A stretch of 64,000 nucleotides of DNA. It comes from an uncultured Clostridia bacterium. Its GTDB lineage: Bacteria > Bacillota > Clostridia > TANB77 > CAG-465. Shown piece by piece: positions 1 to 64,000 of this stretch; within the stretch, counting starts at the first letter, position 1, and the number at the start of each line of letters is the position of its first letter. The notes under the pieces were generated by a model. The model was not told the origin of the DNA, did no database searches, and worked only from the letters and a program-made list of their open reading frames with translations. The stretch covers positions 501-64,500 of the forward strand of contig CALXJG010000004.1 in assembly GCA_944388565.1 (NCBI GenBank), written 5' to 3'. The position numbers and the translations under genes were made by a program.

Positions 1-191
1 CACCAGGAGATAGGGCAAATGATTGCTTAGGATTACTTGTTCCAATAAATGTATTAGAAGATTCAAAAAAAGGACAAGTTATTATATATAAATGTAATAA
101 ATGTGGTAAGATTATAAGAAATATAGTTGCAAAAGATGATAATAAAGAAGAGATATATAAAATTGTAGAAAATTATGCAAAAGGAGTATAA
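1..191 (+). CDS. 3' end of a CDS truncated by the window edge; small Cys-containing protein, possibly RNHCP-domain family
   Basis: Frame 3 is open from the window edge to TAA at 189-191 (PGDRANDC...YKCNKCGKIIRNIV...ENYAKGV*). The stop lies 2 nt before the argS ATG. The family guess rests only on the PGDR...C plus CxxC pattern. Confidence 0.45.
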   Translation, partial: PGDRANDCLGLLVPINVLEDSKKGQVIIYKCNKCGKIIRNIVAKDDNKEEIYKIVENYAKGV

Positions 192-193
192 AA

Positions 194-1912
194 ATGGAAG
201 AGTTCAAAAAATTAGTTGCAAATAGCATATATATTGCACTTGATAAAAAAGTTAATGAAGATGAAATAATAGAAAAAGTTGAAATACCTAAAGATAAAGG
301 AAATGGTGATTTTGCATATCCTTGTTTTAATTTAGCTAAGGTTTTTAGAAATTCACCTGTTAATATTGCAAATGATTTAAAGAGTAAAATATCTATAGGA
401 AATGGTATAGTAAAGGTTGAAGCTGTAAATGGTTTCCTTAACTTCTTTGTAGATAATTCTAGTATATCTAGTGATATATTAAAAAGGATTATAACAGAGA
501 ATAAAAATTATGGTTCAACTAATATTGGAAATAATGAAAATGTTGTAATTGACTATTCATCACCTAACATTGCAAAACCATTCCATCTAGGACATTTTAG
601 AAACACTGTAATTGGAAGTGCAATATATAGATTATATAAAGAATTAGGATATAATATAATAGGTATTAATCATATAGGTGATTGGGGTAGACAATTTGGT
701 CTTCTTATAGAAGGATATAATAGATATAAAGATGAGTATGATATAGAAAAAGATCCATTAAATTCATTATCTGATATATATGTAAGAATAAATAATCTTG
801 CAAAAGAAGATGAAAAAGTTATGGATGCAGCACGTGAACAATTTAAAAAGCTAGAGCAAGGTGATAAAGAGCTTTTAAAAATGTGGGAATATTTTAGAGA
901 AATATCTTTAAAAGAATATGATAGAATTTATGATATATTAGGATGTAAATTTGATTCATATAATGGTGAAGCTTTTTATAACGATAAAATGGATGAAGTT
1001 ATAGATATATTAACTAAGAAGAATGTATTAGTTGATAGTCAAGGGGCTAAAGTAGTTGAAGTAGGTAATAATATGCCTCCTTGTATTGTACTAAAATCTA
1101 ATGGCTCAACTATTTATGCTACTCGTGATTTAGCAGCAATATTATATAGAGCAAGAACATATGATTTTGTAAAAGCTATATATATAACTGGTTCAGAACA
1201 AATACTTCATTTTAGGCAGGTATTTGAAGTTGCAAAATATTTAGTTGATGAAAAATATCAAAAAGGTCTTGTACATGTGCCATATGGTATGGTTAGATTA
1301 AAAACTGGTAGAATGTCAACAAGAGAAGGAAATATAATATATATAAATGATTTGATAAATGATGCAATTAAAAAGTCTAAAAAAATAATAGAAGAAAAGA
1401 ATACAGAAGATATTGATAAGGAAAAACTAGCACAGCAAATAGGAGTTGGTGCTTTAGTATTTAATTATCTTAAAAGTAATAAATTAAAAGATATTATATT
1501 TGACTTAGATGAGACTTTAAGATTTGACGGAGAAACAGGTCCATATGTACAATATACATATGTTAGAATTAAATCTTTACTTAAAAAGGCTGGATTTGAT
1601 TTAGATAATATAAATTTCGATAATGTTAAGTTTGATTTATTAAATAATAAAAGTGAGATAGAATTAATAAAAGAATTAGAAAAATTTCCTAATATTATAT
1701 TAAAAGCAGCAACAGAATATGAACCTTCAATTCTTACAAGATATATAATTGATATTGCAACTTTATTTTCTAAGTTTTATAACGAATGTCAAGTTTTAAA
1801 CTGCGATAATAAAGATTTAAAATTAGCTAGATGTATACTTTCTTATGCAACAGGAATAGTAATTAAAAAAGGACTTTATATACTTGGAGTTGAATGTCCT
1901 GATAAAATGTAA
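194..1912 (+). CDS. argS: arginine--tRNA ligase
   Basis: 572 aa. Class I HIGH region DYSSPNIAKPFHLGHFRNTVIG, MSTREGN (KMSKS-like) and a DALR-type anticodon-binding C-terminus. AAGGAG RBS upstream. Confidence 0.97.
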   Translation: MEEFKKLVANSIYIALDKKVNEDEIIEKVEIPKDKGNGDFAYPCFNLAKVFRNSPVNIANDLKSKISIGNGIVKVEAVNGFLNFFVDNSSISSDILKRIITENKNYGSTNIGNNENVVIDYSSPNIAKPFHLGHFRNTVIGSAIYRLYKELGYNIIGINHIGDWGRQFGLLIEGYNRYKDEYDIEKDPLNSLSDIYVRINNLAKEDEKVMDAAREQFKKLEQGDKELLKMWEYFREISLKEYDRIYDILGCKFDSYNGEAFYNDKMDEVIDILTKKNVLVDSQGAKVVEVGNNMPPCIVLKSNGSTIYATRDLAAILYRARTYDFVKAIYITGSEQILHFRQVFEVAKYLVDEKYQKGLVHVPYGMVRLKTGRMSTREGNIIYINDLINDAIKKSKKIIEEKNTEDIDKEKLAQQIGVGALVFNYLKSNKLKDIIFDLDETLRFDGETGPYVQYTYVRIKSLLKKAGFDLDNINFDNVKFDLLNNKSEIELIKELEKFPNIILKAATEYEPSILTRYIIDIATLFSKFYNECQVLNCDNKDLKLARCILSYATGIVIKKGLYILGVECPDKM

Positions 1913-2027
1913 AATAAATAACGCACAGGTTATTACAATTTTATTCTCTTATACCGAATTTATAAAATCTAGTAATAGTAAAGGTTCACTCTAAAAAATT
2001 AGTAAGTTGTAAAATTTTCACATATTT

Positions 2028-2072
2028 AAAAGATGAACTTGTAAAAAATATAAATACAATTTCATCTTTTTT
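2028..2072 (+). terminator. rho-independent terminator after argS
   Basis: GATGAACTTGTA / TACAATTTCATC stem (12 bp, 1 mismatch) followed by T6. Confidence 0.7.
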
Positions 2073-2160
2073 GAATTTATAATGAAAAATTTAGAAATAA
2101 ATGCTATAATGACAATATATTAATAAATTAGCAGATACATCTTTTAAAATTAAGATTTTG

Positions 2161-2186
2161 AATTTCGCAGACGCATCTGCGAAATT
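2161..2186. repeat. perfect 11-bp inverted repeat, locally GC-rich hairpin
   Basis: AATTTCGCAGA-CGCA-TCTGCGAAATT. No T-tract follows. Lies about 60 nt upstream of the DUF1016-like fragment. Confidence 0.5.
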
Positions 2187-2246
2187 TAGAAAAGAATTGA
2201 AAAATAAATTTTTTAATAGAAAATAGAAAAAGAAAAGAGGAAGATT

Positions 2247-2690
2247 ATGGAAGAAAATCAAATATTAGAAAAAGATTTTAAAGAAGTATTTAAAGATATA
2301 AAAAATGAAATATTAAATGCTCAATATGATATTTATAAAAGTGCAAATATAAGGACATTATCATTATATAGTTATTTAGGAAAAATAATAAATGAAAATG
2401 CAAAATATGGAAAGAGGTATGCCAGCTTTTTATAGATGGGAAAGACAAGGAGGTATTCTTAGTGCCTAATATTCTAGAAATATTACGGATATAAAATTTA
2501 TTTTTGGTAAAATGAAAATAATTAATCAATTCACATACATATTTCAAAAGGAAAACCAACACCTAATGCTACAAAAGTATGAAGTAAAGAATTGACAGAA
2601 TTATTGGAAACAATAGTTAATAATTATTTTTATATAATATCAGAGTGGAAAAAACATTTTCCAGAGCAGGAAGTCAGATTTTATTGTTAA
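2247..2690 (+). pseudogene. decayed DUF1016 (YhcG-like PDDEXK nuclease) gene
   Basis: The 62-aa ORF (…IYKSANIRTLSLYSYLGKIINENAKYGKRYA…) resembles the N-terminus of about 350-aa DUF1016 proteins. Downstream, only short out-of-frame fragments remain (…SKELTELLETIV…) before TAA at 2690. Confidence 0.4.
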
Positions 2691-2837
2691 TATTTATAAA
2701 ATATACTGGATTGGTAACTCGGTATTTTCTCAGTATTATTTTGCAGAAAGCAGAAAACTAGAAAACTTGCTTTTCTACGTGTTTAAGAGATATATTCTGT
2801 AAATTGGGCAACTGTTGTTACACAATTAGTAAAAAAT

Positions 2838-3125
2838 TTAAAATGAACTTATTAAATAATTAAAAATATAAAATACAGAAATAATATTTAATATTATAAC
2901 AATTGGTATACCTATTGTAAATTTCAAATGTTTTGTTTTATGTCTAAATACGTACATACCAACATATGTACCAATTCCACCAAGTAATAAACTAACAATG
3001 AATATAGTTTTTTCACTAATTCTAAAGTTATGATATATTGCTTGTTTTTTATCATATAACATTATAAAAAATGATATGATATTTATTATTATAATATAAC
3101 CGATTAATATATAGATATAGTTCAT
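2838..3125 (-). CDS. DUF1294 family membrane protein
   Basis: 95 aa. YDKKQA...RISEKTIFIVSLLLGGIGTYVGMYVFRHKTKHLKF matches the DUF1294 signature. Has TM segments. Confidence 0.8.
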   Translation of the reverse strand: MNYIYILIGYIIIINIISFFIMLYDKKQAIYHNFRISEKTIFIVSLLLGGIGTYVGMYVFRHKTKHLKFTIGIPIVIILNIISVFYIFNYLISSF

Positions 3126-3239
3126 ATAATCACCTTATGTTTTAGTATACCATAAAAAGGCAAAAAAATAAATAACTAGATTTAGAAGAGATTATATAAC
3201 ATATTTATTATGTTTTACAATAAACTTTTACGGTAAATC

Positions 3240-3268
3240 TTGACAACTATAGGTTTGTAGTATATAAT
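3240..3268 (+). promoter_or_regulatory. sigma-A type promoter for rpmF
   Basis: TTGACA (3240-3245), 17-nt spacer, TATAAT (3263-3268). Confidence 0.6.
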
Positions 3269-3326
3269 ATATGGGTAAATGAGGATATTTGCTTAATTAC
3301 ATTAGGCTTTTAAGGAGGGAATATAA

Positions 3327-3527
3327 ATGGCACAACCAAAAAGAAGATGGTCTAAAGAAAGAACACATTTAAGACGTTCTACATGGAAATTAGATGAAGT
3401 AAATGTATCTACTTGTTCAAATTGTGGCGAACCAGTATTATCACATAAGGCTTGTCCTTCTTGTGGATACTATAACAAAAAACAAGCAGTTGAAATTAAA
3501 GAAAAAGAAAATAAAAAAGAAAACTAG
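3327..3527 (+). CDS. rpmF: 50S ribosomal protein L32 (bL32)
   Basis: MAQPKRRWSKERTHLRRS... with a CxxC...CxxC zinc ribbon. AAGGAGG RBS. Confidence 0.93.
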   Translation: MAQPKRRWSKERTHLRRSTWKLDEVNVSTCSNCGEPVLSHKACPSCGYYNKKQAVEIKEKENKKEN

Positions 3528-3535
3528 AATATTTT

Positions 3536-3560
3536 ACTCCACTTTCGTGGAGCTTTTTTT
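3536..3560 (+). terminator. rho-independent terminator after rpmF
   Basis: CTCCAC-TTTC-GTGGAG hairpin followed by T7. Confidence 0.8.
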
Positions 3561-3581
3561 ATATTATTTTATTTTCTGGAG

Positions 3582-5009
3582 GTGAGTTATATAGATAAAA
3601 TATTAATTTATGGAGTAAAAAAGGGTAGTATAGCTGACGAAATTGGTTTAGAAAAAGGAGACTATATACTTACTGTAAATGGTGAAAAAATATTTGATAT
3701 TTTAGATTATAAATTTAATATAGAAGATGAATATGTAGAACTTGAGGTAGAAAGAAAAAATGGCGAAATAGAAATATATGAAATAGAAAAAGAAGTATCA
3801 GAAGATTTGGGAATAGAATTTGAACACGAGCTAATAGATAAGCCTAAAAATTGTACTAACAAATGTATTTTTTGTTTTATGGAACAGTTACCTAAAAATG
3901 TAAGAGATACATTAATATTTAAAGATGATGATTATAGATTATCTTTTTTTACTGGTAATTATATAACGTTAACAAACATGAAAGATTTTGATATTGATAG
4001 AATAATTCGTTATAGACTTTCTCCAATAAATATTTCAATTCATGCAACAGATGAAAAGGTAAGATGTATGATGTTAAATAATAGATTTGCTGGAAAAGTT
4101 TTATCATATTTAGATAGATTTTATGAAGCTGGTATAGCAATTAATACGCAAATAGTTCTTTGTAAAGGGATAAATGATGGTAAAATTTTAGAAAAAACGA
4201 TAAAGGATTTATCTAAATATATACCAGTATTAAAAAGTATCTGTATCGTTCCAGTTGGACTATCAAAAAATAGGGAGGGTTTGTATCCCCTAGAAAGACT
4301 AGATAAACAAGATTGTATAGATGCAATAAACATAGCAGCTAAATATCAAGAAGAATTTAAGAAAAAATATAAATCACCAATTATATATTTAGCAGATGAA
4401 TTTTATTTGAAAGCCAATATTAAAGTACCAAATTATTCTGACTATTTAGATTTCGGTCAATTAGAAGATGGAATTGGTATGATTTCATTATTTGACCATG
4501 ATTTTAATAAAAAGTTAAAACGAGTAAAAAACGATATAGAAAATAACAATATTGATAATGGTATATCAAAAACTGTAACCCTTATAACCGGAAAAATAGT
4601 AGACAAATATATAAGGTTAAAGGCAAAACGAATAATGAGATTATTTAAAAATATAAATATAAATGTTGTGCCTATTGAAAATGAATATTTCGGGAAAGAT
4701 ATAACTGTAACAGGTCTTGTAGTAGGTAGAGATATTATATCAACCTTAAATAACTTGAAAGAAAATGGTGAAAATTTAGGAGATTATATAATATTACCAG
4801 AAGTAATGTTAAAAGATGATGAGGATATATTTTTAGATGATACCACTTTAGAACAAGTACAAAAAAGTATTGATACAAATATAGTAGTATCAGATGGTAC
4901 AGGTGAAGGTTTTGTTGATGCAATAATACAAGATATAAGTATTAACAAAATTTTTAAATTTAACAAAAAATCAAATAGGCAAAGTTATGAAAATAGTATA
5001 AGTCATTAA
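3582..5009 (+). CDS. DUF512 / radical-SAM-like protein with N-terminal PDZ domain
   Basis: 475 aa. PDZ-like GSIADEIGLEKGDYILTVNG, CxxxCxxC motif (CTNKCIFC) and DDDYRLSFFTGNYITLTN, typical of the DUF512 family. GTG start after GGAGG. Confidence 0.8.
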   Translation: MSYIDKILIYGVKKGSIADEIGLEKGDYILTVNGEKIFDILDYKFNIEDEYVELEVERKNGEIEIYEIEKEVSEDLGIEFEHELIDKPKNCTNKCIFCFMEQLPKNVRDTLIFKDDDYRLSFFTGNYITLTNMKDFDIDRIIRYRLSPINISIHATDEKVRCMMLNNRFAGKVLSYLDRFYEAGIAINTQIVLCKGINDGKILEKTIKDLSKYIPVLKSICIVPVGLSKNREGLYPLERLDKQDCIDAINIAAKYQEEFKKKYKSPIIYLADEFYLKANIKVPNYSDYLDFGQLEDGIGMISLFDHDFNKKLKRVKNDIENNNIDNGISKTVTLITGKIVDKYIRLKAKRIMRLFKNININVVPIENEYFGKDITVTGLVVGRDIISTLNNLKENGENLGDYIILPEVMLKDDEDIFLDDTTLEQVQKSIDTNIVVSDGTGEGFVDAIIQDISINKIFKFNKKSNRQSYENSISH

Positions 5010-5022
5010 ATGGAGGCATAAA

Positions 5023-5724
5023 ATGAATTTAAAAGTAATTTATGAGGATAATCATATAATCGTTGTAGTAAAACCGGTTGGAATACCAGTTCAAGCAGAT
5101 AAAACAGGCGATAAAGATATGTTAACAATTATTAAAGAGTATTTAAAAGAAAAATATAATAAACCTGGTAATGTATATTTAGGACTTGTACATAGATTGG
5201 ATAGAATGGTTGGAGGTGTAATGGTCTTTGCTAAGACTTCTAAAGCTGCATCTAGATTATCTGAATATATTAGGCAAAAAAATGTGAAAAAAAGATATCT
5301 TGCTATTGTAAACGGCACTTTACCTGTAAATAATAAAAAAGTATTACTTGAAGACTATTTAGTAAAGAATGAAAGATTAAACATGAGTAAAGTAACAACC
5401 AAAGATAATAAAAAAGCAAAACTTGCATCTTTAGAATATACTACACTAAAAAACTTTAAATATAATAATAAAGAATATAGCTTAGTAGATATAGATTTGC
5501 ATAGTGGCAGACATCACCAAATAAGAGTACAATTTTCAAATATATCACATCCTTTATATGGTGATATAAAATATGGTCAAAAAGTAAATAAAGTAGGACA
5601 AAACCTTGCACTATGGTCATATTACTTATCTTTTTTTCATCCAACTAAAGATGAATATTTAGAATTTAGTTTTAAGCCTAATGAATTAGATAGCCATGAT
5701 AAGATTTGGAGTGAGTGTATATAA
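5023..5724 (+). CDS. RluA-family pseudouridine synthase
   Basis: 233 aa. Catalytic HRLDRMVGGVMVFAKT and GRHHQIRVQ motifs. Confidence 0.9.
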   Translation: MNLKVIYEDNHIIVVVKPVGIPVQADKTGDKDMLTIIKEYLKEKYNKPGNVYLGLVHRLDRMVGGVMVFAKTSKAASRLSEYIRQKNVKKRYLAIVNGTLPVNNKKVLLEDYLVKNERLNMSKVTTKDNKKAKLASLEYTTLKNFKYNNKEYSLVDIDLHSGRHHQIRVQFSNISHPLYGDIKYGQKVNKVGQNLALWSYYLSFFHPTKDEYLEFSFKPNELDSHDKIWSECI

Positions 5725-6833
5725 TGGAAATAGATAGCTTAAAAATATTATTAAATGATATAAAAGTAAAATTTGAAAATATTAAACAAGCTTTAATGTT
5801 AGATTCAAAAAAAGAAAAACTTACAAAATTAGAAAAAACTACAATGCAAGATGGCTTTTGGGAAGATACTTCTTTGCAAGCTAGTGTACTTTCTGAGATG
5901 AAAATAATAAAAAATACAATTGAAAAAATGGAATATATAGAAAAAGAAATAGACGACTTTGCAGGATACATAGAGCTTGCAGAGGAAATGAACGATGCTG
6001 AAAGTTATAAAGAGGCTGTAAATCTTTCAAAAACTCTAGAAAGTAAACTTGAAAAGTTAGAAATAGACACATTGCTTTCTGATGAATACGATTCAAATAA
6101 TGCCATTATAACTATACATCCTGGGGCTGGTGGAACTGAATCTCAAGATTGGGCTTTAATGTTATATAGAATGTATACTAGATGGGCAGATAAATCTGGA
6201 TTTGAAGTTGAAGTTTTTGATTTACAAGATGGAGAAGAAGCAGGAATAAAGTCAGTATCTATTTTAGTAAAAGGTATAAATGCTTATGGTTATTTAAAAG
6301 GTGAAAATGGTGTTCATAGATTAGTAAGAATATCTCCCTTTGATAGTAATAGTAGAAGACATACATCATTTGCAGCTGTAGAAGTTATGCCTGAAATAGA
6401 GGATGATATAAATGTAGAAATAAGACCAGAAGATATCGAAATGGATGTATATAGAGCAAGTGGAGCTGGAGGACAACATGTAAATAAAACTTCATCTGCA
6501 GTTAGATTAAAGCATATACCAACTGGTATTGTTGTAAGTTGCCAAACTGAAAGATCACAGCTACAAAATAGAGAAAATGCAATGAAGATGCTAAAAGCTA
6601 AAATATATAAATTGGAAAGACAAAACAGAGAAAAAATGATGAACGATATAAAAGGTGAAACAACTGATAATTCATGGGGAAATCAAATAAGGTCTTATGT
6701 ATTTTGTCCATATACTTTAGTAAAAGATCATAGAACAAATTTTGAAGTAGGTAATGTTCAAGCAGTAATGGATGGAAAAATAGATGACTTTATATATGAG
6801 TATTTAAAGTACCTAAAAAAGGATAAAATGTAG
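5724..6833 (+). CDS. prfB: peptide chain release factor 2, uninterrupted (no programmed +1 frameshift)
   Basis: SPF and GGQ motifs (RISPFDSNSRRHTSF, GAGGQHVNKTSSAVRL). The ATG at 5724 overlaps the upstream TAA (TAATG). The ORF track starts at GTG 5715. Confidence 0.93.
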   Translation: MEIDSLKILLNDIKVKFENIKQALMLDSKKEKLTKLEKTTMQDGFWEDTSLQASVLSEMKIIKNTIEKMEYIEKEIDDFAGYIELAEEMNDAESYKEAVNLSKTLESKLEKLEIDTLLSDEYDSNNAIITIHPGAGGTESQDWALMLYRMYTRWADKSGFEVEVFDLQDGEEAGIKSVSILVKGINAYGYLKGENGVHRLVRISPFDSNSRRHTSFAAVEVMPEIEDDINVEIRPEDIEMDVYRASGAGGQHVNKTSSAVRLKHIPTGIVVSCQTERSQLQNRENAMKMLKAKIYKLERQNREKMMNDIKGETTDNSWGNQIRSYVFCPYTLVKDHRTNFEVGNVQAVMDGKIDDFIYEYLKYLKKDKM

Positions 6834-6930
6834 TAACTATAGTTATAATTTGCCTTATATACACAATATTCTATTTACTTATTGGTCTAATCATGGTATA
6901 ATGTAGAAAAAAATAAGGAGGGTACTTCAA

Positions 6931-7593
6931 ATGAAAAACCGGAAGAAAGCGTGTGGATTTTGTATTATCGATATTGATGGTACATTGTTCGAAGAATTTA
7001 AGCTAGTATTTAATCAGATTATATCTGAGATGTTTGGAAAAAACAGATGTATAAAAGTGATAAACAGATTTTTCAACATTGTTAATGACTTGGACTTTAT
7101 CAGTAATAGTATGTTCATGTTTAAAGCTGTTATGGTAGTTTATTCCATATTTTCTGGTCAAAACTATTATAACTGCTTAAGAATATACGAAGAAAAGTAT
7201 TGTAAACTCTCAAAAAAATATGTTGAAAAAGCATACAATAGTTATGTTGTTCCTATTCAAGAAATGGGATATAGTGTTTTATTTATAACACATGATATCT
7301 ATGCATTAAAATTTAACATTTTAGGAAGTCGTATTTTAGTGTATACTAAAAAAAGAGAAGACATTCCTCAAGAGTTATCAAAATTAGACATTGATTATAT
7401 AATAGGAAATAACTATATGGATGATATTTTAGCAGGTAAAAGATTAAATGTAGAATATGCTGCAGAAGGAATAGACCAAGCTAAGATTGTATATGTTGGA
7501 AAAAGCAAGTTAGTAAAAAGGCTTGTATCATCTGATGTTAAGTGTTTAAAAAACATGCAAGAAGTATTAGATTATATTAAAGATGCAACTTAA
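6931..7593 (+). CDS. HAD-superfamily-like hydrolase (tentative)
   Basis: 220 aa. N-terminal IIDIDGTLFEE (DxDGT motif I). The rest is not recognisable. Confidence 0.45.
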   Translation: MKNRKKACGFCIIDIDGTLFEEFKLVFNQIISEMFGKNRCIKVINRFFNIVNDLDFISNSMFMFKAVMVVYSIFSGQNYYNCLRIYEEKYCKLSKKYVEKAYNSYVVPIQEMGYSVLFITHDIYALKFNILGSRILVYTKKREDIPQELSKLDIDYIIGNNYMDDILAGKRLNVEYAAEGIDQAKIVYVGKSKLVKRLVSSDVKCLKNMQEVLDYIKDAT

Positions 7594-7610
7594 AAGTTGC
7601 ATCTTTTCTT
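7582..7610 (+). terminator. rho-independent terminator overlapping the stop codon
   Basis: GATGCAACTT / AAGTTGCATC perfect 10-bp arms followed by TTTTCTT. Confidence 0.7.
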
Positions 7611-7659
7611 GATAAATGAATATAGATATGTTAATATATATAGCAGGGAGTGATATATT

Positions 7660-8694
7660 TTGTTAGGCGAAATATTGTTATTAATAATACTTATAATTTT
7701 AAATGGATTATTTGCTTCTTCTGAGATAGCATTTTTATCTTTAAATAAAAGAAAGCTAAAAGAAAATGTAAAAAATAATAATAAAAAGGCTATAAAAATA
7801 AAAAGATTATTAGATGATCCAAGTGTTTTTTTGGCTACTATTCAAATAGGTATAACCTTAGCTGGTTTTTTAGCAAGTGCATTTGCTGCTGAAACTTTTG
7901 CTGATAGAATTGTGGGAAATATATCAATATCATTTTTATCTACAGCCACTTTAAAGAATGTAATAGTTGTAATAGTAACTTTAATACTTTCATATTTTAC
8001 ATTAGTTTTTGGAGAATTAGTTCCTAAGAAATTAGCTCTAGCAAATCCAGAAAAAATATCATATTTTATGGTTAATTTTATATCAATATTAACAAAAATA
8101 ACTTATCCATTTGTATGGTTACTTACTGTGTCTACTAATTTAATATCAAAAATTTTAGGTATAAAAAACAAGGAAGAAGAAAGGCTTACTGAAGAAGAAA
8201 TAAAAAGAATAATTACAACTGGTAAAGATGAGGGGGCAATTGAAGTTGGAGAAGAAAAACTTATATTTAATATATTTACTTTAAATGATAAAGAGGCTTC
8301 TCAAATAATGACAAAAAAAGAAGATATGGCAACTATTGATATCAACATAGATGCAAAAACTCTTTTAACTTCAATAAAAAAATTTAAGTATACTAGATTA
8401 CCTGTAACTGAAGGTGAAAATATAATAGGTATTTTAAATGTTAAGGATTTGTTAATTTACTATTCAAAAAATGCAAAATTAGATCTACATAAAGTTATGA
8501 GAAAACCTGCTTTTGTATATGAAAATGAAAAGATAGATGATGTTTTTAGAATGATGCAGAAAACTCATCAATCAATGTCAATAGTAAAAAACAAAGATGA
8601 GCAAGTTATAGGGCTTCTTACAGTAGAAGACGCTATAGAAGAAATTGTTGGAGATATATATGATGAATATGATGCTCTACCAAGTAATGAATAA
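7660..8694 (+). CDS. CNNM/hemolysin-family membrane protein (DUF21 + CBS pair)
   Basis: 344 aa. DUF21 N-terminus (LNGLFASSEIAFLSLNKRKL) followed by tandem CBS-like region. No CorC_HlyC C-terminal domain is apparent. TTG start. Confidence 0.85.
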   Translation: MLGEILLLIILIILNGLFASSEIAFLSLNKRKLKENVKNNNKKAIKIKRLLDDPSVFLATIQIGITLAGFLASAFAAETFADRIVGNISISFLSTATLKNVIVVIVTLILSYFTLVFGELVPKKLALANPEKISYFMVNFISILTKITYPFVWLLTVSTNLISKILGIKNKEEERLTEEEIKRIITTGKDEGAIEVGEEKLIFNIFTLNDKEASQIMTKKEDMATIDINIDAKTLLTSIKKFKYTRLPVTEGENIIGILNVKDLLIYYSKNAKLDLHKVMRKPAFVYENEKIDDVFRMMQKTHQSMSIVKNKDEQVIGLLTVEDAIEEIVGDIYDEYDALPSNE

Positions 8695-8706
8695 TATAAA
8701 AAATTA

Positions 8707-8738
8707 AATTCAGTGTTTCACTGGATTTATTTTTTCTA
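8707..8738 (+). terminator. rho-independent terminator
   Basis: ATTCAGTG-TTT-CACTGGATT hairpin followed by a T-run. Confidence 0.6.
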
Positions 8739-8783
8739 TTGCAAAAATCGACATAATATGATAATATATTAACATAATATTAG

Positions 8784-9929
<1,146 letters not shown>

Positions 9930-9992
9930 TTTAATTAGTATAAGTAATAACATATTACAAAGAATAATATTATACTAGAATCGAGGTAAAGA

Positions 9993-11570
9993 ATGGACAT
10001 AGATAATGACGTAAAAAATATGCCTAAATTAAAGAAAAAGGGCGAAAAGAATATATTTGTTACGATATTTAAAATTGTAGCATTAATTATTGTTTTTGTA
10101 CTACAAGTAGCTATAATGCTTGCTCTTTATACAACAGCAAAAGGGCTATATACATATGCAAGACTTATATTTGATATTTTTAAAATAGTTGCAATACTTT
10201 ATTTATTATATCATCATGACAATTCTGCATATAAAGTATCTTGGATTTTGTTTATACTATTCTTTCCAGTAATTGGACTTGTAGCATATATATTATGGGG
10301 TAATAGTAAATTAAGAAAAAAGAAAGAGTTAGCTATTAGAAAAATAAGGGTAGAATCCGAAGATTTACTTAGAAATAGTGAAAATATTGCAAAAGAGCTA
10401 TATGATACAGATAGATATAAATATAATCAAATACAATATATGACAAAAGTAACAGGTTTTCCTGTATATAAAAATCAAGGATTAGAATATTTTGATATTG
10501 GTGAGAAATTTTTTGAAAGTTTAAAGAAGGATTTATTAAAAGCTGATAAATATATATTAATGGAATTTTTTATACTTTCAAAAGGAAAACTTTGGAATGA
10601 AATATTTGAAATATTAAAAGAAAAAGTAAAACAAGGCGTTAAAGTAGAAATGATACTTGACTCTGTCGGATGTATTTTTAGATTACCTAAGGATTTTAAA
10701 AAGCAAATGGCGGATGCAGGCATAGAATTATATATGTTTAATCCATTTAGTATAGTTATAAATGGATATATAAATTATAGGGACCACAGAAAAGTAGTAG
10801 TAATTGATGGTAAAGTTGCATATACAGGTGGAGTTAACTTAGCTGATGAATATGCAAATATTATTGAAAGATTTGGTCATTGGAAAGATGGTGGAATTAG
10901 AATTAAAGGAAGGGCTGTTTGGAGTTATACTTTAATATTCCTAAGAGATAAAGAAGAAATTTCAAATATGCCTGCAAATTATGAACTGTACCAGAATAAA
11001 GAGGAAGATAAAGAAAAAACAGAAGGATATGTACTACCATGTTCTGATGGACCAGATAATAGAAAAAATCCAGTTGAGAATATTTTTATACAAACAATAA
11101 ATTATGCAAAAGACTATGTATATTTAACTACTCCATATTTTGTTACAAGTGAAACATTACTTACAGCTATACTTAATGCAGCAAGAAGCGGTATTGATGT
11201 AAGGGTTGTAACTCCTCATATACCAGATAAGAAAATAATACAAATAGTAACACGTTCATATTATGAAGTACTATTAGAGGCTGGAGTTAAAGTATATGAA
11301 TATAAACCTGGGTTTATACATTCAAAAACTTTAGTTTCTGACGATAATACATCAATCGTTGGTACTGCAAATCTTGATTATAGAAGTATGCATTTAAATT
11401 TTGAATGTATAAATTGGTCATATATGACAGGGGTAGAAAAAGATATAAAGAAAGATTTTGAAGAAACAATAAAAAATTGTATTCCTATTACACTTGATGA
11501 GTGGAAAGTAAGACCAGTAACGCAAAAATGGTTAGAAGCTATATGTTCTGCTTTTTCGCCAATGTTATAG
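9993..11570 (+). CDS. cls: cardiolipin synthase
   Basis: 525 aa. N-terminal TM helices and two HKD motifs (HRKVVVIDGKVAYTGGVN; HSKTLVSDDNTSIVGTAN). Confidence 0.93.
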   Translation: MDIDNDVKNMPKLKKKGEKNIFVTIFKIVALIIVFVLQVAIMLALYTTAKGLYTYARLIFDIFKIVAILYLLYHHDNSAYKVSWILFILFFPVIGLVAYILWGNSKLRKKKELAIRKIRVESEDLLRNSENIAKELYDTDRYKYNQIQYMTKVTGFPVYKNQGLEYFDIGEKFFESLKKDLLKADKYILMEFFILSKGKLWNEIFEILKEKVKQGVKVEMILDSVGCIFRLPKDFKKQMADAGIELYMFNPFSIVINGYINYRDHRKVVVIDGKVAYTGGVNLADEYANIIERFGHWKDGGIRIKGRAVWSYTLIFLRDKEEISNMPANYELYQNKEEDKEKTEGYVLPCSDGPDNRKNPVENIFIQTINYAKDYVYLTTPYFVTSETLLTAILNAARSGIDVRVVTPHIPDKKIIQIVTRSYYEVLLEAGVKVYEYKPGFIHSKTLVSDDNTSIVGTANLDYRSMHLNFECINWSYMTGVEKDIKKDFEETIKNCIPITLDEWKVRPVTQKWLEAICSAFSPML

Positions 11571-11619
11571 TAAAAAACAACAAATCTATTATAAATTTTG
11601 TTAAATAATTATATAAAAT

Positions 11620-11665
11620 ACCTTTAATTAGCATATATGTTAGTTAGAGGTGTTTTTTATTTTAA
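11620..11665 (+). terminator. rho-independent terminator after cls
   Basis: ACCTTTAATTA / TAGTTAGAGGT stem (11 bp, including 2 G-U) followed by GTTTTTTATTTT. Confidence 0.6.
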
Positions 11666-11675
11666 TTAAGTTTAA

Positions 11676-11692
11676 ATGCAAAAAAAATGCAT
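11676..11692. promoter_or_regulatory. palindrome ATGCA-N7-TGCAT, copy 1, just upstream of the -35
   Basis: ATGCAAAAAAAATGCAT read directly from the sequence. Confidence 0.4.
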
Positions 11693-11698
11693 ATGTTA

Positions 11699-11727
11699 TT
11701 GACTTTAGCACATAATAATAGTATAAT
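11699..11727 (+). promoter_or_regulatory. sigma-A type promoter of the ATPase/RloB operon
   Basis: TTGACT (11699-11704), 17-nt spacer, TATAAT (11722-11727). Confidence 0.6.
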
Positions 11728-11736
11728 ATTAAAAAA

Positions 11737-11755
11737 CATGCAATAAAATTGCATG
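11737..11755. promoter_or_regulatory. palindrome CATGCAAT-AAA-ATTGCATG (contains ATGCA-N7-TGCAT, copy 2), just downstream of the predicted +1
   Basis: Perfect 8-bp arms, located between the -10 and the RBS AAAGGAG. Could act as a DNA operator or as a 5'-UTR hairpin. Confidence 0.4.
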
Positions 11756-11770
11756 ATGAAAGGAGACGGT

Positions 11771-13075
11771 ATGCTGTTAGAGTTTAAAATGAAAAATTTT
11801 AAATCTTTTAGAAATGAAGTGGATTTTAAAATGACTCCAGCTAGAATAAAAGACTTGGAATATAGTCTAATTACTAAAAAAATAAAAGGAAATGATGTAA
11901 AAGCTTTATCGTCAGCTGCTATATATGGACCAAATTCATCAGGAAAAACAAATTTAATTGGAGGAATGGAAGTATTTCGCTCTATTATATTAAGTGGTAA
12001 TATAATGAATAAAGAAAATAGCATAAGTCCTAATACAGCTGTAAGCAACTTAGAATTAATACCTAATATAAAAAGTAGAAAAAATGAACCTGTAAGTTTT
12101 TATATAAAATTTGTATCTCAAGAATTAATGATAGAATATAAAATTGCAATAGAATTAGGAAAGTTCCTCGAACCTAATTATAACAGAAAGATTGTAGAAG
12201 AAGAATTATACATAAATAATGTATTAATATATGAAAGAAATAGTCAATTAAAAATAGGAAAAATAGAAGAAATAAAAGAATATCTTATAGAGAACTTTTC
12301 AAATGATGCGGCAGAAAAAATTTCCAAAACAAATTTAGATGATAAGGAATTATTCTTAAATGGAATGTTTAAAACATTATATAGTAAGAAAATATATGAT
12401 ATTATTTATGAATGGTTTAAAGAAAAGTTTAGAATTATATATCATGCCGACAAAATGCAAATTTTACCAATTATATCTAATAATAACAATGATAAAAAAT
12501 ATTATATAGATAAGACATTAAATAAAGCCTTAAATGATTTTGGGCTAACGTCAAGAAGCATTGCATATCCAATAAATAACGATAAAGAACAAACAGATCC
12601 ACTTTCAATAATTGAATTAGATGATGGAAATGTTATTTTACCAGCTGAAGTCTTTGAATCATTTGGTACTATTAGATTTTTAAATGTTTTTCCATTAATT
12701 ATCATGGCTATAAAAAAAGGGATAACATTAGTTATTGACGAACTAGATGCTTCAATTCATCCTATGGCAATTATGAATATTATTAATATTTTTCATAATG
12801 ATGAAATTAATAAAAAAGGAGCACAATTAATTTTTAATACACATAATCCAATATTTTTAAATAATTCTTTATTAAGAAGAGATGAGATAAAATTTGTTGA
12901 AAAAGAACTTAATGGTAGTATACATTATTCATTATCGGATTTTAAAACTAATGGAGAAAAAGGTGTAAGAAACTCTGAAGACTATATGAAAAACTATTTT
13001 ATTAACAAATATGGAGCAATAAGAAATATTGATTTTTCAAATGTTTTTTATAATATGGAAGGAGATGATAAATGA
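11771..13075 (+). CDS. ABC/SMC-like AAA ATPase (AAA_15/AAA_21 type), AbiLi/OLD-ATPase-like
   Basis: 434 aa from the ATG at 11771 (AGGAGA RBS; the ORF track starts 18 nt earlier). Walker A GPNSSGKT, long helical insert, Walker B LVIDELDASIHP and H-loop FNTHNP. Confidence 0.85.
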   Translation: MLLEFKMKNFKSFRNEVDFKMTPARIKDLEYSLITKKIKGNDVKALSSAAIYGPNSSGKTNLIGGMEVFRSIILSGNIMNKENSISPNTAVSNLELIPNIKSRKNEPVSFYIKFVSQELMIEYKIAIELGKFLEPNYNRKIVEEELYINNVLIYERNSQLKIGKIEEIKEYLIENFSNDAAEKISKTNLDDKELFLNGMFKTLYSKKIYDIIYEWFKEKFRIIYHADKMQILPIISNNNNDKKYYIDKTLNKALNDFGLTSRSIAYPINNDKEQTDPLSIIELDDGNVILPAEVFESFGTIRFLNVFPLIIMAIKKGITLVIDELDASIHPMAIMNIINIFHNDEINKKGAQLIFNTHNPIFLNNSLLRRDEIKFVEKELNGSIHYSLSDFKTNGEKGVRNSEDYMKNYFINKYGAIRNIDFSNVFYNMEGDDK

Positions 13076-13740
13076 TAAGAAAAATATGTAATCAATATTA
13101 TTTATCAGTAGAAGGTGAGACAGAGAAATGGTATTTTGAACATTTGCAAGAGTTGATAAATAATTCTAAAGAAATACCATTTAAAGTTAGTTTTGATATA
13201 AAAGTAAATAAATCAATTATAAGTAGAGCCAAGTCGATACCAGCTATATATCCTACTAAGGCATTTCATATATGCGATTATGAAAGTAATGATAAGGTAC
13301 ATAAGTTACAGTTTGAAAAAATATTAGAAGAGTTAAGAACAGTAAAAAAAATAAATAAAAAAATTAGTTATAAACTAGGGTATAGTAATTTTTCTTTTGA
13401 GTTGTGGATTATTTTGCATAAGAATCAACAAATGAGTCTTGTTAGTCATAGGAAACAATATGTAAAAGGAATTAATAAAGCGTTTAATGAAGATTTTCAG
13501 TTTATTGATGATTATAAGCAGGAGAAAAACTTTAAAAGAATACTTAAGAAGATAACTTTAGAGGATGTTGTTTTAGCAATAAATAATGGAAATAAAATTA
13601 GAACAATGAATAAAGAAAACTCAAAACAAAACTATAGAAAATATGGACAATTTGAATATTACACTAAAAACCCTGATATAACTGTTAATGAATGTGTTGA
13701 ACAAATATTAAAAGAATGCGGTGCAATAAAAAAGAATTAA
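13072..13740 (+). CDS. RloB-like (TOPRIM-like) protein, AbiLii-like partner of the ATPase
   Basis: 222 aa. ATGA start/stop overlap with the ATPase gene. LSVEGETEKWYF, ICDYES and YSNFSFELWIILH match my recollection of the RloB-like pattern (CEGExTExxYF ... SNPCFELWxxLH). Confidence 0.72.
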   Translation: MIRKICNQYYLSVEGETEKWYFEHLQELINNSKEIPFKVSFDIKVNKSIISRAKSIPAIYPTKAFHICDYESNDKVHKLQFEKILEELRTVKKINKKISYKLGYSNFSFELWIILHKNQQMSLVSHRKQYVKGINKAFNEDFQFIDDYKQEKNFKRILKKITLEDVVLAINNGNKIRTMNKENSKQNYRKYGQFEYYTKNPDITVNECVEQILKECGAIKKN

Positions 13741-13810
13741 AAAAATAGTTGAAAATAAAAAAATATGATATATACTTATATAAATAGTTATATATTTAGG
13801 GAGGAGTATT

Positions 13811-14503
13811 ATGAATAACAAAAGAAAAAATATTTTAATTGTAATATTTGTTATTACTACAATTGCTGCCTCATGCATTGCTGTATATTTATACATTTCT
13901 TCTGATAAAGAAAAACAACAATTATCACAAAATATAGCAAATTTAAAAACTGAATATGAAGAAAAAATCAATGAGATTAATGTAAATAATGAAAATAATG
14001 AGAAAGATAAAAATGAGTCTAATGAAATATTACAAAAAAATATGGATAAAATCGCAAGAGTTACAATAGAAGATTTTTTAAATTTAAATGCTATTATGTT
14101 TTATGGCGAGCCTGGTCTTTTTTTGATCGAATACTTAGATTTTTATGATAGTTTAGAAGAATTAGATAAAAATACAAAAGATGGCGTAACTAATTTAAAG
14201 TATGAAGATGTTATCTCAGAGCTAGAAAATTACGCTACAAGAGAATTCCTTGATAGTAAATATTATAATTTATATTATACTAATGAGAATGGATATTTAA
14301 AACTACTAGCTGGTGGTGCTACTGGAAGTAGCCATAAAGTTATTAAAGTAGAACTTGTTTCTAAAGATAATGATGAATATACGTATAGTTATACTGATAG
14401 AATATCTGTAGTAAATGGAAGTTTTGAAGAACAAACAAGTACTATTAAAATAAAAAATGTAGATAATAAGTTTGTTGTATCAGAATATAACAGAGAAAAA
14501 TAA
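13811..14503 (+). CDS. hypothetical membrane-anchored protein
   Basis: 230 aa. One N-terminal TM helix (ILIVIFVITTIAASCIAVYLYI), then a coiled-coil/low-complexity linker and a C-terminal globular region. GGGAGG RBS. Confidence 0.6.
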   Translation: MNNKRKNILIVIFVITTIAASCIAVYLYISSDKEKQQLSQNIANLKTEYEEKINEINVNNENNEKDKNESNEILQKNMDKIARVTIEDFLNLNAIMFYGEPGLFLIEYLDFYDSLEELDKNTKDGVTNLKYEDVISELENYATREFLDSKYYNLYYTNENGYLKLLAGGATGSSHKVIKVELVSKDNDEYTYSYTDRISVVNGSFEEQTSTIKIKNVDNKFVVSEYNREK

Positions 14504-14519
14504 TTATATATAAATATAT

Positions 14520-14562
14520 ATTGATATGAAAATTGTTAAATGTTTTCATATCAATATTTTTC
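14520..14562 (+). terminator. rho-independent terminator
   Basis: ATTGATATGAAAA / TTTTCATATCAAT perfect 13-bp stem followed by ATTTTT. Confidence 0.85.
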
Positions 14563-14630
14563 TATTTGCTTGCTAAATATTGTATAAATGTGTTAATATA
14601 TAATATATTATTAATTGGAGGAATAAATAT

Positions 14631-15812
14631 ATGACTAATAAAGTATATAGTAATATAAAACCAGGAGATGGTAAAATAGCATTATCACTTGAAGGTGGTG
14701 GAGCAAGAGGTGCATATCAAATCGGTGCTGTAAAGGCTTTATTTGAAAATGGGTATAAATTTGATGCAATTGTAGGTACTTCTATTGGAGCCATAAATGG
14801 TGCATACATTGCTCAAGGTGATTTTGATAAAATATATTCAATGTGGCAAACTATGTCATTTAAAGATTTATTTGATTTAGATAATGAAGTAATGAAGAGG
14901 ACTTTTGATATAAATCTAGATATTAATTCTATAAAATATTTATCTAAAAAATTAGGAGAAGCATTAAAAAATAAAGGCATGGATACAGAAAAGATGAGAC
15001 AAATATTAGAAGAAGGAATAGATGAAGAAAAAATTAGAAATTCAGATATATTATATGGTCTTGTTACGATGTGTCTTAGCGATATTAATGGTGAAGAAAA
15101 ATATATTGATGAAATTCCAAAAGGAAAGTTAGTTGATTACATAATGGCAAGTGCTAATTTACCAGTTTTTAAAAGGTCAATAATTAATAATAAAAAGTAT
15201 CTAGATGGTGGAGCATGGGATAATTGCCCTGTTCATATGCTAGAGGAAAAAGGATATAATAAAGTAATAGCTATAAGAGCACATAAAAGAATCAGAATAA
15301 GAGATTACAAAAATATAGTAAAAAGAGGTAATATTCTAATTAATATGATTGAACCAATTGATACATTACCTAGCATATTGAATTTTGATACCAATAATTT
15401 AAATTATGAATTAAAGCTTGGCTATTATGATGGCTTAAGATATATAAATAATTATGATGGATTTAGATATTACTTTAGTGATGTAAGTAATGATTATATA
15501 ATACAAAAACTAAATAGTATTTCACCGTTATATTTAGAAAAGTTAGCCAGAAAACTTAAAATAAAACTAATTAAGTCTGAAAATATATTTGATCTTTTAA
15601 CTAAAAAAATAATACCCGAGTTAGTATTAAAAACTAAAGAAAAAAATGTGGAAAGTTTAAAAGATTCAATAATTGCAATTTTAGAGCAAGTATTAAAAGA
15701 TGAGAAAATAGATAAATTTAAAATATATAGTTTTGAAGATGCAGTTTCACTAATAGATGATAAATTATGTGAAAATGATATTCTAAAAGAATTTATATTA
15801 CAATTAAAGTAA
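14631..15812 (+). CDS. patatin-like phospholipase with uncharacterised C-terminal domain
   Basis: 393 aa. Oxyanion GGGARG, nucleophile GTSIGA and catalytic DGG (YLDGGAWDN). About 150 aa of the C-terminus is unassigned. Confidence 0.9.
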   Translation: MTNKVYSNIKPGDGKIALSLEGGGARGAYQIGAVKALFENGYKFDAIVGTSIGAINGAYIAQGDFDKIYSMWQTMSFKDLFDLDNEVMKRTFDINLDINSIKYLSKKLGEALKNKGMDTEKMRQILEEGIDEEKIRNSDILYGLVTMCLSDINGEEKYIDEIPKGKLVDYIMASANLPVFKRSIINNKKYLDGGAWDNCPVHMLEEKGYNKVIAIRAHKRIRIRDYKNIVKRGNILINMIEPIDTLPSILNFDTNNLNYELKLGYYDGLRYINNYDGFRYYFSDVSNDYIIQKLNSISPLYLEKLARKLKIKLIKSENIFDLLTKKIIPELVLKTKEKNVESLKDSIIAILEQVLKDEKIDKFKIYSFEDAVSLIDDKLCENDILKEFILQLK

Positions 15813-15855
15813 TTTTTTTAGTTGTCACCCCATAGATTATTTATGAGGTGGTTTT

Positions 15856-16635
15856 ATGGAAAAGTATTGTATTGTTGGTACGGATGACAGAAGCAATTAT
15901 ATAAGAAAGCTATATATAAATGAAAATATAAATATTGTAGATTTTGAAGAAGCAGATTATATAATATCATCAGTTCCTTTTACAAGAGATTTAATACATT
16001 TAACAAGTACTAATATAAAATGTGATGAGTTCATAGAAAAAATAAAGGGTAAAACTCTTTTTACTGGTGCTATAAAAGAGGAAATAAAGCCAAAACTAAA
16101 AGATGTAACATATTATGATTTAATGAGAATTGATGAAGTTGCAACACTAAATGCTATACCAACTGCAGAAGGAGCAATATGTGAAGCAATAAAAAACTCT
16201 AATACTGTACTTAGTGGAAAGAATGTATTAGTAATGGGATATGGAAAAGTAGGCAAAGTGCTTTCTCAAAAATTAAATGGAATTGGATGTAATGTATATT
16301 GTGAAGCAAGAAAAGAAAGTGACTTGGCAATGATTGAAGCAATGGGATATAATAGTATACATCTTAATACCTTAGATAACTATTTAAAAGATATGGATTA
16401 TATTTTTAATACAATTCCACTTATGATGTTAAATGAAGAAAGGTTAAGGTTATTAAAAGAGGATGTATTAATTATAGATCTTGCATCTAATCCGGGTGGA
16501 GTAGATTTTGATATAGCAAACAAATTAAATAGAAAGGTTGTTTGGTCTTTATCATTACCTAGTAAAGTAGCACCTAAATCAGCTGCAATATATTTGAAGT
16601 CTACAATAGATAGAATAATTAAAGAAATAGAATAG
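15856..16635 (+). CDS. dpaA: dipicolinate synthase subunit A
   Basis: 259 aa. NAIPTAEGAI, GYGKVGKV Rossmann motif, FNTIPLMMLN, IIDLASNPGGVDF and SLPSKVAPKSAA are collinear with B. subtilis SpoVFA. Confidence 0.85.
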   Translation: MEKYCIVGTDDRSNYIRKLYINENINIVDFEEADYIISSVPFTRDLIHLTSTNIKCDEFIEKIKGKTLFTGAIKEEIKPKLKDVTYYDLMRIDEVATLNAIPTAEGAICEAIKNSNTVLSGKNVLVMGYGKVGKVLSQKLNGIGCNVYCEARKESDLAMIEAMGYNSIHLNTLDNYLKDMDYIFNTIPLMMLNEERLRLLKEDVLIIDLASNPGGVDFDIANKLNRKVVWSLSLPSKVAPKSAAIYLKSTIDRIIKEIE

Positions 16636-16640
16636 TAAAT

Positions 16641-16680
16641 AAACTGCCACTTAAAATATTTTAGGTGGTAGTTTTAATAT
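16641..16680 (+). terminator. hairpin terminator after dpaA
   Basis: AAACTGCCACTTAAAA / TTTTAGGTGGTAGTTT, 16-bp stem including 2 G-U. Weak T-tract. Confidence 0.55.
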
Positions 16681-16732
16681 ATTATATTTACTTTTATGTT
16701 ATTGGTATGTTAAAATAATTATAGGTGAGATT

Positions 16733-17179
16733 ATGCAATACATTATAATATTACAAGACTCTGACTTAGATATGGAAATGGCTGCAATAGCTTATGCACA
16801 TTTTATAACAAAGGTGGGGTATAAAGGCTATGTATATAATAGTTTGAAAAAAGATAGTAAATATTATACAGAAAGTATATCGGATGATAGTAAATATATA
16901 GTGATGTGTAAAGAAAATATAGACATTAAACATGATAAAACAAAAGTTATGGAAATTATAACTAACCATAATATTAATACATCTGAATTTAAAGAGGCAA
17001 ATTTAACTTATGTAGATAATATGTGCATATGTACATATATGGCTAAAATGTATCTAAAAGAGAAGGTTAGTATTAATAAAGATATTTTAGATATACTAAT
17101 AAGTGGAATTGAAAAAGTAAATAAAAAAACAGATGAAGATGTATATATTTTAAATTATTTAAAAGGAGTAAAAATATGA
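16733..17179 (+). CDS. hypothetical protein, translationally coupled to folD
   Basis: 148 aa with no recognisable motif. It is not DpaB, because it lacks the flavoprotein GxTGS motif. Its stop overlaps the folD ATG (ATGA). Confidence 0.5.
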   Translation: MQYIIILQDSDLDMEMAAIAYAHFITKVGYKGYVYNSLKKDSKYYTESISDDSKYIVMCKENIDIKHDKTKVMEIITNHNINTSEFKEANLTYVDNMCICTYMAKMYLKEKVSINKDILDILISGIEKVNKKTDEDVYILNYLKGVKI

Positions 17180-18012
17180 TTATTGATATAAATACTATTA
17201 TAGAAGAAAAAAAGATGAATTTAAAGAAAAAAATTGAAAAGTTAAATAATTCTGGTATTTATCCTAAACTTGCTGTTATAGTTGCATCTGATGATGAAGC
17301 TTCTAAAATATATATAAAAAACAAGAAGAAAATATGTGATGAACTTGGAATTTTACAAGAAGAATATAGTTTTATTTCTTCTACATCTGAAGATGAAATA
17401 ATTAGTTTAATTAAAAATTTAAATGAAGATTCTACTGTTCATGGTATTTTAGTACAATTACCATTGTTTAAACATTTAAATAAATTTAAAATATTAGATT
17501 CTATTTGTTATAAAAAAGACGTTGATGCTTTTAGTAGAAATTGTAGTAGTGATATTTACTTAGGAATAGAGAATATATTACCTTGTACTCCAAAGGGAAT
17601 AATAAGTATATTAGATAATCTTAATGTTGCTTATGAAGGAGCAAATGCTGTTGTAATTGGAAGGAGTAATATAGTTGGTAAGCCAATTGCTCTTGCACTT
17701 TTAAACAGAAACTGTACTGTTACAATATGCCATAGAAAAACAAAAGATTTAGAAAAATATACTAAAGAGGCAGATATACTTATAGTTTCTGCTGGTAGTC
17801 CACATCTTGTTAAAGCAAATATGGTAAAGGAAGGTGCCACTATAATTGATGTTGGAATTAATAGAGAAAATGGTAATATAATTGGAGATGTTGATACAAA
17901 AGAGGTATCAAAAAAGGCTGATGTTACTCCCGTACCTGGTGGAGTAGGCAAAATGACTGTTATTTCTCTAATTGAAAATTTAGTTTATATTACAGAAAAA
18001 GAAACGAAGTGA
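17176..18012 (+). CDS. folD: bifunctional methylenetetrahydrofolate dehydrogenase/cyclohydrolase
   Basis: 278 aa. HGILVQLPL, VVIGRSNIVGKPIA and TPVPGGVGKMT. Confidence 0.95.
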   Translation: MIIDINTIIEEKKMNLKKKIEKLNNSGIYPKLAVIVASDDEASKIYIKNKKKICDELGILQEEYSFISSTSEDEIISLIKNLNEDSTVHGILVQLPLFKHLNKFKILDSICYKKDVDAFSRNCSSDIYLGIENILPCTPKGIISILDNLNVAYEGANAVVIGRSNIVGKPIALALLNRNCTVTICHRKTKDLEKYTKEADILIVSAGSPHLVKANMVKEGATIIDVGINRENGNIIGDVDTKEVSKKADVTPVPGGVGKMTVISLIENLVYITEKETK

Positions 18013-18036
18013 TTATATTTTAATCACTTCGCTTCT
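18000..18036. terminator. bidirectional terminator between convergent folD and the WG-repeat gene
   Basis: AGAAACGAAGTGATT / AATCACTTCGCTTCT (15 bp, 1 mismatch), with A/T runs on both sides. Confidence 0.75.
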
Positions 18037-18038
18037 TT

Positions 18039-19157
18039 TTAAGTTATGTCCCAGTAGTTTTCATACCAACTGCTATATACGTAAGAACCATCTGGTCGCA
18101 AAATATTATAGCAGCCATCAATTCTTTGAACCCTAGCTTTACCGTTATAAAATGTTATTGGATTAAGAAAAGGTATTGTTTCTAAAATGGTGCCATCTGA
18201 TTTTAATAAGTACCAAAATTCATCACATCTTTGTACATTTGCAATATCATTACGAAAGGTTTTGGCTTGCTTAAACCATTCTTTTGTAGAAAGAAAACCA
18301 CCAGTTATTTTTAAGTAGTTCCAAAATTCATCCTCTCTTTGTGCTCTTGCAAGACCTTTATGAAAGAGATGTAATTTCTTTAACCAAATAGGAGATAGTG
18401 GAGTTCCATCTTCTCTTATATAGTTCCAAAGCATATCTTCTCTTTGCACTCTTGCAACACCATCATAAAAATGTTCACAGTAAATAAGGTTTGATTTTTC
18501 AAATAGTAATTTTCCGTTTCTTTTGATGTAGTTAAAATGTTTACCGATTTGAACTATTGCATAGTGCCCAATGAAATTTGAAAAATAATCAAACCAAAAA
18601 TATGGTGAAAGAATTTTACCTTTAGTATCTATAATATTTAGCTTACGAGTATCTTTGTGTGATACTATTGCAATTTTATTATTAAAATCACTTACAGAAA
18701 AATATTGTTCTTTAGATAGAAATTCACCATTTTGATTTATAAAGTTAAAAAGTAATGTTTCTTTATCTTGAATTGCTGCAAACCCTTCACAAAAACTACG
18801 TGCAAAATAAAAATGCTTATTTAGCCAAACTTCTCCTTTTTTAGTTAGAAAACAGAAATTATTTTCATATAATTTAACTAATCCAAGAGAATCCGAAAAA
18901 TCACTAGCATATCTAAACCATTTTTTTGAAAGTAGTTTCCCATATGGGTTAATGTAGTTATAGTATAATTTTTTTAAAAAAATTAATTCTACAACTGCAT
19001 ATCCTTCATAGAAAGCATGTACTTTGTTAAACCATATTCTACTTATGGTTTTTCCATCAGCATTAAGATAATTTTCTTTACCATGTTTTGATACTTTGGT
19101 TAATGATTTTATAATAGACCGGTCATCCAAAATTTTGTTTTTGTTTTTTGCAGGCAT
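18039..19157 (-). CDS. WG-repeat (KWG-like) protein, about 9.5 tandem repeats
   Basis: 372 aa with no signal peptide. Repeats of about 37 aa each, of the form F.(E/D/K)G.A.VQ...(L/F)WNYI...G..LS..W(F/L). Confidence 0.85.
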   Translation of the reverse strand: MPAKNKNKILDDRSIIKSLTKVSKHGKENYLNADGKTISRIWFNKVHAFYEGYAVVELIFLKKLYYNYINPYGKLLSKKWFRYASDFSDSLGLVKLYENNFCFLTKKGEVWLNKHFYFARSFCEGFAAIQDKETLLFNFINQNGEFLSKEQYFSVSDFNNKIAIVSHKDTRKLNIIDTKGKILSPYFWFDYFSNFIGHYAIVQIGKHFNYIKRNGKLLFEKSNLIYCEHFYDGVARVQREDMLWNYIREDGTPLSPIWLKKLHLFHKGLARAQREDEFWNYLKITGGFLSTKEWFKQAKTFRNDIANVQRCDEFWYLLKSDGTILETIPFLNPITFYNGKARVQRIDGCYNILRPDGSYVYSSWYENYWDIT

Positions 19158-19192
19158 ATTAATTCCCCCAAAATAAATTTAATTGCACAGCT

Positions 19193-19221
19193 ATTATAGC
19201 ACTAATAAATATTTATGTCAA
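19193..19221 (-). promoter_or_regulatory. consensus sigma-A promoter of the WG-repeat gene
   Basis: On the minus strand: TTGACA, 17 nt, TATAAT. The GGGGGA RBS follows. Confidence 0.6.
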
Positions 19222-19274
19222 ATTTTCTATCACAAAATTTTCACAAAAAATAAAGTTTTTTTAATAAAAAAAGC

Positions 19275-19303
19275 TTGACAAAGTATAAATATAGGTGTAA
19301 TAT
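19275..19303 (+). promoter_or_regulatory. sigma-A promoter of the hrcA-grpE-dnaK-dnaJ operon
   Basis: TTGACA (19275-19280), 17-nt spacer, TAATAT (19298-19303). Confidence 0.65.
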
Positions 19304-19311
19304 ATTAGAAG

Positions 19312-19338
19312 TTAGCACTCAAGAACTTAAAGTGCTAA
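19312..19338 (+). promoter_or_regulatory. CIRCE operator (HrcA binding site)
   Basis: TTAGCACTC-AAGAACTTA-AAGTGCTAA compared with the consensus TTAGCACTC-N9-GAGTGCTAA: one mismatch. Confidence 0.92.
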
Positions 19339-19350
19339 AAAGGTGATTTT

Positions 19351-20376
19351 ATGAATTTAGATGATAGAAAGAAAAAAATATTATCATCTGTTGTTGAGGA
19401 TTATATTTCATCTGCTGAGCCAGTAGGCTCTAAAACATTAGTTGATAAATATCATTTAGAGTATAGTAGTGCTACTATTAGAAATGAAATGAAGTTATTA
19501 GAAGAACAAGGATACTTAGAGCAACCTCATGTATCTGCTGGTAGAATACCATCAACTAAGGGTTATAGATACTATGTTGATAATTTAATGAAAGAGAAAA
19601 AGCTGTCAATGGTCGATATTAATTATATTGATAATAGCATAACCGGCTTTGGTGATACAGAAAAATTACTTGAACAAGCAGCTGATGTTATATCAAAAGT
19701 ACTTACTAGACCTACAGTTCTTACTCTAAAAAAACAAGATTTATTAGAAAATATAAAAATAGTAAAAGTTTCAGATAAATTATTGTTAATAATTATTTTA
19801 TCACAAAATGGTACTGTTAAAGACTGCTTTGCTAAACTTACAGATTCTGTTCAAGATCAAACAATTGAAGAGTTAACTGAGATATTAAATAAAAATTTAG
19901 TTGGAACTCCACTTGAAAATTTAAGTTTAGTTTTAAATAATGTTATAGCAAAAGAACTTACAGCCTTTTCATTTGTTCTTGATAAAATATGTGAAAGTAT
20001 AAAATATGAAATGTCAAAAGAACAAAAAAAGTTAAGTGCAAATGTTGAATCTATTTTGGAATTACCAGAATTTTCAGATGTAGAGAAGGCAAAAAATTTT
20101 GTTAATATGATTTCAACTAAAGAAGTAATAGATGAAGCATTAGAAAAAACGAAATCTAATGGACTTGGAATTATAATAGGGTCTGAGAGCAAAGAAGTAA
20201 TGTTAAAAGATTGCAGTATTATATCACTAGATATTGAAAAAGATAATAAACATATAGGTAAGATATCTGTAATTAGTCCAAAAAGAATTGATTATTCAAA
20301 AACAATATCTACATTAAAGTATATTAATACTAAGTTTAAAAATTTATTACTTAATGATAAAGATGAGGGAGGATAA
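19351..20376 (+). CDS. hrcA: heat-inducible transcription repressor HrcA
   Basis: 341 aa. N-terminal winged-helix ERKKKILSSVVEDYISSAEPVGSKTL. Operon context. Confidence 0.95.
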   Translation: MNLDDRKKKILSSVVEDYISSAEPVGSKTLVDKYHLEYSSATIRNEMKLLEEQGYLEQPHVSAGRIPSTKGYRYYVDNLMKEKKLSMVDINYIDNSITGFGDTEKLLEQAADVISKVLTRPTVLTLKKQDLLENIKIVKVSDKLLLIIILSQNGTVKDCFAKLTDSVQDQTIEELTEILNKNLVGTPLENLSLVLNNVIAKELTAFSFVLDKICESIKYEMSKEQKKLSANVESILELPEFSDVEKAKNFVNMISTKEVIDEALEKTKSNGLGIIIGSESKEVMLKDCSIISLDIEKDNKHIGKISVISPKRIDYSKTISTLKYINTKFKNLLLNDKDEGG

Positions 20377-20377
20377 A

Positions 20378-20932
20378 ATGGAAAACGGTGAAAATGAAAA
20401 TCAAGAATTAGATGATAATTTAATTGATGATTTAGAAGAATTAAAAGATGAAAATGGTGAAGTTGATAAAGATTTATATATAGCCAAACTAAATGAGCAT
20501 TTAAATGATCAAAAGAAAAAAGCTGATGAATATTTTGAACATTTAAAAAGGAATATGGCTGAATTTGATAATTTTAAAAAGAGAATGTCAAAGGAAAAAG
20601 AAAATCTATATATTACAATTACATCTGATGTATTAGCAGATATATTACCAATTATAGATAATTTTGAAAAAGCAGTATCTGCAGAAACAAAGGATGAATC
20701 GTTTAAAGATGGTATGGTTATGATATATAACCAATTAAATGATACTTTAAAGAAATTTGGACTTGAAGAAATTGATGCTTTAAACAAAACATTTGATCCA
20801 AATTATCATGAAGCAGTAATGCATGTTGAAGATGATAATTTTGGTGAAAAAGAAATAGTAGAAGTTTTAAGAAAAGGCTACAAAATTGGAGATAAAGTAA
20901 TACGTCATTCAATGGTAAAAGTAGCAAATTAA
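20378..20932 (+). CDS. grpE: nucleotide exchange factor GrpE
   Basis: Start at ATG 20378 after GAGGGAGGA (the ORF track starts at 20354, inside hrcA). C-terminal FDPNYHEAV...GYKIGDKVIRHSMVKV. Confidence 0.93.
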   Translation: MENGENENQELDDNLIDDLEELKDENGEVDKDLYIAKLNEHLNDQKKKADEYFEHLKRNMAEFDNFKKRMSKEKENLYITITSDVLADILPIIDNFEKAVSAETKDESFKDGMVMIYNQLNDTLKKFGLEEIDALNKTFDPNYHEAVMHVEDDNFGEKEIVEVLRKGYKIGDKVIRHSMVKVAN

Positions 20933-21019
20933 ATTATTTTGGTATTTACTTAATCCGTGTATTTATATATGAATTAAGTATATAATATAAATAACTTTGT
21001 ATTTTTAGGAGGTAATATT

Positions 21020-22852
21020 ATGTCAAAAGTTATTGGAATAGACTTAGGAACAACAAATTCATGTGTTTCTGTAATTGAAAATGGAGAACCAGTTGTAATT
21101 CCTAACGCAGAAGGTGCAAGAACAACTCCATCAATAGTTGCTTTTGCAAAGAATGGAGAAAGATTAGTAGGTCAAGTTGCAAAACGTCAAGCTGTTACTA
21201 ATCATGATAGAACAGTAATCTCTATAAAAAGAGATATGGGAAGTGACAAAAAAGTTAAAATTGATGATAAAGAATATACACCACAAGAAATATCAGCTAT
21301 GATTTTACAAAAATTAAAAGCAGATGCTGAAAATTATCTTGGTGAGAAAGTAACTCAAGCAGTTATAACTGTACCAGCATATTTTAGTGATTCACAAAGA
21401 CAAGCAACTAAAGATGCAGGAAGAATAGCAGGTCTTGAAGTTCTAAGAATAATAAATGAACCAACTGCAGCATCACTTGCTCATGGTTTTGATAAAGACG
21501 CTGAACAAAAAATAATGGTATATGATCTTGGTGGTGGTACATTTGATGTATCTATCCTAGATATAGCAGATGGTGTTTTTGAAGTTATGGCTACATCTGG
21601 TAATAACAGACTAGGTGGAGATGACTTTGATGAAAGAGTTATTAATTATTTAGTTTCTGAATTTAAGAAAGATAATGGAATAGATTTATCAAAAGATAAT
21701 ATGGCAATGCAAAGATTAAAGGAAGCTGCTGAAAAAGCTAAAATAGAACTTTCTTCTGTAATGCAAGCTCAAATTAATCTACCATTTATTACTGCTGATT
21801 CAACAGGACCAAAACATTTAGATATAACTTTAACTAGATCTAAATTTGAAGAATTAATTTCTGATTTAGTAGAGTCAACAGTTGAACCTGTAAATCAAGC
21901 AATGAAAGATTCAGGTCTTACATTTGATAAAATTGATAAAGTATTACTTGTTGGTGGTTCTACACGTGTTCCACTTGTACAAGAAACTGTAAAAAGAATA
22001 ACAGGTAAAGAACCATATAAAGGTATCAACCCAGATGAATGTGTTGCTATCGGTGCAGCAATTCAAGGTGGTGTATTAACTGGTGAAGTTAAAGATCTTG
22101 TATTACTTGATGTAACACCATTATCATTAGGTATTGAAACTTATGGTGGTGTATTTACAAAATTAATTGAAAGAAATACAACAATACCAACTAAAAAATC
22201 ACAAATATTTAGTACAGCTGCTGATGGTCAAACATCTGTTGAAGTACATGTATTACAAGGTGAAAGAGAAATAGCATCATATAATAAAACTTTAGGAAGA
22301 TTTAGTTTAACTGGTATTCCACCAGCTCCAAGAGGTGTACCACAAATTGAGGTTACATTCGATATTGATGCTAATGGTATAGTTCATGTTACAGCTAAGG
22401 ATATGGCTACAAACAATGAACAAAAAATTGCTATTACAGCTAGTTCAAATCTAACAGAAGAAGAAATACAAAAAGCTGTAAAAGAAGCTGAAGCACATGC
22501 TGCAGAAGATAAGAAGAAAAAAGAAGAAGTTGAAGTTAGAAATAATGCTGATTCATTAGTATATAATACTGAGAAAACTTTAAAAGAATTAGAAGGTAAA
22601 ATTTCTGATGAAGAAAAATCTAAAGTAGAAGTAGAACTTTCAAATGTTAAAAAAGCTCTTGAAGGTACAGATATTGATGCTATTAAATCTTCAAGTGAAA
22701 AATTAACACAAGTATTCTATGAAATATCTCAAAAATTATATTCTCAAGCAAACCCACAAGGTGCAGCAAGTGAACAAACTACTACTGCAGATGGAAGCGA
22801 AAATGTTGTACATGATGCAGATTATAAAGTAGAAGATGATAATAAACAATAG
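21020..22852 (+). CDS. dnaK: molecular chaperone DnaK (Hsp70)
   Basis: 610 aa. [18 protein letters not shown] and [11 protein letters not shown]. Confidence 0.98.
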
Positions 22853-22924
22853 GTTATCATAATATATAAATAAAGGGTGTAAATATTCTTTCACCCTTTA
22901 TTTAAAATGTAGGGGGAAATTTTT

Positions 22925-24091
22925 GTGGCAGATTCAAAAGATTATTATGAGATATTAGGCGTTTCAAAAAATGCTACAGATGAAGAAATAAAAAAAGCAT
23001 ATAGAAGTATGGCAAAAAAATATCATCCTGATGCACAACAAGGAGAGCAAGCCAAAAAAGACGCTGAAGTAAAATTCAAAGAGATAAATGAAGCTTATTC
23101 AGTTCTTTCTGATCAAAATAAACGTGCTCAATACGATAGATTTGGTTCAAATTTTGAACAAGCAGGATTTGGTGGAAATGCTGGCTATGGTGGATTTGGA
23201 GGTTTTGATTTCTCTGGATTTGGAAATGGCATGGGAGTAGATATTGATCTTGATGATATCTTAGGTAGTGTATTTGGCGGTGGATTCGGAGGTTTTGGAC
23301 AAAAATCTAAAAAGACAGGACCAACAAGAGGCGCTGATTTAAGATATAACATGAATATTTCTTTTGAAGAAGCAGCTTTTGGAACCAAAAGAGAAATTAA
23401 TGTGTCAAAAAATGAAGTATGTGATGTATGTCATGGCAGTGGTGCAAAACCAGGAAGTAAAGTTGTAACTTGTGATAAATGTCATGGTAGTGGAAAAGTA
23501 CAAACTACTCAAAATACAATAATGGGAACATTTGCTACTGTAAAAACTTGTGATAAATGTGGTGGTGAAGGAAAAGTAATAACTGAACCATGTGAGAAAT
23601 GTAACAAAAGAGGAACAGTAAGAAAAACAAAAAAAATAACTGTAAATATACCAGCAGGTATAGATAATGGTCAAGCAATTTCTATTCATGGTGAAGGTGA
23701 TTGCGGTAAAAAAGGCGGACCTGCAGGAGATTTATTTGTTGTTGTTAATGTTGCACCTCATAAAATATTTACAAGAAACGGATTTGATATCTCTGAAACA
23801 ATAAAAGTTCCATTTGCCAAATTAACTTTAGGTGGCACAATTAAAGTTCCTACTCTTGAGGATGAAGTTGAGTATAATATACCAGAAGGTACTCAAACAG
23901 GTACTAAATTTAGACTAAAAGAAAAAGGAATACAAAATATACACGGTAGAGGAAGAGGAAATCTTGAATTTACTGTTGTTGTTGATATACCAAGAAAGCT
24001 TAATGATGAACAAAGGGAATTACTTACTAAATTTGCTGCTTCATTTGGTGATGAAGTAAATACTAAGAAAAAAGGTTTCTTTGGAAGATAA
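22925..24091 (+). CDS. dnaJ: molecular chaperone DnaJ
   Basis: 388 aa. J-domain YYEILGV...HPD, G/F-rich region and four CxxCxGxG zinc-finger repeats. GTG start. Confidence 0.97.
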   Translation: MADSKDYYEILGVSKNATDEEIKKAYRSMAKKYHPDAQQGEQAKKDAEVKFKEINEAYSVLSDQNKRAQYDRFGSNFEQAGFGGNAGYGGFGGFDFSGFGNGMGVDIDLDDILGSVFGGGFGGFGQKSKKTGPTRGADLRYNMNISFEEAAFGTKREINVSKNEVCDVCHGSGAKPGSKVVTCDKCHGSGKVQTTQNTIMGTFATVKTCDKCGGEGKVITEPCEKCNKRGTVRKTKKITVNIPAGIDNGQAISIHGEGDCGKKGGPAGDLFVVVNVAPHKIFTRNGFDISETIKVPFAKLTLGGTIKVPTLEDEVEYNIPEGTQTGTKFRLKEKGIQNIHGRGRGNLEFTVVVDIPRKLNDEQRELLTKFAASFGDEVNTKKKGFFGR

Positions 24092-24105
24092 ATATAACAT
24101 ATAAA

Positions 24106-24139
24106 ATAAGCTGTCAATTATTGACAGCTTATTTGGTTT
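24106..24139. terminator. bidirectional terminator between dnaJ and the convergent zinc-ribbon operon
   Basis: ATAAGCTGTCAAT-T-ATTGACAGCTTAT palindrome followed by TTGGTTT. Confidence 0.75.
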
Positions 24140-24140
24140 A

Positions 24141-24404
24141 CTATACCTTAATAGAATTTTCTTCAAGAAAGTTTAACACTACTTTGGGAAGAGAATTACT
24201 AAGAATATAGTTTTTCTTACCGCAGATTGGACATATGGCATAGTGGCAGAGAATGTAAAAGTATTCACCGGACATATCTTTAACATTTTCGCCAAGAGGA
24301 ATTGCACCATTATTTAAAGTTACAGAAAAATTATGGTTGCAATTATTACAACTTATATTAATTGGACAGTTTAATGGATCAACAGCTTTTTTTGATGATT
24401 TCAT
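24141..24404 (-). CDS. small zinc-ribbon protein (87 aa)
   Basis: CNNC...CPIC pairs. Shares the motif (Y/F)F.....ICPIC.KK with the 57-aa ORF. GGGG-containing RBS. Confidence 0.6.
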   Translation of the reverse strand: MKSSKKAVDPLNCPINISCNNCNHNFSVTLNNGAIPLGENVKDMSGEYFYILCHYAICPICGKKNYILSNSLPKVVLNFLEENSIKV

Positions 24405-24435
24405 TACTTACTACCCCTTTATGCTAAGTTTTTTA

Positions 24436-24675
24436 TTAGCTATTTAGCTCTTTAAGAGCTTTAAAACATAAAATTTCCTGTAAATCTTTTGAAAGTTCAT
24501 GTGGTGATACAGAGATATTATTTCCACAATCATGTGTTGTAAAAAAGTAGAAATTAACATCTTTTTCGTTAATAGTACACTTACATTTGATGTTATCACA
24601 AGTCATAACATGTACACTGTTACATTTTTTACAAACTTTTTTTATATGGAAATCATTTCTTTTATCTAGTTTCAT
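24436..24675 (-). CDS. small Cys-rich zinc-ribbon-like protein (79 aa)
   Basis: CKKC, CDNIKCKC and FYFFTTHDC. AGGAGA RBS 8 nt upstream of the ATG. Confidence 0.6.
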   Translation of the reverse strand: MKLDKRNDFHIKKVCKKCNSVHVMTCDNIKCKCTINEKDVNFYFFTTHDCGNNISVSPHELSKDLQEILCFKALKELNS

Positions 24676-24683
24676 TTCTTTAC

Positions 24684-24857
24684 CTAATATTCTCCTTTTT
24701 TATCGGAAGTAATAATTTCTTTTTTACATATTGGGCAAATATATGAGTTGAAAAAATATTTATTTTGTTTATCTAGGATTTTTAATGACCGCTCTAAATC
24801 AACTTGTACATTGTTACCGCAGTAAGGGCATTTTGTTAAGATTTTTTTGTACTTCAT
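24684..24857 (-). CDS. small zinc-ribbon protein (57 aa; below the ORF-track size cut-off)
   Basis: Hand translation: MKYKKILTKCPYCGNNVQVDLERSLKILDKQNKYFFNSYICPICKKEIITSDKKGEY*. GGAGG RBS (plus-strand CCTCC at 24866-24870). Confidence 0.5.
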   Translation of the reverse strand: MKYKKILTKCPYCGNNVQVDLERSLKILDKQNKYFFNSYICPICKKEIITSDKKGEY

Positions 24858-24911
24858 TACCATACCTCCATAAATAATTATATTATTTGGCTTTTTACGT
24901 TAACATAAAAA

Positions 24912-24940
24912 ATTATATCATTTATATGATAGTATGTCAA
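24912..24940 (-). promoter_or_regulatory. consensus sigma-A promoter of the three-gene zinc-ribbon operon
   Basis: On the minus strand: TTGACA, 17 nt, TATAAT (plus-strand TGTCAA 24935-24940, ATTATA 24912-24917). Confidence 0.6.
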
Positions 24941-25005
24941 TATTTATAAACAATTTAAGTACTTAGTATTTGAATATTTTCTTCTGTATTAAAGTAGTAT
25001 ATCTA

Positions 25006-25034
25006 TTGTTTAAAACTACAATTTTTGGTATAAT
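25006..25034 (+). promoter_or_regulatory. promoter of rsmE with extended -10
   Basis: TTGTTT, 17 nt, then TATAAT (25029-25034) preceded by TGG. Confidence 0.5.
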
Positions 25035-25050
25035 AAATGTGGTGATTAAA

Positions 25051-25788
25051 ATGGCTAGGAGATTTATTGTAGATAGTAATGATATATTAATAAACGATGA
25101 TAAGAATATAAAAATAAGTGGTACTGAAGTAAAGCATATTCAAGTATTAAGACATGAAGTTGATGATGAAATAATAATTAATAAGTATATATGCAAAATA
25201 AAGCATATTGGAAGAGATTATATTGAATTAGAAAAATTAAAAGATGCACCAGTTCTTGGAGTTCCAAATATAAATTTAACATTATATATTGCTGTGTTAA
25301 AAAATGATAAATTAGATTTAGTAGTTCAAAAGGCTGTAGAGCTTGGTGTAAAAACTATTATTCCTTTTATTTCTAATAATGTTGTTGTAAAGTTAGATGA
25401 AAAAGGAAAAATTAAAAGAAAAGAAAAATTACAAAAAATCGCAAATGAAGCATGTAAACAATGTGGTAGAAGTGATGAAGTAGTAATTAAAGATATAATT
25501 TCTTTTAAAGAATTATTAAATTGTATGAGTGAAAATGAAATTAATTTTTTTGCCTATGAGAATGAAAAAGATAGCCTATATAATGTTATATCAAATAAAA
25601 GTAATTTAAAAGATATTTCATGTATAATAGGTCCAGAAGGTGGTTTTACTAAAGATGAAGCAAGTATCCTTAAAGAAATTTATAACGTTAGTACTATAAG
25701 TTTAGGAACTAGGATTTTAAGAGCTGAAACTGCAGCAATTAATATTATTTCGATTATTATGTATGAATATGATAGGCGAGTATTTTAA
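25051..25788 (+). CDS. rsmE: 16S rRNA (uracil1498-N3)-methyltransferase
   Basis: Start at ATG 25051 (MARRFIV...) after GGTGA; the ORF track starts at 24970. C-terminal GPEGGFTKDE and LGTRILRAETAA. Confidence 0.9.
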   Translation: MARRFIVDSNDILINDDKNIKISGTEVKHIQVLRHEVDDEIIINKYICKIKHIGRDYIELEKLKDAPVLGVPNINLTLYIAVLKNDKLDLVVQKAVELGVKTIIPFISNNVVVKLDEKGKIKRKEKLQKIANEACKQCGRSDEVVIKDIISFKELLNCMSENEINFFAYENEKDSLYNVISNKSNLKDISCIIGPEGGFTKDEASILKEIYNVSTISLGTRILRAETAAINIISIIMYEYDRRVF

Positions 25789-25864
25789 TAGTTTATTTGG
25801 CATTTGTTATAAAAAAATATGTTATATTTAGTACCTAATATTACAAGTTTATTTCAAAAATATG

Positions 25865-25892
25865 TTGACTTTATAGTTTAAAAAAGTATAAT
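25865..25892 (+). promoter_or_regulatory. sigma-A promoter of the PBECR-like gene
   Basis: TTGACT, 16 nt, TATAAT. Confidence 0.5.
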
Positions 25893-25919
25893 ATGTAGTA
25901 TAGTTCAGGAGAGGTACAA

Positions 25920-26312
25920 ATGAATAAAAAAGTTGGGAAAATAACAAAGGAAGTAATAGAAAAGTTAAATTTAGATATAAAAGAAGATACTCCAATTTTT
26001 ATTGGTGAAACAAATATAGAACATATTAAAGCCAGACATTTAGAAGATTACAAAAAATATGGTAATCAAATTCCAAATATTATTTCTAACCCAACATATT
26101 TAGCCAGAGATGAAAAGAAAAATTCTATAGAATATATAAAAAAGTATATAATAAATAATGAAATGGTACTTATAGTTGTTAGAGCAAGTGGAAAAAAGCA
26201 ACAATTTGTAAGGACAATGTATATAATGGCGGAAGAGAAAATTGAAAAATATAGTTTGGATATTTTAAAAAAATTTAGTTTGACAACGACAAAAATGTAT
26301 GTTATAATTTAG
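25920..26312 (+). CDS. PBECR-type (Barnase/EndoU/ColicinE5-D/RelE-like) nuclease-fold protein, tentative
   Basis: 130 aa. The pattern IFIGETNIEHIKARH...IPNIISNPTYLARDEKKNSIEYIK...VLIVVRASG...FVRTMYIM resembles small proteins common on Firmicute plasmids, ICEs and phages. Assigned from memory only. Confidence 0.45.
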   Translation: MNKKVGKITKEVIEKLNLDIKEDTPIFIGETNIEHIKARHLEDYKKYGNQIPNIISNPTYLARDEKKNSIEYIKKYIINNEMVLIVVRASGKKQQFVRTMYIMAEEKIEKYSLDILKKFSLTTTKMYVII

Positions 26313-26330
26313 TTATACATAAAATATTAA

Positions 26331-26415
26331 AGGAAAGCTCTGAGGACGGAACTGGTAGCCGTAGCCCATCGTAAGATGTAGGAGATGTGGGAGTACCACC
26401 CCACCTAGTTTTCCT
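26331..26415 (+). ncRNA. candidate structured RNA element (unknown class) in the 3' region of the PBECR-like gene
   Basis: About 85 nt, visibly GC-rich against AT-rich flanks. Closing helix AGGAAAGCT / AGTTTTCCT (9 bp incl. 1 G-U), ACGG/CCGT hairpin, CATC-GTAA-GATG hairpin with a GNRA loop, and GTGGG/CCCAC hairpin. A terminator follows immediately. Confidence 0.35.
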
Positions 26416-26424
26416 AACTTAAAA

Positions 26425-26456
26425 AAGCAAGGTAGAGATACCTTGCTTTGATTTTT
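26425..26456. terminator. rho-independent terminator (symmetrical A/T flanks)
   Basis: AAGCAAGGTA-GAGA-TACCTTGCTT followed by TGATTTTT, with an A6 run upstream. Confidence 0.8.
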
Positions 26457-26555
26457 ATACTTTCTTTTCGTCATATTATTGAAATAATATTGAAATATTA
26501 TAAAAAAAGTTATATAATATAGCAGATAGTGAACGTATGAAGAAAGAGGGAGAAT

Positions 26556-26816
26556 ATGAGAAAAACAATTATTGCAATTTTTGGAATTGTAGGTATGTTA
26601 CTAGGATTTTACTTAGGAGAGTTAGCAAGCTCTGTATCATGGTTAAAATGGCTTGCAATAGGGGGAGAAATAGGTTTTAAAAATCCAGTTGTATTGGATT
26701 TATCTTTTTTGCAAATAACATTTGGACTTTGGTTTAAAATAAGTGTTTGCGGAGTATTATGTATGGTAATATTTGGATTTATTGGTAGAGCTGTAGCACG
26801 TTGGCTAAAAGTATAG
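26556..26816 (+). CDS. DUF4321 family small membrane protein
   Basis: 86 aa with two TM segments, in the usual Clostridial position upstream of radC-mreB. Confidence 0.75.
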   Translation: MRKTIIAIFGIVGMLLGFYLGELASSVSWLKWLAIGGEIGFKNPVVLDLSFLQITFGLWFKISVCGVLCMVIFGFIGRAVARWLKV

Positions 26817-27499
26817 CAAAATTACCGTTAGATGATAGACCTTATGAAAAACTGGAACTATTAGGAGCTAGTAATCTAACAAATTCAGAATTACTTGCTA
26901 TAGTGATAAAAACAGGGACTAGTAAATATAACTGTGTTGAAATAGCTCAAAATATACTAACTGTTCCATCAAACAAAGAAAATGAAGATGATTTAGAACA
27001 TTTAGTTAATTTATCTATAGAGCAATTAAAAAGTTTTGAGGGGATTGGTCGAGTTAAGGCTATTCAAATAAAAGCTGTAATAGAACTTGCAAAAAGAATA
27101 TCTGGAACTTATAAAATAAGAAAAAATAAGATTGTATCTCCTAGAGATGTATATGATTTATTATTTAAAAATTATATAGGTCAAAAACAAGAAACTTTAA
27201 AAACAGTTATATTAAATAAACAAAATGCCATAATATCAATAGTTACAAATGCAATTGGAACTAATGATAGAATTGAAGTTGGAATAAAAGAAGTTTTTAG
27301 TGAGCCTATTAAACAACTTGCAAGTAGCATTATATTAGTACATAATCATCCTAGTGGAAATTTAAATCCTAGTCGAGGTGATATTGAATTTACTAATAAA
27401 ATTTATGAATATTCTAAAATTTTTGGTATAGAATTGTTAGACCATATAATTATTGGTAATAATAATTATATAAGTCTAAAAGAACAAAAGAAATTTTAA
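26801..27499 (+). CDS. radC: RadC-family JAB domain protein (UPF0758)
   Basis: 232 aa. ERPYEKL-like N-terminus, HhH region and JAMM-like HNHPSGNLNPSRGD. The only available start is TTG, overlapping the upstream gene by 16 nt. Confidence 0.9.
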   Translation: MAKSIAKLPLDDRPYEKLELLGASNLTNSELLAIVIKTGTSKYNCVEIAQNILTVPSNKENEDDLEHLVNLSIEQLKSFEGIGRVKAIQIKAVIELAKRISGTYKIRKNKIVSPRDVYDLLFKNYIGQKQETLKTVILNKQNAIISIVTNAIGTNDRIEVGIKEVFSEPIKQLASSIILVHNHPSGNLNPSRGDIEFTNKIYEYSKIFGIELLDHIIIGNNNYISLKEQKKF

Positions 27500-27554
27500 T
27501 GTAAAGATGTAGTTTAAATATTGTATATATGTAGTAAGAGAAAAGGTGGTAATT

Positions 27555-28571
27555 ATGGGATTTGTATCAAAAGATATAGGAATAGACTTAGGGACTTCAA
27601 ATGTAAGAATACATACAAAGGGAAAGGGCGTAATCTTAGAAGAGCCTTCTGTTGTTGCAATAAACAAAATAACAGGTGAAATTTTAGCAGTTGGAAATCA
27701 AGCAAAGGAGATGCTTGGAAGAACTCCTGATAATATTGATGCTCTAAAGCCATTAAAGGATGGAGTGATTGCAGATTTTAATGCGACTAGAATGCTTATT
27801 CAGTCTCTTATATCAAGAGTAATCCCTAAAAGTTTGTTTTCAAAACCAAGAATAGTTGTATCTATTCCATCTGGTATAACAGATGTAGAAGAAAGAGCAG
27901 CAGAAGGTGTAGCATATAAAGCTGGAGCAAAAGAAGTTTATTTGATTGAAGAAGTTATGGCAGCAGCAATAGGTGCAGGATTAAAAGTTGAACAAGCTGC
28001 TGGTTCTATGATTGTAGATATTGGTGGCGGAACAAGCGAAATGGCTGTTTTATCTCTTGGTGGCATAGTAGTATCTAATTCTGTTAAAATAGCTGGTGAT
28101 AAATTAGACAAGGATATTGTAGAATATATAAAAGAAAAATTTAATGTTATAGTTGGACTTAGAGAAGCTGAAGATGTAAAAAAACAAATTGGTGCCGCTA
28201 CAGCAGCCATGACAGAAGAAAAAATAAGTTTAAAAGGAAGAAATCTTACAACAGGGCTTCCAGAAACAATTGTTGTTACAACATATGATGTTAATGCAGC
28301 AATTATAGATTCTTTAAGAGAAATTTTAAGGGTTATAAAAATAACACTTGAGCAGACTCCACCTGAACTTGCTTCAGATATAATGGAAAATGGTATAGTT
28401 TTATCAGGAGGGGTAGCACTACTTAAAAATATTGATAGATATATATCTGAGCAAACTGGAATACCAGTATACATTGCAAATAATCCAACTCAATGTGTAA
28501 TAAAAGGTGTTGGTAAGGCTTTAGATAGTATACAAGTTTTAAAAAAAGCAGTAAAAACAAAAAAAGGTTAG
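27555..28571 (+). CDS. mreB: rod shape-determining protein MreB
   Basis: Start at ATG 27555 after AAAGGTGG. IGIDLGTSN and DIGGGTSE actin-fold motifs. Confidence 0.95.
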   Translation: MGFVSKDIGIDLGTSNVRIHTKGKGVILEEPSVVAINKITGEILAVGNQAKEMLGRTPDNIDALKPLKDGVIADFNATRMLIQSLISRVIPKSLFSKPRIVVSIPSGITDVEERAAEGVAYKAGAKEVYLIEEVMAAAIGAGLKVEQAAGSMIVDIGGGTSEMAVLSLGGIVVSNSVKIAGDKLDKDIVEYIKEKFNVIVGLREAEDVKKQIGAATAAMTEEKISLKGRNLTTGLPETIVVTTYDVNAAIIDSLREILRVIKITLEQTPPELASDIMENGIVLSGGVALLKNIDRYISEQTGIPVYIANNPTQCVIKGVGKALDSIQVLKKAVKTKKG

Positions 28572-28590
28572 TAAGAAGGAGAATACAATA

Positions 28591-29436
28591 ATGAATTATA
28601 GATATAATTTTGATGACAAGAAAAATGATAAAAAGAAAAAAATAATATTCATAATTATAGTTATAATTGCTGTAATTGTATTCTCTGCTTTTTTCTTTAG
28701 AAATTCATCAAATAGTATTGTTAGTAAAGTTTCAACAGTTGTAGTTTACCCATTTGATAAACTTTATGAGTTTGTCTCAGGTGGCTTTTCAGGAATCAAG
28801 TCATATTTTGCAAATAGCAAAAAATTAAATGAAGAAAAAGAAGAACTTGAAAACAAAATAAGTGAATTAGAAATGCAATTATTAGAATCTCAAAAGATAT
28901 TAGATGAAAATACTTCTTTAAAACAGATGTTAGAAATAAAAAAAGTATATCAGCATTTTAATATAAAGATGGCAAAAATAATATATAGAGAACATGATAA
29001 TTGGACACAAACATTTAAAATTGATATCGGTGAAAATGATGGAATTAAACTAAATCAAGCAGTAGTTCATAAGGATGGATTAGTAGGTTATATATCTTCT
29101 GTAGAAAAAGATACATCAACAGTAACTACAATATTAGATCCATCTTCATCTGTAAGTGTAAGTATTAGTACAGTAAATGAACCAGCTATATTAAAAGGTG
29201 ATTTAAATCTTAAATCTCAAAATAGACTTACTCTTGATTTTATACCACTTGATGCTAATATATCTATTGCAGATATGTTATATACTTCTGGGCTTGGGGC
29301 AACATATCCAGCTTCGATTCCAGTTGGAAAAATAATAGAAGTTATAAATAATAAAAATGATATGAATAGATATGCCATTGTAGAACCTAATGTAAATATA
29401 CGAACAATATCAGAAGTAGGAGTTATTATAGATTAA
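28591..29436 (+). CDS. mreC: rod shape-determining protein MreC
   Basis: 281 aa. N-terminal TM, coiled coil, then the GDLVVT-like beta domain (GLVGYISSVEKDTSTV; TSGLGATYPASIPVGKI). Confidence 0.9.
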   Translation: MNYRYNFDDKKNDKKKKIIFIIIVIIAVIVFSAFFFRNSSNSIVSKVSTVVVYPFDKLYEFVSGGFSGIKSYFANSKKLNEEKEELENKISELEMQLLESQKILDENTSLKQMLEIKKVYQHFNIKMAKIIYREHDNWTQTFKIDIGENDGIKLNQAVVHKDGLVGYISSVEKDTSTVTTILDPSSSVSVSISTVNEPAILKGDLNLKSQNRLTLDFIPLDANISIADMLYTSGLGATYPASIPVGKIIEVINNKNDMNRYAIVEPNVNIRTISEVGVIID

Positions 29437-29447
29437 AGGAAAATGTT

Positions 29448-29975
29448 ATGAGAAAAAAAATATTGACTTTTTTATATATATTATTTTTAATATTAATTAT
29501 ATTTATTGTCCAGATGTTTATTATAGATAATAAGACTTTATTTGGAGTAAAACCAAACTTAATTCTTATATCTACTATAATAGTAAGTTTGTGGTATGGG
29601 CTTTATGCTGGTACCTTTTATTCTTTTATAATAGGTTTTGTAACCGATTTATTATTTGGTAATACTTTTGGTATGTTTACCATATCTTATACAATAGTTG
29701 GAGCAACAATTGGATTTTTAAATAACACATATAGAAAAGAAAATAAAATATCACTTATATATCTTACTATAATTGCAACATCTTTATTTGAGATAATTTC
29801 ATATATAGAATATGCAATTGTATATTCTGTATTTAGTAATGTATTTTATTTACTAATACAAATATTTTTAAGTTCTTTGCTTAATATAGTAATTGTATAT
29901 ATTATATACTCTCTAATATATAGAGTGGCTGAGTCTTTAGATGATAGATTAAAATCAGATTCAAATATTTTTTAA
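29448..29975 (+). CDS. mreD: rod shape-determining protein MreD
   Basis: 175 aa polytopic membrane protein in the mreBCD position. Confidence 0.8.
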   Translation: MRKKILTFLYILFLILIIFIVQMFIIDNKTLFGVKPNLILISTIIVSLWYGLYAGTFYSFIIGFVTDLLFGNTFGMFTISYTIVGATIGFLNNTYRKENKISLIYLTIIATSLFEIISYIEYAIVYSVFSNVFYLLIQIFLSSLLNIVIVYIIYSLIYRVAESLDDRLKSDSNIF

Positions 29976-29991
29976 GGGGTGGTGAGTTCTT

Positions 29992-32121
29992 TTGAAAAAA
30001 GCATTTAAAAAGATTTTAGATGTATTAAATAACAGGTATTTAATGTTATATATAATTATAATATTAATATCTGCTGTTTTTATACTTAGATTATTTTCAC
30101 TGCAAATAATAAATGGTGCAGAATATAGAGAACAATCTGAAAAAAGAATGCTTAGAACAGAAACAATTGAAGCACCACGTGGTGAAATTTATGATAGAAA
30201 TGGTGTAGTACTTGCTACTAGCAAAAGATCGTATAATGTAACAATATATAAAGTTAATGTCGAAGTTGAAGAACAAAATGAAGCAATATCAAAATTAGTG
30301 GATATTCTTGATGCAAATGGGGATAGCATTTATTCTACTTTCCCAGTAAATGATGAATTAAATGGTTTTTCTTTTTCAGATGACAATTCAGAGAAGAACT
30401 GGAAAAAAGATAATAATATTGATGAAGCAGCAACTTTTGAAGATACTATTAAATTTTATACAGAAAAATATGCTCTAGAAAATTATACAAGTAATTTTAA
30501 TCATTTAGTAAAAATGATAGAAATAAAATATGAAGGAAATGTTAATGCTTATTCTTTATTAAATAGTGCTGTTGTTGCAAAAGATATAAAAGAAGAGTCT
30601 GTTGCACAAATTGAGGAAAGAAAAAGTGAATTATATGGTATAAATATAGTATCTTCTCCAAAGAGATATTATACTAATGCAAATTTATTTTCTCATGTAA
30701 TAGGTTATGTAAGTAATATAAGTAGTGATGAATATAGTAAAAAGAAAGATGAAGGATACAGTTTAAATAGTATAATTGGAAAAACAGGTGTTGAACAGTC
30801 TTGTGAAACATATTTAAAAGGAACTGATGGCGTAAAAAAGGTTGAAACTGATAGATATGGAAATATAACATCTGAAACAATTACAAAAGAAGCTGTTACT
30901 GGAAATAGTGTAACACTTACTTTAGATTATAGACTTCAAAAAACTGCACAAGAGGCACTTGAAAAAACAATCGCAGATCTTAGAGAAGGTAGAATAACGG
31001 GAAGAAAGATTCCTGATGCAAATTCTGGGGCTGTTGTAGTTCTTGATTGCCAAACTGGTGAAGTTTTAGCTATGGCAAATTATCCAAACTATGATACAAA
31101 TTTATTTGTAGGAGGAATTAAGGCAAGCGATTGGAAAAGAATATCAGAAGATGCTTTAAATCCAATGTATAATAGAGCTATTTCTGGGACCTACTCACCT
31201 GGTTCAACATATAAAATGTTAGTAGCTTTTGCAGGACTTGAAACAGGTGGAATAACTGTTGATGAAAAATATTATGATCCTGGTGTTTATCCATATGGAC
31301 ATAGACCAGTTTGTTGGTTATATTCATCTCGTAGGACAACACATGGTTATGTTAATGTTTCTGGTGCTATAAAAGGATCATGTAATTGTTACTTCTATGA
31401 AGTTGGTAGAAGAATTGGAATAGCAAAAATTGTGGAATATTCTAAACTATTTGGGTTAGGTGAAAAGACAGGAATAGAGTTGCCACAAGAGTCTCCAGGT
31501 CAAATTGCTGGTGCAGATGATAGTTCAGAAGATGGATTAAAATCGCCTTGGTATTTAGGGGATACTTTATCTGCTGCTATAGGTCAACATGAAAATCAAT
31601 ATACTCCAATACAACTTGCAAATTACATTTCTGCTATTGCTAATGGAGGTACATTAAATAAGGTATCGGTATTAAAAGAAATAAAAAATGAAAGTACAAT
31701 GGAGACAGTTCCATTAAGTGATATAGAAAAGACTATGGAAGAATTTACAAATGTTAAATTTGAGCCAAGAAAAATTAATATAAAAGAAGAATATTTAAAT
31801 GCTATAAAAGAAGGTATGCTATCTGTTACAACAGAAACAGGAGGTACTGCAAATATTGTATTTAAAAATAGTAATATAAAAGTTGCTGGTAAAACTGGTA
31901 CTTCACAAGTAAGTAGTGGAACTAATAATGGATTATTTGTTGGATTTGCACCTTATGATAATCCAAAAATCGCTGTTGTTGCTATAATAGAACATGGTGA
32001 AGAAGGTACATATACAGCAAATGTTGTAAAACCAATAATGGAAGAGTACTTTAAAATAAGTGAAGAAGATAAATTAAATGAAAAAGAGCAAAATGTTGTT
32101 GATAACAAGGTAGAGTTTTAA
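29992..32121 (+). CDS. mrdA: penicillin-binding protein 2 (class B transpeptidase)
   Basis: 709 aa. SxxK (STYK), SxN (SCN) and KTG(T) motifs. TTG start after GGTGGTGA. Confidence 0.92.
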   Translation: MKKAFKKILDVLNNRYLMLYIIIILISAVFILRLFSLQIINGAEYREQSEKRMLRTETIEAPRGEIYDRNGVVLATSKRSYNVTIYKVNVEVEEQNEAISKLVDILDANGDSIYSTFPVNDELNGFSFSDDNSEKNWKKDNNIDEAATFEDTIKFYTEKYALENYTSNFNHLVKMIEIKYEGNVNAYSLLNSAVVAKDIKEESVAQIEERKSELYGINIVSSPKRYYTNANLFSHVIGYVSNISSDEYSKKKDEGYSLNSIIGKTGVEQSCETYLKGTDGVKKVETDRYGNITSETITKEAVTGNSVTLTLDYRLQKTAQEALEKTIADLREGRITGRKIPDANSGAVVVLDCQTGEVLAMANYPNYDTNLFVGGIKASDWKRISEDALNPMYNRAISGTYSPGSTYKMLVAFAGLETGGITVDEKYYDPGVYPYGHRPVCWLYSSRRTTHGYVNVSGAIKGSCNCYFYEVGRRIGIAKIVEYSKLFGLGEKTGIELPQESPGQIAGADDSSEDGLKSPWYLGDTLSAAIGQHENQYTPIQLANYISAIANGGTLNKVSVLKEIKNESTMETVPLSDIEKTMEEFTNVKFEPRKINIKEEYLNAIKEGMLSVTTETGGTANIVFKNSNIKVAGKTGTSQVSSGTNNGLFVGFAPYDNPKIAVVAIIEHGEEGTYTANVVKPIMEEYFKISEEDKLNEKEQNVVDNKVEF

Positions 32122-32271
32122 AAGACACTGCTATGAAATAGTGATATTTTATAGCAGCTTTTGTATATTATTAGTAATATTTTTGAGTATTGTGAAATTA
32201 TATGTAGTTATGTATACCAAAGCTTTATTTAATAAAAAATGTGTGTTATAATCTTTTTAGGTGATTGTTAT

Positions 32272-33693
32272 ATGAGTAATTATAAATTAATAAAAGATAT
32301 CAATCCTAATATATATAGAGGATATGATATAAGGGCAATTTATGGAGTAGACTTAAATGAAGATATAGCGTATACTATAGGACTTTCTTATGGTGAATAT
32401 ATCTTAAATGAAGGCTATAACAAATGTGTTATAGGTCATGATAATAGAGATTCTTCAGAGCCTATATACAAGGCTTTAGTTGAAGGAATAATTTCAGCAG
32501 GTGATATAGAGGTAAAGTTGATTGGACTTGTTACTACACCTATGTATTATTTTGCCCAATTACATTTAAATAATGGAAAAGGAATAATGCCTGGAATTAT
32601 GATTACAGCAAGTCATAATCCAAAAGAATATAATGGTCTTAAAATATCATTTAATGATTTTGGTAATGCTTGTGGTCAAATGATTCAAGATTTTAGAATA
32701 TTTACAGAAAAAAATACAGCTAGATTATTAGAAGAAAATAATATTGAAATTATTGGAAGAACAGTTGAATGTGATATAAAAGAAGATTATTTAGCGCTTG
32801 TTAAAAGTTCAATAAAATTAGGAGATAAAAAAGTAAAAGTTGTAGTTGATACTGCTAATGGAACTGCATCTATAATTGCTAAAGAAATGTATAATATGTT
32901 TGATAATATTGAATTAATACCACTTTATATGGAGTCTGATTCTAGATTTCCACATCATCATCCTGATCCAAGTGTTGAGAAAAATAACGAAGATTTAAAG
33001 AAAGCAGTTATTGAAAACAAGGCAGATCTTGGTATCGGCATAGATGGCGATGGTGATAGAGTTGGTGTAATAGATGAAAACGGTAATATGATATATATAG
33101 ATTTCTTTGCTATTATAATATGGCGTGACATAATGAATAAAGTTTCAAATAAAAATGCTTTATTTGATGTTAAATGTTCAAAATCTCTTATGGATGAAAT
33201 TATAAAATTAGGCGGAAATCCTGTATGTTATAGGACAGGAAATTCATATATGAAAGCTAAAATGAGAGAAGGAAATTTTGCCTTTGGTAATGAACTTTCA
33301 GGACATGTATTTTTTAATGATAAATGGCCAAATATAGATGATGGACTATATGCTGGTTTAAGATTAATAGAAATATTATCAAAAACAGATAAGCCACTTT
33401 CACATTTATTAGATGGAGTTACAAGATATTATTCAACTCCTGAAATAATTATAAAATCAACTGATGATGCTAAATTTGATGTAATTGAAAAAGTAAAAAG
33501 ATATTGTATATCACAAGAATACAAAGTAAATGATATTGATGGAGTAAGAGTTGAATTTGATAATGGTTGGGCTTTAGTAAGAGCTTCAAATACAGGTCCA
33601 AATATAACAGCTAGATTTGAAGGAAAAACTGAAGAGGATATGAATAATATTAAGAATGAATTTATGTCTGTTTTAAATGATTTTATATCATAA
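32272..33693 (+). CDS. phosphomannomutase/phosphoglucomutase
   Basis: Start at ATG 32272 after AGGTGA. TASHNPKEYNGLK active-site loop, GIDGDGDR metal site and GNELSGH. Confidence 0.9.
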   Translation: MSNYKLIKDINPNIYRGYDIRAIYGVDLNEDIAYTIGLSYGEYILNEGYNKCVIGHDNRDSSEPIYKALVEGIISAGDIEVKLIGLVTTPMYYFAQLHLNNGKGIMPGIMITASHNPKEYNGLKISFNDFGNACGQMIQDFRIFTEKNTARLLEENNIEIIGRTVECDIKEDYLALVKSSIKLGDKKVKVVVDTANGTASIIAKEMYNMFDNIELIPLYMESDSRFPHHHPDPSVEKNNEDLKKAVIENKADLGIGIDGDGDRVGVIDENGNMIYIDFFAIIIWRDIMNKVSNKNALFDVKCSKSLMDEIIKLGGNPVCYRTGNSYMKAKMREGNFAFGNELSGHVFFNDKWPNIDDGLYAGLRLIEILSKTDKPLSHLLDGVTRYYSTPEIIIKSTDDAKFDVIEKVKRYCISQEYKVNDIDGVRVEFDNGWALVRASNTGPNITARFEGKTEEDMNNIKNEFMSVLNDFIS

Positions 33694-33719
33694 CTAAAAT
33701 AAAAACATGAGGTATATAT

Positions 33720-34415
33720 ATGTCTAAAGAAGATAAATTATTTGATAATTTATATAGTAAGTATAAAGATGAGTATTCTGAAATATTTAGTGAATACGAG
33801 TCTGGAACTTATACCAAAAATGATATAATAACTTTTTTCAATTCTGAGACAAGAAAAAAAGAAAAAAGAGATGAAATGATAGCAAAAGAAAAATATAAAG
33901 AAGTAGAAAAGTGTTGTAATGATAATAATTTTGGCAAAGAATTATCTGAGCTTATGGTATCATATAGTGAGTATATTACTTCTGTCGTGGAACATGTAGC
34001 TTATGCTGAAGATTTTAAAAGTGGTGCTAGTTTTTCATCTAGGTCATATATGGAAACATTAAATAGAAACAGAAGGAATAGACATAATGATGCGATACAA
34101 AAAACAATTTCACTTAGCAAAGAACTTATTAGTAAAGGGGTAGTATTTTATCCAGATTTTTTTGATGTAGATAAAATAAGTTCAATATCACAAGATAGAA
34201 GAGACAAATTTGGAGATTTTATTTTTTCATTTCAAAATGCAAGAGCAAAAGTATTAAGAGAAAGAGAATTAGAAGAAAGAGAAAAAGGTAATTTTATTAA
34301 TGATTTAAAAAGAAAGACTATACCTGATGATATAATTATAGTTGATACAGTAGAAAGAAATTATAGAATAAAAGTACCTTCTAAACAAGATGATTTAAAT
34401 AAAGAGTTTAAATAA
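33720..34415 (+). CDS. hypothetical protein
   Basis: 231 aa, charged and helical. GAGG RBS. No confident family. Confidence 0.5.
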   Translation: MSKEDKLFDNLYSKYKDEYSEIFSEYESGTYTKNDIITFFNSETRKKEKRDEMIAKEKYKEVEKCCNDNNFGKELSELMVSYSEYITSVVEHVAYAEDFKSGASFSSRSYMETLNRNRRNRHNDAIQKTISLSKELISKGVVFYPDFFDVDKISSISQDRRDKFGDFIFSFQNARAKVLRERELEEREKGNFINDLKRKTIPDDIIIVDTVERNYRIKVPSKQDDLNKEFK

Positions 34416-34522
34416 TATTGTTAGCACTTTACTTTTTATGTAAAGTGTGATATAATATTATATGTGTTAAATTTTGATAGATGAAAAAATTTTTTATCTT
34501 GATTTAGGAGGTTAATATAATT

Positions 34523-34774
34523 ATGGTAGATGCTAAAAGTAGAGGCTTTTATATGATTTTATTTGCTAAAGCAAATGAGGTCATTGAAAAAAGAAGAGCT
34601 GGTCACGACGTAAAAATAGATATGGAAGGGTTAAGAAGCCTGATAAACGAGTACATAAAGTTTTGTGATGAAAACCAAATAGAACACAGTAAAATTGATA
34701 CAGAAAATGTTTCCGAAACTGAACTTCAAGGCTTTGCTCTTAAGGAATTGTCTGAATTTTATTCAAAAAGATAA
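34523..34774 (+). CDS. hypothetical protein
   Basis: 83 aa. AGGAGG RBS, followed by a strong terminator. Confidence 0.5.
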   Translation: MVDAKSRGFYMILFAKANEVIEKRRAGHDVKIDMEGLRSLINEYIKFCDENQIEHSKIDTENVSETELQGFALKELSEFYSKR

Positions 34775-34789
34775 ATAAAGATTAATTTA

Positions 34790-34820
34790 AGCGGGGTGTT
34801 ATATAACGCCCTGCTTTTTT
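34790..34820 (+). terminator. rho-independent terminator
   Basis: AGCGGGGTG / CGCCCTGCT stem followed by T6. Confidence 0.8.
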
Positions 34821-35020
34821 GTCAAATTTTGTTAAAAACTAGTTTATATTTGTATAATTTTACCTTAAAAGCTTTAAAAACTATTAATAATATGATATAA
34901 TTTGCCAAGGTGGTGATGTCTTAAAATAAATAAAAACGGTTGAGTATGGAAAAGTTAGTATTTTACTACTAATTTATGATAATTTGTTAATAATATTTAC
35001 TAGAAAAGAAGGAGAAAAAA

Positions 35021-35803
35021 ATGAAATTTATAGAAAAATGTAAAGAAATTTATAGATATAGACATATGTTAATGACGTTAGTTAAACAAGATATTAACGG
35101 TAGATATAAAGGGTCTTTTTTTGGCTTTTTGTGGACTTTACTTAATCCACTTTTAATGCTAGTTGTTTACTCTATTGTATTCCAATTTGTATTTAGATCA
35201 AATATTGAGCATTATCCAATATATTTATTTATATGCTTAATGCCATGGAATACATTTGCAAATTCAATAGCAAATGGTACAACTTGTGTTTCAAATAATG
35301 CAAGTATATTAAAAAAAGTATATTTCCCAAGAGAAGTATTACCACTTTCAGTAGTAATTAGTAATACAATACAATACTTCTTTAGTGCAGTTATAATATT
35401 TATAGCTTTACTTGTTTCAGGTGTTGGAGTATCTTGGTTTGCGTTGTTTTTACCTGTTATGGTATTTATACAAGCATTATTTACTTTGGGAATAATTTTC
35501 TTATTATCAGCTGCAAATGTGTATGTAAGAGATGTACAATATATTATGAATCCTGTAATGATGATATGGATGTATGCATCTCCAATATTATATAGTATCT
35601 CAATGGTACCTGAAAAATATGTTGATTTATATAGATTAAATCCAATGGTATCAATTATGGAAGGATATCAAAGTATACTATATTCTCAAACTTTCCCAGA
35701 TTTTAAGAGCCTAGGTATAGTTTTAGTTGTTTCAATAGTTATATTTATAATTGGATATGTAGTATTTAACAAACTACAAAGACGTTTTGCAGAGGAGGTA
35801 TAG
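35021..35803 (+). CDS. ABC-2 type polysaccharide/teichoic-acid export permease (Wzm/TagG-like)
   Basis: 260 aa with six TM segments. N-terminal ...DINGRYKGSFFGFLWTLLNPLL, typical of ABC-2 exporters. Confidence 0.9.
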   Translation: MKFIEKCKEIYRYRHMLMTLVKQDINGRYKGSFFGFLWTLLNPLLMLVVYSIVFQFVFRSNIEHYPIYLFICLMPWNTFANSIANGTTCVSNNASILKKVYFPREVLPLSVVISNTIQYFFSAVIIFIALLVSGVGVSWFALFLPVMVFIQALFTLGIIFLLSAANVYVRDVQYIMNPVMMIWMYASPILYSISMVPEKYVDLYRLNPMVSIMEGYQSILYSQTFPDFKSLGIVLVVSIVIFIIGYVVFNKLQRRFAEEV

Positions 35804-35806
35804 ACT

Positions 35807-36562
35807 ATGGCAGGTAAATCTAAGAAGAAAAAAGATGATATTGCTATATCAGTAAAAAATGTAACTAAAGAATTTATAGTATATGAAGATAAAGCATATT
35901 TTTTAAAGGAAAGATTAGCAAATTTAAAAAGAAACAGAAAGACAAAACATGTTGTTTTAAGTGATATATCTTTAGAAATAAAAAAAGGAGAATCTGTTGC
36001 TCTTATTGGAGTTAATGGTTCTGGTAAATCAACATTGTTAAAATTATTAAATAAAATAATTTATCCAGAAAAAGGTGAAATTATAATAAATGGTAAAGTT
36101 TCAAGTATGATAGAACTTGGAGCTGGATTTAATACTGATTTTACAGGAAGAGAGAATATTTATTTTAATGCATCTATGTATGGCTTAGGAAGAAAAGATG
36201 TTGACCCTATTATTGATGAGATAATAGAATTTTCTGAATTAGGTGATTTTATTGATACACCTGTAAGAACATATTCTTCAGGTATGTATATGAGACTTGC
36301 TTTTTCAATTGCAGTTAATGTACAAGCAGAAATTTTACTTATTGATGAAATATTAGCCGTTGGTGATGCACACTTCCAAGATAAGTGTTTAAATAAAATG
36401 AAAGAACTAAAAGCTCAAGGTAAGACTATGGTATTTGTTTCACATAGCATGGATCAAGTAAAGAGTTTTTGTAATAGAGCAGTTTGGTTATTTAATGGAA
36501 AAATTAGAATGGATGGAGAAACTGAAGAAGTTGCTAAAGAATATTTGAAGGTTCAAGGATAA
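35807..36562 (+). CDS. polysaccharide/teichoic-acid export ATP-binding protein (Wzt/TagH-like)
   Basis: 251 aa. Walker A GVNGSGKST, signature YSSGMYMRLAFS and Walker B LLIDE. No C-terminal carbohydrate-binding extension. Confidence 0.9.
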   Translation: MAGKSKKKKDDIAISVKNVTKEFIVYEDKAYFLKERLANLKRNRKTKHVVLSDISLEIKKGESVALIGVNGSGKSTLLKLLNKIIYPEKGEIIINGKVSSMIELGAGFNTDFTGRENIYFNASMYGLGRKDVDPIIDEIIEFSELGDFIDTPVRTYSSGMYMRLAFSIAVNVQAEILLIDEILAVGDAHFQDKCLNKMKELKAQGKTMVFVSHSMDQVKSFCNRAVWLFNGKIRMDGETEEVAKEYLKVQG

Positions 36563-36576
36563 TAAGGAGTAAAAAT

Positions 36577-38733
36577 ATGAAGATTTGGATTTTAACTACA
36601 GAATATCCGCCAGCTTTTGGTGGCGGAATAGGTACTTATGTAGAGAATGTTGCAAAAATGTATTCTGAGAAGGGTGAAAATGTAAAAGTAATATTAAGAG
36701 ATAATGAGGATTCTAGAGAATATAAAAATGATAATTTAGAGGTATGCAGATTTAAATTAAAATATGATGGGAATTACTTGTATATGGGAGAAATGCAATC
36801 TATGGCTTATCAATACTTTTGCTATTTAAACAAATTATTAGAAGAAGATAAACCAGACATTATTGAAATACAAGAATATAATGCCATAGGATATTATATA
36901 TTACAAAATAAGTATATTAACAATAATTATCTAAAAGATATTCCTGTAACTATACACTTACATACACCTCAATTTTCACTATATTCTATAAATAAGAATA
37001 TTAGCTATAAGCTACCTGATTATTGGATAGGTGAAATGGAAAAATTTTGTATTAAAGCTGCAGATGCTTTGTTATGTCCTAGTGAATTTTTAGCAGAAAG
37101 ATTACAATCCATTAATCCGGAATTACCAATAAAAGTTATTAATTTACCTTTTAATTTACCTAAAGATAACATGGATGAAGATATAGAAATTGATAATGAT
37201 TTATTTGTATATTTTGGAAGGACTGAGTATAGAAAAGGTGTTGAACAACTGGTTAAGTCTTTTGATATATTATGGGAAAGAGGATATAAATGTAAATTAA
37301 AATTAATTGGTGGAGATACAAAATTTTTCCCAAAAAATAAGAATCTTGGAGAAATACTTAAAGATAAGTATTCTAATAGAATTAAAGAAGGACTTTTATA
37401 TTTTCAAGATAACACACCACAAGATATTTTAATAAAGGATATAAAAAAGGCTAAAGCTGTTATAATACCATCTTTATATGAGAATTTTCCAAATACTTGT
37501 ATAATGTCAATGTGGTTAAGTAAACCTGTTATAGTTTCAAAACAAGGTGGACAGTCTGAGATGGTTGAAAAAGACGGAGTTAATGGTTATATTTTTGACC
37601 ACAATATAGAAGGTGATTTAGAAAATAAAGTTATAAAACTTCTTAACGATTCATCAGAGGATTTAAAGAAAATGGGAGAAAATGCTAAGAAAAGAATTAC
37701 AAAATTATGCAATGTAGAAGATAATTATATATTAAGAAAAGAATTCTTTAAATCTGTTATAAATAATTATAGAAAAAAAAGTAAATATCCTTTTTTAAAT
37801 GATACTTCAGCATATAGAAAAATAGCTGATAAGCAAAAAGGTAAATTGTCAGTTGTTATTCCATATTATAATATGGGTAAGTATATTGATGATACAATAA
37901 AAAGTATAGAGAATTCTTTATATAATAATATAGAGATAATAATTGTTAACGATGGTTCTAAAGAAGAGTTTAGTATAGAAGCATTAAAAAAATATAGAAA
38001 TAATCCAAAAATAAAAATAGTTGATATAAAAAATGCTGGATTAGCAAATGCAAGAAATGTTGGCGCATCAGTAGCAATAGGTGAATTTATAGCTTTTTTG
38101 GATGCGGATGATATGGTTGAAAAAACTTTTTATACTAAAGCTATTAATATACTTAATAGATTTGACAATGTATCATATGTTTATAGTTGGGTTAAATATT
38201 TTGAAGGCAGCGAAGGAATATGGACTACATTTGATGTTCAATTACCATATATATTATGCCATAATATGTTAAATGCTAATACTCTAATCAGAAGAGAAGA
38301 TTTTATAAAATATGGTCAAAATAGAGTAGAAATGGAATATGGAATGGAAGATTATGACATGTGGATATCATTAGCTGAAAACAATTGTTTTGGAGTGTGT
38401 ATACCGGAATTTTTATCTTTATATAGGGTAAGAAGTGATTCTATGGCAAGAGGTTTTAATGTTAATAATTTGTTATATTTAACAGAAATAATAACCAAAA
38501 ATCATACAAAGATATATCAAGAATATGCTACTGAGTTATATAATATTTTATCAGCAAATGGACCTTCCTATAAATATGATAATCCATCTGTTGGTGTAAT
38601 AGCGGATAAAGATGTTGTTTATATTAAACCTAGTTTAAAAGATTTTCTTTGGAGATTTAAGATATGGAGAGTATTTATTAAAGTTTTACAAAAGACAGGA
38701 TTAATGAAAGTATTAAAATCTTTAAAGAGTTAA
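36577..38733 (+). CDS. bifunctional glycosyltransferase (N-terminal GT-B/GT4-like + C-terminal GT2)
   Basis: 718 aa. N-terminal half has the E...E GT4 region (PSLYENFPNTCIMSMWLSKPVIV). C-terminal half has LSVVIPYYN...IVNDGS...DADD. Confidence 0.85.
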   Translation: MKIWILTTEYPPAFGGGIGTYVENVAKMYSEKGENVKVILRDNEDSREYKNDNLEVCRFKLKYDGNYLYMGEMQSMAYQYFCYLNKLLEEDKPDIIEIQEYNAIGYYILQNKYINNNYLKDIPVTIHLHTPQFSLYSINKNISYKLPDYWIGEMEKFCIKAADALLCPSEFLAERLQSINPELPIKVINLPFNLPKDNMDEDIEIDNDLFVYFGRTEYRKGVEQLVKSFDILWERGYKCKLKLIGGDTKFFPKNKNLGEILKDKYSNRIKEGLLYFQDNTPQDILIKDIKKAKAVIIPSLYENFPNTCIMSMWLSKPVIVSKQGGQSEMVEKDGVNGYIFDHNIEGDLENKVIKLLNDSSEDLKKMGENAKKRITKLCNVEDNYILRKEFFKSVINNYRKKSKYPFLNDTSAYRKIADKQKGKLSVVIPYYNMGKYIDDTIKSIENSLYNNIEIIIVNDGSKEEFSIEALKKYRNNPKIKIVDIKNAGLANARNVGASVAIGEFIAFLDADDMVEKTFYTKAINILNRFDNVSYVYSWVKYFEGSEGIWTTFDVQLPYILCHNMLNANTLIRREDFIKYGQNRVEMEYGMEDYDMWISLAENNCFGVCIPEFLSLYRVRSDSMARGFNVNNLLYLTEIITKNHTKIYQEYATELYNILSANGPSYKYDNPSVGVIADKDVVYIKPSLKDFLWRFKIWRVFIKVLQKTGLMKVLKSLKS

Positions 38734-38739
38734 AAATAG

Positions 38740-38985
38740 GTGAGTTTTATGGATATAAATGAAAAAGAAATAATTATAAAAGAATTGCAAATAGAGGTTG
38801 AAGTTTTAAGTGAAAAAGTTTCTTCTTTGTTGGAAAAAGAGCACATAATTAAAGAAAAAGATATAAAAATTAATGAGTTAATTCAAAGTAATAGGGATAA
38901 AGAAAAAGTCATTGATCAAATAGTGAATTCTAGAACTTTTAAAATAGTTGATTCAATTAATAAGTTCTTTAGAAGAAAGGTATAG
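38740..38985 (+). CDS. small coiled-coil protein
   Basis: 81 aa, heptad-rich (KELQIEVEVLSEKVSSLLEKEHIIKEKDIKINELI). C-terminal NSRTFKIVDSINKFFRR. Confidence 0.45.
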   Translation: MSFMDINEKEIIIKELQIEVEVLSEKVSSLLEKEHIIKEKDIKINELIQSNRDKEKVIDQIVNSRTFKIVDSINKFFRRKV

Positions 38986-38986
38986 T

Positions 38987-40006
38987 ATGGGTAAAAAGAA
39001 AAAAATTGCTTTAATTGTAGATGTAAATAATTGGACTTTATTTAATATTGCTAATAATATAAAGAATAGTTTAAGTGAATATTATGAAATTGATGTATAT
39101 TCTGCTACTATTTTCGATGGTAACATGGTTAAAATGTTTTTGTTGTGCAGAGACTACGATTTAATACATTTTTTATGGAGGGGCTTATTATCTTTAATTG
39201 ATACAGATACATTTAATTATCAGGCAAGTAATTTGTTTTTTGAAAGAAATGAATTCATACAAAAATTTATTAAAAGTAAAAAAATTACTACTGCAGTCTG
39301 TGACCACTTATACTTAAATAGTGAAGAATTTGAAATAACAAAGTCACTTCTTAAATATGTAGATAATTACTTTGTAATTTCAAAAAAAATTTTTGATATT
39401 TATTCAAATTTGGAGGGAATAAAAAAGCCCTATGGTATTATTCATGATTCTGTAGATTTAAATCTATATAGACCAAGTAATTTAGAGAGATTTAATAATA
39501 TACAAAAATTATATGTGGGTTGGGTAGGGAATAGTAAGTTTACAGATTCAGACAAAGATTCTGATTTAAAAGGTGTAAATAATATAATTAAACCCGCAAT
39601 AAATGAACTTATTGAAAGTGGATATAATATAGAAATGAAATTTGCTGATAGAAATGAAAGATTAATCCCTCAATCACAAATGCCAGAATATTATAACCAA
39701 ATACACTTGTATGTATGTGCTTCTAAAACAGAAGGAACACCTATGCCTTTATTAGAGAGTATGGCGTGTGGTGTACCAATTATTTCAACCGATGTTGGAA
39801 TAGCAAGAGAGGCTTTTGGTCAGAAGCAACAAGAATTTATATTAAAGGAACGAACAAAAGACGCTTTAAAGCAAAGTATTATTAAATTAATTGAAAACAA
39901 GGAAAAATTAAAAGAGTTATCAATAGAAAATATAAGTCATGTAAAGAACTGGTCTTGTGAAAAAAATGCGATAGAATATAAAAAATTTTTTGATGCCAAC
40001 TTATAA
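38987..40006 (+). CDS. glycosyltransferase, GT-B fold (GT4-like)
   Basis: Start at ATG 38987, 1 nt after the upstream stop. C-terminal ASKTEGTPMPLLESMACGVPIISTDVG. Confidence 0.8.
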   Translation: MGKKKKIALIVDVNNWTLFNIANNIKNSLSEYYEIDVYSATIFDGNMVKMFLLCRDYDLIHFLWRGLLSLIDTDTFNYQASNLFFERNEFIQKFIKSKKITTAVCDHLYLNSEEFEITKSLLKYVDNYFVISKKIFDIYSNLEGIKKPYGIIHDSVDLNLYRPSNLERFNNIQKLYVGWVGNSKFTDSDKDSDLKGVNNIIKPAINELIESGYNIEMKFADRNERLIPQSQMPEYYNQIHLYVCASKTEGTPMPLLESMACGVPIISTDVGIAREAFGQKQQEFILKERTKDALKQSIIKLIENKEKLKELSIENISHVKNWSCEKNAIEYKKFFDANL

Positions 40007-40016
40007 TGGAGGAGTT

Positions 40017-41768
40017 ATGATTGATATATATATATTAGATACAAACATTAATAATAAAAAGTATTCCAAAATTACTGACTTTAATATTAATATTATTAAT
40101 AAAGCTAAAATTGAAGAATATAAAAATAAAATAAAAGATGATATATCAGAAAATAGTATATTTTATTTTGATTATTTAAGATTATATATAGCATACGAAA
40201 ATAAAGGCTTGATAGTAGATGGGGATATTGAAATTGTATCAGATTTAACATCTTTATTATTAGATGACTTATTTTTAGGGTATAATAATACAAATACAAT
40301 ACTTACTAATATAATATATACTAAAACTAAACATAATGATAAAATAAGAAAAGTGCTAGACGTTATAAAAAAACAAGATTCTGATGTGAATTCTAAAGTG
40401 GATATTACAGATATATTTTCATTAGTTTTTAATGTAAACTTTAAATCTAAAATTAATACTACTTTAAAGTTGAAAGATAATATTACGATTTACTCATATG
40501 ATTACTTTTATCCTATAGATTATGAGGGAAACGGTAAAAAATTTACTGAAAATACAAAAATAATATTCTATAAAAATTCAAAACTCAGTTATAAGCAAGC
40601 ATTAAAATTAAAATTGTTTAAAAAATATGGTGCAAGTTCATCTAAATATTTATCTACAATGTTTGATGTTTTTAGGTTTAATTTAGCAAGAAAAAAATAT
40701 GCCCTACAATTAAAATTAGGTATTGGAATAAACAATAAACGAATTAGTAGTAGAGTAAAAGAATCTATAAAACTTTTAGACAAATACCAAAATGCTCAAT
40801 ATATTATAATACACAATCCTTATTGGTTAGGAGTTACTAGTGCCACAAAAGAATTATTTACAAATTTGTTACCTTTGGAAGAACTATATAAAAAACAAGA
40901 TATAGAAAAATTAGCACGAAAAATTTGTAATTCTAATATAAATCAAGTAATATTTAGTTCATTTAATTTTGGTTGGGACAAACTTGCATATAAATTAAAA
41001 GAATACAAAAAAAGTATAAAAATCAAAGTCTTTTGGCATGGCAGCAACTCGCAAGTAATTGAAAGTCAAAATTGGATAACGAATGTTAAGGCACTAAATT
41101 TGCAAAAAGAAGGAATTGTAGATGTATTTGCTACATGTAAGGAAAGCATGTTAGAATTTTATAAATATCATGGTTATAATGTTGCATTTATAAAGAATAA
41201 TGTAAATTTAAATGAAGATTTGATAAATGAAATTTCAAAATTAAAGATGGATAATAAAAGTAAGAGTGATAAATTAAAAATAGGTATATATAGTGCAAAT
41301 ATGGATTGGAGAAAAAATATGTTTAATCAACTTGCTGCCGCATCTTTAATTAACAGTTCAGAAATTTATAGCATTCCTTTAAATTTTGATGCACAAGTGT
41401 TTTGCTCTAGAGCAGATATAGAAATTTGTGGATTAAATAAAAGTGTATCAAGAGAAGAACTTCTAACTAGAATGTCACAAAACGATATAAACTTATATGT
41501 TACTTTTTCTGAATGTGCACCAATGTTGCCTATTGAAAGTATGGAACTAGGGGTGATTTGTATAACTGGTAATACACACCATTATTTTAAAGGTACTTCG
41601 CTTGAGGATTATTTGGTTGTAGATAGAGAAGATGATGTTATATCAATTTCTGAAAAAATTATATTTGCATTAGAAAATAAAGAAGAGATATTTAGATTAT
41701 ATAGGCAATGGAAGAACAATTATAATAAAGAAAGCAAGAAGAGTGTTGAAGATTTTTTGAGTATTTAA
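40017..41768 (+). CDS. two-domain putative glycosyltransferase (N-terminal DXD/GT32-like + C-terminal divergent GT-B-like domain)
   Basis: Start at ATG 40017 after GGAGGAG. N-terminal FDYLRLYIAYENKGLIVDGDIEI. The C-terminal ~340 aa is paralogous to the next ORF. Confidence 0.6.
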   Translation: MIDIYILDTNINNKKYSKITDFNINIINKAKIEEYKNKIKDDISENSIFYFDYLRLYIAYENKGLIVDGDIEIVSDLTSLLLDDLFLGYNNTNTILTNIIYTKTKHNDKIRKVLDVIKKQDSDVNSKVDITDIFSLVFNVNFKSKINTTLKLKDNITIYSYDYFYPIDYEGNGKKFTENTKIIFYKNSKLSYKQALKLKLFKKYGASSSKYLSTMFDVFRFNLARKKYALQLKLGIGINNKRISSRVKESIKLLDKYQNAQYIIIHNPYWLGVTSATKELFTNLLPLEELYKKQDIEKLARKICNSNINQVIFSSFNFGWDKLAYKLKEYKKSIKIKVFWHGSNSQVIESQNWITNVKALNLQKEGIVDVFATCKESMLEFYKYHGYNVAFIKNNVNLNEDLINEISKLKMDNKSKSDKLKIGIYSANMDWRKNMFNQLAAASLINSSEIYSIPLNFDAQVFCSRADIEICGLNKSVSREELLTRMSQNDINLYVTFSECAPMLPIESMELGVICITGNTHHYFKGTSLEDYLVVDREDDVISISEKIIFALENKEEIFRLYRQWKNNYNKESKKSVEDFLSI

Positions 41769-41781
41769 GGATGGTAGAAAT

Positions 41782-42843
41782 ATGTCGAGACATATGAAAA
41801 AAATAAGAAATATAATATTAAAAAAAGGTTATGATAAGGAAGAATTAGATAGGATTAAGAATGAAATTATAGTAAATAAAAAGTCAGGTATTTTAGCAAT
41901 ATATAATCCTGAGTGCATTGGAATAATGAATGCAACTAAAGATTTATTTGAAAATTCTGTCGCTATAGGTGAAATTTTTTCATCTAAAATGGCTAATGAA
42001 ATATCTGATAGTATTATTGAAAATGATATAATGCAAGTAGTTTTTGCATCTAATTGTTTAGGGTGGAAAGAATTAGTTGAAATATTGAAAAATAAAAAGC
42101 CAGAAATTAAAATAAAATTTACGTGGCATGGTTCTCATTCAATGTTTGTACAAAGAGATGAATCTTATTTTTTATATATGATTTTAGAGTTATTAGATAG
42201 AGGATTAGTTGATTCTATTGGATTTGCTAAAGAGAGTATGGCAATTTATTATAAACAAAAAGGGTATAATTCATATTTTTTGCCAAATACCGTAAAAAAT
42301 ATAAAAAGTGAATTTAAAAATGATGATATAAGTTCAAATGATAATATAAAAATAGGATTATATTCAGCAGGAAATAGATGGGAAAAAAATACTTTTAATC
42401 AACTTAGTGCTATATCAATGTTAAGTAATGTAGAAGTTGATATAGTTCCAGTAACACCGCTGGTAAAAGATTTTTGCAAGATGATGAAAATAAGAATGAA
42501 AGATGAAAATTCTAAATATTTAAAAAGGGAAGTTCTGTATTCAAGAATGTCACAAAATGATATGAATTTGTATGTTACTTTTACTGAATCTTCACCTGTA
42601 ACACCACTTGAGAGTTTTGAACTTGGTGTTCCTTGTTTAACTGGTAATAATCATCATTATTTTAGAGGGAGTAAATTAGAAGATTATTTGATTGTAAGAG
42701 CAGAAGATGATATTAATGAAATATATTCAAAAATAAATAATATTCTGAAAAAAAAGACCGAAATAATGAAATTATATAAAATATGGAAAACAGATTATGA
42801 TAAGAAAGTAGAAGAATACTTTAAAGATTTTTGTAGAAGTTAG
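41782..42843 (+). CDS. divergent GT-B-like putative glycosyltransferase (paralog of the C-terminal domain of the upstream gene)
   Basis: 353 aa. Shares WHGS, KIG(I/L)YSA...W.KN.FNQL and RMSQND.NLYVTF.E..P..P.ES.ELGV.C.TGN.HHYF.G..LEDYL.V with ORF 40017-41768. Confidence 0.55.
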   Translation: MSRHMKKIRNIILKKGYDKEELDRIKNEIIVNKKSGILAIYNPECIGIMNATKDLFENSVAIGEIFSSKMANEISDSIIENDIMQVVFASNCLGWKELVEILKNKKPEIKIKFTWHGSHSMFVQRDESYFLYMILELLDRGLVDSIGFAKESMAIYYKQKGYNSYFLPNTVKNIKSEFKNDDISSNDNIKIGLYSAGNRWEKNTFNQLSAISMLSNVEVDIVPVTPLVKDFCKMMKIRMKDENSKYLKREVLYSRMSQNDMNLYVTFTESSPVTPLESFELGVPCLTGNNHHYFRGSKLEDYLIVRAEDDINEIYSKINNILKKKTEIMKLYKIWKTDYDKKVEEYFKDFCRS

Positions 42844-42852
42844 AGGAGAAAA

Positions 42853-43947
42853 ATGAACAAGAAAATATTATCAATTGTTATACCAGTATATAACACAGAA
42901 AAATATTTGCCTAGATGCCTCGATAGTGTTATATCATCAATTAATTTTATGGAAAATGATACACAAATTATAGTGATAAATGATGGCTCTAAAGGTAATT
43001 GCGATAAAATCATTGAAAGTTATTTAAATGTTTATAAAGGTTTAATAATGTATATAAAGCAAGATAATAAAGGTCTTGCGGAAACAAAAAATATAGGTAT
43101 TAAAAATTCAATAGGCAAATACATAAGTTTTATAGATTCTGATGATTTTGTAGATGAAAATTTTTATATAGATGCATTTAAATTAATTTATGCTAAAAAC
43201 GCGGATATTGTTATTTGCGATTGGGAAACAATTGACAAGGATAAGAAATTTATAGTTCCAGCTAAAGATGAAAGATATAGTAATAGTAAGCTTGGTTATA
43301 TAGATGTCCAGATAATGCCATCTTCATGCAATAAGATAGTAAAAAAAGATTTATTTAATAATCTATTTTTTCCTATAGGATTGAGATATGAAGATCTAGC
43401 AACCACATTGATATTATTACTTAGAGCAAACAAGATTTGTTATTTAAATAAACCTTATTATAAATATTTTTTATCAGATTCGTCGATTATGAGAAGTGAA
43501 TTTGATGAAAAAAAATTTCAAATGATAGATATTTTTGAAATTTTATTTGAAAGACTAGATGATATGAATATTAGTATTACTGATAAAGAAATGTATAAAT
43601 ATATGACTTATACAAGAAGATTTTATGAGGAGTTATTAGAGCAAATTGCAATAAATAGTAAAAATAGTATAGAGAAAAAAAGGTTATGCAAAATATTTTG
43701 TGAAAAGATATGTAGAATTAATAAATTAATGTGCAGTAATAAATATTTTTATAGAAATATTTTTAAAAGTAAAAGTTTTATAAGAAATATATCAAATAGA
43801 ATATTACATTATTTTATTAATAATAATCATTATCAATTATTATATTTTATGTTAGATAAAAAAATATATTATCGTTTTATTTCTGTTAGATATATAGGAA
43901 AAGATATTATAAGTTTTATTGAGAAAAAGGAGAATAAATATGAGTAA
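42853..43947 (+). CDS. glycosyltransferase family 2
   Basis: 364 aa. LSIVIPVYNTEKYLPRCLDSV, INDGSKGN and DSDD. Confidence 0.88.
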   Translation: MNKKILSIVIPVYNTEKYLPRCLDSVISSINFMENDTQIIVINDGSKGNCDKIIESYLNVYKGLIMYIKQDNKGLAETKNIGIKNSIGKYISFIDSDDFVDENFYIDAFKLIYAKNADIVICDWETIDKDKKFIVPAKDERYSNSKLGYIDVQIMPSSCNKIVKKDLFNNLFFPIGLRYEDLATTLILLLRANKICYLNKPYYKYFLSDSSIMRSEFDEKKFQMIDIFEILFERLDDMNISITDKEMYKYMTYTRRFYEELLEQIAINSKNSIEKKRLCKIFCEKICRINKLMCSNKYFYRNIFKSKSFIRNISNRILHYFINNNHYQLLYFMLDKKIYYRFISVRYIGKDIISFIEKKENKYE

Positions 43948-44866
43948 AATAGCAGTATTAATACCTTGTTATAATGAAGAGGTAACAATAACTAAAGTAG
44001 TAAATGACTTTAAAAAAGAGTTGCCTAATGCGGATATTTATGTTTACAACAACAATTCAATAGATAAAACAGAAGAATTAGCTAAAAAAGCTGGTGCAAT
44101 TGTTGTAAATGAATATAAACAAGGAAAAGGAAATGTAGTAAGAAGTATGTTTAGGGATATAGATGCTGATGTATATGTTATGGTAGATGGCGATGATACT
44201 TATCCAGCATCTGAAGTTCATAAACTTGTAAAAGTAATTGAAGAAAAAAAAGCTGACATGGTTATTGGTGATAGACTTTCTAATGGGACATATGGTTCTG
44301 AAAACAAAAGGGCTTTTCATGGACTTGGTAATGATTTAGTAAAAAACTCAGTAAACTTTTTATTTAAAACTAAACTTAAAGATATAATGACTGGTTATAG
44401 AGCTTTTAATAGAGATTTTGTTAAGAATTTTCCTGTTTTAAGTAAAGGTTTTGAGATAGAAACAGAACTTACTTTTCACTCTTTAGATAGAAATTATAGA
44501 ATTGTAGAAGTACCAATTACTTATAAAGATAGACCAGAAGGAAGTTTTTCAAAACTTAACACTTTTTCAGATGGTTTTAAAGTTTTATTTACAATATTTA
44601 GAATGTTTAAAGATTATAAACCATTTACTTTTTTTGCAATAATTGCTTTAATATTATTAGTTGTATCATTATGTTTAGGCTTACCATTATTTTTTGAATA
44701 TTTTAGAACCGGTATAGTAACAAAATTTCCTACTGGTATTCTTGCTACAGGTATTGCTATTTGTAGTTTGTTATTATTCTCGGTTGGGACTGTTTTAGAT
44801 ACTATAGTAAGGCAACATAAGGAACAATTGGAAATATTGAGAACAATAAATAGAAAATCACTATAA
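43940..44866 (+). CDS. membrane-anchored GT2 (polyprenol-phosphate glycosyltransferase-like)
   Basis: Start at ATG 43940 (8-nt overlap with the upstream gene). IAVLIPCYNEE, VDGDDTYP and two C-terminal TM helices. Confidence 0.82.
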   Translation: MSKIAVLIPCYNEEVTITKVVNDFKKELPNADIYVYNNNSIDKTEELAKKAGAIVVNEYKQGKGNVVRSMFRDIDADVYVMVDGDDTYPASEVHKLVKVIEEKKADMVIGDRLSNGTYGSENKRAFHGLGNDLVKNSVNFLFKTKLKDIMTGYRAFNRDFVKNFPVLSKGFEIETELTFHSLDRNYRIVEVPITYKDRPEGSFSKLNTFSDGFKVLFTIFRMFKDYKPFTFFAIIALILLVVSLCLGLPLFFEYFRTGIVTKFPTGILATGIAICSLLLFSVGTVLDTIVRQHKEQLEILRTINRKSL

Positions 44867-44888
44867 TAAAATGGAGGAATAAATACAG

Positions 44889-46700
44889 ATGGAACAAGGT
44901 AAATCTTTAATAGTAAAAAGTAGGAAAATAGAAGTTATAGACGTTATTATTCTATTAATTACTTTAGGAATTTTTATGCTGTCTTTACTTTCTTTCTATC
45001 CTGGAATTATGACTAATGATTCTGTAGATCAATGGAATCAGATTTCTAATAATGCATACACTTCATGGCATCCGATTTTTCATACTTTATTTGAAAAATT
45101 AATAACTATTTTTTGGAAAAGTCCAGCTGCAATTGCAATATTTCAATCAGCTATTTTTGCTTTTTTGCTTACAATAATTGCTAAAATATCAAGAAATGGT
45201 TATGGTAAAAGAGTCTGGTTAAATATATGTCAGCTTTTAATCATAATTTGTATTTGTTTTATACCTGTAAACCTTATATATCCAATTACACTTTGGAAAG
45301 ACGTAATGTATACTTTTTCTTTACTTGCTTTGTTTTATTATATATTTTTAGGTATAAAGAATAATTTTGAATATAAAAAGAAAGATTTAATTGTTATTGC
45401 TATAATACTTGCTTGTATATCTTCATTTAGACTTAATGGTATTGTAGTAACAGCTTTAGCATTTGCAATAATATTTTTATTTTGTATAAAAAGAAAAATA
45501 ATTATCAAATTCTTTAAGTTTTTAGGGGTTTTTATACTAGTATTTTTTATATTGAATATCCCAACGTTTTTAGTAAATAAAGTTGAAGGAGAGACGAGAT
45601 ATAAAAACGGAGTATATATACATATAACAGGTGCATTATTAAGTGAGGGAAAGATTACGGAGGAGGAAGATATTAATTTTTTAAATACTATATTGGATAC
45701 TGAACTTTGGAAAAAATATTATAAACCATATACTCATGATGGAATAATGTTTTCTAAGGAGATGAAAGAAGCTGATAAATTAGTGTCAGAAAACTCAGAG
45801 CAATTAAGAAAGATAGCTATTAAATATACTATAAGAAATCCATTAACAGTAATAAAACACTATTATCGTTTAACTGCGATAACATGGAGAATATTACCTT
45901 TTGAAGATGCAAATTATTATTCATTCTCTTTTGTAACCGAGTCTTCAGTAGGAAAAGATTCGCCTCTTGCTACAAATCCAAAATTTGAGTTAGGTAATGA
46001 ATATATTAAAAAGATTCATAATGTTATTACTAATAACAAAGTTTTAAATATATTATTTTATAGACCTGCTTTACATATGTATGTAGCTATAATTTGTTGT
46101 TTAGCTCTTTCTATTATGAAAAAGAAGAAAAGATATATGCTATTATTAACACCTATGCTATTTAATACAATAAGTTTCTTACCAGCATTACCAGCGCAAG
46201 ATTTTAGGTATTTTTATATAAATTTACTTACTATGTGTATGTCTGTGTTAATAGTATCTTGTGAACTAATTAATTATTGTTATGATAATAAGAAATTTAG
46301 GGCTGGATTTCTTTACTTAGTATTTGGAGGAATAACAACAGTATTAAATATTTTTACTTATTTTATTTGTGTAAATTTATTTGATTTGAATTATATTATA
46401 GCTAATATCATAGCCTGGATAGTAGCTGTTTTAGTAGCGTATATTACAAATAAGTTTTATGTTTTCGAAAGCAAAGAGGTTACTATAAAATGTTTTTTAA
46501 AAGAAATTTTATTGTTTTTTGGAGCAAGAATAGCAACTTTAATTTTAGAAACTTTATTTTTGTATATAACTATTAAATGTTTATCAATGAATGAAATGTT
46601 AGCTAAGATTATATCCAATATAATTGTTTTAATCGCTAATTATATATTAAGTAAATATATGATATTTAAAAAAGAAAGAGGAAAAGTTTATGAAAAATAG
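44889..46700 (+). CDS. polytopic membrane protein (GT-C-like, putative polymer glycosyltransferase) fused to a C-terminal GtrA-like domain
   Basis: 603 aa. More than 10 TM segments with a central soluble loop. The last ~130 aa (FLYLVFGGITTVLNIFTYF...AYITNKFYVFES...) match the 4-TM GtrA pattern. Confidence 0.65.
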   Translation: MEQGKSLIVKSRKIEVIDVIILLITLGIFMLSLLSFYPGIMTNDSVDQWNQISNNAYTSWHPIFHTLFEKLITIFWKSPAAIAIFQSAIFAFLLTIIAKISRNGYGKRVWLNICQLLIIICICFIPVNLIYPITLWKDVMYTFSLLALFYYIFLGIKNNFEYKKKDLIVIAIILACISSFRLNGIVVTALAFAIIFLFCIKRKIIIKFFKFLGVFILVFFILNIPTFLVNKVEGETRYKNGVYIHITGALLSEGKITEEEDINFLNTILDTELWKKYYKPYTHDGIMFSKEMKEADKLVSENSEQLRKIAIKYTIRNPLTVIKHYYRLTAITWRILPFEDANYYSFSFVTESSVGKDSPLATNPKFELGNEYIKKIHNVITNNKVLNILFYRPALHMYVAIICCLALSIMKKKKRYMLLLTPMLFNTISFLPALPAQDFRYFYINLLTMCMSVLIVSCELINYCYDNKKFRAGFLYLVFGGITTVLNIFTYFICVNLFDLNYIIANIIAWIVAVLVAYITNKFYVFESKEVTIKCFLKEILLFFGARIATLILETLFLYITIKCLSMNEMLAKIISNIIVLIANYILSKYMIFKKERGKVYEK

Positions 46701-47475
46701 TGAACCATCAAAAGTAATTCATTATTGTTGGTTTGGACCCAAACCAATTTCTAAGCTTGCAAAAAAATGTATGAAGTCTTGGAAAGAATTTTTACCAGAT
46801 TATGAAATAAAACTATGGAATGAGGATAATTTTGATTTTAATCAGAATATATTTGTAAAACAGGCGTATGAAATGGGAAAATGGGCTTTTGTATCTGATT
46901 ATGCTAGGCTTAAGGCATTGTCTAAATATGGTGGAGTATATTTTGATACAGATATGGAGATTTTAAAAGATATTACCAATATATTGCAAAATGATGTTTT
47001 TATGGGAATTGAAGACTCCGGCTTGGTAAATGCTGCAGTAATAGGGGCGTATGGACCACATAATGAGTTTATTGATGAAATGATAAAAATATATGATTCT
47101 TTAGAATTTTTTGATATTAAAAATATATATAATTATACAATTCCATCATTAGTAACCAAAAGGTTAATGGATTATGGCTTAAATAAAAATAGTACAGAAG
47201 TCCAAAAATTAAATGATGGAAAAATTACCGTATATCCACGTGATTATTTTTATCCTTTAAGTTATGATTATCAGGATAACAGATATACAGAAAATTCTTG
47301 TATGGTTCATCGTTATGATGCGACTTGGGCTAGTAAACCAGAAAAAGTAAAATTATTTTTTAGAAGGCATAATTTGAAATTTTTAATGAGAACAGTTGAT
47401 ATATGTGTATCTATTAAAATAAGATTAAAAAGAATAATAAATAGAATTAAAGGTATTCCTAATGAAAAACTATAA
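46690..47475 (+). CDS. glycosyltransferase with DXD sugar-binding motif (GT32-like)
   Basis: 261 aa. IHYCWFG...W...PDYEIKLWNEDNF...SDYARLKALSKYGGVYFDTDMEI. Confidence 0.8.
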   Translation: MKNSEPSKVIHYCWFGPKPISKLAKKCMKSWKEFLPDYEIKLWNEDNFDFNQNIFVKQAYEMGKWAFVSDYARLKALSKYGGVYFDTDMEILKDITNILQNDVFMGIEDSGLVNAAVIGAYGPHNEFIDEMIKIYDSLEFFDIKNIYNYTIPSLVTKRLMDYGLNKNSTEVQKLNDGKITVYPRDYFYPLSYDYQDNRYTENSCMVHRYDATWASKPEKVKLFFRRHNLKFLMRTVDICVSIKIRLKRIINRIKGIPNEKL

Positions 47476-47522
47476 ATTAAAAGAGAGATTTTTAGATATA
47501 CTTTTAGGAAGGGTGCATATCT

Positions 47523-48458
47523 ATGAGTAAAAAATTATCAATTGTTGTACCAATGTATTATGAAGAACAAGTAGCAAATGAATGTTATAAAAGACTAAAG
47601 AAAGTATGTGATGACTTAAAAAATTATACTTATGAATTAATATTTATAAATGATGGAAGCAAGGATAAGACATTAGAAATTTTAGAGGGAATAGCTTCTA
47701 AAGATAAGAATGTAAAAGTTATATCTTTTTCTAGAAATTTCGGACATCAATGTGCTGTAACAGCAGGTATTAAATATGTAACAGGAGATGCTGTAGTTAT
47801 AATAGATGCAGATTTACAAGATCCACCTGAATTAATACCTGATATGTTAAAATTATGGGAAGATGGAAATGAAGTAATATATGCAAAAAGAAAAGCAAGA
47901 AAAGGTGAATCAGCATTTAAGTTACTTACAGCTAGCATGTTCTACAAAACATTAAATGCTTTATCTGATGTTGAAATTCCTAAAGATACAGGAGACTTTA
48001 GATTAGTAGATAGAAAAGTAATAGATGTTGTAAATTCAATTCCTGAACATAATAAGTTCTTAAGAGGCCTATTTAGTTGGGTTGGATTTAAGCAAGTTCC
48101 ATTTGAATATGAAAGACAAGAAAGATTTGCTGGAAAAACTAAATACCCATTAAAGAAAATGTTAAAGTTAGCATTTGATGGAATAATTAGTTTTTCTTCT
48201 AAGCCATTAAAAATTGTTGGTGGAGTTGGAATATTTTCAATAATAATTTCTTTTTTGTTATTGATATATGCAATTATCGCATATATTTTTAAATTTAGTG
48301 GTCTTACTGCTGGATGGACATCAATAATAGTTGCAATTACATTTTTTGCTGGTGTTCAATTACTTTCTATTTGGATTATATCTGAATATATTGCTAGAAT
48401 TTATGATGAGAGTAAGAAGAGACCTCAATATATTATTGATAAAGAGATTAATATTTAA
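47523..48458 (+). CDS. bactoprenol-phosphate glycosyltransferase (GtrB/CsbB-like GT2)
   Basis: 311 aa. LSIVVPMYYEE, INDGSKDKT, SRNFGHQ, DADLQDPPELIP and two C-terminal TM helices. Confidence 0.9.
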   Translation: MSKKLSIVVPMYYEEQVANECYKRLKKVCDDLKNYTYELIFINDGSKDKTLEILEGIASKDKNVKVISFSRNFGHQCAVTAGIKYVTGDAVVIIDADLQDPPELIPDMLKLWEDGNEVIYAKRKARKGESAFKLLTASMFYKTLNALSDVEIPKDTGDFRLVDRKVIDVVNSIPEHNKFLRGLFSWVGFKQVPFEYERQERFAGKTKYPLKKMLKLAFDGIISFSSKPLKIVGGVGIFSIIISFLLLIYAIIAYIFKFSGLTAGWTSIIVAITFFAGVQLLSIWIISEYIARIYDESKKRPQYIIDKEINI

Positions 48459-48473
48459 AAATGATATTTAATT

Positions 48474-48503
48474 AAAAAGTCAAAGTGTTGTTTTGACTTT
48501 TTA
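48474..48503 (+). terminator. rho-independent terminator
   Basis: AAAGTCAAA / TTTGACTTT stem embedded in A/T runs. Confidence 0.75.
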
Positions 48504-48999
48504 GAATTTGAAAACAAAGAATGTAGGATATTTATTAAGAACTTTATAGCACTATATAATAAAGATAACTTTTTTTATATTATAGGAAAAATCGATTTTT
48601 GTAAAAATAAATGTAATTTTAAATTTTGTCGAAATTTGCAATGAAGAGTATAGAAAAAGTGTTTACAAACATTTGTTTATGATGTGTAATATTCTCACCT
48701 GCTTCTGTGAGAATATAAAATTAACATTAAGATACAATATAACCAAAATGGATAAGCAACAAAAAGAAATAATGTGGCATGCAACAAAAGTATATAATAT
48801 ATGGTACTATATGAACTAAGAGAAGTAATAAAAGAAAATAAAGAAAATGGTGACCTAGAAATAGGTGGAAACTTAAATACAACATCTTTAAAAAAATCTC
48901 AAGATAAACTTAAGAGAGTAATAAATTTATTTTATTACTTTTGTTCCAAAAAGAATATTAAAATAATATAACGTTTTGTTGTATAAGTGGGGTAATAAT

Positions 49000-50118
49000 A
49001 TGAAAAAAATAACTTTTCTAATGTTACATTTAAATTATGGTGGAATAGAAAAACAAGTCACTACTCTTGCTAATAATTTAATAGATGAATATGATATTGA
49101 AATAATTTCGTTATATGATATACTGGGAAAATCTTTTTATGAGTTAGATAAAAGAATTAAAGTTAGATATATTTTTCCATATGGACCAAATAAAAAAGAA
49201 TTAAAGGAAGCTATTAAAAAAGTAAAAATTGTAGATTTCTTAAAGGAATTAAAAAAATCTATAAAAATGATCTATACAAAATATTTTGGTATAAGAAAAA
49301 TAACTAAAGATTTACAAACTGATATATTAATATCAACAAGAATTGAATTCGCAAGGCAAATAAAAAGAAATGATATTATAACTGTGTCTCAAGAACATTC
49401 ATATATAAATACCAAAAGATATGCTTCGAAAGTAAGGCATTCATTTAAAAATATAAGGTATTTGGTGGTAATGACAAAAAAGGCTGCTAAAGTATATGAA
49501 GAATGGCTTCAAAGTAAAGCAAAAAGACCTAAAATTATAGTAATACCTAATATGATAAATAAGACAGATGAGATATCAAGTTTAAATAGTAAACAGATAG
49601 TATCAGCAGGAAGACTTGAAGATGTTAAAGATTTTCCATCTCTTATAAAAGTATTTGAAAGGGTTCATAAAAAACATAATGATTGGAAATTAAAAATAAT
49701 AGGAGATGGCAGTAAAAAAGAGGAATTAAAGAAACTTATATCTGATTTAAAATTAGAGGATGCTGTATTATTAAAAGGAAGATTAGATGAAAAGGAAATT
49801 ATAGATGAGTTTTGTGATAGCTCAATATTTGTACTTACCTCTAAGAGTGAAAGTTTTTCATTAGTTATTGCTGAGGCTATGTCATGTGCGTTACCTTGTG
49901 TTAGTTTTGATATAGATGTTGGGCCAAGAGAAATAATAACTGATGATGAAGATGGCTTTTTAATTGCTGAAAGAAGCGTAATAAAAATGGAGGAGAAGAT
50001 TAACCTACTTATTGAAAGTACTGTAAGAAGACACGAAATGGGAGAAAATGCCAGAAAGAATGTTGCTAGATTCTATCCAGATAGTATAAAACAAATGTGG
50101 CTTTCACTTTTAAAGTAG
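49000..50118 (+). CDS. glycosyltransferase family 4
   Basis: Start at ATG 49000 (MKKITFLMLHLNYGGIEKQV). C-terminal SKSESFSLVIAEAMSCALPCVSFD. Confidence 0.88.
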   Translation: MKKITFLMLHLNYGGIEKQVTTLANNLIDEYDIEIISLYDILGKSFYELDKRIKVRYIFPYGPNKKELKEAIKKVKIVDFLKELKKSIKMIYTKYFGIRKITKDLQTDILISTRIEFARQIKRNDIITVSQEHSYINTKRYASKVRHSFKNIRYLVVMTKKAAKVYEEWLQSKAKRPKIIVIPNMINKTDEISSLNSKQIVSAGRLEDVKDFPSLIKVFERVHKKHNDWKLKIIGDGSKKEELKKLISDLKLEDAVLLKGRLDEKEIIDEFCDSSIFVLTSKSESFSLVIAEAMSCALPCVSFDIDVGPREIITDDEDGFLIAERSVIKMEEKINLLIESTVRRHEMGENARKNVARFYPDSIKQMWLSLLK

Positions 50119-50194
50119 TATTGACATATATATATTGAATAGTATATAATACACTTAGAACAAATAGTTCTAAGTGTTTTTTTAGGAGGTAAAA

Positions 50195-51205
50195 ATGAAA
50201 AAAGTTTTAGTAACAGGTGGTGCTGGATATATTGGCTCACATACATGTGTTGAATTATTAAATAGCGGAAGAGATATAGTTGTAATAGATAACTTTTATA
50301 ATAGTAAACCAAAGGCTATAGAGGCTATAAAAAAAATAACAGGAAAAGATTTTAAATTTTATGAAATGGATTATCTTGATAGAGAAAAATTAGAAAAAGT
50401 ATTTGAAGAAAATGAAATTGATTCAGTAATAAACTTTGCAGGTTACAAAGCTGTTGGAGAATCAGTAAAAAAACCAATTGAGTACTATATAAATAATGTT
50501 TCAGGTGCATTAGTTTTACTTGATACAATGAGAAAATATGGTGTAAAGAAATTTGTATTTAGTTCGTCAGCAACTGTATATGGAGATCCAGAAATTATAC
50601 CAATAACAGAAGAATGTAAAACAGGTGGTACAACAAATCCATATGGTACAACTAAATTATTTATAGAGCAAATATTAAAAGATATATATAATGCAGATAA
50701 TAGCTTAGATATTTGTATATTAAGATATTTTAACCCAATAGGAGCACACGAAAGTGGACTTATTGGAGAAGAACCACAAGGAATTCCAAATAATTTAATG
50801 CCATATATTACAAGAGTGGCAGCTGGTACTTTAAACGAATTATCTGTTTTTGGAAATGATTACGATACGCCAGATGGTACAGGTGTAAGAGATTATATAC
50901 ATGTAGTTGATTTAGCTATTGGACATATAAAAGCATTAGATAAACTTGATAAAGAAGAAAAGGGATTATACATATATAATCTTGGTACTGGAACAGGATA
51001 TAGTGTTTTAGATATGGTTAAAGCATTTGAAAAGGCAAATAATGTTAAGGTACCATACAAAATAGCACCACGTAGACCAGGTGATATTGCAAAATGTTAT
51101 GCAGATCCGACTAAAGCAAAAAACGAGCTTGGATTTGTAGCACATAAAAATTTAGAAGATATGTGTAAAGATAGTTGGAATTTCCAAAAAAATTGTAATT
51201 TGTAA
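50195..51205 (+). CDS. galE: UDP-glucose 4-epimerase
   Basis: 336 aa. [21 protein letters not shown] and YGTTK catalytic motif. Confidence 0.93.
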
Positions 51206-51322
51206 AGAGTTTATTTAAGAAAGTACTGTTATTAAAACAATTTTCCGAAGCAAATAGATATGTTTAAAAATGGTTATGAAACAGAACTTTCATAAGTTAT
51301 AAAAAATATAGATGATTTAAAA

Positions 51323-51364
51323 GCGATGTTAAATTTCATTATGAGAATTTGGCATCGTTTTTAA
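51323..51364 (+). terminator. probable terminator downstream of galE
   Basis: GCGATGTTAAATTT / GAATTTGGCATCGT stem (with G-U pairs) followed by TTTTTA. Confidence 0.5.
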
Positions 51365-51382
51365 TATTATTTATTATTTTAC

Positions 51383-51411
51383 TTGAAGAATTTGATATAT
51401 TATAGTATAAT
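51383..51411 (+). promoter_or_regulatory. sigma-A promoter of pnp
   Basis: TTGAAG, 17 nt, TATAAT (51406-51411). Confidence 0.55.
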
Positions 51412-51418
51412 ATATTCG

Positions 51419-51497
51419 GAAATAAAGGGGTAATTGTAGTAATAATTTGTGAGTTATATGTATGTAGCTTAGAAATTATTATTACAACCTTTATTTC
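51419..51497 (+). promoter_or_regulatory. long 5'-UTR stem-loop of pnp
   Basis: Hand pairing: 51419-51428 with 51488-51497 (10 bp), a 5-nt bulge, then 51434-51448 with 51473-51487 (15 bp, 1 G-U). The loop is 24 nt. The structure ends 4 nt before the AAGGAGG RBS. Confidence 0.55.
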
Positions 51498-51514
51498 ATA
51501 TAAGGAGGATTTTT

Positions 51515-53620
51515 ATGTATAAAAAATTTGAAACTATGTTTGCAGGTAAAAAGCTTGTGGTAGAGACAGGAAAAATGGCACCACTTGCAAATGGCTCATG
51601 TTTAGTTAGATATGGGGAAACAGCAGTACTTGTAAATGTAACAATGTCTAAAGAACCAAAAGATGGTATTGATTTTTTACCTCTTTCTGTAGACTATGAA
51701 GAAAGATTATATGCTGTTGGTAAAATACCAGGAGGATATATTAAAAGAGAAGGAAGACCAACTACAAAAGCCATTTTAGTATCACGTGTTATTGATAGAC
51801 CAATGCGTCCTTTATTCCCAAAGGACTATAGAAATGATACTTCAATAAATGTATTAGTTTTAGCAGTTGATCCTGATGTACTTCCAGAAGTACCAGCATC
51901 TATTGGAGCATCAATTGCACTTAATATTTCTGATATACCTTTTGATGTTTTAGTTGGTACAACAAAAGTTGGACTTGTTGATGGTAAGTTAATATTAAAT
52001 CCAAATCTTGCAGAAAGAGAAAAATCTTTGCTTGATTTAACTGTATCTGCAACACCAGAAAAAGTATGTATGATTGAGGCTGGTGCATCAGAAGTAGAAG
52101 AAGAAAAAATGCTTGAAGCTATAAAACTTGCACATACTGAAATAAAAGAACTATGCAAATTTATTGGAGAAATAAAAAAAGAAATAGGTAAATCAAAAGC
52201 AAGTTATAAGTCTTTTGCAATACCTGAGGACTTAAAAAACTTCATTGCAGAGATTGCAACAGATAAATTTAAAGAGGCAGTTCAAACAAAAAGTAAGACT
52301 ACAAGAGATGAAAATGTAACTAAAGTAAATGAATTTGTAAAAGAAGAATATATAAAAAAATACGGCGAAGAAGAATATGAAGCTAATAAATCTATGATAA
52401 ATGAAGCTTTATATAAAGCAGAAAAAACAGCCGTAAGAAATTTAGTAATAGAAGAAAATAAAAGAGTTGACGGTCGTGGAAATGATGAAATAAGAGAACT
52501 TAGTGCAGAAGTTGGACTATTTGAAAGAGTTCATGGTAGTGCATTATTTACACGTGGACTAACTCAAGTATTATCTATGGTTACTCTTGGTACAGTATCA
52601 GAAGAGCAAACTTTTGATGGTATTGATGAAGAAGTAACAAAAAGATATATGCATCACTATAATATGCCACCATACAGTGTGGGTGAAGCTAGAGCTGCAC
52701 GTGGACCTGGTAGAAGAGAAATAGGACATGGTGCATTAGCAGAACGTGCTTTAGAACCAGTTATCCCTTCAAAAGAAGAATTTCCATATACAATTAGAGT
52801 TGTATCAGAAGTACTAAGCTCTAATGGTTCTACTTCTCAAGGAAGTATATGTGGTTCAACACTTGCTCTTATGGATGCAGGTGTCCCAATAAAAGCACCT
52901 GTTGCTGGAATATCTACAGGATTATTTACTATGCCAGATGATTCTACAAAATATATAATGGTTACAGATATACAAGGAATTGAAGATTTCTTTGGCGATA
53001 TGGACTTTAAGGTTGCTGGTACTAAGAAAGGTATAACAGCTATACAGGTTGACATTAAAATAGATGGTTTAACATATGAAATAATAGAAGAGGCTTTTGC
53101 AAGAACTAAAAAAGCAAGAGAATATATTTTAGATGAAGTAATGTTAAAAGCAATAGATAAACCAAGAACACATCTATCTAAATATGCACCAAAAATAGAA
53201 ATTATAAAAATAAATCCAGAAAAAATACGTGATGTTATTGGTACTGGCGGTAAAGTTATAAACAAAATAATTGAGGAAACAGGCGTAAAAATTGATATAG
53301 AAGATGACGGAACAGTATTTGTTGCTGGAGTAGACCAAGAGAAATTAGATCAAGCTATTAAAACAATAGAAGATATAACTGCTGAAGTTGAACTTAATAA
53401 AACATACATGGGTAAAGTTACAAAAATTTTGCAATTTGGAGCTTTAGTTGAAATATTACCTGGTAAAGAAGGATTACTTCATATTTCTAAAATATCAAAT
53501 GAAAGAGTTAAAAAGGTAGAAGATGTATTAACAGTAGGGGATGATATTTTAGTAAAAGTAATAGATATTGAAAATGATGGAAAATTTAGTTTAACAGCAA
53601 AAGACCTTATGAAAGTATAG
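51515..53620 (+). CDS. pnp: polyribonucleotide nucleotidyltransferase (PNPase)
   Basis: 701 aa. Two RNase PH domains followed by KH (GTGGKVINKIIEETG) and S1 (GKVTKILQFGALVEI). Confidence 0.97.
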   Translation: MYKKFETMFAGKKLVVETGKMAPLANGSCLVRYGETAVLVNVTMSKEPKDGIDFLPLSVDYEERLYAVGKIPGGYIKREGRPTTKAILVSRVIDRPMRPLFPKDYRNDTSINVLVLAVDPDVLPEVPASIGASIALNISDIPFDVLVGTTKVGLVDGKLILNPNLAEREKSLLDLTVSATPEKVCMIEAGASEVEEEKMLEAIKLAHTEIKELCKFIGEIKKEIGKSKASYKSFAIPEDLKNFIAEIATDKFKEAVQTKSKTTRDENVTKVNEFVKEEYIKKYGEEEYEANKSMINEALYKAEKTAVRNLVIEENKRVDGRGNDEIRELSAEVGLFERVHGSALFTRGLTQVLSMVTLGTVSEEQTFDGIDEEVTKRYMHHYNMPPYSVGEARAARGPGRREIGHGALAERALEPVIPSKEEFPYTIRVVSEVLSSNGSTSQGSICGSTLALMDAGVPIKAPVAGISTGLFTMPDDSTKYIMVTDIQGIEDFFGDMDFKVAGTKKGITAIQVDIKIDGLTYEIIEEAFARTKKAREYILDEVMLKAIDKPRTHLSKYAPKIEIIKINPEKIRDVIGTGGKVINKIIEETGVKIDIEDDGTVFVAGVDQEKLDQAIKTIEDITAEVELNKTYMGKVTKILQFGALVEILPGKEGLLHISKISNERVKKVEDVLTVGDDILVKVIDIENDGKFSLTAKDLMKV

Positions 53621-53630
53621 AGGTGAAGTA

Positions 53631-54443
53631 ATGCAAGTATATGCGTTTGTAGGAAAGACTGGTACTGGTAAAAGTTATAATGCTCAGTCTGTAGCTAAAG
53701 AAAATGATATACATTATATTATTGATGATGCTATTTTAATAAAAAATACAAAAGTAATTGCAGGAAAATCAGCTAAGACAGAAGCAAATTTTATTGCTTC
53801 TGTTAAAGCTGCTATTTTTCTAGAAAAATCTAGACAAGATGAAATGAAAAAGGTATTAAATGTTGAAAAACCAGATAAAATATTAATACTTGGAACATCT
53901 GATGATATGGTAAAAAAGATTGCTACTAATTTAGATTTAGGAGAAATATATAAAACTATATATATTGAGGATGTAGCATCTGAAGAACAAATTAATAAAG
54001 CTAGAAAATCGAGAGTAGAAGATGGTAAACATGTTGTTCCTGTTCCTACTTTTGAAATAAAAAAACAGTTTTCAGGTTATTTTTTAGATTCTCTTAAAAT
54101 ATTTAATATTTTTAATAAAGATGAAAATGAACAAGAAACAGAGAAAACTATTATAAGACCAACATATAGCTATCTTGGAAAATATTATATTTCAGATAAT
54201 GTAATTAATAGTATTGTATCTTATGCAGTATCTAAAGTTGATGGAGTTACTAAGGTTTTTAGAGTAAATACACAAAAATATAATGACGGAATGAAACTTG
54301 ATATAGATATAGAAATTAAGTTTGGAAAAAACATCCCAAAGTTAAGTTCTGAAATAAGGAATGTTGCTATATATGCTATAGATTTTGCAACAGGAATAAA
54401 TTTATTTGGAATAAATATAAATGTAAAATCTATAAGAAAATAA
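53631..54443 (+). CDS. fusion protein: N-terminal P-loop domain + C-terminal Asp23/Gls24-like domain
   Basis: 270 aa. Walker A GKTGTGKS at residues 8-15. The C-terminus (GKYYISDNVINSIVSYAVSKVDGVTKV...TGINLFGININVKSI) has the Asp23 (DUF322) pattern. Confidence 0.65.
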   Translation: MQVYAFVGKTGTGKSYNAQSVAKENDIHYIIDDAILIKNTKVIAGKSAKTEANFIASVKAAIFLEKSRQDEMKKVLNVEKPDKILILGTSDDMVKKIATNLDLGEIYKTIYIEDVASEEQINKARKSRVEDGKHVVPVPTFEIKKQFSGYFLDSLKIFNIFNKDENEQETEKTIIRPTYSYLGKYYISDNVINSIVSYAVSKVDGVTKVFRVNTQKYNDGMKLDIDIEIKFGKNIPKLSSEIRNVAIYAIDFATGINLFGININVKSIRK

Positions 54444-54526
54444 ATGTAACAATGTATGTAATATAAATGAAAAATGTTGAAAAATGAGTAATTATGTAGT
54501 AAAATATATGCGAGGGTGATAAATAT

Positions 54527-55321
54527 ATGGAAACAATGAGATATCAAGAAACAAAAAAGAGTTCAAAAGGACCTATTATAGCGTTTTTTTTGTTTGTTAT
54601 AATTGGTGGAGCTTTAATAGTTTTAGCTTTAAAAAGTGAAAGTGAACCACAAATAATAGGGCAAAATAAATCGGATGTTCAAAACTTAGTAGATTTGTCA
54701 AATGAGGAAACTGTTCCTACTATAAATCTAGAAGATATTGAATATAAAGTTGAAGATAAAAAAATAACAGATCAGGAAAATGCTAACATAAAAGCAAACA
54801 TTACTATACCAGTAATAAGTATAGGAAAAGAGAAATTAGAAGAATTAAATAACAAAATCGATGATCAATATACACAAAGATATTTAAGCTTAAAAGAGCA
54901 AATGAAAGATGCAGAATATAAATATACTTATACAGTAACATATAATAAGTATGATAATACTTTAATGGGAAAAAGAATATTGTCACTTACACTTCATCAA
55001 AGAGTAATTGATGACTCAGCTAATAAGTCAACTACAGATAAGGTAGAGTGCTTTAATATTGATTTAGAAACAGGAGAAGAAATAGCAGAAAATGATATTT
55101 TAGTTTCAATGCTTGGAAAAGATTATAAAATGATTGTTAGAAATTCAATAAAAGGTTATGTTGTATCTAAGAAGTTAATGGATGAGTCAGACTTTACTTA
55201 TGCTTTAACAGGACTAGAGAATTATTATATTAAAGATTCAAAAGTTCACATTATATTTAATGAAGGCGAATTAGTTGATAAAAAACATGGTGTATTAGAT
55301 ATAACAATTGAGGAGGAATAA
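54527..55321 (+). CDS. hypothetical membrane-anchored protein (possibly DUF4163/DUF3298-like)
   Basis: 264 aa with a single N-terminal TM ([19 protein letters not shown]). Weak family guess only. Confidence 0.5.
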
Positions 55322-55323
55322 TA

Positions 55324-56706
55324 TTGGTAGATTCAATGGAAAAGATCGTAAATCTATGTAAGACAAGAGGATATGTTTATCCAGGGTCTGAGATTTACGG
55401 AGGTCTTGCTAATACATGGGACTATGGTCCATTAGGTGTAGAATTAAAAAATAATGTAAAAAAGGCTTGGATGGAAAAATTCATTAGGGAGAATAGATAT
55501 AATGTAGCTATAGATACTGCAATTCTAATGAATCCACAAGTTTGGGTTACAACTGGTCATGTAGGCGGATTTTCAGACCCATTAATTGATTGTAAGGAAT
55601 GTAAAACAAGACATAGAGCTGATAAACTTATAGAAGAATGGGCTGCCAAAAATGGTAAAGATGTAATAGCTGATGGCTGGAGTAATGAACAAACAATTAA
55701 TTACATTAAAGAGAATAATATTGTATGCCCTGAATGTGGTAAATTAAATTTTACAGATATAAGACAATTTAATATGATGTTTAAAACATTTCAAGGTGTA
55801 ACAGAAGATGCAAAATCTGAAATATATTTAAGACCTGAAACAGCTCAAGGTATGTTTGTTAATTTTAAAAATGTATTAAGAACAACACGTAAAAAATTAC
55901 CTATGGGTATAGGACAACAAGGGAAATCTTTTAGAAATGAAATAACCCCAGGAAACTTCACTTTTAGAACTAGAGAGTTTGAACAAATGGAATTAGAGTT
56001 TTTCTGCAAACCTGGTGAAGATTTAAAATGGCATGCATATTGGAAAGATTATTGTATAAATTTTCTATTAAATTTAGGTGCTACTAAGGAAAATTTAAGA
56101 TTTAGGGATCATACTAAAGAAGAATTATCTTTCTATAGTAATGCGACTGCTGATATTGAATATAAATTTCCATTTGGTTGGGGTGAGTTATGGGGAATAG
56201 CAGATAGAACTAATTATGACTTATCAAGACATATGGAAGCTTCTGGTGAAGATTTAACATATTTAGATCCTGATACTAATGAAAAGTATATACCTTATTG
56301 TATAGAACCAGCAGTTGGTGTTGATAGACTTATGCTTATGTTCTTATGTGATGCGTATGAAGAGCAAAAGATAGATGAAAATGATAGTAGAGTAGTTTTA
56401 CACTTACATCCATATCTTGCACCTATAAAAATTGCTGTATTACCACTTTCAAAGAAACTATCTGAAGAGGCTTTAAAAATATATGATATGCTATCTAAAA
56501 AGTATAACGTAGATTTTGATGAAACTGGTAGTATAGGAAAAAGATATAGAAGACAAGATGAAATTGGTACACCATTTGCTATAACATATGATTTTGATTC
56601 TCCAACTGATAATTGTGTGACTATAAGATTAAGAGATAGTATGGAACAAGTTAGAGTAAAAATTGATGAATTACTTGACTGGTTTGAAGATAAATTTGAT
56701 TTTTAA
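55324..56706 (+). CDS. glyQS: glycine--tRNA ligase (homodimeric type)
   Basis: 460 aa. [23 protein letters not shown] and FRNEITP. TTG at 55324 lies 7 nt after AGGAGG; an alternative ATG is at 55336. Confidence 0.95.
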
Positions 56707-56720
56707 TAGGGGGAAAAAGT

Positions 56721-56840
56721 ATGAAGAATGCAAAAAAAGGCGCTGCTAATGTTGCAAAATATGTAGTAGTTGGAATATTATTATTCTCAATGGTATTTTC
56801 AATGTTTGCTGTATTAATATCTGCAATCCAAAGTGTATAA
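56721..56840 (+). CDS. 39-aa single-TM peptide (below the ORF-track cut-off)
   Basis: Hand translation: MKNAKKGAANVAKYVVVGILLFSMVFSMFAVLISAIQSV*. AGGGGGA RBS 6 nt upstream. Sits between glyQS and cdaA. Confidence 0.45.
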   Translation: MKNAKKGAANVAKYVVVGILLFSMVFSMFAVLISAIQSV

Positions 56841-56872
56841 ATAATAAAGTGTACAAAGGAAGAGGTGATATA

Positions 56873-57748
56873 ATGCAAGAAATTATAAATGGATTTGTAT
56901 CTATGATTTATGATTTTGTAGAAGCATTAGATTTAACAAGCCCTATGAGAGTACTTATATTGCTAGCTGATGTTGCTATAGTTACTTTACTTATAATTTA
57001 TTTTTATAAATTTATAAAGCAAACTAGAGCACAACATATTTTTAAGGGTATGTTGCTTTTAATAGGACTATTAATAATAGCAAAAATATTTAACATGGTA
57101 ATACTTAATTTTATACTTACTAATTTCTTAACATATGGTATGTTACTTTTAATAGTTGTATTTCAACCAGAACTTAGAAATGTATTTGAAAAAATTGGTA
57201 GAAGTAAAATTGTCGATGTATTTGATATGGACGATAATATACTAGTTAAACATTCTATAAGCGAAATAGTTAAAGCAGTTGAAATAATGTCACTTAAACA
57301 AATAGGTGCTTTAATTGTAATAGAAAGAAATACAAAAATTGAAGAAGTATTAAAAGAAGGAATAGGACTTTCTGCTAAAGTTTCATCAGAACTAATTCAA
57401 AACATATTTATGCCAAGGACACCACTTCATGACGGTGCAATAGTTATTGATAAAACGCAAATATTAGCAGCTAAATGTATATTACCTCTTGCTTCTGAGG
57501 TTACAGTGCCAAAAAGTTTAGGAACAAGACATAGAGCCGCTGTTGGTATTACTGAAATATCTGATGCTTTAGTAATTGTTGTTTCTGAGGAAACCGGAAT
57601 TATATCACTTGCAGAAGCAGGAAAACTAACTAGAAATTTAACTGGAGATGAATTAAAAGCATTGTTGCTTAAAAAACTTGATAGAACAAAAAATGCTTCT
57701 ATGATTAAGAATATTGTAAAAAAAGATGAAATAAAAGAAGAAAAGTAA
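56873..57748 (+). CDS. cdaA: diadenylate cyclase CdaA
   Basis: Start at ATG 56873 after GGAAGAGGTGA. Three N-terminal TM segments. DAC domain with TPLHDGAIVI and GTRHRAA. Confidence 0.93.
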   Translation: MQEIINGFVSMIYDFVEALDLTSPMRVLILLADVAIVTLLIIYFYKFIKQTRAQHIFKGMLLLIGLLIIAKIFNMVILNFILTNFLTYGMLLLIVVFQPELRNVFEKIGRSKIVDVFDMDDNILVKHSISEIVKAVEIMSLKQIGALIVIERNTKIEEVLKEGIGLSAKVSSELIQNIFMPRTPLHDGAIVIDKTQILAAKCILPLASEVTVPKSLGTRHRAAVGITEISDALVIVVSEETGIISLAEAGKLTRNLTGDELKALLLKKLDRTKNASMIKNIVKKDEIKEEK

Positions 57749-57804
57749 TATGGTTTTTCTAATATTCATATATATATTTTGTAATTTATTATGAGGTGAT
57801 ATAT

Positions 57805-58731
57805 ATGAATACTCTTTTTATAGATATTTCTAATTTAGATAGTAAAACAAAGGCTCAAAAAAAGTTTAGTTTAAGTAATATAAAATACAAAGCAAAGACT
57901 AATATATTAAAATATGAGCTAGTAGAAGATTTTTTGAAAAATGGCACTATGACAAATAATATTAGCTTAAAGATAAATAAAGATATATTAGAAAATATTG
58001 CAAATAACAAAAAAAATATAAGAAGATTATATTTTGAAAATGATTTAAAAAATAGGATTAAAAATATCGATAAGTTAAATATTGTGTTTAGTAATTACTT
58101 TGAAAACGAAAATGGTAATATATACAAAAACTATATAGTTAATACTTTAAAGAAAAAAAGAGAAGATTTATCATTAAAAGAAATACTAATTGATAATAAA
58201 ATGTCAAATCATTTAACTAAATATATTGATGATTATGTAAAAGAACATTCAATAAATCAAAATAAGTTAAAAATACTTGCTATCTTTAATGATATTAATG
58301 ACTACATAGAAGATAAACTTAAAGAGTATATTTTAAGATATAAATTTATTGATGTACTTAGAATGAATGGAATAAATAAAATTGATTATAAAAAATTATC
58401 AACATCTATAGATGAATTAAATGATGAATTTGGTTCTACAATAGATATAATACAAAGAAGAAATATTCAAGAATATAATATTTATTTAATGTTTAGTAAA
58501 GTAAAAAAAGAAGATTTTTATTCTCACTATATTCTTAGAAAAAAATCAAAATATATAGATTTAAATAATGCAGATGATGATATATATAATGAGAATATTA
58601 AATTATATAAAAGAAATAAATATGAGTTATCAACTTTGTTTAATAGGCTTGAACTATCAGATGATAACTTTAGCAAGAATAAGTTAGGAGCCCTAATTTT
58701 AGAGGATATGAACTTAAAACTTGACAGATAG
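57805..58731 (+). CDS. hypothetical protein (occupies the position usually held by cdaR/ybbR)
   Basis: About 308 aa from ATG 57805 after GAGGTGA. Asn/Lys-rich with no TM and no obvious YbbR repeats. Confidence 0.5.
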   Translation: MNTLFIDISNLDSKTKAQKKFSLSNIKYKAKTNILKYELVEDFLKNGTMTNNISLKINKDILENIANNKKNIRRLYFENDLKNRIKNIDKLNIVFSNYFENENGNIYKNYIVNTLKKKREDLSLKEILIDNKMSNHLTKYIDDYVKEHSINQNKLKILAIFNDINDYIEDKLKEYILRYKFIDVLRMNGINKIDYKKLSTSIDELNDEFGSTIDIIQRRNIQEYNIYLMFSKVKKEDFYSHYILRKKSKYIDLNNADDDIYNENIKLYKRNKYELSTLFNRLELSDDNFSKNKLGALILEDMNLKLDR

Positions 58732-58791
58732 TGTATAATAATAATGTTGTTTATTGTATTATATACATTAAATATTGGGAGGTAAAAAACA

Positions 58792-59271
58792 ATGAGTGAT
58801 AGAGAGATTATCCTTACACAAGAAGGATATAATAAATTAGCAGAAGAATTAAGGGTTTTAAAAGGACCTAGAAAAATGGAAGTAGCAGAAAGAATTAAAG
58901 TAGCTAGAGAATTTGGAGATTTATCTGAAAATTCTGAATATGATGATGCAAAGAATGAACAAGCTTTACTTGAAGCAAAAATAATTGAAATAGAGAATAC
59001 ACTAAGACTTGCTAAAGTCGTTGATGATGATGACGTTTCAACAAGAAAAGCTGGTGTAGGTACTTTAGTTACAGTACATGATTACGAATTTGATGAAGAC
59101 ATATCATATGGTATTGTAGGAGCAACTGAAGTTAATATGGCAGAAAATAAAATATCAAATGAGTCACCTGTAGGAAAAGCTCTTATTGGTAAGAAAAAAG
59201 GAGAAGAAGTTGAGGTTGAAACTCCAGGTGGAGTAATGAAATATAAAATTTTAAGCATACAAAGATTGTAA
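58792..59271 (+). CDS. greA: transcription elongation factor GreA
   Basis: 159 aa. LTQEGYNKL...AREFGDLSENSEYDDAK. Confidence 0.95.
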   Translation: MSDREIILTQEGYNKLAEELRVLKGPRKMEVAERIKVAREFGDLSENSEYDDAKNEQALLEAKIIEIENTLRLAKVVDDDDVSTRKAGVGTLVTVHDYEFDEDISYGIVGATEVNMAENKISNESPVGKALIGKKKGEEVEVETPGGVMKYKILSIQRL

Positions 59272-59287
59272 TATTTTTGGAGGAATT

Positions 59288-60796
59288 ATGGATTTAAAAA
59301 ATGATTTAATTAAGATACGTCTTGAAAAGGAAGAAAAATTAAAAGAATTAGGAATTAATACAAGACCAGATAAATATACTACAACTCATTCTATTAAAGA
59401 AGCAATGACTTTACCTGAAGGAACAGAAAATGTTTCTATAGCTGGAAGAGTTATGTCTAAAAGAAAAATGGGAAAAATTTCTTTCCTAGATTTAAGAGAT
59501 GTAGAAGGTCGTATACAACTTTGTTTAAAAAAGGATGAAGTTGGAGAAGAATTGTACAAGCTTATACATGAAACTTTAGATGTAGGAGATTTTATTGGTG
59601 TAAAAGGTGAAATATTTAAAACTCAAACAGGAGAACAAACTCTAAGAATAAAAGAATATACTTTCTTAGGAAAGGCGTACAGACCATTACCAGAAAAATT
59701 CCATGGAGTTACAAATCAAGAAATTTTATATAGAGAAAGACATCTAGATTTAATAATGAATGATGAGACTAAAAAGAGATTCTTACTTAGATCTAATTTT
59801 ATTAAATATATGAGAGAATTCTTAGATAGCAAAGGATTTATTGAGGTAGAAACTCCAATACTACAAAATACAGCTTCTGGAGCTACTGCTAGACCTTTTA
59901 TTACTCATCATAATACGTATGACACAGATGTATTTTTAAGAATATCACCTGAATTAACTTTGAAAAAATTAATAATTGGTGGATTTAATAATATATTTGA
60001 AATTGCAAGAGATTTTAGAAATGAAGGAATAAGTGTAAATCATTTACAAGACTTTACAATGATAGAAGGCTATAGTGCATATTATAACTATGAAGATAAT
60101 ATGAAACTTATGAGAGAAATGATTATATACATAATTGGTAAGTTATTTAATGGAAATCTAGATGTAGTAATAGGAGATAAAACTATTAATTTTGGCGGTG
60201 AGTGGGGACAGGTTTCTTTTAGAGACCTACTTATAAAAGATTGTGGTATCGATATAGATAAGTTTGAAACTGCCAAAGAGTTACTTGATGAGATAAGAAG
60301 ATGTAATATAGAATTAGAAGATGAGAATATTGAATCTTTAGGAAGAGGTAATTTAATTGACTTACTTTATAAAAAAGTAAGTAGACCTAAAATAATAAAT
60401 CCAACATTCTTAATTAAACATCCTATTGATTTATCACCACTTGCACGTGCAAATGACGAAAATAATTCAATTACTGATAGATTTCAACTTATAGTAAATG
60501 GTCAAGAAATAATAAATGGATATTCTGAGCTTGTTGATGCAAGAGAGCAAGAGAAAAGATTTATAGAGCAAGCAAAATTAAAAGAAAACGGTGACGAAGA
60601 AGCTATGAGTATTGATCATGAGTATATTAAAGCTATGGAATTTGGTATGCCTCCAATATCTGGTTGGGGACTTGGTATAGACAGATTTTTACAATTCTTA
60701 ACTAATAGTTATAATATACGTGATGTAGTATTATATCCATTATTAAAACCAAGAACAAATGTAGAAATTGATGACGACGAAAATGAAGAAGAATAA
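59288..60796 (+). CDS. lysS: lysine--tRNA ligase (class II)
   Basis: 502 aa. OB-fold N-terminus and class II motifs (FRNEGIS; GWGLGIDR). Confidence 0.96.
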   Translation: MDLKNDLIKIRLEKEEKLKELGINTRPDKYTTTHSIKEAMTLPEGTENVSIAGRVMSKRKMGKISFLDLRDVEGRIQLCLKKDEVGEELYKLIHETLDVGDFIGVKGEIFKTQTGEQTLRIKEYTFLGKAYRPLPEKFHGVTNQEILYRERHLDLIMNDETKKRFLLRSNFIKYMREFLDSKGFIEVETPILQNTASGATARPFITHHNTYDTDVFLRISPELTLKKLIIGGFNNIFEIARDFRNEGISVNHLQDFTMIEGYSAYYNYEDNMKLMREMIIYIIGKLFNGNLDVVIGDKTINFGGEWGQVSFRDLLIKDCGIDIDKFETAKELLDEIRRCNIELEDENIESLGRGNLIDLLYKKVSRPKIINPTFLIKHPIDLSPLARANDENNSITDRFQLIVNGQEIINGYSELVDAREQEKRFIEQAKLKENGDEEAMSIDHEYIKAMEFGMPPISGWGLGIDRFLQFLTNSYNIRDVVLYPLLKPRTNVEIDDDENEEE

Positions 60797-60799
60797 ATA

Positions 60800-60829
60800 A
60801 AAAAGTATAGCTTAGGCTATACTTTTTTT
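60800..60829. terminator. bidirectional terminator between lysS and the convergent lipid kinase gene
   Basis: AAGTATAGC-TTAG-GCTATACTT flanked by A5 and T7. Confidence 0.8.
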
Positions 60830-60830
60830 G

Positions 60831-61715
60831 TTATATATGCACGATATTTATTGCATTTTTAACTATCTGTGCAGATACTTTTTTATCATAGAAAACTTCT
60901 CCATCAATACTTATAGGGAATGGTCTTGTTGACACAAGTTGAACTTTAGTTCCTTTTAATATATGTGCTTTAGTAAGTTCAGTATGTTTTCCCTTTTTGT
61001 ATTTAGGTAACAATACTACTTTTTCTCTTACACGTGTCGAGTCAACAGCACATATATCTAGCATATTATCAGTAGGATTTGCATCAGGACATGGACATAT
61101 ACCACCACCATAGTATTTACCATTTGCAATTGCAACTAAAGTAAAGTTTTGTTTTAATATATTATCGTTATCAATTCTTAATTTAAATTTGTAATTTCTA
61201 TTTCTAAGTAATGTATAAAGAATGGATAAATTATATTTTGCCTTACCAGATATAAATGGAATAGATCTAAATAAATCTACGTTTTTGGCAACCATTGCAT
61301 CAAACCCACAATTTAATATATTAATACAGTATCTATTTTTGTTTAATTTTAAAATATCAGTAGGAGTTGAGTCTTTATTTATAGAATTAATAATTATCTT
61401 TCTCATACTCATATATTTTGATATACTTTTTACAAAATCATTTCCAGTTCCACATGGAACTACAACTATGTCTGAAGAACTACCAATCATACCTGATATT
61501 ATTTCATTTAAAGTTCCATCTCCACCAACGCTATAAAATCTACATTTATGTTTGCGTGATAATTGTAAAGCAAGTTCTGTTAAATGACCTGGATGTTCTG
61601 AAACAACTATTGTAGAATCTATGTTATATTTATTGAGTAATTTCTTTATAGTAATGCCACGTTTTAATCCTTTTTTATTTCCAGCTGCTGGATTAACCAT
61701 AATATAATGTTTCAT
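60831..61715 (-). CDS. diacylglycerol kinase-family lipid kinase (YegS/BmrU-like)
   Basis: 294 aa. VGGDGTLNEI and PCGTGNDF. Confidence 0.9.
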   Translation of the reverse strand: MKHYIMVNPAAGNKKGLKRGITIKKLLNKYNIDSTIVVSEHPGHLTELALQLSRKHKCRFYSVGGDGTLNEIISGMIGSSSDIVVVPCGTGNDFVKSISKYMSMRKIIINSINKDSTPTDILKLNKNRYCINILNCGFDAMVAKNVDLFRSIPFISGKAKYNLSILYTLLRNRNYKFKLRIDNDNILKQNFTLVAIANGKYYGGGICPCPDANPTDNMLDICAVDSTRVREKVVLLPKYKKGKHTELTKAHILKGTKVQLVSTRPFPISIDGEVFYDKKVSAQIVKNAINIVHI

Positions 61716-61826
61716 ATACTCACCTTATATATATTTTACCATTAATCCTTATGTTATTCAAGTAAAATGACCATAGTTCTAAACTAATAGCAAGATAAAT
61801 ATAATAAGGTAGGAAGGTGAATAGAT

Positions 61827-62432
61827 ATGAGAAAAATTAGATTTAATAACAGAAAGAATATGATGTATAATATGAATAAAAAATACATGAATAAAAAACC
61901 AAATAATATTTTAAATGATAAAATTAAAATGAAAACATTATATGAAGGAGATAATGGTAGAGAAGTAGAGAAATTGCAAGAGCTTTTACTTGATGTTGTA
62001 ACATTGTATCCAAGTTTACCTATCGTTACTATTGATGGTATATTTAATAGTGCAACTAAAAATGCAGTAAAAGAATTCCAAGAATTAAATGGATTAACCC
62101 CAAGTGGAATTGTAGATGATATGACATGGAATAAATTACAATATTTAAGTAACAAAAATCCAAATAGAGTAGATGCATTAGTAAATGGTGTAGATTTTTT
62201 AGATCAGTCTGAAAATATTATTTCAGAAGGTAGTACAGGAGATTTTGTAAAAGAGTTACAAGAGTATTTAAATATAGCAGCTGATAAATATCCAAGTATC
62301 GGTAAATTAAAGGTTGATGGAATATTTGGCCCTAAAACAAAAGCTGCTGTAATAGAATTTCAAAAATTAAATGATTTAACACCTGATGGAATAGTAGGTA
62401 CTAATACCTGGGAAGCGTTATCTAAGTTATAA
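61827..62432 (+). CDS. protein with two peptidoglycan-binding (PG_binding_1) repeats
   Basis: 201 aa. Two copies of G..G..V..LQ..L......IDGIFG..T..AV..FQ....L..DGIVG..TW..L. Confidence 0.8.
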   Translation: MRKIRFNNRKNMMYNMNKKYMNKKPNNILNDKIKMKTLYEGDNGREVEKLQELLLDVVTLYPSLPIVTIDGIFNSATKNAVKEFQELNGLTPSGIVDDMTWNKLQYLSNKNPNRVDALVNGVDFLDQSENIISEGSTGDFVKELQEYLNIAADKYPSIGKLKVDGIFGPKTKAAVIEFQKLNDLTPDGIVGTNTWEALSKL

Positions 62433-62439
62433 TTAATGT

Positions 62440-62468
62440 TTGACAATAGTATACTCAAATGGTATAAT
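62440..62468 (+). promoter_or_regulatory. consensus sigma-A promoter with extended -10 for trmL
   Basis: TTGACA (62440-62445), 17 nt, then TATAAT (62463-62468) preceded by TGG. Confidence 0.7.
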
Positions 62469-62493
62469 CTTACTTGAAAAAAGGAGAGATTAT

Positions 62494-63003
62494 ATGTCAA
62501 TTAATGTAGTATTAGTAGAACCAGAAATACCAGAAAATGCAGGTAATATTGCAAGGACTTGCGCTGCTATTGGAGCAACACTTCATTTAGTAAAACCATA
62601 TGGATTTGATATTTCAGAAAAAGCAGTAAAAAAGAATATGAAAAGAGCAGGACTAGACTATTGGGATAAAGTAAAGATTATTGAATATGAAAATTTAGAA
62701 GATTTTAAAAGTAAAGTTAAGTCAAATAATATATATCTACTTTCAACTAAATCTCAAAGAGTATATACTGATGTAAAATATGAAGATAATTGCTATATAG
62801 TATTTGGTGCTGAAACAAGAGGATTACCTGAAAATTACATACTTGAAAATATGGAACATGCTGTAAGGATTCCAATGAGAGAGGGAATTAGATCACTTAA
62901 TTTATCAAATAGTGTTGCTATTGTTGCATATGAGGCAGAAAGACAATTAAGTTTTGTTAATCTTCAAGAGACAAGTAATTACTTTAATGAGAAAGATATT
63001 TAA
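62494..63003 (+). CDS. trmL: tRNA (cytidine34/uridine34-2'-O)-methyltransferase, SpoU/TrmL type
   Basis: Start at ATG 62494 after AAGGAGAG (the ORF track start 62440 lies in the promoter). VLVEPEIPENAGNIARTC and LNLSNSVAIVAYEAERQ. Confidence 0.9.
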   Translation: MSINVVLVEPEIPENAGNIARTCAAIGATLHLVKPYGFDISEKAVKKNMKRAGLDYWDKVKIIEYENLEDFKSKVKSNNIYLLSTKSQRVYTDVKYEDNCYIVFGAETRGLPENYILENMEHAVRIPMREGIRSLNLSNSVAIVAYEAERQLSFVNLQETSNYFNEKDI

Positions 63004-63010
63004 TAATTAA

Positions 63011-63046
63011 AAAAGAAGCAAACCTAATTTAGTTTGCTTCTTTTTC
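63011..63046. terminator. bidirectional terminator between trmL and convergent folC
   Basis: GAAGCAAAC / GTTTGCTTC stem flanked by A and T runs. Confidence 0.8.
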
Positions 63047-63069
63047 TTAAATTAATATTGATGTTTGAT

Positions 63070-64000
63070 TTATAGTTTACTTCTAATTAATAAACTTATT
63101 TCTTTAAATATAGTACTATATGTATAAAAACTACCAACAAATAAATTCACAGAGTTAGTAGAAGAGGTCATAACGTATTTTATTGCATTAGTAAGTGACA
63201 ATTTTAATATTGATTTTGGATTTATATACTTTTTAGCTGAATAAAATAATTCTTCTTTTGAAGCATATCTTTTTAAGTCATTTCCAGATGTTAATATAAA
63301 TAAGGCAGTTTTATCTTGTGATAATAATTTTAACATATTGTCATAATCTTTTCTTTTTAAAATAGATATAATATATACTCTTTTAAGATCAGAGTAATAC
63401 ATATTTATCATATTTAGTAGATTTAAGATAGCAGGTTCGTTATGAGCTCCATCATATACTACTAAAGGATTATTACTTAAAACTTCCATTCTACCTCTAT
63501 GAACTACAGTACTTAGACCTTTTTTCACACTTTCATCAGATATAAAGTATCCAAGAGTTTTTAATATATTTATTGTTTCTAAACATAAACTTGCGTTTTG
63601 AATTTGCATTTTCCCTTTCAAATTTATTCTTAAATCAGGTATATTTTTATAATTAAAATATTGATAATTTAAATCATAACTATAATTTGAAATATCATTC
63701 TTGCTTACAATATGCAGTGCATTGTTTTTCTTTTCACATTGCTTTATAAAGACATTTATTATTTCTTTATCTTGTTCAAATATTACAGTATTAGAATTCG
63801 ATTTAATTATTCCAGCTTTTTGATAAGCTATTTCTGGTAGAGAATTACCTAATATTTGCATATGGTCATAACCAATAGAGGTAATGATAGATACTAAAGG
63901 ACTACTGATTATATTCGTACAATCATATAATCCACCAAGTCCTGTTTCTAAAATTACAAAATCCACATTGTTTCTATAAAAATATAGTAAGGCAATAGTT
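63070..64000 (-). CDS. folC: folylpolyglutamate synthase/dihydrofolate synthase, N-terminus cut by the window end
   Basis: Mur-ligase pattern ...VILETGLGGLYDCTNI..., DGAHNEPA. The reading frame stays open upstream of the GTG at 63966, through to position 64000. Confidence 0.9.
   Translation of the reverse strand, partial: TIALLYFYRNNVDFVILETGLGGLYDCTNIISSPLVSIITSIGYDHMQILGNSLPEIAYQKAGIIKSNSNTVIFEQDKEIINVFIKQCEKKNNALHIVSKNDISNYSYDLNYQYFNYKNIPDLRINLKGKMQIQNASLCLETINILKTLGYFISDESVKKGLSTVVHRGRMEVLSNNPLVVYDGAHNEPAILNLLNMINMYYSDLKRVYIISILKRKDYDNMLKLLSQDKTALFILTSGNDLKRYASKEELFYSAKKYINPKSILKLSLTNAIKYVMTSSTNSVNLFVGSFYTYSTIFKEISLLIRSKL

Follow-up and report, generated by a model that had tools for sequence, protein, structure and literature searches.

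AbiL/RloAB systems are widespread, but what triggers them, which substrate they act on and how they are controlled has yet to be established (PMC13064643). The founding AbiL, carried by the Lactococcus lactis plasmid pND861, consists of two co-oriented genes, an AAA_21-type ABC ATPase gene followed by an RloB-family gene, and is described as conferring abortive infection (Deng 1999, as cited in PMC13064643); it is already listed among the systems that combine AAA_15/21 ATPases with TOPRIM partners (PMC11464382, PMC10440598, PMC13064643). RloB of Campylobacter jejuni is also paired with an ATPase (RloA), within type I restriction-modification loci (hsdR/M/S). In PARIS, whose mechanism has been described (PMC11464382), the ABC ATPase AriA is combined with AriB, a Toprim nuclease of the DUF4435 type, and in the OLD family (P2 Old, classes 1-2; Gabija GajA) ATPase and Toprim are fused in one polypeptide. 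AAA (D29):TOPRIM_OLD/RloB (D44) pairs were also recovered by NetFlax, e.g., in Clostridium algidicarnis, where, in E. coli, the AAA partner neutralises the toxicity of the RloB-type protein (PMC10440598). The AbiLii protein of F. nucleatum is toxic in E. coli as well, and its AbiLi failed to neutralise it in one published test (PMC3985639).

The locus considered here has the same plan, i.e., two co-oriented genes with the ATPase first and the RloB-family protein second. It lies in a 64-kb window (the whole stretch of DNA that was analysed) of an uncultured low-GC gut Clostridium and is chromosomal, unlike the plasmid-borne founding AbiL. Its features are:

11615-11656, + strand: terminator-like hairpin after cls found by a terminator scan, on the left flank and outside the cassette
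11659-13736, + strand: swappable cassette of 2,078 bp, comprising the promoter region and both genes
11676-11692, no strand assigned: dyad motif 1, ATGCA-N7-TGCAT (type WTGCA-N6-WTGCA), just upstream of the -35 hexamer
11699-11727, + strand: sigma-70-type promoter TTGACT-17-TATAAT, matching 11/12 positions
11737-11755, + strand: dyad motif 2, CATGCAAT-AAA-ATTGCATG, between the -10 hexamer and the ribosome-binding site
11771-13075, + strand: ORF1, 434 aa, AbiLi-like ABC (Rad50/SMC/OLD-type) ATPase
11927-11950, + strand: Walker A of ORF1, residues G53-T60
12656-12670, + strand: signature-like ESFGT of ORF1
12725-12760, + strand: Walker B/D-loop of ORF1, D323-E324-D326
12833-12850, + strand: H-loop of ORF1, H358
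13072-13740, + strand: ORF2, 222 aa, RloB/AbiLii-like, Toprim-like putative nuclease
13108-13125, + strand: VEGETE of ORF2, with E14, G15 and E18
13276-13284, + strand: D69-Y-E71 of ORF2, within CDYES
13344-13351, + strand: A8 homopolymer in ORF2, codons 91-94; hotspot of mutations by which the effector is turned off
13378-13422, + strand: GYSN..ELW..LHK of ORF2

The first-pass annotation had proposed both ORFs with an ATGA overlap (located at 13072-13075), a cls terminator upstream of the pair, a TTGACT-17-TATAAT promoter and a set of motifs in the two proteins; all of these are present, the terminator as the hairpin listed above and the motifs on invariant or near-invariant columns of the homolog alignments. 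A longer ORF1 frame opens at 11753, and we assign the true start to 11771 instead, as the MLLEF N-terminus is common to all homologs, an AGGAG lies at 11761-11765, and a 1-nt insertion at 11767 in some strains would disrupt the longer frame. The pairing of ORF1 and ORF2 is preserved at all homolog loci examined, and the two genes read as an operonic, translationally coupled and self-contained unit with its own promoter. In the window copy both genes, the promoter and the ribosome-binding sites are intact. Given that an identical 222-aa ORF2 protein occurs on 82 public contigs with differing SNP backgrounds and that relatives number in the hundreds, the two ORFs are far beyond what chance would produce.

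Pfam AAA_21 matches ORF1 with 86.2 bits (cut-off 27) over model positions 2-304 of 304, and the PADLOC model of AbiLi (PDLC02335) scores far better (E 2.2e-71, 238.6 bits) than that of PARIS AriA (PDLC02980, E 1.8e-22), a larger protein, while the GajA model covers just 42 residues of ORF1 (E 7.5e-5). NCBIfam gave no informative model, the sole match being a sub-threshold MADS3 ATPase, and a PDB sequence search with ORF1 returned nothing usable. The AlphaFold2 model (pLDDT 76.8) resembles Rad50 (E 1e-7), the OLD protein 6p74 (E 3.6e-6) and AriA (8v46_C, E 1.4e-3). The ABC catalytic motifs are invariant in the homolog alignment, and from these intact motifs ORF1 is predicted to be a catalytically competent ABC ATPase of the Rad50/SMC/OLD-like type.

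ORF2 matches the Pfam RloB model (PF13707) over its whole length (positions 1-194 of 195; 56.5 bits, cut-off 31.5) and is matched by PADLOC AbiLii (PDLC02337, E 3.1e-13). G15, E18, D69, E71, W112 and P201 do not vary among 56 relatives, and conservation of E14 reaches at least 90%. The AlphaFold2 model (pLDDT 92.8) has a beta-alpha core in Toprim order, in which V13-E14-G15 closes strand 6-13 (beta1), i.e., the conserved Glu of the Toprim type is present, and D69-Y-E71 closes strand 62-70 (beta3) with an acidic, non-canonical DxE as opposed to the DxD of Toprim. The canonical RloB of C. beijerinckii likewise has DxD, whereas the ORF2 subfamily has DxE. Pfam OLD-like_TOPRIM (PF20469) is weakly matched by 13 of the 56 relatives (best E 0.0021), and hhalign aligns ORF2 with the P2 Old Toprim such that VEGxTE and DxD/E are in register, the VEGETE region pairing with LLVEGKTE and D69-Y-E71 with D-C-D (E 0.0024, probability 12%). 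A Foldseek search of the model against the PDB gave no match at E <= 1e-3; the best Toprim-type matches are OLD C-terminal Toprim regions (6nk8, E 0.018, TM 0.35-0.38), followed by AriB (E 0.085), and these entries stand amid noise (TIR, lumazine synthase, HGPRT), so that at the level of predicted structure the likeness to Toprim is below statistical significance. Searches of PDB sequences with ORF2 and with the 56-sequence profile returned nothing usable, and neither Pfam nor PADLOC gave a DUF4435 or AriB match at E <= 1. We nevertheless favor a Toprim-like reading of the effector, because the acidic residues follow beta1 and beta3, weak OLD-like_TOPRIM matches recur among the relatives and the motifs are in register with P2 Old. 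ORF2 is thus a putative metal-dependent nuclease of the RloB family with an E...DxE acidic centre. Searches by tblastn found no ORF2 match in phages and none in all PLSDB plasmids; from the latter, ORF2 would fall into a distinct RloB subfamily.

Taken by the Pfam and PADLOC models, the pair has the ATPase + RloB architecture of AbiL (AbiLi/AbiLii) and RloAB. The AAA ATPase and RloB-like identities suggested by the first-pass annotation are therefore borne out, each protein scoring above the respective Pfam gathering cut-off. Its further suggestions, that both proteins had diverged beyond current models and might form an uncaptured subtype, do not hold, since Pfam and PADLOC capture both and RefSeq already labels such pairs "ATP-binding protein" and "RloB family protein". 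The likeness to AbiL was established at the level of the PADLOC/DefenseFinder models. Unlike RloAB, the present pair is not embedded among hsd genes, and no hsd or other restriction-modification genes were found near it in the window. The pair shares the two-gene ATPase + Toprim-type logic of PARIS, even though ORF2 differs from the DUF4435 effector AriB, and by analogy PARIS is the best mechanistic template for it. With the OLD family it shares a Rad50/OLD-like ATPase, but here ATPase and effector are two ORFs separated by a stop and restart. The NetFlax pair of C. algidicarnis has the same domain combination and also comes from Clostridium.

The neighbors in the window are CNNM, tgt, cls, a 230-aa membrane protein, patatin, dpaA and folD. 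In two contigs of the same species (L046 and L048) the match to the window (97.6%) runs through 11658 and resumes at 13737, and a 922-bp patatin gene replaces exactly 11659-13736; the cls hairpin is kept in these strains. Across unrelated genomes homology of the cassette extends from ca. 11676 to the ORF2 stop codon. In five related species, recovered by a genome scan with cls (59-64% identity), tgt-cls...dpaA is retained and the pair is absent from the slot. The synteny between cls and dpaA thus shows a locus that is not universally conserved, in agreement with the accessory status claimed at first reading. Homologous pairs (45-80% identity) occupy unrelated genomic places: some lie on serine-recombinase elements, e.g., one inside a cotJC-like gene, one at a prophage end, and that of E. 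nodatum adjoins Thoeris on a conjugative-type island. From these comparisons we consider the cassette accessory, horizontally mobile and sharply bounded, and carried by only some strains of this uncultured gut Clostridium. A tRNA-linked integration was ruled out, as the window has no tRNA genes. The downstream 230-aa gene was likewise rejected as a third component, given that it stays put where patatin replaces the cassette and is missing beside homologous pairs.

In this AT-rich region promoter-like sites are overall no more frequent than by chance, and TTGACT-17-TATAAT is the best of them; its weight comes from conservation, both hexamers being invariant or near-invariant in seven homologous cassettes from unrelated contexts. 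The 64-kb window contains just two sites of the dyad motif 1 type (0.84 matches expected), and the position of the motif is conserved in the seven cassette copies. Dyad motif 2 has a consensus stem of nine pairs, three of which show compensatory changes across the seven copies, and may act as an operator or form a hairpin in the 5' leader. A riboswitch or other known RNA in the leader was discarded, since no Rfam match was obtained even at E <= 1. The GG of the -24 element is obligatory in sigma-54 promoters, and a sigma-54 reading of TTGCA-N6-TTGCA was dismissed because this element lacks it.

Among the cluster members listed, ORF2 is broken on 83 of 230 contigs (ca. one-third), by A8 -> A7 or A9 at 13344-13351 or by a change of the start codon from ATG to ATA. 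The A9 alleles (L022-L024) yield a 95-aa product, and the A7 allele was deduced from P0125 (93 aa). The A8 run is the sole variable tract among 16 coding homopolymers of at least 7 nt in ten genes. ORF1 remains at 434 aa in the ORF2-off strains, and its strain differences are mostly synonymous (e.g., 19 synonymous vs 4 non-synonymous); the homolog L031 has a split ATPase. Because independent off alleles (A7, A9, ATG -> ATA) strike ORF2 alone, the effector appears to be costly, with selection acting on it separately from ORF1. The frequency of off alleles could equally be read as decay of the system in the species. A conserved, evolved phase-variation tract was ruled out, as the A-run is interrupted in homologous cassettes. 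It is rather doubtful, though worth stating, that the lineage-specific A8 tract serves as a reversible ON/OFF switch, by which a population hedges between armed and disarmed nuclease while keeping the ATPase, and that the promoter-flanking dyads are operators for an ATPase-nuclease complex, i.e., autoregulation without a classical DNA-binding domain. If this were true, the DxE-type RloB subfamily would be a regulated, switchable variant of AbiL.

We postulate that the locus is probably a self-contained, mobile defence cassette of the AbiL/RloAB type, in which, as in PARIS and NetFlax pairs, an ATPase-held nuclease aborts infection. An oligomer of the ORF1 ATPase would bind the ORF2 nuclease and hold it inactive, sense a phage-derived trigger and then release or activate the nuclease, which would cut an essential nucleic acid (tRNA or other RNA, or DNA) and thereby abort the infection. 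The anti-phage function is suggested by homology and genomic association, and complex formation, trigger, substrate and phage phenotype are ascribed to the cassette by inference from described systems. Since F. nucleatum AbiLi did not neutralise its partner, sequester-and-release may not hold for all members.

A different activity, in which a stable ATPase-RloB complex nicks or degrades invading DNA in an ATP/NTP-gated, Gabija/OLD-like manner without released toxin or abortive death, seems unlikely. The ORF1 model is indeed closer to the class 2 OLD nuclease 6p74 than to AriA, the best Toprim-type matches of ORF2 come from OLD proteins, and OLD proteins of classes 1 and 2 as well as GajA were reported to be DNA nickases (PMC12392090, PMC10568477). 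However, RloB-type partners are toxic if produced by themselves (PMC3985639, PMC10440598), tRNA cleavage is now reported for both P2 Old and AriB (PMC12445682, PMC12409363), and the recurrent natural knock-outs of ORF2 alone fit a self-toxic effector better than a nuclease specific for foreign DNA. Another reading is a selfish toxin-antitoxin (addiction) module that stabilizes itself or its carrier element and plays no role in phage defence. NetFlax ranks AAA (D29):RloB (D44) as type II TA, with one pair validated by toxicity neutralisation (PMC10440598), and the natural alleles that disable ORF2 while sparing ORF1 are indirect evidence for an effector that may be toxic by itself and neutralised by the ATPase. 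Carriage of homologs on recombinase elements and conjugative-type islands, and promoter-flanking dyads that resemble TA-style autoregulation sites, point the same way. We regard such a module as still less probable than direct DNA cleavage, given that the founding AbiL provides phage resistance, the E. nodatum pair adjoins Thoeris, the window copy occupies a housekeeping slot of the chromosome where there is no element for it to stabilize, and an ATPase of 434 aa in which the catalytic motifs are fully conserved exceeds the needs of a simple antitoxin.

The broken ORF2 alleles, together with the different gene occupying the slot in some strains and the split ATPase of L031, could finally mean that the cassette was acquired once, is useless now and is being lost, the window copy having no current function. 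This is very improbable in light of the intact genes, promoter and ribosome-binding sites of the window copy, the predominance of synonymous differences in ORF1 and the identity of the 222-aa protein on 82 contigs of differing SNP backgrounds.

As an annotation the result is routine: judged by the existing HMMs that recognise it, the pair belongs to the already known AbiL/RloAB anti-phage family, and knowledge of defence systems is unchanged. The cassette is nevertheless compact (2.08 kb, own promoter included), its natural boundaries are sharp, and the same species offers naturally occurring alleles in which the effector is off as well as one in which another gene replaces the cassette; it is therefore a convenient entry point for asking whether effectors of the RloB type act in the manner of AriB in PARIS.

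The two genes downstream of cls form a real pair, and their identification as an AbiLi-like ABC ATPase gene (ORF1) and a gene for an RloB/AbiLii-like, putative Toprim-like nuclease (ORF2) is right. The coordinates, lengths and ATGA overlap reported for them in the first-pass annotation match exactly, and the terminator-like hairpin and promoter described there were both found:

11615-11656, terminator-like hairpin downstream of cls
11676-11692, dyad 1, WTGCA-N6-WTGCA, just upstream of the -35
11699-11727, promoter TTGACT-17-TATAAT, 11 of 12 positions matched, the top promoter-like site of the region
11737-11755, dyad 2, between the -10 and the ribosome-binding site
11761-11765, ribosome-binding site AGGAG, upstream of the ORF1 start
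11771-13075, ORF1, 434 aa, same strand as ORF2
13072-13740, ORF2, 222 aa, same strand as ORF1
13344-13351, A8 tract within ORF2, length-variable

A longer ORF1 frame opening at 11753 was ruled out as a real gene, because all homologs start with MLLEF, AGGAG occupies 11761-11765, and the longer frame would be broken by a single-nucleotide insertion that some strains have at 11767. Promoter-like sites in this AT-rich region are no more numerous than expected by chance, and the promoter carries weight because homologous cassettes elsewhere conserve it. Seven cassette copies, with protein identity down to 45%, share the upstream layout, including an invariant -35 and -10. Both dyads flank the promoter and are module-specific, as WTGCA-N6-WTGCA has no further site in the 64-kb window (0.84 matches expected). 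Dyad 2 can pair into a stem of 9 bp, three pairs of which show compensatory changes; it may serve as an operator or as a hairpin in the 5' leader. An Rfam search of the cassette leader matched no family; the sole Rfam match above threshold in the window is a skipping-rope RNA (RF02924, 26335-26411 (+), 44.8 bits versus a gathering score of 36.7).

Profile searches of the kind initially proposed recognized both proteins, i.e., end-to-end matches of ORF1 to Pfam AAA_21 (86.2 bits, cut-off 27) and of ORF2 to Pfam RloB (56.5 bits, cut-off 31.5), and PADLOC model hits to AbiLi for ORF1 (E 2.2e-71) and AbiLii for ORF2 (E 3.1e-13), while NCBIfam holds no specific model for the pair. The identical ORF2 protein is present on 82 public contigs, phmmer run exhaustively against 1.84 billion representatives retrieved 548 ORF2 relatives, and PF13707 is carried by all of the best 120 of 323 relatives at E <= 0.001; relatives of the ATPase number thousands. 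A C. beijerinckii plasmid has the same layout, annotated in RefSeq as 'ATP-binding protein' and 'RloB family protein'. Given that curated models, relatives and RefSeq annotation already cover the pair, the earlier idea that it might escape current models falls, and it is not a new type of system.

Among 21 ORF1 homologs, Walker A (G53...G58-K59), a signature-like E296-S297-x-G299, Walker B with the catalytic Glu (D323-E324), the D-loop D326 and the H-loop H358 are invariant. Together with an AlphaFold2 model (pLDDT 76.8, pTM 0.81) that matches Rad50 heads (E about 1e-7), a class 2 OLD nuclease (6p74, E 3.6e-6) and PARIS AriA (8v46_C, E 1.4e-3), these motifs indicate a catalytically competent ATPase of the Rad50/SMC/OLD type. 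Confidence is high for the ORF2 model (pLDDT 92.8, pTM 0.91), which has a beta1-alpha-beta2-alpha-beta3-alpha-beta4 core (strands 6-13, 38-45, 62-70 and 98-106) followed by a helical domain. Across 56 diverse relatives G15, E18, D69, E71, W112, Y130 and P201 are invariant, and E14, Y104, N106, H116 and N200 are conserved in at least 90%. In the model, VEG(E)TE directly follows beta1 and beta3 terminates in D69-x-E71, which is where Toprim domains have their catalytic Glu and DxD; as canonical RloB of C. beijerinckii has TEGTETE and FDKDD, the ORF2 subfamily is a DxE variant. Statistical support for ORF2 as a Toprim protein is weak but consistent. Foldseek returned nothing at E <= 1e-3, its weak matches including OLD C-terminal Toprim regions (6nk8, E 0.018) and AriB (E 0.085), and a profile search of PDB sequences found nothing. 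Pfam OLD-like_TOPRIM was weakly matched by 13 of the 56 relatives, no other secondary family recurring in more than three, and hhalign against P2 Old paired VEGETE with LLVEGKTE and CDYES with DCD inside the Old Toprim domain (E 0.0024, probability 12%).

The pair is accessory, as had been proposed, and not a universally conserved core locus, owing to its absence in related species, its replacement within the species and the varied contexts of its homologs. Every contig with the identical ORF2 shares the context rpmF ... prfB-CNNM-tgt-cls-pair-230 aa-patatin-dpaA-folD-hrcA-grpE-dnaK. Five related species (Clostridium sp. CAG:465 and similar MAGs, cls 59-64% identical) retain tgt-cls ... dpaA-folD without the pair and have nothing, a TnpB-like IS gene or a lipoprotein in the cls-dpaA slot; in two related species, TnpB/OrfB-like (IS200/IS605-type) genes of ca. 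390 aa occupy this slot in opposite orientations (L010 9749-10921 (-), L012 9825-10988 (+)). In two of ten places encoding an identical cls protein, both from the same species, a 290-aa patatin-like phospholipase gene (L046 5945-6866, L048 3575-4496) replaces 11659-13736. Homology to the window breaks off after 11658 and picks up again at 13737, so a 2,078-bp cassette has been exchanged for a 922-bp one; these boundaries agree with the alignment of cassettes from unrelated genomes, where homology begins at about 11676 and ends at the ORF2 stop codon. The replacement protein matches Pfam Patatin (118 bits) and PADLOC CBASS-type phospholipase effector models (E 1e-17). Since it takes the cassette's place in some strains, the slot between cls and the 230-aa gene is a small hotspot for alternative cargo. 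The conserved 393-aa patatin-like protein downstream (14631-15812) also matches PADLOC phospholipase effector models (E 1.9e-12) and is probably housekeeping rather than defence, being syntenic in one related species (L013). One same-species contig (L006 6852-8700 and 10669-11018) lacks a called cls gene and also, through a deletion of ca. 540 bp, the gene for the 230-aa membrane protein that follows the pair.

Elsewhere, homologous pairs are flanked by LytR and gpr (80% identity) or by panD and a deaminase gene, or adjoin an integrase and a CI-type repressor where a 48-kb viral contig ends. Others (70-74% identity) adjoin cotJA-cotJB on elements that split a Mn-catalase (cotJC-like) gene and carry a large serine recombinase and a 45-aa ORF (L029/L030 2043-7006, L020 1-7125); these look like recombinase-bearing intervening elements in a spore-coat gene, and that of L020 additionally carries an AAA_11/AAA_12 helicase with DUF2726. 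In Eubacterium nodatum ATCC 33099 (L033 672-8138) a pair of 45% identity has an HTH-HipA_C-like gene on one side and Thoeris (SIR2_2-STALD ThsA, TIR ThsB) directly downstream on the other, with DUF3991/Toprim_2 and NikA-like conjugation-type genes beyond; this region is a defence island carried by a conjugative-type element.

Within the 90%-identity ORF2 cluster, truncated ORF2 forms occur on many long Illumina contigs of the same species (L022-L026 among them) in which the ATPase remains 434 aa; by a rough count over 15 listed cluster members, ORF2 is intact on 147 contigs and broken on 83 of 230. Three kinds of lesion explain them: slippage in the A8 tract, a change of the start codon (13072-13074), or both together (71 aa). 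The tract is A9 in L022-L024 (95 aa), and we infer A7 behind the 93-aa form. The start-codon change, ATG to ATA (called product 198 aa), preserves the ATPase stop (TGA to TAA), and ATA alleles form a single clade. Differences between strains in ORF1 are mostly synonymous. A9 is found on two SNP backgrounds far apart from each other, so that either the slip occurred repeatedly or recombination moved it. In the ten surrounding genes the A8 tract is the only coding homopolymer of at least 8 nt and the only length-variable one of 16 tracts of at least 7 nt. A conserved switch was ruled out because homologous cassettes have interruptions in the run, which makes it a hotspot specific to this lineage. 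The reverse decay is seen in a 63%-identical cassette (L031 2689-3994), with the ATPase in 323-aa and 122-aa pieces and RloB intact.

The simplest reading of these alleles is a costly effector that is repeatedly disarmed, which fits the toxin-like behaviour reported for RloB-type proteins: F. nucleatum AbiLii is toxic (PMC3985639), and in C. algidicarnis the AAA partner neutralises an RloB-type toxin (PMC10440598). One rival explanation for the pair is a purely selfish TA module, and another is a decaying remnant. A third is a stable Gabija/OLD-like complex nicking foreign DNA. By analogy with the PARIS model (PMC11464382, PMC12409363) and tRNA cleavage by P2 Old (PMC12445682), we consider it most likely that the ATPase would bind and restrain the Toprim-like nuclease while doubling as an infection sensor, that a phage trigger would release or activate the nuclease, and that this would then cut tRNA, other RNA or DNA, aborting the infection. 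A 2026 review of lactococcal Abi systems treats it as an open question whether AbiL and RloAB work in the manner of PARIS (PMC13064643). For a family already captured by existing models, the exact exchange of the cassette, OFF alleles confined to the effector and the conservation of both dyads add a modest extra interest.
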